A DNA stretch of 25,926 bases, taken from a bacterium (GTDB lineage: Bacteria; Elusimicrobiota; Elusimicrobia; Elusimicrobiales; CAZFMJ01). Position 1 is the first letter of the stretch, and each line of letters opens with the position of its first letter. A program made the position numbers and the translations under genes. The stretch is taken from positions 1-25,926 of the forward strand of contig JBDRGJ010000028.1 of NCBI GenBank assembly GCA_043817835.1, read 5' to 3'. Below are positions 1 through 25,926 of this stretch, in pieces. The notes beneath the pieces are model-generated. The model was not told the DNA's origin. It saw nothing but the letters and a program-made list of their open reading frames with translations, and searched no databases.

Positions 1-52
1 TATGACACAGTAGTATTAGTCCGTCAGTTTGTTGCTATGTGTTTCTTGCCTG

Positions 53-95
53 ACAGCCTAACTGCCTATAGCCTAATCTCCTACAGCCTGTCTCC
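53..95. repeat. Degenerate 7/8-mer tandem array (nnnGCCTA-like) overlapping the wbqC stop
   Basis: acagccta/actgccta/tagccta/atctccta/cagcctg; the 14-mer tagcctaatctcct (69-82) recurs exactly at 19875-19888. Confidence 0.6.
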
Positions 96-860
96 CAACG
101 CTCTCCTTAGAATATTTCCCGCTTCCCTGCCCGCATGAAAAATCAGATCAACGGCAGAGAGATTGGAAATGAATTCTGTCCCGTATTGCCTGTAAACAGG
201 GTGCCTGAATTCCTGAAAAACGACTTTTATGCCGGCTTTTTCAAAGATTCCCGGGTCCATGTAATCCCTTCCGCCGGCCCCTGCCAGATATGTGTCCGCC
301 CCGAATCTCCGGCACAGGTTCACCAGGCGTTCGCTGGCCCGGCCTGCCACTGGCGTGCCGCAAACCTCGGTCTCTGACCGTGCCTGCTCAGGGCCTCTGG
401 CCGGAAGAACAGGCGCTGGTGCCTTGCGGCCTTCGATTCCGCAGGCCGAGGAAAATTCCATCTTTATCCCGATATCCAGCATTCCCCGGAGCATTTCCAT
501 TGAGGCCGCGTTTATCTCGGAGAGTTTTTCATACTCCGCCGCGTACAGCTTCTCAATGCGTTCCCATGCCGCCGGAAAACCGGCTGCCCTGGAGTATGTC
601 TGCCCCAGCGTCTTCAGATGTTTATGCTTCCACGGCACGGTGTTGTTGACGGCTGTCCCGTTTATGTTCTGCGGAAATTTGTGGAGCACCGGAACGGTCA
701 GCCATTGCGGTCCGGAGGAAGACATAACTTTATTGCGGTTCTGCCATTCGTTTTTTTTGAACTGGACATCATCCAGCACGAGAAAAACATCGCACTGCAG
801 CATCTTCGCGAAATAGCCGAGCCAGGGCATGAACTGGGGCTGGTGAGCGGCGAGTATCAT
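81..860 (-). CDS. wbqC: WbqC-like family protein (full-length copy, with a 29-aa in-frame insert)
   Basis: N-terminal HQPQFMPWLGYFAKM...DDVQFKKNEWQNRN, YLAGAGGRDY, F.HPVYRQ and NLSAVDLIF motifs typical of the WbqC family. Confidence 0.9.
   Translation of the reverse strand: MILAAHQPQFMPWLGYFAKMLQCDVFLVLDDVQFKKNEWQNRNKVMSSSGPQWLTVPVLHKFPQNINGTAVNNTVPWKHKHLKTLGQTYSRAAGFPAAWERIEKLYAAEYEKLSEINAASMEMLRGMLDIGIKMEFSSACGIEGRKAPAPVLPARGPEQARSETEVCGTPVAGRASERLVNLCRRFGADTYLAGAGGRDYMDPGIFEKAGIKVVFQEFRHPVYRQYGTEFISNLSAVDLIFHAGREAGNILRRALGDRL
340..431. repeat. 87-bp palindromic in-frame insertion in wbqC
   Basis: cggcc direct repeat at 340-344 and 427-431; outer inverted repeat gccgcaa (357-363)/ttgcggc (424-430); inner hairpins cggtc-tct-gaccg (368-380) and ggcc-tct-ggcc (392-402), the latter inside gcctgct/aacaggc. 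Confidence 0.6.
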
Positions 861-916
861 GAGCAGGACCTTTGATGAAAACTTGTATTGGGCAAATATG
901 GGCGGGGCTTATGCGC

Positions 917-1135
917 CTAAAGACTGTGAAAAATTGTTTCGGAGGCAAAAATCTGCGTGCCGCTTTTCAAGCCGGCAAAAAGCGGAATTTTTCCGGACGA
1001 TGCCGGCAGAATGCGGATTACGGTCCCGTTTTTGATTTTTCCGAACATTTTCGGATTCTTTACAAGAAATCTGACAAAAGCAAAAGCTTCTCCGATATTT
1101 CCGCGCAATTCCATTTTATCCGTCCGTTTTATCAT
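917..1135 (-). CDS. Small hypothetical protein (72 aa), putative partner of a TA-like pair; resembles DUF5647-type proteins from memory
   Basis: ATG at 1135 overlaps the upstream stop (ATGA); NIGEAFAFVRFLVKNPKMFGKIKNGTVIRILP; start moved from the ORF-track 1171. Confidence 0.6.
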   Translation of the reverse strand: MIKRTDKMELRGNIGEAFAFVRFLVKNPKMFGKIKNGTVIRILPASSGKIPLFAGLKSGTQIFASETIFHSL

Positions 1136-1455
1136 AAATCCCTCGTCTTCAGAAATCGTTCGATATACCAATCAACCCGGTCGGCCAGGTCTTGTTCCGC
1201 GTATTCAATTATTTCATCCAAAGTCCCCAGTTTCAATAACGTTTTTTCCACCAGGCGTCCTTTGGTGTCCAACACATCACGGTGCGGGAAATCATGGGCG
1301 TTATCGTATCGCACGACCGGCTTCCATTTTCCCCGCACATGCAACTCAAGCTGAACAAGGAACTGTTTGACCTTTCCCTGTCGCAAGTTGAACTCAAACC
1401 GCAGTCTGATATCGTCGTTTGAACCGATGGGTTTGAAGAAAAATTTATTCCCCAC
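1132..1455 (-). CDS. Small hypothetical protein (107 aa), putative TA-system component with an RYDxAH motif (DUF6516/DUF7718-like from memory)
   Basis: W.PVVRYDNAHDFPHRD motif, GTG start, translationally coupled to 917..1135. Confidence 0.65.
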   Translation of the reverse strand: MGNKFFFKPIGSNDDIRLRFEFNLRQGKVKQFLVQLELHVRGKWKPVVRYDNAHDFPHRDVLDTKGRLVEKTLLKLGTLDEIIEYAEQDLADRVDWYIERFLKTRDL

Positions 1456-1461
1456 GATTAA

Positions 1462-1490
1462 AGTATATCAGAAATCCCGTCTCACATCAA
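1462..1490 (-). promoter_or_regulatory. Sigma70-type promoter TTGATG-17nt-TATACT with extended -10 (TG), predicted leaderless transcript
   Basis: -35 at 1490-1485, -10 at 1467-1462 preceded by TGA; GTG start at 1455 lies 6 nt after the -10; no SD present. Confidence 0.65.
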
Positions 1491-1504
1491 TTTTCGTTTT
1501 CCGT

Positions 1505-1649
1505 CCCAAATCCTCGGCTAACGCCCATATATGCTCGTAACATTTTTCACCTTCTTGGTGTAGCTGCCCGATTCATCGGGCTTTCGATTACAGCGCCGAT
1601 AAATCGGCAGGCTACGGGAGAAAAAATTATCCTTAGCCGAGGATTTGGG
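1505..1649. mobile_element. MITE-like non-autonomous element (145 bp)
   Basis: Perfect 17-bp terminal inverted repeats cccaaatcctcggctaa (1505-1521)/ttagccgaggatttggg (1633-1649), flanked by the 6-bp direct repeat ttccgt (1499-1504, 1650-1655); no transposase. Confidence 0.8.
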
Positions 1650-1778
1650 TTCCGTCTTCTGCCATTCGTTCTTCTTGAACCGCACGTCATCCGGCGCGAT
1701 AAAAACATCGCACTGCAGCATTTTCGCGAAATAGCCCAGCCAGGGCATGAACCTGGGTTGATGAGCGGACAGTATCAT
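1518..1778 (-). pseudogene. wbqC: Truncated wbqC 5' fragment (about 40 homologous codons, then reads into the MITE)
   Basis: 1657-1778 matches 739-860 at 106/122 nt (manual alignment); ATG overlaps the kinase stop (ATGA). Confidence 0.85.
1560..1615. repeat. Inverted REP-like doublet (REPIN-like) inside the MITE
   Basis: GTAG-ct-gcccga-ttca-tcgggc (1560-1581) and the inverted copy gccga-taaa-tcggc-agg-CTAC (1595-1615). Confidence 0.65.
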
Positions 1779-2737
1779 GATGATGCGTCTGTCCAGGCTG
1801 TTTCCGCAAAAATATTATCCTTCTCAGCGAAAAGGAATGCCGTCTGCTCCAGTCTTTCATTCCGAAACCTTAATGCCCCCTGTATGTAATCCAGCATGGC
1901 CACGGCATAAAAAGGATAACAGGTTTCAGGCGGCAGGGACAGGGAATTCATCAGCTTGTGCGTTTCCGAGAGAATGATCGAAGTCGCAGTGGTCCTGTGA
2001 AAAAATATTTCACGCATGACTGTCAGCATGCCGTGCGGGTCGGGGGTGTCATGTCCGGCCGTGCGCGCCGCATAAGAGCAGATGAATGTGAACCAGTCGA
2101 TCATCGGCCATCTGAGCTTTGCGCTTTCCCAGTCAAAGATGAAAATATTGCCGCGCGAAAACGCGATATTGTGCCAGCACAGGTCGTTATGGGCGATGAC
2201 TTTGCGTATCCCGGCGTTTTGCAGCGTTTCTTCGGCTTTCAGAGCGCTGCCGACTATTCTGCGGGTGGTCATGGGCTCGGACTTTTCGAAACGCTTAAGC
2301 AGAATATCGCATCGCGAGCCCATATCCCTGTCCTCACTTGCTTTTGCCAGGAATTCCGGCGCAGGCAGGCCGGCCAGCCGTGCCAGCCAGTCCCGGACAA
2401 TGCTGAAATGAGACTGCATGCATGAAAGTCCGGGCGACATGGGAGCAGTTTCTATATAGGAATATGAGGCGATCTCTCTGTTTCCGAAAGTATGAATGCC
2501 CAGCGGGGCCGGCACGCTTTCCGCCAGCGTCCTGTCCGAGCTTTTGCCAAGGAATTCCAGGATATCATGCTCCTTGCGGACGTCGGCGCTGCCCAGCCGG
2601 AGAATTCCCAGGGGAAGGGGATTCCCTCTCCGGAAAGAGAATGCGGTCGTTACATGTCCGGAATTTATCACAAACCCTGCCCGCTGACCGGCCATCCCGG
2701 GGAAATCTTTTTCCGCGACCTGTTCCAGAAGTGTCAT
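1775..2737 (-). CDS. Aminoglycoside phosphotransferase/choline kinase-like protein
   Basis: Brenner-type HNDLCWHN and IFDWE motifs. Confidence 0.8.
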   Translation of the reverse strand: MTLLEQVAEKDFPGMAGQRAGFVINSGHVTTAFSFRRGNPLPLGILRLGSADVRKEHDILEFLGKSSDRTLAESVPAPLGIHTFGNREIASYSYIETAPMSPGLSCMQSHFSIVRDWLARLAGLPAPEFLAKASEDRDMGSRCDILLKRFEKSEPMTTRRIVGSALKAEETLQNAGIRKVIAHNDLCWHNIAFSRGNIFIFDWESAKLRWPMIDWFTFICSYAARTAGHDTPDPHGMLTVMREIFFHRTTATSIILSETHKLMNSLSLPPETCYPFYAVAMLDYIQGALRFRNERLEQTAFLFAEKDNIFAETAWTDASS

Positions 2738-3810
2738 CTCATCTTCTCCGCCACGATGCTGAAACTGTGCGAAAAGAACCGGTGAAGATGAATCCTGTGC
2801 AGGCCGAGCAGGCAGGCGAGCCGGCCCAGTTTCGTAAAAAACAAATCCCGGCCGGAGCGGCCCATCCTCTTTTCCGCCAGCTTAAGCATGAAAGGAAAAA
2901 GCGCGGGGTCGTCGATGTCTCCCAGCAATTTCATGTCGCGGTAGTCCTTCACCGGCATGCAGGTCTTTTTGATGGTGAAGCCCGCTTCCGCGAACATCTT
3001 CCGCAGTCCGGCGTATGAATGCGTGTATTCCCGGAAAGGCCTGCCGCGGACAATCCTGCTGTAAAAATCGGCAAGCTTCCTGGGCAGAACGGTCACGAAC
3101 CTCATCCCGGTGTGTTCATCTGCCGCACCCATGAAGTATTTAAGGCCGAACCTGTTTTCAATGCCAAGATAAATTTCTCCGCCGGGCCTGAGCAGGCCGG
3201 CAAATTTTTTCAACAGCCTGACCTGGACGGCCCGGGGCTCGTCTTCCTTATAAAAACACGGGATATGCTCAAGCACGCCGTTAAGCACTATCAGGTCAAA
3301 ACTGTTTTCGCCGAAAGGAAGGGCCATCAGGCCCGACCGCACCGGAAAGACATTGCCGACGCCGTCCTGGCCGGCGCGCAGCCTGATGAATTCCAGATAT
3401 TCAAAAAGCGAATCGGCGCAGTGGACCTCTTTGCAGTAATCGGCCAGAAAAAAGCTTATGACCCCGCATCCGCATCCCGCATCCAGGACCACGCTGTCCC
3501 GGTTTATGGAAGTGAGCAGGCAGCCGTTGCCGCGGGAGTTGTCGGTAATCCAGGCCTCGGTCCGGGACCCGCCGAAAACCCGGCGCACTGCCTCGCGCCA
3601 TCCCGCTTCCCGCGCGATCCGCACGAGTTCCGTCTCTTTTTCATCTGCCCGCCAACCGTCTTTTTTGTCTTCGCCGATAAAATCGGGCACGCCGTCCCTG
3701 GCTGCGAAGGCGCTGCGGCATCCCGGGCATGCCAGGCCGTTTTCCTGCTTTTCGATTGCCGCCCTGCATGCAGGACAATGATATCCTTCGAAAATCTTTT
3801 CTTCGGTCAT
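2734..3810 (-). CDS. Class I SAM-dependent methyltransferase with an N-terminal CxxC..CxxC (Trm112-like) zinc knuckle
   Basis: CPAC...CPGC; VLDAGCGCG; FDLIVLNGVLEH; start placed at MTEEK (ATGA overlap with the upstream stop). Confidence 0.85.
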   Translation of the reverse strand: MTEEKIFEGYHCPACRAAIEKQENGLACPGCRSAFAARDGVPDFIGEDKKDGWRADEKETELVRIAREAGWREAVRRVFGGSRTEAWITDNSRGNGCLLTSINRDSVVLDAGCGCGVISFFLADYCKEVHCADSLFEYLEFIRLRAGQDGVGNVFPVRSGLMALPFGENSFDLIVLNGVLEHIPCFYKEDEPRAVQVRLLKKFAGLLRPGGEIYLGIENRFGLKYFMGAADEHTGMRFVTVLPRKLADFYSRIVRGRPFREYTHSYAGLRKMFAEAGFTIKKTCMPVKDYRDMKLLGDIDDPALFPFMLKLAEKRMGRSGRDLFFTKLGRLACLLGLHRIHLHRFFSHSFSIVAEKMR

Positions 3811-4997
3811 GATGCCCCGCCTGGGCCGCACCCGGGTATTGATGACAGAGCCGCCTCCAGCTTCCGGACAGCCGCTTCCGGAGTGAATGATTCCCTCATG
3901 CGTTCGTATCCGCGCGCGCCTATCTTCCTTCTTTCTTCCGGGTTTAGCATAAGGCGGTTCAGGGCTTCGGACAGGGCCGTTTCATTGCCGGGCTCAATCA
4001 GCGTTCCGGTTTCGCCGTCTTTTACCGCGTCCGTTACGCCTCCGGAGCGCGAAGCGATGACCGGCAGGCCTGCGGCCTGCGCCTCCAGATAGACGACCCC
4101 GAACCCCTCTATGTCGTCTGCGGTGCGCAGAGGCGTGAGCACGAACAAATCAGAGGCAGCATAATAAAGAAAGAGCTTTTCGGGCGGGACCGCCCCCTCG
4201 AACCGCACGGTCGGAGAGCGCAGCCCCAGTTCCGCTGCCAGCTTCTCCATTCTGCTTTTTTCCGGCCCGTCTCCCACAATTATATAAACAAACCCGGGGC
4301 CGTTCTTTCCGACGCAAGTCATGGCGCGCAGGACAAGGTCTATGCCCTTTCTTTCATGCAGCCGCGCAACGGTAAGCGCCACCATGTCCTCCGGGCCCAG
4401 TCCGAGCTCCGCGCGCGCCCTGTCCCTGGCCGGCAGCTTGTCCAGAAATTTCGCGGGCACGGGAGGATTGATGACCGCGGTCTTCGGCCGCAGATGCCCG
4501 CCGAACATCTCAAAAACGAGTTCGCCGGTGGGAGTGCTGTTTACAATGAGTTTTGCCGCTTCGTTCAGCATGCGCGCCAGAATCCGGCGGGGGCCGCCCC
4601 AGCCCAGGACGTCGCCGCCGTGTATCGTAAGACAGTAAGGCACGTTCATGATTTTCCCGGCCAGCCATGCCGCGACCCCGCCTGCCGTCGCCTGTCCCGA
4701 AACGAGCATGTCGGGTTTTTCTTTCATGCATTGCCGCAGGGATTTTACGGCCAGCAGAAGCGTTTTGACGATTCTGGAAACAAGGCAATGGCCGGAGGGC
4801 AGCCATGTGCGCAGTATCCGGGATTCAACGGCATCATCTGTCCGGGGTGACGGAGCGATTATTCTGATGTTTGCTGCGGGAAGCCTGGTCCATAGTTCCC
4901 ACAGGTAGCTGGACTGTCCACCCACCATAGGCGGAAAATCCGCCGTAACCAGGAGGATTTTTTTTGCGTTCGTTTTATTGTCCGGAGATGAGTTCAC
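3807..4997 (-). CDS. Glycosyltransferase family 4
   Basis: DFPPMVGG N-terminus; VARLHERKG; EGFGVVYLEAQAAGLPVI (EX7E). Confidence 0.92.
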   Translation of the reverse strand: MNSSPDNKTNAKKILLVTADFPPMVGGQSSYLWELWTRLPAANIRIIAPSPRTDDAVESRILRTWLPSGHCLVSRIVKTLLLAVKSLRQCMKEKPDMLVSGQATAGGVAAWLAGKIMNVPYCLTIHGGDVLGWGGPRRILARMLNEAAKLIVNSTPTGELVFEMFGGHLRPKTAVINPPVPAKFLDKLPARDRARAELGLGPEDMVALTVARLHERKGIDLVLRAMTCVGKNGPGFVYIIVGDGPEKSRMEKLAAELGLRSPTVRFEGAVPPEKLFLYYAASDLFVLTPLRTADDIEGFGVVYLEAQAAGLPVIASRSGGVTDAVKDGETGTLIEPGNETALSEALNRLMLNPEERRKIGARGYERMRESFTPEAAVRKLEAALSSIPGCGPGGAS

Positions 4998-6123
4998 GAT
5001 ACAGTCTTTCCGTAGTCTCCACGGTTCTTTTGATTGAGAAATCCTTTACAACTTTTTCGCGCGCTGCGGCTGTCATTACACCCGCTGCCTTGCTGTCATC
5101 CATGAGCCGCGCCAGTGCGCCGGCGATTTTATCCGGAGCCCTGGCCGGGACAAGCATGGCGCATCTGCCGTTTTCCGTGATGAGCGGGATATCTCCCACG
5201 GAAGTGGCCACGACGGGGCATCCGCAGGACATGGCTTCCAGCAGAACGTAGGGCATGCCTTCCGAATCCGAGGACAGAACTAGCGCGTCCAGCCCGGACA
5301 GGACTTCCGGCATATCCGTCCTTCTGCCGAGGAATCTGACCATGCCCGCCATCCCCGAGGCATCGGCCTTTTGTCTGAGATAAGAATCCAGGGGTCCGTC
5401 TCCGGCAAAAACAAGGCGGATGTTTTTTCTGCCCTGCTTTGACAGGACAGCGATTGCGTCAAGCACATCCTCATACCGCTTTTCTTCAGCCAGGCGGCCC
5501 GCGCAGCCGACAAGGAAGTCTTTGTCCAATCCCAGGTCCTTACGGAAAGCCGCCCTGCGCTCTGCGGATGGGCAGAATCTGCCGGTATCCACACCGTTAT
5601 ATATGACCGAAATCCTCTCTTCCGGAAACCCGGCATACCGGGCATAATCTTTTTTAAGGTAGTCCGTGACGCATATGACCCGCGAAGCCAGTCCGGAAGT
5701 GAGGCGTTCGGCCGTCATATACAGCTTTTTTCTGAGCGGCGAGATCCTGTAATTTTCCAGGGACACATGAACGGTCGATATCACATGCGGCACGCCGGCC
5801 AGTTTCGCCGCTATTCTGGCATAGAATCCGATCCGCACTCCGTGCGTCTGGATTATATCCGGCTGTATCCGTCGGAACGCTTTGGCCAGCCTGAAAACCG
5901 CTGCCGGGTCCAGCAGAGATTTTACGGGCGTGAAGATGCAGTTGAAGCCTTTTGCGCGCATTTCGTTCTCAAAAGAGCTTTTTTCGGTAAAAACGAAAAC
6001 AAGTTCTGTCTTTGTCCTGTCCGCAAAAGACGCCAGCCCGCGCAGGTATGTCTCCCCGCCGCCGGACGAGCCGAGTCCCGCGACCTGCGCGACTTTAACC
6101 GGTCTTTCGATATCGTTTGACAT
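4975..6123 (-). CDS. Glycosyltransferase family 4
   Basis: GGGETY; GRLAEEK; EGMPYVLLEAMSCGCPVV; start moved to MSNDIE because the ORF-track extension reads through an intergenic repeat. Confidence 0.9.
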   Translation of the reverse strand: MSNDIERPVKVAQVAGLGSSGGGETYLRGLASFADRTKTELVFVFTEKSSFENEMRAKGFNCIFTPVKSLLDPAAVFRLAKAFRRIQPDIIQTHGVRIGFYARIAAKLAGVPHVISTVHVSLENYRISPLRKKLYMTAERLTSGLASRVICVTDYLKKDYARYAGFPEERISVIYNGVDTGRFCPSAERRAAFRKDLGLDKDFLVGCAGRLAEEKRYEDVLDAIAVLSKQGRKNIRLVFAGDGPLDSYLRQKADASGMAGMVRFLGRRTDMPEVLSGLDALVLSSDSEGMPYVLLEAMSCGCPVVATSVGDIPLITENGRCAMLVPARAPDKIAGALARLMDDSKAAGVMTAAAREKVVKDFSIKRTVETTERLYRELISGQ

Positions 6124-6145
6124 GTGAATTGACCGACATGACCGC

Positions 6146-6330
6146 TTTTTTTTTTCTCCCTCTCCTGTCCCTGCCCCTTTTCCTCTCCCCTTGTGGAAGA
6201 GGATTGAGGTGAGGGGTGAATCGTTCGACGACACCCCCCGCATCCGATTTTCCTACCTTTTTTTCTCCCTCGCCTGTCCGCCGGTTGTGTGGAGGATAGC
6301 GGCGGACGGGAGAGGGTCGGGGTGAGGGGC
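6146..6330. repeat. Two degenerate copies of a purine/pyrimidine palindromic element (CCCTCNCC...GGGAGAGGG..GGGGTGAGGGG)
   Basis: ttttttt-ctccctc(t/g)cctgtcc repeated at about 6149 and 6258, both ending ggtgagggg; copy 2 forms a 17-bp stem 6267-6283/6300-6316 with a 16-nt loop. Confidence 0.7.
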
Positions 6331-6346
6331 GGCTGCCGTTTCCGGG

Positions 6347-6967
6347 TTATCTCTTTTCCGCTGTTATAAGGCGGTAGATGGGCAGCCAGAACCCAGGGGC
6401 ATAACCCCGTTTTTCAACGCTGAATTTTTCCAGGATTTCAGTCTCGATTTCCGCCGCGCTCCGGTAATGGTCGCGGGGCTTGTGCCCGTCCCCGAAAATG
6501 TTTCTTCCGAGATTATACAAACCTCCCTCGGTCGGCAGGGAAGCAGCCAGGATTCCTCCCGGTTTCAGCACCCTCGATATTTCAGCAAGAGCAACAGGTA
6601 GTTCCTTAATATGTTCCAATACATCCGTTGCGTAGACAATGTCGAAGTTCTCCGAAGCAAAAGGCATATTCAGGATATCCGCGTTTATCCATGAAAAAGC
6701 CTGCGCGCCCGGTTCTTCAATGCTTTTTCTGGCTGCATCCAACTGACGCTGATTTATGTTCAGACCTGTAACCGGATATTGCGCGCCGCTGTGGCGCAGC
6801 ATGTGCATGAGCAGGCCGAACCCGCAGCCTGCGTCAAGGACTTTTTTACCCTTCGGACGGGTCCATTTGACCAACCGGTTCAACCGGCTGGCATAAACCG
6901 GGCCGACGAAGCGGGCGGCGTAAATAGGGTCCAGTCGTTTTATCTTTTGTAAGACGTCGTCGGGCAT
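6347..6967 (-). CDS. Class I SAM-dependent methyltransferase
   Basis: VLDAGCGFG; FDIVYATDVLEH; RVLKPGG. Confidence 0.9.
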   Translation of the reverse strand: MPDDVLQKIKRLDPIYAARFVGPVYASRLNRLVKWTRPKGKKVLDAGCGFGLLMHMLRHSGAQYPVTGLNINQRQLDAARKSIEEPGAQAFSWINADILNMPFASENFDIVYATDVLEHIKELPVALAEISRVLKPGGILAASLPTEGGLYNLGRNIFGDGHKPRDHYRSAAEIETEILEKFSVEKRGYAPGFWLPIYRLITAEKR

Positions 6968-6974
6968 TTTTGTT

Positions 6975-8159
6975 TTATGCTTTCACAACCTGCCTGTAAA
7001 ATTCCATATGCTGTTGAGCCGCCGTGTCCAGCGAAAACATTCTGACAGCCCTCTCTCTGCCTTGCTTTCCCATTTCAATTCTTAAAGAATCATCATTTAA
7101 AAGTTTCTTTACCGTATTTTCAAGGCTGGCATGGTCCTCCGGATTGACCAGCAGGCCGGTCGTTCCGTCTTCGATTGCAAAATCACTCATCCCGGGGACA
7201 AGTCCCGCAACGCACGGCAGGCCGCAGGCGATGGCATCCAGAAGAGAAATTGCCAGGCCTTCCCTCAGGGAAGGAAAGACAAAGATATCGCTTGCCCGGA
7301 GATAGTCTTCAAGATTATCAACCTTGCCGGTCCATATCAGGAAGTCGGCTATGTCGGAGCTGGCGGCATAGGCGTCAAGTTCCCGCTTGAAACCGCCCCG
7401 CAGTTCTTCCGAATCGCTTTCCCATGGTCCGATCAGAAGCAGAACGGGAGGAGACTCCGAATGTTTCAGAGATGCCATCATTCTCAACAGGTGCTGGACC
7501 CCTTTGCGCCGCACGATTCCCCCGGCGAAGCAGAGAATTTTTCTGTCCTGAGGCAGGCCGAGTCTCTTCCGGAGCAGTTGTTTTTGTTCGGCATCAGCCG
7601 GACAGAATCTGAAAATGTCTATTCCGAAAGGCAGGAGCATAAAATTTTTCTCAAAACCGGGGGATTTCCTGAACCCGTGTCCCATCGCAGGACACGGGAC
7701 AAACACTCCGTCGAATCGGCTGAGAGCATGTGAATAAATTCTGCCGTAGTTTTTTATGGAATTAAAATCATCATAACCCATAAGTGAAGCGGTGAATATC
7801 CACCGGGTTTTCAGGATTTTTTTTGCGGGAATGGCCAGAACCATGTCTTTCAAAAAGCCCTGCCAGTGTATTATGTCCGCTCCCCCGTCTTCAAGGATGA
7901 TTCTTGCTTCTTCCCACAGCCGTGTTAGCGCGCCTAATATGTTGTGCCGACGGGTTATAAGCACCCGCCGCACGGGCAGGCCGGAGACCACGCTGTCCCC
8001 GGAGAGAACCGGATTTTCAGTGAAAGTCAAAAGCCGCATTTTTATTCCGGCGGAAGCAAGTTTCATAGACAGGTTGAGCGCGAATTGTCCTGCTCCGCTG
8101 TATTCCGGGGGCAGCCGGTGGGATACCATGCAAATAGTTAATGCGGAACTGTTTTCCAT
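6975..8159 (-). CDS. Glycosyltransferase family 4
   Basis: PPEYSGAG; GGIVRRKG; FPSLREGLAISLLDAIACGLP (second acidic residue is D). Confidence 0.9.
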   Translation of the reverse strand: MENSSALTICMVSHRLPPEYSGAGQFALNLSMKLASAGIKMRLLTFTENPVLSGDSVVSGLPVRRVLITRRHNILGALTRLWEEARIILEDGGADIIHWQGFLKDMVLAIPAKKILKTRWIFTASLMGYDDFNSIKNYGRIYSHALSRFDGVFVPCPAMGHGFRKSPGFEKNFMLLPFGIDIFRFCPADAEQKQLLRKRLGLPQDRKILCFAGGIVRRKGVQHLLRMMASLKHSESPPVLLLIGPWESDSEELRGGFKRELDAYAASSDIADFLIWTGKVDNLEDYLRASDIFVFPSLREGLAISLLDAIACGLPCVAGLVPGMSDFAIEDGTTGLLVNPEDHASLENTVKKLLNDDSLRIEMGKQGRERAVRMFSLDTAAQQHMEFYRQVVKA

Positions 8160-8165
8160 AGGGAG

Positions 8166-9683
8166 TTATCGTTTTCCAAACAAAAATTTGAGCCGTTTCG
8201 GCATAACCTGCATATCTTCTTCATCAATGCCGAAGAGGCGTATAAACGCCAAATATGCAATTCCGGTTACAGCCGCAGATGCCGGCCAGCCGTTTGCAAA
8301 AAACGCGGTTTTAGCGAATAAGCCCACTGCAGTCGACAGGCATGCGGCGGTCAGGGGCTTTAATAGTTTTGCAGTATACGGACCGATCCTGAAAACCAGC
8401 ATAACGCAGGATGCGCAAAAAATATTCATGAATGCAGTGGTCGTGGCTGTGGCCAAAGCCGCGCCGATGATGCCGTATTGAGGGATAAGCAGGAAGCTGA
8501 GCGCGATGTTCATCGCGCATGTCGCCACAGAACTGAAGAAAACGAATTTTGTCCAGCCGGCCATGATGAAGAAATCGCTGGCTGACCCGGTGGCGGCATT
8601 TATGAAAACTCCTGCTGCAATTATTCTCAGAACCGGGGCGCCGCGCGCAAATTCCTGCCCGGCCAGGGCAAGCAATGGTTCGGCAAAAAGAAGGAGTATT
8701 ATCAGAAAAGGTGCAGTGGCTGTTATCACCCATCTTACTTCCGCCTGATAAAGCCTGCGCATAACAGCTGTGTCTTTTTTGCCAAGGGCTTCGGAAAGAA
8801 GCGGGGCAAAAATGGGATTAAATGCGGTCAGGAACAATCCGCAGACAGTGGCCCACCTGAGAGCCATGCCGAATATCCCCACCTCTGCGGGCACAAGAAA
8901 ATGACCGACCATTATGGTGCTCACCCATTCCACCAGGACATACAGCAGATTGCAGGACAGCATCCATGCCGAAAATACCATAAAATTTTTGCTTTCAAGC
9001 GTAAAAGCAAAGGCAGTCCAGGGTAGATTTACCGTTCGCCGCACGAGGTTATATGACAGCCAGCATATCAGGACCGAGGCTATGGCATGGGCGGACAATG
9101 CTCCGCCCAATTTCCATCCAAGGAGCGACAACAGCAGAAAAATCACGATTTTCAGCGAGATGTCCATAAGATGGGCCAGCTTCATGGTGGGAAGCATGTC
9201 CTTCAATCCCTGGGTTATGCTTAAAAACAGGGATGTCAGCACGCCGAAAGGGACGGAGAATGCCACAAGCCGGAAGACCCAGCGAAACTCTTCGTCTTTC
9301 AGCAGTGATGCAGCCAGAGGCGCAGAAAGAAAGACAAGTGCAATTCCGGTCACCAGGGAACATGCAAGACCACACATCACCGCCAAAAAAGCCAGCTTGT
9401 GCCAGGCAGGAAACCCCCGGAGGTTGCCCTCTTTGGAAATATATCTTACAAGCCCCTGGGGGAAACCTAGCGAGCCGACCATAACGCTGATGGAATACAC
9501 GGCCATGGCAAGCCAGAACATCCCCACCCCGCCCGGCCCGAGCAGCAATGCCAGTATCCAGCTGAAGGCAAGCGTGAGGATTTTCCGGGATATGGTGCCG
9601 AAAAGAATAAAGCTCCCGCCTTTTGCGAGGCTTTTCAGGCTGTCATTATCAACAACAGGATTACCGGCGGACATTATGCTCAA
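8166..9683 (-). CDS. wzx: Wzx-type polysaccharide flippase (MOP superfamily)
   Basis: About 12-14 hydrophobic segments; LLGPGGVG, LIPQYGIIGAALAT patterns; 505 aa. Confidence 0.88.
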   Translation of the reverse strand: MSIMSAGNPVVDNDSLKSLAKGGSFILFGTISRKILTLAFSWILALLLGPGGVGMFWLAMAVYSISVMVGSLGFPQGLVRYISKEGNLRGFPAWHKLAFLAVMCGLACSLVTGIALVFLSAPLAASLLKDEEFRWVFRLVAFSVPFGVLTSLFLSITQGLKDMLPTMKLAHLMDISLKIVIFLLLSLLGWKLGGALSAHAIASVLICWLSYNLVRRTVNLPWTAFAFTLESKNFMVFSAWMLSCNLLYVLVEWVSTIMVGHFLVPAEVGIFGMALRWATVCGLFLTAFNPIFAPLLSEALGKKDTAVMRRLYQAEVRWVITATAPFLIILLLFAEPLLALAGQEFARGAPVLRIIAAGVFINAATGSASDFFIMAGWTKFVFFSSVATCAMNIALSFLLIPQYGIIGAALATATTTAFMNIFCASCVMLVFRIGPYTAKLLKPLTAACLSTAVGLFAKTAFFANGWPASAAVTGIAYLAFIRLFGIDEEDMQVMPKRLKFLFGKR

Positions 9684-10342
9684 TGCTGTTTATGGGCCCG
9701 GATAACCACGGAAGACGAGAAAAATTCCCGGTTCAGTCTGGAGCCCAGAATATTTTTTATCCGTTCTTTCATTCCCCGCAGCAGAGTCGGTCGGACCCAT
9801 TCAAAAAGATTATATTCTTCAATGGGTCCGAATCCTGACTGTTCAAGAATCCCCCTGAGGTCGGAGAATGTAAAATATTGGGTGTGCCCGCCGGAATATG
9901 AGCCTGAATCGTCCGAAGTCTTTGGAAAACGCCCCGATGCCACGAGTTTAAACACATGGCGGACATGCCGGATATTCGGCGTGGTCATTATCAATACGCC
10001 GGTTGGTTTCAATACCCGGGCGCATTCTCTCGCCAGGTGCGGAGGTTCTTTGATGTGCTCGATTATGTCGGTTGCCGTCACTGCATCAAAAAAATCATTT
10101 TCATGCGGCAACCCTGCGGTGTCGATATCAAGCCGGGAAATCTTAATGCCGCGCGCCGAGGCAGCTTCCAGGGCTTTTGAATCGCAATCTGTCCCATAAA
10201 ATTCAGCAAAACGGTTTTCGAGCATTGCCATAAGCTTTCCGCTGCCGCAACCCACATCCAGCAATCGCCGGCCGTTCCCGACCAACTGAGCCGCGGCCGT
10301 CAGCCGGAGCGGGATATCTTCTGTCTTTAGAATTTGACTCAT
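9680..10342 (-). CDS. Class I SAM-dependent methyltransferase
   Basis: LLDVGCGSG; FFDAVTATDIIEH; LIMTTPN. Confidence 0.9.
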   Translation of the reverse strand: MSQILKTEDIPLRLTAAAQLVGNGRRLLDVGCGSGKLMAMLENRFAEFYGTDCDSKALEAASARGIKISRLDIDTAGLPHENDFFDAVTATDIIEHIKEPPHLARECARVLKPTGVLIMTTPNIRHVRHVFKLVASGRFPKTSDDSGSYSGGHTQYFTFSDLRGILEQSGFGPIEEYNLFEWVRPTLLRGMKERIKNILGSRLNREFFSSSVVIRAHKQH

Positions 10343-10353
10343 AAGCCCGATAG

Positions 10354-11088
10354 TCAGTTCCAGCGCTTGCTGCGGATGACAAAATATACGAGAGACACAA
10401 AAAAGTTAACGGATTTTATCGCAGAGCTTGCGACGAGAAAGAGGCCCAGGTGTCCGGTAAAAGCGGTAAGAGGAAACAGGAAATCATGGGCGATGAGTTC
10501 GGTGAGGTTCCTATAAACCGTATATGTCGTGGTGGCGGTAAGTCCGGAGCTGCCACCTGCAATATTTCCTTCATCTTTTTGGATATTCTGCGCGGACACA
10601 AGGGAGAAATAATCGTAGCAGAGCTCGATATGCGCGCCAAGCATTTCGAAGAGCAAGGCGGCCATGCCTGCCCATAAAAACAGCGGATGTTCTCCCATTC
10701 TGTAAAGACCTACCCCTGCGGCAAGATAGGCGGCATAATAGGGATACCCGGCAATGCTGTCCAGGAATGCGCCTCTTTTTGAAGGCACGGGATTCATGCG
10801 CGCCAGGTTGCCGTCTATGCAGTCCGCAAGATTGAAAAAAGAAATCAGCAATCCGCCGGCTATCAGATAATGCCTGGTACCCTGCGCGAGCAGTATACAT
10901 CCGGCAAGGCTTATCAGAACAGTCAAAAATGTAACCTGATTGGGAGTAAGACCGGCCTTTGCCGCGAGCCAGGTCAGCGGGAATGAAATAGGTCTCAGTA
11001 TGTAATAGTCATACGGATACTTTTTTTCCCACGCCCGTTTCTGGGGAGTATAGGAAGCCAGGATTTTATTCCACAAGCCGGCGTTCAT
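10354..11088 (-). CDS. CDP-alcohol phosphotransferase family protein (fourth conserved Asp replaced by Gly)
   Basis: TPNQVT; DCIDGNLAR...RGAFLDSIAG. Confidence 0.88.
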   Translation of the reverse strand: MNAGLWNKILASYTPQKRAWEKKYPYDYYILRPISFPLTWLAAKAGLTPNQVTFLTVLISLAGCILLAQGTRHYLIAGGLLISFFNLADCIDGNLARMNPVPSKRGAFLDSIAGYPYYAAYLAAGVGLYRMGEHPLFLWAGMAALLFEMLGAHIELCYDYFSLVSAQNIQKDEGNIAGGSSGLTATTTYTVYRNLTELIAHDFLFPLTAFTGHLGLFLVASSAIKSVNFFVSLVYFVIRSKRWN

Positions 11089-11102
11089 TGAAAACCCCCC
11101 GG

Positions 11103-11124
11103 CCCAAATTTTTCAAAATTTGGG
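11103..11124. other. Perfect 10-bp inverted repeat (possible terminator or operator)
   Basis: cccaaatttt-tc-aaaatttggg in the spacer between the two CDP-alcohol phosphotransferase genes. Confidence 0.5.
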
Positions 11125-11192
11125 AGGGATGAAGTGTTAGGTATGAGGTCTGAAAAGTTGTTTTGAATGTTTTTTTCTTCATGTTTCATGCT

Positions 11193-12131
11193 TTATACTT
11201 CAACCGCCGAATTACAGGCTAAGAAATCACGATCTGCCTTAAGCTGGCGCCGCCATGCCAGAAGATAAAAAGGAGCGGCGCAGATATATGCCAAAGGAAG
11301 ATAAAGCATCTTGTCCGCAAGGGCGAAAATCAGAAGGATTATGGCAAATCCCCCCATACCCATGAATCGCCAGATGTTAAGGGGTGCAATCTGGGTTTCG
11401 TAGTATCTGCTCGGCCGGACAGGGGCGCCCCAGCGGCTTCCCCCGTTGCGCAGGCGTGAGGGATTTGTCGCCCGGATCATCAGCCACACGATGCCAAGCC
11501 GGAACAGATAATAGGCAAGAATCAATTTCGGAACGGCGTATTTAAGTGTCCATGGTCTTTTGCCTGACATTTCCCTTATTCCGCTGATATGTCGGAGAAG
11601 CTCCCGGGGCGTTCTTCCTTTTCTGACAGCGGCATATTCCATGCAGTAGAAATACTGGCCGCAGGTTGCCAGAAGGACCATGGCAAGAGCCGCAAATATG
11701 AGGCAGGCTGTGAAAAGCATTCCCGCGGCGCCAACAAGATTCCAGGCGATGGCAATTGTTATAAGGGCTATTTTGGCGTCGTCCGTTGTATGGTCGAAAA
11801 TATCGCCCCATTCCGAGGTCATATTCTTGGCCCGCGCAAGCTGGCCGTCAACGCAGTCGACCACGATGGAAAACTGAAGCAGAACCGCGCCGAAAACGGT
11901 TAAAGCATATGTGTTGTAAGTCATAAACCATATTGAAATAAGCCCCAGAACAACGGAAGCCAGGGTGACCTGGTTCGGCGTAACCGGGGTGTTAATAAGC
12001 CATCCGACCATTACGGAGGCCAGGGGCCTGTTTATATATTCATCCCCCGCATCGTCTAACACGGGCAGCAGGGGCAATTCCTTATTTTGCATCAATATCA
12101 TTTTTATCAGGTAGACTGCGGCTGTTGTCAC
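11193..12131 (-). CDS. CDP-alcohol phosphotransferase family protein (complete motif)
   Basis: TPNQVT; DCVDGQLAR...WGDIFDHTTD; start uncertain (GTG 12131, ATG 12101 or 12092). Confidence 0.88.
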   Translation of the reverse strand: MTTAAVYLIKMILMQNKELPLLPVLDDAGDEYINRPLASVMVGWLINTPVTPNQVTLASVVLGLISIWFMTYNTYALTVFGAVLLQFSIVVDCVDGQLARAKNMTSEWGDIFDHTTDDAKIALITIAIAWNLVGAAGMLFTACLIFAALAMVLLATCGQYFYCMEYAAVRKGRTPRELLRHISGIREMSGKRPWTLKYAVPKLILAYYLFRLGIVWLMIRATNPSRLRNGGSRWGAPVRPSRYYETQIAPLNIWRFMGMGGFAIILLIFALADKMLYLPLAYICAAPFYLLAWRRQLKADRDFLACNSAVEV

Positions 12132-12156
12132 GCATGCAGAATCCTAAGCAACCAAG

Positions 12157-12542
12157 TTATATTATTAAAAGTTCATGCGGGAAACAAACAGGTGGTTTAA
12201 ACCTTAGTTCTGACTCCGTATGAGCGGAAAAAGTTTTGCCGAAATAATTCATGGCGCATAAATAAGTGTCGCCAGCGGAGGACAGCGCGCGGAATAGGCG
12301 TCCCCGTCTCCTGCCAGGCTTTTTGCGTTGTTTAAGCATTCATAGCTGTCAAAATAATTGACATTAAGCAGGCAGGCGAAGTGAAGAAAATAAATCATGA
12401 GTCCGCTGAAAAGCAAAGCGCTCACTGCGGCAGAAACGGATAAAATCCGCCGGATAAATTTTTGCCCGGGATCTTCGGATTCCAAGCCGCAATTTTTATC
12501 TTCTGCTTCTGTGTTCACGGGATTATTATATAATTTCTGCAA
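12157..12542 (-). pseudogene. Probable remnant of a GT-C/ArnT-like membrane glycosyltransferase 5' end
   Basis: One TM segment followed by YFDSYECLNNAKSLAG...RCPPL, resembling the first loop of GT-C enzymes; stops at 12249, with an overlapping shifted frame running to 12157. Confidence 0.4.
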
Positions 12543-12586
12543 TAATTTGATTTTTATGGTTTGCCGGGTAAATACAATGCCGGGGA

Positions 12587-13987
12587 ATGGTATTTATGCT
12601 GAAATCCTTGAGTGACGAAAATTATACGTTTCTGCTGATAGCGCTGGCAGTTTTGGTCAGGGTTACGGCTTTTGTCGGATTAAACGGCGGGTATGACGAT
12701 ATTGCGTATGCAAACATAGCATGGCAGATAGCGCATGGAGTTTTTAGCTGGACCGACTCCATAGACCATTACGGCAGCCGCTATATGGTCATACTGCCGG
12801 CGGCACTGTCTTATAAGTTTTTCGGATTCGGGGACTATTCTTCCGCACTTTTTCCTTTTCTCTGCTCCATAGCCCAGCCGGTTATGCTCTGGAAGATTCT
12901 CATTGGAATGAATTTAAGCCGTGAGGGGAGGTGGGCCGCGCTGTTTCTGGCGATATTTCCGGTCAATGTAATATACGGGACCATGCTTTATCCGAATGAG
13001 ATAACAGCATGTTTGGTAACGGCAGCGGCATTGATGTTTTTAAAGCAAAAAAATTCGCATCTTTTCACAAGCGGGGTTTTTCTGGCGCTTGCCGCGCTTA
13101 CCTATGCGCCGAGCATCGTCCTCGCCTCGGTTTTTATCCTGTACAGGGGCGCCCATCCGGGGGACAGGCGGAAACTTGCGGTATCATGGTGCGCGGGTTT
13201 TGCGGCCGTAATAGCGGCGGAAATGCTGTTTTCATATCTTTTGACGGGACAATGGTTTTGGCACGTAAAGAGCCTGTACAATGCCATGGAAGCATTTAAA
13301 AACTTCACGGAGTACAGCCTTTGGATTTATCCCAAAGCCATGTTTGCCGGCAATCTTTATGGATTGTCGTTATTCGGGATGTATTACCCGCTGACGATGG
13401 CAGCCATAGCGCTGATAACAGTAAGGGGAGAGCTTGAAAAAATCCTGTTCCCGCTTTCATGGCTGGCGATTCTGTTCGCAGTCCATGAGTTCGGAAGCAA
13501 AAGCCTGATAAGATTTGACGAGATATACAAACAGCTCCGTTTTCTTACCGTGCTTTCGGCTCCGGCATGCTGGATACTCGGACATGCTGCCGGGATATTA
13601 TGGCGGGAGCACCGAAGAAAAACAGTTTTGTCGGCCTGTTTTCTGCTTTTTGCAACTTCCATTACCGGGGTTCACTGCATGCGCAGATACCGCATAAACG
13701 GAATGACGCAATGGAAAGAGGCCGCGGCATTTCTGGAAAGCGTCCCGGAGCTGCCGCTGTGGACCGACGCACATGCGGACAGCCTGAAGCTTAATACGCT
13801 GATGGAAAGGAATCGTCTCTGCTCTTACTATGAGGTTGACCCGGCCGACCCGGCATGCGCCAGACCGTTGAAAGAGATGGATGTGGTTCTGCGGACCAAG
13901 GGATATCTGGTAACGTTCAGAAAACTCAAGGCTGTGCCGGAAAGAGTTTTTGCCGGCGGCCTTGCAGCATACCGGCTTCCTCTTTGA
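12587..13987 (+). CDS. ArnT/PMT-like (GT-C, family 39/83-like) membrane glycosyltransferase
   Basis: GYDDIAYANIA acidic first-loop motif, multiple TM helices, YPNE, KQLRFL; the only supported plus-strand gene. Confidence 0.8.
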   Translation: MVFMLKSLSDENYTFLLIALAVLVRVTAFVGLNGGYDDIAYANIAWQIAHGVFSWTDSIDHYGSRYMVILPAALSYKFFGFGDYSSALFPFLCSIAQPVMLWKILIGMNLSREGRWAALFLAIFPVNVIYGTMLYPNEITACLVTAAALMFLKQKNSHLFTSGVFLALAALTYAPSIVLASVFILYRGAHPGDRRKLAVSWCAGFAAVIAAEMLFSYLLTGQWFWHVKSLYNAMEAFKNFTEYSLWIYPKAMFAGNLYGLSLFGMYYPLTMAAIALITVRGELEKILFPLSWLAILFAVHEFGSKSLIRFDEIYKQLRFLTVLSAPACWILGHAAGILWREHRRKTVLSACFLLFATSITGVHCMRRYRINGMTQWKEAAAFLESVPELPLWTDAHADSLKLNTLMERNRLCSYYEVDPADPACARPLKEMDVVLRTKGYLVTFRKLKAVPERVFAGGLAAYRLPL

Positions 13988-15383
13988 ATTTTTCAGGGTT
14001 GTCCGCCGGAACAACCGGGATGGATGCGGCATACCGCCTTGCGACTATCGCCGCAAGCAGCCAGAACGGCTCCATCACGCGGACTATGATGAACGTGTTC
14101 ACGCCCAGAGTCTGGACAAAAAGGGCGATAAGCAGGATGCACAGGGCAAAGCCAAGCGCTTTGTCGGTGTCGTTCCCGGGATTTCTGTAAAGACCGGCGC
14201 CTGTTTTCCAGATGCGCAAAAGCATCCACAGGAAAAGCGACAGGCCAAGCAATCCTGTCTCCCCCAGGACCAGCGGGATCTGGGAGTCGACAATGCCCAC
14301 TCCCGGGACGCCCCACCCCAGCAGGGGATGTATTGGGAATTTTTCGAAAAATATCCTTTGCCATGCCAGCACCCTGGCAGCGGCCGAAGACTCCAGCTTG
14401 ATTTCCGCACCCGGGCCGACATGGAACGTCACGCGCACGCGTTCTTTGGTCTGAAAGGTAAAAAGCACACGTTCCTGTATCGTGTCTTTTATGACCGGGG
14501 AAACCACTGCAATGCCTATTGTCATGCACAGGATAACCGCGGCAAGATGTATTTTTTTGCGGCCGGTCATGACAATGGCTGATACCGTCATCGCGGCGAA
14601 AGCCAGATAAGACGTCCTGGAAAGAGTGAGCATGAAAAGAGGAGCAATGAGCACGAACGAAATGATGCTGAGTTTTGAAACACGCCCTTTGACCTGGGTA
14701 TAGAAGCCCAGGAGCACTGCCATCACAATCAGATAATATCCGCCGGCAGTGGCCGGCTCGCCCCAGGATTTCTGGCCCATCGGCGATTCAAAAGGAAGGG
14801 CCACCCTGAAACCACCTCCCAGGATAAAATACTGCGTTGCGCCGTACGCGATAACGACGGCTGCCGTTATGGCCCCGCAGATGAGGTAGGCCCTGATGTT
14901 TTTTTCATTTTCGATAATGTTTGCGGCCAGCAGGAAAAGCATGAAGTACTCGATGTATTTGAGCACATAAAAAAAACTTTCGGCAAAATGCAGCCTTCCC
15001 GAAACGATGCCCAGAGAGGTCGACAAAACGCATACTGTGATGTAAAGGAATATCGGCAGATTGACCGGGGTGGAAAAGAAGAAGGCCGTCTCTTTTTTTA
15101 TGGCGCTTCTCGCGAGCCATGAGAAAAAGACCACAAGCACCAGGATGTCGTCGTAGCGGATGACGACGTCCCGGTATCCAGTGCGGCCCAGGCCGATTTC
15201 AGGGGACAACAGCATCGAAAACACAAGTATCCCGAGGCCTGTTTTAGGCGAAAAAAAGGTGAGCAGGGCTGCCGTTCCACCCAGAAACACCAAGAGCGTC
15301 CCCGCGGACGGAGCAGAAACAGCGACTCTGCCCATTAAAATGGAAAGAAAGGCAGCGGCGATAAATAAAAGAAGGCGCGGCAT
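13926..15383 (-). CDS. O-antigen ligase/Wzy polymerase family protein
   Basis: About 12 TM segments; TLSRTSYLA; periplasmic loop SAAARVLAWQ..HPLLGWG; follows wza-wzc. Confidence 0.85.
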   Translation of the reverse strand: MPRLLLFIAAAFLSILMGRVAVSAPSAGTLLVFLGGTAALLTFFSPKTGLGILVFSMLLSPEIGLGRTGYRDVVIRYDDILVLVVFFSWLARSAIKKETAFFFSTPVNLPIFLYITVCVLSTSLGIVSGRLHFAESFFYVLKYIEYFMLFLLAANIIENEKNIRAYLICGAITAAVVIAYGATQYFILGGGFRVALPFESPMGQKSWGEPATAGGYYLIVMAVLLGFYTQVKGRVSKLSIISFVLIAPLFMLTLSRTSYLAFAAMTVSAIVMTGRKKIHLAAVILCMTIGIAVVSPVIKDTIQERVLFTFQTKERVRVTFHVGPGAEIKLESSAAARVLAWQRIFFEKFPIHPLLGWGVPGVGIVDSQIPLVLGETGLLGLSLFLWMLLRIWKTGAGLYRNPGNDTDKALGFALCILLIALFVQTLGVNTFIIVRVMEPFWLLAAIVARRYAASIPVVPADNPEKFKEEAGMLQGRRQKLFPAQP

Positions 15384-15412
15384 GGAGAGAAAATCAAAGA
15401 GACAACAGCTGA

Positions 15413-17308
15413 TCAGCCGTTTGGCTTTTTCAGCTCATCAGGCTGAGAGTACTGTCCATAATCGTAGTAATAGCCGTAGTAGGGGCCGATTTCCGAAGTC
15501 TTCATTCCGTTGAGCACTATGCCTATCATGTTTGCCCTGCCGGCGACAACCTGTTCCTTGGCCCTGCGCAGGGCCCCACGCGCCATTTTGCCCGCCTTGT
15601 AGACCAGAACGACCCCGTCCGCGTGCCGCGAAACTATCACCGAGTCCACAAACAGCAGGACAGGCGTACAGTCCAGTATCACCAGATCGAAGCTTTCCCG
15701 CCACGCCCTCTCCAGGTCCTTCCAGAGCCCCGAGTCCAGGGTATTGACCACATTCGGGACCGGCATCCCCGCGGGTATTATCTTCATGTTGTCGATGCCG
15801 GGGAAGCGGATAAGATGGTCCGGGTTGAATTCTCCCATGATGAAATCCGAACTGCTGGTCAGTGTGTCTTCCCACTTAGCCGCACCGGAAAGTATGTCGC
15901 TGAATCCCGGCTGGCGCCGCAGCCCGAATATGTCATGCAGGGACGGGCGGCGCATATCGGCATCCACCAGCAGGACCCGCAGGCCGGCGTGCGCCGCCGA
16001 TATGGCGAAATTGACGGCTGTCAGGGTTTTCCCTTCGGCTGAACCGGCTGAGCTGAAAACAAGGACCGAACTCTCCTTCGACCCCAGATGGGAAGCGATG
16101 TTGGAGCGCAGGCTGTGATAGGATTCTATTACAGGGGATTTGGAACTGTGGGTGAAAACAAGGACCTGCCTGAAGGAGTCCATGTTGTAGCGCGGCTTTT
16201 TGAATATGTCCATCAGCCAGTTTTCCATATACTTCGGGCTGTGCATATGGGGGATTACGCCCAGCACGGGGAGTTCGGTCAGGCGCTCTATTTCCTCTAT
16301 GGTGCTTATGGAGACGTCCAGATTCTCCAGAAAAAAAGCCAGAGCTATGCCGAGGAAAAGCCCCAGGATGCTTCCCATGGTGAAATTCAGCCATTTCACC
16401 GGGGAAACCGGAGCTTCCGGGGGGACCGCCCTGCTTACCACGCTTACGAAGGACACCACCGAAGCCAGGACTATCTTTGCTTCCTCATACTGACGGTTAA
16501 GCGTCGTGTAAAGACTTTCATTAATGCGCAATTCCCGAGTAAGCCGCACAAGCTCGGTTTCCTGGGCAGGCAGTTCCCCCAATTTGGACTGTATGGTCTG
16601 TATCCGCTGGTCCATTTCAATGACATTGGGGTGGTTCTGGGTGTATTTTTCCAGCAGATTTTTTCTCTTTGTCTCCAGGTCTATCAATTGGCTGGAAAGA
16701 GCGCTCCCCAGCCCTGTCCCGGGGTTCTGCTCGAGGAAGTTCTGCCGCGCCCTTTCTATGGAACGCAGGGACTCTTCCACCTCGTTCTTGCGCGCGGCCA
16801 CGTCTTCCAGCGTTTTTTTTGCCTGCCGGCTTCTTTCTTCAAGGTCATGGGCCATATAGGCCTCGACCACGGCATTTACAATGTCTGCTGCCAGCAGCGG
16901 GTTTTCAGCTGAAGCGGAAATGGTTATCAGGTTTGAGCCTTCTTCCCGCGCGGGCTTGTAGGATGCGGCGGTCCTTGCGGAGGCTTTGTGTATATCTTCC
17001 GGCGAGGAGGCTTCGGTTATCCATCCAAGATGCCGGGCGGCTTTTTCGGCGATGTCCACCGACTGGATTATGCGTATTTCAGTTGCCACCATACCCCAGG
17101 GGTCCCAGGTGGTTACATCCGCCCCGGGAATCTTGGAATAAGAGGGGGGCGGCTGGATTCGCACCATGGCCTGGCTTCTGTATACGGTGGGTTGGAGGCG
17201 GGTATAGAAAGCGGTGGAGAAAAGGGTCCCGGAGAAAGCCAGCAGTACGGCCCACCTGCGCCGTTTTATCACCCGCCAGTAGTCATGAAGGGTAAGTTCG
17301 GGAGTCAT
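15413..17308 (-). CDS. wzc: Wzc/GumC-like polysaccharide co-polymerase tyrosine autokinase
   Basis: Two TM segments flanking a coiled periplasmic domain; ESYHSLRSN; Walker A SAGSAEGKT; VDADMRRP; C-terminal Tyr cluster YYGYYYDYGQY. Confidence 0.93.
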   Translation of the reverse strand: MTPELTLHDYWRVIKRRRWAVLLAFSGTLFSTAFYTRLQPTVYRSQAMVRIQPPPSYSKIPGADVTTWDPWGMVATEIRIIQSVDIAEKAARHLGWITEASSPEDIHKASARTAASYKPAREEGSNLITISASAENPLLAADIVNAVVEAYMAHDLEERSRQAKKTLEDVAARKNEVEESLRSIERARQNFLEQNPGTGLGSALSSQLIDLETKRKNLLEKYTQNHPNVIEMDQRIQTIQSKLGELPAQETELVRLTRELRINESLYTTLNRQYEEAKIVLASVVSFVSVVSRAVPPEAPVSPVKWLNFTMGSILGLFLGIALAFFLENLDVSISTIEEIERLTELPVLGVIPHMHSPKYMENWLMDIFKKPRYNMDSFRQVLVFTHSSKSPVIESYHSLRSNIASHLGSKESSVLVFSSAGSAEGKTLTAVNFAISAAHAGLRVLLVDADMRRPSLHDIFGLRRQPGFSDILSGAAKWEDTLTSSSDFIMGEFNPDHLIRFPGIDNMKIIPAGMPVPNVVNTLDSGLWKDLERAWRESFDLVILDCTPVLLFVDSVIVSRHADGVVLVYKAGKMARGALRRAKEQVVAGRANMIGIVLNGMKTSEIGPYYGYYYDYGQYSQPDELKKPNG

Positions 17309-17330
17309 TGTAAAAGACTAGTTTACTGCT

Positions 17331-17462
17331 CAGGCTTTTAGGCTGTAGACAGTCAGGCTATTTGGCCAGTAGGCGGGTAAGCTTGTGGGCGCTGAAAAGC
17401 ATACCGGCTTACCCGCTTACAAGCATACCAGCTTACAGTCTAAACAACCTGAACAGCTGCCT
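17331..17462. repeat. Fold-back array of degenerate 8-mers in the wza-wzc spacer
   Basis: ggctttta/ggctgta/ggctattt/ggccagta/ggcgggta ... cttacccg/cttacaag/cataccag/cttacagt; core stem gcgggtaagc (17372-17381)/gcttacccgc (17407-17416). Confidence 0.6.
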
Positions 17463-18168
17463 ATTTCCTTGAAACGATGCCCACGGTTATGGCAAAGGTG
17501 CCGAGTATGGCCCATGGCACGAAATTGTCTGCAAGCCACTTGGCGGTGACAGAGAAGGGCTTACGCGGCACAAAAATTATGTCTCCGGCGCTCAGCGTGA
17601 TGTCCCGGTCCATATCCCCGTCCAGCACAGCCTTGAAATTTACGGTAAAACTGCTGTTCTCATCCTGCCCCTGGCCTTTCTGTCGAAACACCTTTACCCG
17701 CGAGGTCCTTGCGTTGGCATCCAGGCCTCCGGCTTTGGCCACAAGGTCCAGAAGTTTCATACCGTCCCTGTAATCATATCCGCCAGGAGCGCGCACATCG
17801 CCGATGAGGAAGACCTGTCTTAAGGCGAACCTGCGCACATTCACGGTAATCTGCGGATTGGATATGAATTTGGACAGCCGCTGCGTAAGTTTTTCCTGAA
17901 TCTCCGAGGTGGTAAGATCTTTAACTGCCATGGAGCCGACCAGCGGCATTTCTATCGTTCCGTCCGGCTGCACCGTTATCTCCCTTGAAAATTCCTGCGC
18001 AGGAAAGACGTTTATGCTTATGATGTCCCCGACTGCCACGCGGTATTCCTTGGGCGCGTAAATGGCGGACATGGCTTCCGCGACCCCGGCCGGAATGAAT
18101 GGCATCTCCAGGGCGGCGGCAAGAACCGGATTGAAAGTTATTAGAAAACAGAGAAGGATCTTGATCAT
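17461..18168 (-). CDS. wza: Wza-like polysaccharide export (OPX) protein, Poly_export plus SLBB domains
   Basis: YRVAVGDIISINV...VQPDGTIEMPLVG; VFLIGDVRAPGGY; LSAGDIIFVP; start set at MIKILL (SD-like GGGG upstream). Confidence 0.88.
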   Translation of the reverse strand: MIKILLCFLITFNPVLAAALEMPFIPAGVAEAMSAIYAPKEYRVAVGDIISINVFPAQEFSREITVQPDGTIEMPLVGSMAVKDLTTSEIQEKLTQRLSKFISNPQITVNVRRFALRQVFLIGDVRAPGGYDYRDGMKLLDLVAKAGGLDANARTSRVKVFRQKGQGQDENSSFTVNFKAVLDGDMDRDITLSAGDIIFVPRKPFSVTAKWLADNFVPWAILGTFAITVGIVSRK

Positions 18169-18225
18169 GGTTTTACCCCGCATTAGTTGTGCTGCTGAAG
18201 ACCGGGCGACCTGGAAGCCGGCGGC

Positions 18226-18858
18226 TTAATTGCGGCCGGCAAGAGATTTTATTATAACCCTGAGTTCCTCTATTTTTTCTTCGAGCTCATCGGCGCGTTC
18301 GGACGAAAATTCCTTCCGGCCGGTTCCCTGTCCCAAAGATGCTGTTTTCTGCTCAAGCTGGCTTACCCGCCAGGAGAAATCCTGCAGTTTCCGGTCCAGC
18401 GCATCCGCAGTCGCGCCGGAAGAGACCGGCGATGAGAGAACGGTCCATGCGATGAGCCCGAGCGATGCGGCCAGCCCGGCCCCGCCCAGGAAAAGAAGAA
18501 AATGCATGGAGATAAGAGCGCCGATGATTACCGTTATCAATGAGACCAGCGAGGCCAGCAGTATTATTTCCTTCTGCTCGTCCCATCTGCCGCCGGTCTT
18601 TCTCTGTGAAGGATGCGGCGGCCTTTCTGTCGGGGCGGCGGCATCCCCGTGATTGCCGCTGCGCGCAGGCATGCGGGAGTCGTAAGGGGAAGAAGTCCCG
18701 GCAGGACCCCTTCGCGCGGGCTCGGAGGCGGCGGGCGGATATAATCCGGACGAATCCGCCAGCGGGCCGCTTTTTTCGTGGGATACCGGAACACCGTCTT
18801 TTTTTAAATCGTCCCTGAGGTCGTTCAGGATATCTTTCAGTTCGTCAATATCGGACAT
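18226..18858 (-). CDS. Hypothetical membrane protein: N-terminal helix, Pro-rich linker, two TM helices, C-terminal coiled coil
   Basis: IILLASLVSLITVIIGALISMHFLLFLGGAGLAASLGLIAWTVL; ADELEEKIEELRVIIKSL; ATG start at 18858 preferred to TTG 18876. Confidence 0.8.
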   Translation of the reverse strand: MSDIDELKDILNDLRDDLKKDGVPVSHEKSGPLADSSGLYPPAASEPARRGPAGTSSPYDSRMPARSGNHGDAAAPTERPPHPSQRKTGGRWDEQKEIILLASLVSLITVIIGALISMHFLLFLGGAGLAASLGLIAWTVLSSPVSSGATADALDRKLQDFSWRVSQLEQKTASLGQGTGRKEFSSERADELEEKIEELRVIIKSLAGRN

Positions 18859-18883
18859 GTTATTGATTACCGGCAACTGCTCA

Positions 18884-18933
18884 GGTTCAAGGTCCAGAGG
18901 TTCCGGAAAACCATGAACTGTGAACCTTGAACC
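18884..18933. repeat. Imperfect hairpin built of GGTTCAA-like 7-mers
   Basis: ggttcaaggt (18884-18893)/accttgaacc (18924-18933) perfect 10-bp arms. Confidence 0.6.
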
Positions 18934-18958
18934 GGGGACCTTCTACAGCCTGTTCCCC

Positions 18959-19738
18959 TTACGTGTCCCTGGTTGTATTGATGCCTTTCTTGAGGCGTCT
19001 TTCCCACTGGTCAAGCTCCTTTTCCCTGTCCTGCATGGACCGCTCCTTGTCTGACAGGAGAGCGGCCCTGTCCTCCAGGCCTTTGCGTATCTTTTCAAAC
19101 GTCCGTAAAAGCTCGGTTTTTTTCGCGGCGAATTCGGCCGTCATGGTTTTTTCTCTTGTCTCCACATGGGCAAGACGGTCCCGGTGCTGTTTTTCCGCGG
19201 CCCGGGTCTTTTCCTCCATGGACTTGCGCATGGTTTCCCAGAAAGACGACATTTCCTTCTCCTTGCGGTTCAGGTCTTCGTACATCTCCCGGATCGATTC
19301 CGCGTGCCTTGAGTTGAACTCGGTCTCCGTCCTGAGCAGCTTTTCCCGCAGGTTTTCCATGTCGGCTTCCCTGTCGTCCAGGGCTTTCAGCAGCTCTTCC
19401 GCCCTGCTCTTTTTGGCGCGAAGCTCTTCCACCATCTTTGCCTCGCGCCCGGCGTAATCGCCGATGGTCTCTTCCAGGCCGGCGGATTTTTTTTCATATT
19501 CCTTTTTCAGCTTCTCCGAAACAAGATGTACCTGCTCTTTGAACAGCTTGTCCCCCTCCGGCATCAGCCGGCCCAGCGATGACAGCTCCCCTCGGAATTC
19601 TTCTATGATGACCTGCAGCGGGACGGCCGCCGGGTTGTCATCTTTCCAGAGCTGTTCGCACAGCGCGGTGAGCCGTTCCCACAGCTCGTTGACGCGGGCT
19701 GACTGGTGCGTTTTCGCCTCGGGAGCGGTATCTTTCAT
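18959..19738 (-). CDS. Hypothetical coiled-coil protein (259 aa)
   Basis: E/K/R-rich, proline-free after residue 60, no TM segment; co-oriented with neighbours. Confidence 0.85.
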   Translation of the reverse strand: MKDTAPEAKTHQSARVNELWERLTALCEQLWKDDNPAAVPLQVIIEEFRGELSSLGRLMPEGDKLFKEQVHLVSEKLKKEYEKKSAGLEETIGDYAGREAKMVEELRAKKSRAEELLKALDDREADMENLREKLLRTETEFNSRHAESIREMYEDLNRKEKEMSSFWETMRKSMEEKTRAAEKQHRDRLAHVETREKTMTAEFAAKKTELLRTFEKIRKGLEDRAALLSDKERSMQDREKELDQWERRLKKGINTTRDT

Positions 19739-19746
19739 AAGCGTAT

Positions 19747-19752
19747 ATTATA
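19747..19752 (-). promoter_or_regulatory. Possible -10 box (TATAAT) 8 nt before the ATG at 19738, possible leaderless start
   Basis: Perfect TATAAT and no SD, but no convincing -35. Confidence 0.35.
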
Positions 19753-19976
19753 TCCCTTTTATAGGGATTGGGTAGAGGGTATACACCCTCTGCAAGCCGG
19801 AGGCCCTGTTCCGGGTGCGGCCAAAGGCCGGGGTTCAGGGTAGAACAACATGCTTTATCCCGTATCCTTGTTGTTAGCCTAATCTCCTGTTCGCCTGTCC
19901 TCTGGACGCCCCGTTTCAGGCCGCTCGATTCTATCGCACTTTCAGGCTATGCCGCTTTGAAAGTGCTGGCGGCATA
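19752..19976. other. Hairpin-dense intergenic spacer
   Basis: Stems at 19752-68, 19772-93, 19804-40 (with 19818-30), 19844-75, 19893-921, plus interleaved repeats at 19936-76. Confidence 0.55.
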
Positions 19977-22900
19977 TTACCGGGGTTTAGCTTTATTCTT
20001 ATATTCCAGTATTGTCCTGTTGAGTTCGTCCCGGAGCTTCTCTATGCGCGCCTGCTTTTCTTCGTGAACCGTCTGGGCCGCGCGCCGGGCTGATATCCAT
20101 TCCTGCTCCCGCCTGCGCAGCTCTTCCTCCTTGCCGAGCCACTGCTCCTCCCTGGCCCGCGTGGCTTCTTCCATCTGGACGAGCCTGGCGTTAAGCGACG
20201 TTTCCAGGTTGTCCAGCTCCTGCCGCCTGCGCTCAAGTCCCCCCAGAAGCCCCGCTTTTTCCTTTCCAACGGCATTTTCCTTTTCCTCCAGTGCGGCCCT
20301 GCGTCCGGCCAGATGCTCATCCGCCTGATTGAGCTTCAGCCGGTACTCCTGCTCCAGTTCGCTTATTCTTTTCATCTGCCGTTCTTCCAGTTCGCGCTGG
20401 CGGGCTTGGAAATCCTCCATGGATTTCTTGTAGGCTGCCGCCTGTTCGGCCATCCTGTCGGCAAGCAGCCTGGACGAATCCTGCGTTGTCCCGGTCATTC
20501 TTTCACCCAGCTCCATTATCCGCGAGCGGGCATCCTCAAGCTGCTTGTCCCTGCGGTCCAGCTCTTCGAAGAGCCTTGCCTTTTCCGATTCCCGGGACTG
20601 CTCCGTTGCCTTGGCTCTTGCGTTGAGGGCTGCTTCCAGGTTGACCAGTTCAAGCCTTCTGCGCTCGAATCCGTCCAGAAGCTCCGCTTTTTCCTTATCC
20701 ACGGCTTTCTCCTTCTCCTCCAGCTCGGCCCTGCGCCTGGCCATAAGCTCGTCGGCGCGGTCGAACCTGGATTTGTATGTCTGCTCCAGTTCGCGCTGGC
20801 GGGCCTGGAACTCCTCCATGGATTTTCTGTATGCGGTCTCCTGCCCGGCCATCCTGCCGGCAAGCATTCTGGACGACTCCTGCGTTGTTTCGGCCATCAT
20901 GGCGCCCAGTTCCACTATCCTGGAGCGGGCTTCTTCAAGCTGTTTGTCCCTGCGGGCCAACTCCTCCGTAAACCTTGTTTTTTCCGACTCCCAGGCCTGC
21001 TCCGCGGCCCTGACTCTTGCGCCGATTTCGTCATCTCCTGTACGGGACCGGGCCCGTGCTTTTTCGGCAAGTTCGGTCTTGAGCTTCCGGTATTCCGCTT
21101 CCGAGCGCTCCGTCCGCTCCAGCCATTCCCTTTCGAGCTGCAGCCTGCGGTCCTCCAGGGCTTTTGACCCCTCCGCATAGGCGGCTTCCCACCGCGCCAG
21201 GTTTTCAGCCGCGGCCATATTGTCGTCCGTGGTCTTGGCTGCAAGCAGGGATTCCAGTTCGAATATCCGGGCCTGCAGGCGGGAGACGGCCTCTTCCCGG
21301 CGGGCGGTATCCGCCTCGCGTTCGCTCTGGCGGGAGGCTTCCAGCTCCGTTTTCGCGGCCAGCAGTTCGGCGGCGTGCGTTTTCTGCTCCTCCAGCAGCT
21401 TATGTCCCATCTCAGAGGCTCTTGCGGACGCGGCTTCGGTCCTGGCGCGGGAGTTTTTAAGCTCATCCTTCAGCTTTTGCGCCTCCTCCTCTGCCCGGGC
21501 CTGAGCCGCGGCGTTATTGCGCTCAAGTTCCTGGCGGCGATTTTCATGCTTTTCCGCCAGTTCTCTTTCGGCCGATTCCATCACCGCCGCGCAGGCCTCT
21601 TTTTCATTTCTTGTCTTGACGATATCCATCCTGCGAAGTTCCTGCTCTTTCTGCCTGTAAAGCTCCTCAATCCGCGCTTTCTCCTCGTCAAGCGCCTGCT
21701 GCCGGGCCCTGAAATCCTCGTTAAGCGCGGCCTTGTGGGCCTGGACTTCGTCCTGGGCCCGGGCCCGGACGGACTGAAGCTCGTTTTCCAGATGGGCCTT
21801 GCGCTCCCGGTATTCCTTTTCAATTTCCGCCGATTTTTTCGCAAGCGTGTCATGCTCGAGCGCGCGCAGCTTCTCCGACCACTGGTTTTCCCGGGCAGCC
21901 ATCTCGTTTTTGAGGCCGGTTATGGTCTTCTCGCCGTTCCGGAGCTCCTTTATAAGGGACTCTTTATGTTCCAGATATTCCTTTTCAATTTCCGCCGATT
22001 TTTTTGCAAGCGTGTCATGCTCGAACGCGCGCAGCTTGCCGGGCCACTCAAGCTCCATGCCTGCTATCTTTTCTTTGGCGGCTTCCGCCTCCGCATCCTT
22101 TTTTCTGAGTTCGGACAGTAAATCTTCTATTTCAGATTTGTGATTCAGCTCTGTCTCGGCCTGCCGCTGTTCCCATTCGTTTTTCAATTCGGAAGACTGC
22201 GTAAGAAGCCTGTGCCTGACATCGTCCAGTTCCGAGCTGAGCGCGCGCAGACTCTCTTCCCTGGCGCCCACCGCGGCCCAAAGCTGCTTCCTTTCCTTAT
22301 CAAACCCGTCGCTCCGGGCCTGCAAATCGGCCTCGTACTCCGCGACGCGCTCACGAAACATCTTTTCGTATTTTATGGAAAGTTCGGCCTCCAGCTTTTC
22401 AAGTGCGCGCATGTGTCTGGAGCTCTCTTCGTCCTTGTTGTTGAGCGCAATCTCGAATTCGCGTCTTTCCTCGGCCATCGACTGCTGCTGCGTCTCAAGG
22501 CTTTGAAGCATTTCGGCCCGCGACCGCTTGAGCTCCGCGTCAAGCTGCTCATGCCTGGCCTTAAGCCTGGATTCAAGTTCCGCGCGATGGGATTCATATG
22601 CGGCTTCAAGTTCCGCCGTCTTTCGGGTCAGGGTATCCTGCTCCAGAACGCGCAGCTTTTCCGACCAATGGTTTTCAAGGGCCGCCATTTCGTCTTTCAG
22701 AGAGATCATGGCGCTGTCCCGGCGCTGTATCTCCTTTATAAGGGTCTCTTTCTCATTTTCAGCCCCGGCTCTCAGCGCGGAGGCAAGTTTTTCCGTCTCC
22801 TCTTCAAACCCGGCTTTGGCACAGGCGGCCTCTGTCTTGAGCCTGTCTATCTCGACTCCGATATTCCCGACAGACTCCTCCCGCGCCGCTATCTCCGAGC

Positions 22901-25874
22901 GGAACTGGGCCCGCTCCTTTTCAAAGCCTTCACGCAGAATCTTCAGGGCTCCTTCGTGCTCGAAAACGCGGTCCTGGAACATCTGTTCATATCTGGCCCG
23001 CAGTTCTTCCTCCCTGACCGCAAGGCCGCTCTCCCGGGAGTCAAGGTGTTTTGTCCTGGCTGCAAGCTCCTGTTCTTTCTGCCCGTAAAGGCCTTCAAGG
23101 TGTATTTTCTCCTCAGTCAGGGCGTTCTGTTTGTGCGTGTATTCGAAATCCAGGGTTTCTCTGCTCGCCTCGTGGCTGCGCGTTAATGTTTCAATGACTT
23201 TCTTATGCTCTGCTTCGGTTCTGGAGCAAAGCTGGGAATATTCGGCTTCGAGGCGGGATTCTTTTTCCAGCAGCCTGGCGGACATCTCTTCGTTGAGTTT
23301 CAGCTCTTTTTCTTCCGCGTGAGCCTGCACGGCCCGGCGTTCGTTTTCGAGCTCCCCGGTAAGTCTTTCGCATTTTTCTTTCAAGGCCTTCTGTTCAGCT
23401 TCCGCCCTGGTGTAAAGCACGGAATATTCGGCTTCGAGGCGGGATTCTTTTTCCAGCAGCCTGGAGGACATCTCTTCGTTGAGTTTCAGCTCTTTTTCTT
23501 CCGCGTGAGCCTGGACCGCCCGGCGTTCATTTTCGAGCTCCACGGCGAGCCTTTCGCATTTTTCCTTCAGGGCCTTCTGTTCAGCTTCCGCCCTGCTGCA
23601 AAGTATGGAATATTCGGCTTCCAGGCGGGATTCTTTTTCCAGAAGCCTGGATGACATCTCGTCATTGAGTTTCAGCTCTTTTTCTTCCGCGTGAGCCTGC
23701 ACTGCCCGGCGTTCGTTTTCGAGCTCCCCGGTAAGCCTTTCGCATTTTTCCTTCAGGGACTTCTGTTCCGCTTCAGCCCTGGTGCAAAGCACGGAATATT
23801 CGGTTTCCAGGCGGGATTCTTTTTCCAGCAGCCTGGAGGACATCTCTTCGTTGAGTTTCAGCTCTTTTTCTTCCGCGTGAGTCTGCACTGCCAGGCGCTC
23901 GTTTTCAAGTTCCCGGACAAGCTTTTCATATTTTCCTCTCCAGGCTTTTTGTTCCGCATCGGCTGAGGCGAACCGGGTTTCTTTTTCGGCCTTGACTTCG
24001 GCAAGCAGAGCGGCCTCTTTGGAAGCCAGAGCGGCCTGGCCTTCTGCCAGCTCGGTTTCTTTTGTTTTGAGACAGGACTCCAGCCTGGCTTTCTCTGTCT
24101 GCAGGCCTTCCATTTCCGTCTTGAGGGCGTCATAAAGGTCGCTCCGGAGGCGGGTCAGATCGGCTTCGGCGCGGGACTGGCGCTCCAGCGTTTCCTTTTC
24201 CAGGGAGATTTTCCTTAAGCGGTATTCCTCCTCCAGCTCGGCCGTCCTGCGGCTGACGGTTTCATATTCAAGCTTCCTGTAGCTCTCGGCCCAGGCGGCC
24301 TCGGTCTTCGCCATTTTTTCATGCGACCGCTCAAGAGCGGCCTCTTTATCCCGAAGCACGATCTTGAGGTCTTCTATCCTGCCGCGCGCTTCATTCAGCT
24401 CGGATGAGACCGGGGCAACGGCGGAAACAACCTCGTCCCGTATCCTTGAGGACAGTTCCGCGTCGCATGTGCGCTTTGTTTCCAGGAGTTCGCGTCCGTG
24501 CAGCTCGTCGCGCCGCAGCAGTTCCGCTTCCAGTTCGCGGCTCCCGGCCTGTGCGGCCTCAAGCTCTTTCTGCGCCGCTTCGAATTCTTTTGCGACCGAA
24601 ACCATTCCGGCTTCCAGACGCGTCTTTTCCGATTCCCAGGCTTTTTCCCGGAGGCCGAATCTTTGCCCGAGGTCTTTTTTGAGCGTTTCTGTTCCGGCTG
24701 AGAATTCATCGGAAAGCTCCCGGTTTTTCGCGGAATATTCGGCCTCAAGGAATGCGACCTTTTTGTGGACTTCCTGTTCCAGTTCCGCCCTTCTGGCGCG
24801 CAGGTCATCGCCGAGTTTTTCCCGCGCGGAGTCCAGCTCCTGTTCCTTTTCGGAAAGCTGCCGGGAGAGCCTGCGCACGTGTTCTTCCTGGACGGCGCGT
24901 TCCTCCTCCAGCTGCGTCGTCTTTTCCCTGAAGGCCGTTTCCCTCTCCTTCATCCGTTCCACCAGTTCCGCGTGGTGGCGGGCCTGCTGCATTGCCAGCA
25001 AGTTTTCCAGTTCCTTTATCTTTTCCTGGGCCGTCCTGAACTGGTTTTCGCGGATATGCTGTTCATCAAGAAGGCGGGAGCGTTCCGCCTCCCAGGTCTG
25101 CTCAAGTGATTTCATCCTTTTGGAATGCTCATCCTCAAGCCCGCGCAGCCTGGAGTCTAAATTCAGGCCGAGCATGGACTTCAGCTTCTGGTAATTGTTG
25201 TCCGATTCCGTTTTTTTGGAGGTAAATTCCCGCTCCAGCGCGGCGCGTCTTTCCTCCACGCCTTTTTCGGTCAATTTCAGGCTTTCCTCCAGCACGCCGA
25301 CCCTCTCCAGGAGTTCCTTTTCCCTGGAGGTAAATCCGTTTTCCAGGGTTTCCATGCGCTCCTGGTGCTCTTTTCCCAGCTTGTTCCGGAGCTCGTCATA
25401 GCGCGTCTGCGCTTCGCGCAGGCGCTGGGCGTACTGTCCTTCTACGTCCAGCAGCCGCTGGTTCCACCTCCGGACGGTTTCCTGCTGGGTGCGATCCAGT
25501 TCTTCAAAGCGTTTCTGATACTCCTCCGACATCTCGGCCCTGCGCCTCTCCAGCATGGCCTCCTGCCGGAGCAGCTGGGCCACGTCCAGCTTGCCGGAAG
25601 AGAGAAGCTCCATGGTCGCTTCCATCTTCCTGTGAAAGTTCTCCTGTTCCTCCAGTGTCCTGCTCCGTCCCTCCGTCGAATCCCGCAGCGCTTTCATCTC
25701 CCTGTCGAGCTTTTCGCCGGTATCCCGGGAAGATTTCAGTTCCCGCGAGATGTCGGCATTGGTTTTTTCCAGGGTCTGGAGACGTTCAAGGGCCCAGCGC
25801 AGGGTCATCCTGGCCGTATCCAGGCTGGTGACGTCGTTTACCAACTGTTCAAGATGGGTGTATTCGTTTTCCAT
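19977..25874 (-). CDS. Giant coiled-coil protein (1965 aa) with nested internal repeats
   Basis: Uninterrupted E/K/R/L/A-rich ORF; I count only three prolines; no TM segment, signal peptide or Walker A motif; SD-like GGAGG upstream. Confidence 0.92.
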   Translation of the reverse strand: MENEYTHLEQLVNDVTSLDTARMTLRWALERLQTLEKTNADISRELKSSRDTGEKLDREMKALRDSTEGRSRTLEEQENFHRKMEATMELLSSGKLDVAQLLRQEAMLERRRAEMSEEYQKRFEELDRTQQETVRRWNQRLLDVEGQYAQRLREAQTRYDELRNKLGKEHQERMETLENGFTSREKELLERVGVLEESLKLTEKGVEERRAALEREFTSKKTESDNNYQKLKSMLGLNLDSRLRGLEDEHSKRMKSLEQTWEAERSRLLDEQHIRENQFRTAQEKIKELENLLAMQQARHHAELVERMKERETAFREKTTQLEEERAVQEEHVRRLSRQLSEKEQELDSAREKLGDDLRARRAELEQEVHKKVAFLEAEYSAKNRELSDEFSAGTETLKKDLGQRFGLREKAWESEKTRLEAGMVSVAKEFEAAQKELEAAQAGSRELEAELLRRDELHGRELLETKRTCDAELSSRIRDEVVSAVAPVSSELNEARGRIEDLKIVLRDKEAALERSHEKMAKTEAAWAESYRKLEYETVSRRTAELEEEYRLRKISLEKETLERQSRAEADLTRLRSDLYDALKTEMEGLQTEKARLESCLKTKETELAEGQAALASKEAALLAEVKAEKETRFASADAEQKAWRGKYEKLVRELENERLAVQTHAEEKELKLNEEMSSRLLEKESRLETEYSVLCTRAEAEQKSLKEKCERLTGELENERRAVQAHAEEKELKLNDEMSSRLLEKESRLEAEYSILCSRAEAEQKALKEKCERLAVELENERRAVQAHAEEKELKLNEEMSSRLLEKESRLEAEYSVLYTRAEAEQKALKEKCERLTGELENERRAVQAHAEEKELKLNEEMSARLLEKESRLEAEYSQLCSRTEAEHKKVIETLTRSHEASRETLDFEYTHKQNALTEEKIHLEGLYGQKEQELAARTKHLDSRESGLAVREEELRARYEQMFQDRVFEHEGALKILREGFEKERAQFRSEIAAREESVGNIGVEIDRLKTEAACAKAGFEEETEKLASALRAGAENEKETLIKEIQRRDSAMISLKDEMAALENHWSEKLRVLEQDTLTRKTAELEAAYESHRAELESRLKARHEQLDAELKRSRAEMLQSLETQQQSMAEERREFEIALNNKDEESSRHMRALEKLEAELSIKYEKMFRERVAEYEADLQARSDGFDKERKQLWAAVGAREESLRALSSELDDVRHRLLTQSSELKNEWEQRQAETELNHKSEIEDLLSELRKKDAEAEAAKEKIAGMELEWPGKLRAFEHDTLAKKSAEIEKEYLEHKESLIKELRNGEKTITGLKNEMAARENQWSEKLRALEHDTLAKKSAEIEKEYRERKAHLENELQSVRARAQDEVQAHKAALNEDFRARQQALDEEKARIEELYRQKEQELRRMDIVKTRNEKEACAAVMESAERELAEKHENRRQELERNNAAAQARAEEEAQKLKDELKNSRARTEAASARASEMGHKLLEEQKTHAAELLAAKTELEASRQSEREADTARREEAVSRLQARIFELESLLAAKTTDDNMAAAENLARWEAAYAEGSKALEDRRLQLEREWLERTERSEAEYRKLKTELAEKARARSRTGDDEIGARVRAAEQAWESEKTRFTEELARRDKQLEEARSRIVELGAMMAETTQESSRMLAGRMAGQETAYRKSMEEFQARQRELEQTYKSRFDRADELMARRRAELEEKEKAVDKEKAELLDGFERRRLELVNLEAALNARAKATEQSRESEKARLFEELDRRDKQLEDARSRIMELGERMTGTTQDSSRLLADRMAEQAAAYKKSMEDFQARQRELEERQMKRISELEQEYRLKLNQADEHLAGRRAALEEKENAVGKEKAGLLGGLERRRQELDNLETSLNARLVQMEEATRAREEQWLGKEEELRRREQEWISARRAAQTVHEEKQARIEKLRDELNRTILEYKNKAKPR
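20184..21002 (-). repeat. Two-copy 133-aa (399-nt) coding repeat; copy 2 has an 11-aa insertion
   Basis: EQAWESEKTRF...LNARA versus EQSRESEKARL...LNARL; starts at 21002 and 20603. Confidence 0.85.
21811..22037 (-). repeat. 55-aa (165-nt) period coding duplication
   Basis: 21811-21872 versus 21976-22037 match at 60/62 nt (KLRA.EHDTLAKKSAEIEKEY). Confidence 0.85.
23214..23957 (-). repeat. Four tandem 62-aa (186-nt) coding repeats
   Basis: gacatctc anchors at 23281, 23467, 23653, 23839; one pair compared by hand differs at 16/186 nt. Confidence 0.95.
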
Positions 25875-25900
25875 GTTCAGTATGGCCCTCCGGGCCGGGA

Positions 25901-25926
25901 CAGCAATAAACAGTAATCAGTAATCA
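25901..25926. repeat. Short CAGTAAT-like 7-mer tandem repeat, cut by the window edge
   Basis: cagcaat-aaa-cagtaat-cagtaat-ca. Confidence 0.45.

Follow-up and report, generated by a model that had tools for sequence, protein, structure and literature searches.

Few machines of the bacterial envelope have been studied as thoroughly as the Wzx/Wzy-dependent pathways for capsule and exopolysaccharide, and to our knowledge the textbook set of their components includes no cytoplasmic structural partner. The locus described here raises the question of why three genes for helical, noncatalytic proteins stand at the head of such a pathway in a member of the Elusimicrobia, a phylum that has barely been cultivated. 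The window that was analyzed (25,926 nucleotides) is the entire 25.9-kb contig of a fragmented Elusimicrobiales MAG (416 contigs, 84% complete). On its minus strand it carries, in this order, the genes of a giant rod, a small rod or adaptor, and a membrane anchor (hereafter the trio), followed by wza, wzc, and wzy; all genes and protein features given below lie on this strand. The trio constitutes a genuine system, conserved, without annotation, and confined to one phylum, that belongs to the bacterial coiled-coil scaffold kind and is set apart by an unusual operonic tie to a Wzx/Wzy exporter. That it forms an Elusimicrobia-specific, membrane-tethered cytoplasmic coiled-coil scaffold functionally coupled to Wza–Wzc–Wzy export is a more specific proposal, to which we give an even chance of being correct.

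The products of the exporter genes are typical OPX, PCP-2a, and Wzy proteins. The wza product (17461..18183, 240 aa) is a short Wza/OPX outer-membrane export protein, in which a Poly_export (PES) domain (PF02563, 2.9e-24, 85.5 bits against a cut-off of 28) is followed by SLBB (7e-11, 42 bits against a cut-off of 27), as expected of an OPX protein. It ends in a hydrophobic C-terminal helix, and its orthologues in relatives (39–51% identity) are found in the same place. The wzc product (15413..17308, 631 aa) shows the features of a Wzc-type PCP-2a BY-kinase: Wzz, GNVR, and AAA_31 (PF02706, PF13807, and PF13614) all exceed their cut-offs, TIGR01007 scores 140 bits (cut-off 108), and the sequence carries a P-loop and a tyrosine-rich C-terminus with a Tyr cluster. 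The Wzy-type polymerase (13926..15383), recognized by Wzy_C, closes the conserved block of six genes. On the 3′ side of wzy, the window contains genes for glycosyltransferases, a flippase, methyltransferases, and CDP-alcohol phosphatidyltransferases. The export pathway encoded here is Wzx/Wzy-dependent.

The initial annotation had described three co-oriented genes without a catalytic domain, ending 42 nt upstream of wza, and had predicted from them a rod of 1965 aa, a second rod of 259 aa, and a two-TM protein with a terminal coiled coil. The coordinates and the Pfam and NCBIfam searches agree with the first statement, as do the open reading frames, hydropathy, and, for the first two proteins, the AF2 models with the second. 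Neither the giant, nor the small protein, nor the anchor rises above any Pfam or NCBIfam cut-off. The initial annotation had named assignment of the trio to a known unrelated machine by profile searches as evidence against its reading; no profile gave such an assignment. Orthologues of all three genes were found in dozens of genomes, arranged as in the window, and the genes are therefore not chance open reading frames. Public records name the giant orthologues just “hypothetical” or “coiled-coil domain-containing,” with no precomputed Pfam domain. In the literature on Elusimicrobia coiled coils, on Wza/Wzc scaffolds, and on Elusimicrobium tomography and filaments, no description of the trio was found.

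The giant rod protein (19977..25874, 1965 aa by ORF and translation) consists of a conserved head and N-region, a helical rod of variable length, and a conserved tail. Its composition is rich in E, R, K, A, and L (E+K+R+Q amount to ~44%), with 3 prolines in 1965 aa, and no hydrophobic segment was found along its length (maximum KD19 0.68). The Walker A motif G-x4-GK[ST] is absent from the giant, and the matches of the small protein's coil to SMC are sub-threshold (23 bits against a cut-off of 729), so that an SMC/Rad50/MukB-type ATPase was rejected. The N-region (residues 1–340, 24855..25874) is 40–59% identical to its orthologues and was modeled by AF2 from a 62-row alignment as entirely helical, with a mean pLDDT of 84.8: a helix spans residues 18–92, a break follows at 93–97 around Gly94, and a continuous helix occupies 98–339. 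Within this region, the head domain (residues ~1–116, 25527..25874) was recognized from invariant columns in alignments A1 and A4 and from AF2, and is marked by the nearly invariant motif DTARMTLRWALE together with the invariant Gly94. The head is N-terminal in 86/86 representative proteins, including paralogous rods of 700–1900 aa. If helical throughout, the giant would be ~290 nm long.

The hydrophobic periodicity of the giant peaks at 3.60–3.66 in most 200-residue windows, without a 3.5 signal, although the power over the whole protein is only ~4 sd above that of shuffled sequences. The same holds for 39 giant orthologues, with values of 3.61–3.63 and again no 3.5 signal. Such values are compatible with non-heptad (hendecad-containing) coiled coils or with straight helical bundles.

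Giant orthologues span 726–2957 aa, with conserved N- and C-terminal ends and a middle that differs in length. The middle changes length through internal duplication, and the window holds a recent instance of this process: an in-frame tandem array (23221..23954) detected by Tandem Repeats Finder, with 3.9 copies of a 186-nt unit (62 aa per unit, 89% matches). At the other end of the rod, the conserved tail (last ~70 aa, 19980..20189), defined by alignment A5 and a tail HMM, terminates in EL-x-R/K-A/T-I-x-E/D-Y-K-x-R/K. The HMM matches every complete, unbroken giant that precedes an adaptor and anchor or their fusion. It finds no match in four of the five giants that stand alone (L031, L042, L083, and L093), which have another ending in common; the fifth (L073) retains a slightly degenerate tail. 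Since its occurrence tracks the presence of adaptor and anchor, the tail is the best candidate for the site at which the partners dock. A head common to paralogous rods, a tail motif that follows adaptor and anchor, and a periodicity of 3.6–3.64 rather than 3.5 are new features of this protein.

The small rod (18959..19738, 259 aa) was recognized from its open reading frame, its conserved N-terminal motif, and its AF2 model. The model (pLDDT 87.6) shows a helix at residues 6–32, a turn at a conserved N-P, and a single helix at 38–252, that is, an N-terminal helix–turn bearing the conserved L-W-x3-N-P-x2-V and then a helix of ~215 residues. A word-based homologue search with this protein returned itself as the sole match. 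By sequence, it is a miniature paralogue of the giant N-region: hhalign aligns it with giant residues ~57–277 at a probability of 94.6% (E 7e-8), a score that coiled-coil composition can inflate. It probably acts as an adaptor between the rod and the third protein.

Read from the first TTG (18876), the open reading frame of the membrane anchor has 216 aa; alignment with 14 orthologues places the start at the ATG at 18858, which gives a protein of ~210 aa (18226..18858). Its parts are an N-terminal amphipathic helix, a Pro/Ser-rich linker, a W-x-E-N-K-E-like motif, a two-TM hairpin, and a short C-terminal helix. The hairpin (18436..18579, residues 100–147 counted from the TTG) was located by hydropathy as a hydrophobic span of 48 residues with a polar turn inside, corresponding to two TM helices (hydropathy maximum 2.91); in the orthologues, the span measures 48–55 residues and has a central acidic turn. 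Both termini would be cytoplasmic (N-in/C-in), as suggested by the acidic turn, by basic residues after TM2 in ~9 of 15 sequences, and by partners that have no signal peptide. The positive-inside rule itself is weak for this protein, with net flank charges near zero. The missing signal peptides and the hairpin anchor fit the membrane-tethered cytoplasmic assembly that had been proposed from the sequence of the window.

Rearranged versions of these genes provide further clues. Two loci (L077 and L078) encode a 177-aa fusion of the small protein's N-domain, a Pro-rich linker, and the TM hairpin of the anchor, ending right after TM2. The same adaptor–anchor fusion occurs in two genomes (G008 and G022), as judged from partial matches. 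This Rosetta-stone arrangement speaks for joint action of adaptor and anchor, with the adaptor's N-domain as the part needed to reach the rod. In the product of the third gene of distant Elusimicrobia, a short N-terminal helix is connected by a Pro-rich linker to a single TM helix, beyond which lies a periplasmic domain. A cytoplasmic N-terminal helix and a membrane tether are thus common to the anchors, the distant ones included.

The range of the system was traced with the giant. Its N-terminal 400 residues retrieved 108 loci in a collection of one genome per prokaryotic species, and every titled record belongs to the Elusimicrobia or Elusimicrobiales; among 1.84 billion representative proteins, the giant profile gave 253 matches at E<=1e-3, 31 of them at E<=1e-30. 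Around anchor homologues in relatives, the order giant–small–anchor–wza–wzc–wzy was present in 14/14 loci fetched. A second survey collected 80 loci via the giant, 45 of which could be resolved: the full block occurs in 36 (this window counted), small rod and anchor up to the contig end in 3, the fusion in 2, and the giant alone in 4. Synteny among kin is not independent evidence, and these counts should be read with this in mind. According to this survey and the operon-like spacing, the linkage to wza–wzc–wzy extends through the Elusimicrobiales, and a second gene order preserves it in distant Elusimicrobia. On the 5′ side of the giant, relatives have the housekeeping run glmU–prs–L25–pth, and the first gene after wzy is of 12 different kinds across 22 loci. 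Since the genes past wzy vary, the six-gene block can be regarded as a single conserved module for export, comparable with a capsule locus, in which a conserved export part precedes a variable, glycan-specific one.

Median gaps along the six-gene block are 2, −4, 33, 1.5, and 11.5 nt, and a 4-nt overlap is the commonest distance between the small rod and anchor genes in relatives. The corresponding gaps in the window are wider, a point against the coupled scaffold: 238 nt between giant and small rod, ~100 between small rod and anchor, 42 from the anchor stop to wza, and 152 between wza and wzc. The 238-nt spacer (19739..19976) consists mostly of dispersed REP-like repeats, two sub-segments of which recur at ~40 places within the MAG, and no T-tract terminator was seen on its coding strand. 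The other spacers of the block carry inverted repeats. The initial annotation had named a terminator between the trio and wza as evidence against a link; on the coding strand between anchor and wza, no terminator-like site was seen. Counts from consensus promoter and terminator scans did not exceed those of shuffled sequences, which makes these scans uninformative, and the consensus used may not be Elusimicrobial. An Rfam search of the window and two relatives gave nothing relevant.

By analogy, the trio would work most like Scy/FilP, other CCRPs, and the TM-anchored landmarks TipN and PodJ, and it is a member of none of these by sequence, profile, or fold. As in IF-like proteins and CCRPs, the giant combines a long, uninterrupted amphipathic helical rod with the absence of an enzymatic domain (AF2, Pfam, periodicity). 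Searches for homology to this group in Pfam, NCBIfam, PDB profiles, and Foldseek gave nothing beyond generic, non-significant coiled-coil matches. With alignments A1 and A3, the PDB profile searches led only to coiled-coil chains below significance (CCDC153, vimentin, keratin, and Vipp1, among others); Foldseek of the giant N-region model against the PDB found no match, and an ESM Atlas feature search led to generic coiled-coil clusters only (0.87–0.92).

Scy and FilP are IF-like polarisome proteins of Streptomyces that work together with DivIVA close to CslA, the glucan synthase at the hyphal tip, and their deletion leaves the tip glucan in place (PMC6224456). They have in common with the trio long cytoplasmic rods without enzymatic domain, short conserved ends flanking the rod, and neighboring genes for a larger and a smaller paralogue. 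Both systems are also associated with a site of polysaccharide synthesis, in one case CslA at hyphal tips and in the other by gene linkage. A further likeness is the non-heptad periodicity, which is 3.6–3.64 in the giant; Walshaw, Gillespie, and Kelemen are said to have described in 2010 a 51-residue repeat in Scy with a periodicity of 3.64. Unlike Scy and FilP, to which it has no detectable sequence or profile homology, the trio has its own two-TM anchor gene and forms one block with wza, wzc, and wzy, whereas the genes of Scy and FilP lie apart from cslA (PMC6224456). Crescentin and other cell-shaping CCRPs (coiled-coil-rich proteins) are likewise helical rods beneath the membrane that are restricted to particular lineages and share an architecture, not a sequence. 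Crescentin is heptad-based, with stutters and linkers; unlike the trio, it is not known to have a dedicated membrane-hairpin partner or a linkage to a glycan exporter, and no homology between the two was found. TipN and PodJ of Caulobacter combine a membrane anchor with a long cytoplasmic coiled coil, in a single polypeptide there and in three genes here, again without homology. PodJ is required for placing the holdfast, whose export depends on homologues of Wza/Wzc, and the positioning role proposed for the trio would follow the same logic. In the E. coli O9a O-antigen pathway, coiled-coil length also matters through WbdD, the analogy drawn in the initial annotation. WbdD has a kinase and a methyltransferase domain and serves a pathway of the ABC-transporter type; the trio, in contrast, has no catalytic domain and belongs to a Wzx/Wzy-dependent one.

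How closely the trio is tied to export is the point on which the main rival of the coupled scaffold turns. This rival takes the trio for a general skeleton of the elusimicrobial cell or its membrane, or a determinant of cell shape, formed by a set of coiled-coil-rich proteins as with crescentin or FilP, that has become fixed between glmU–prs–L25–pth and the exporter, its co-transcription being historical, a reading that we consider possible and somewhat unlikely. In a sample of 40 genomes, the full anchor and an orthologous Wzc (46–65% identity) occur together in 15/15 genomes; a full-length anchor is never found without the orthologous Wzc, and the other genomes have no full-length anchor. 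This is not what a merely historical association would lead one to expect, nor are the operon-like packing of six genes in front of varying post-wzy genes and the fate of the trio where the exporter is gone. In at least three independent lineages, loss of the exporter from the locus is each time paired with loss or reduction of adaptor and anchor. On the tree of the giant N-region, the “alone” state needs at least 3 changes and the fusion one, and giants with the full block are found to either side of the midpoint root. Apart from a weak small-like match in G045 (E 8e-6), no adaptor or anchor was detected genome-wide where the giant is alone. Moreover, high-GC distant Elusimicrobia have a different order, in which wza–wzc is followed by a head-bearing rod of ~1000 aa, then by a Pro-rich protein with one TM helix, and then by a 1.8-kaa Kelch/fn3 protein; the C-terminal domain of the single-TM protein, on the far side of its helix, weakly matches CBM48 at threshold. 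Since this second order also keeps rod and exporter adjacent, frozen synteny alone is hard to credit.

Other observations favor the general cytoskeleton. In genomes with a lone giant, all Poly_export genes are paralogues, and in several of them the giant still lies beside pth; paralogous rods of 700–1900 aa with the same head occupy unrelated neighborhoods. The rod, which persists by pth without adaptor, anchor, or orthologous exporter and has paralogues elsewhere, therefore has a role independent of Wza/Wzc. Pairs of rod and adaptor without wza also occur in other families (L116 and L117). Conversely, one genome of family f3 (G037) has wza–wzc–wzy, with a Wzc 43% identical to that of the window, and no trio. 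This sister family, which has small genomes, is without the trio and has a paralogous wza–wzc pair (25–30% identity) preceded by a polytopic membrane protein. These exporters indicate that export does not strictly need the trio. The link between trio and exporter is therefore strong, and not obligatory. The further readings are far less probable. The initial annotation had raised a ruler and a polar adhesin, and nothing was found in support of either; in its present form, the ruler reading takes the rod as a molecular ruler or spacer of evolvable length, tuned by repeats, that sets a distance, for instance from one export site to the next or from the membrane to some other structure. Conserved ends around a middle that varies fourfold in length (726–2957 aa) and the recent 62-aa × 3.9 expansion in the window would suit such a device, but nothing that it could measure was identified, the length of a polymer outside the cell is beyond the reach of a rod in the cytoplasm, and structural coiled coils normally vary in length too. 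We judge it improbable, and membership in the WbdD type of chain-length rulers was rejected because no trio protein has a kinase or methyltransferase domain. Slightly less probable still are membrane-surface amphipathic helices of the PspA/Vipp1 or 11-mer lipid-binding type, coating or remodeling the inner membrane when export puts the envelope under stress. The periodicity of 3.60–3.64 without a 3.5 signal in the giant and its 39 orthologues agrees with this, yet it suits non-heptad coiled coils such as Scy equally, and a lipid-binding helix would need no dedicated TM anchor. The profile matches to Vipp1/PspA chains are very weak and not significant (E ~0.2), and there is no PspA_IM30 Pfam match, so that membership in the PspA/Vipp1/ESCRT-III family was rejected. 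Hardly credible, finally, is the export of rod and adaptor as components of a surface fibril or sheath secreted along with the polysaccharide. The location beside envelope export genes might suggest it, as might the giant surface-like Kelch/fn3 or TIG-repeat proteins encoded downstream in the distant order. Rod and adaptor, however, have neither a signal peptide nor a hydrophobic N-terminus, the acidic hairpin turn and the basic residues after TM2 favor cytoplasmic ends, and Wza/Wzc systems export glycans, not proteins.

In the coupled scaffold, which we prefer, the trio would be expressed together with the Wza–Wzc–Wzy core as the 5′ part of an operon-like block. The giant would form an almost unbroken helical rod in the cytoplasm, and the hairpin anchor, with both ends cytoplasmic, would tie the rod assembly to the inner membrane via the adaptor. 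The scaffold would then most likely hold, space, or place the polysaccharide polymerization and export complex on the cytoplasmic face, where the Wzc kinase domain (residues ~380–631) would be the obvious contact. Gene anatomy, helical rods, the membrane hairpin, conservation, packing, co-occurrence, the fusion, and the correlation of tail and partners are observed; mutual binding of the three proteins, their cytoplasmic topology, contact with Wzc, and an effect on export are what the model would entail. A four-chain complex prediction with the rod head (1–135), the rod tail, and the anchor, and with the small protein as partner, gave a score of 0.00, which is below the mark and carries no weight for or against binding. 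A stricter version of the scaffold would be a cytoskeleton dedicated to the exporter, with the rod tail on adaptor and hairpin and the head on the Wzc kinase ring, fixing the site or the spacing of Wzx/Wzy-type complexes; this version we put forward as tentative and rather doubtful.

Rod, adaptor, and anchor are inherited order-wide as the head of a wza–wzc–wzy module, which points to a cytoskeleton-like spatial organization of glycan export and enlarges the small group of bacterial coiled-coil scaffolds by one family. For the phylum Elusimicrobia, any cell-biological role of the trio, however basic, would be new information. Should the reading as a dedicated exporter cytoskeleton be true, the trio would be the first structural, nonenzymatic cytoplasmic component of a Wza–Wzc pathway, and the variants of other Elusimicrobia would span the membrane and connect to a periplasmic sugar-binding module. 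Natural variants are at hand for comparison: lone rods with another tail, the adaptor–anchor fusion, anchors with periplasmic domains, and rods whose length varies fourfold.

In a simple alignment, the Wzc orthogroup associated with the trio of giant rod, small rod (adaptor) and two-TM anchor carries short cytoplasmic insertions, at residues 355-369 and 485-497 of the Wzc encoded in the window (15413-17308). The same alignment places neither insertion in the paralogous Wzc of family f3, a sister family that has a wza-wzc pair and lacks the trio. Judged from sequence, both insertions are possible candidate docking sites.

Relatives carry variants of the module. In high-GC Elusimicrobia, an alternative arrangement (loci L097-L100 and L115; for example L099:7472-19101) combines wza-wzc with a rod, a TM protein and, at roughly 1800 aa, a Kelch/fn3 protein. 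Its rod, of about 1000 aa, bears the conserved N-terminal head and ends in a small, non-helical C-terminal domain, and its Pro-rich protein has a single TM segment and a CBM48-like domain detected at threshold. A natural fusion of 177 aa joins the adaptor N-domain to the TM hairpin of the anchor (L078:12187-12720, also in L077); orthologous wza-wzc were not found in the genomes with this fusion, which is followed on its 3' side by genes for an unknown protein of 392 aa and for one of 2193 aa with TIG repeats. In two other relatives (L046:13520-15985 and L049:6587-9403), an additional coiled-coil gene encoding 820-940 aa is inserted between anchor and wza. Rods also occur away from the exporter: further Elusimicrobia loci (L119-L126) encode E/K/R/Q-rich proteins of 700-1900 aa (for example L119:6116-9232 and L125:8601-14297) in neighbourhoods without wza/wzc, and several share the N-terminal DTARM-type head of the giant rod. 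Head-bearing rods look like a phylum-wide family in Elusimicrobia.

Within the rod gene of the window, an in-frame tandem array (23221-23954; 186 nt x 3.9, 89% matches) has recently altered the length of the protein, each unit adding about 62 aa. The window's family includes only one other genome, and there (L013:4393-10615) the giant gene is split into two overlapping ORFs of 1276 and 843 aa; the cause is a frameshift or else a misassembly. Short dispersed repeats lie in the unusually long spacers of the block. Two pieces of the 238-nt spacer between giant and small rod (19739-19976) recur at about 40 places within the same MAG. The remaining spacers (18884-18933 and 17369-17420) hold inverted repeats of 14-16 nt, one with a GTAG lead. 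In appearance these repeats are REP or MITE-type elements, inserted by invasion into an operon whose genes are otherwise tightly packed.

At the far end of the contig (81-1778), a full WbqC gene (81-860), a DUF7718 gene (1132-1455) and a truncated wbqC start (1518-1778) follow in series, a rearranged glycan-locus end already pointed out in the initial annotation. The locus's only plus-strand gene, encoding a PMT_2-type (ArnT-like) glycosyltransferase (12587-13987), is flanked by wzy and a CDP-alcohol phosphatidyltransferase pair.
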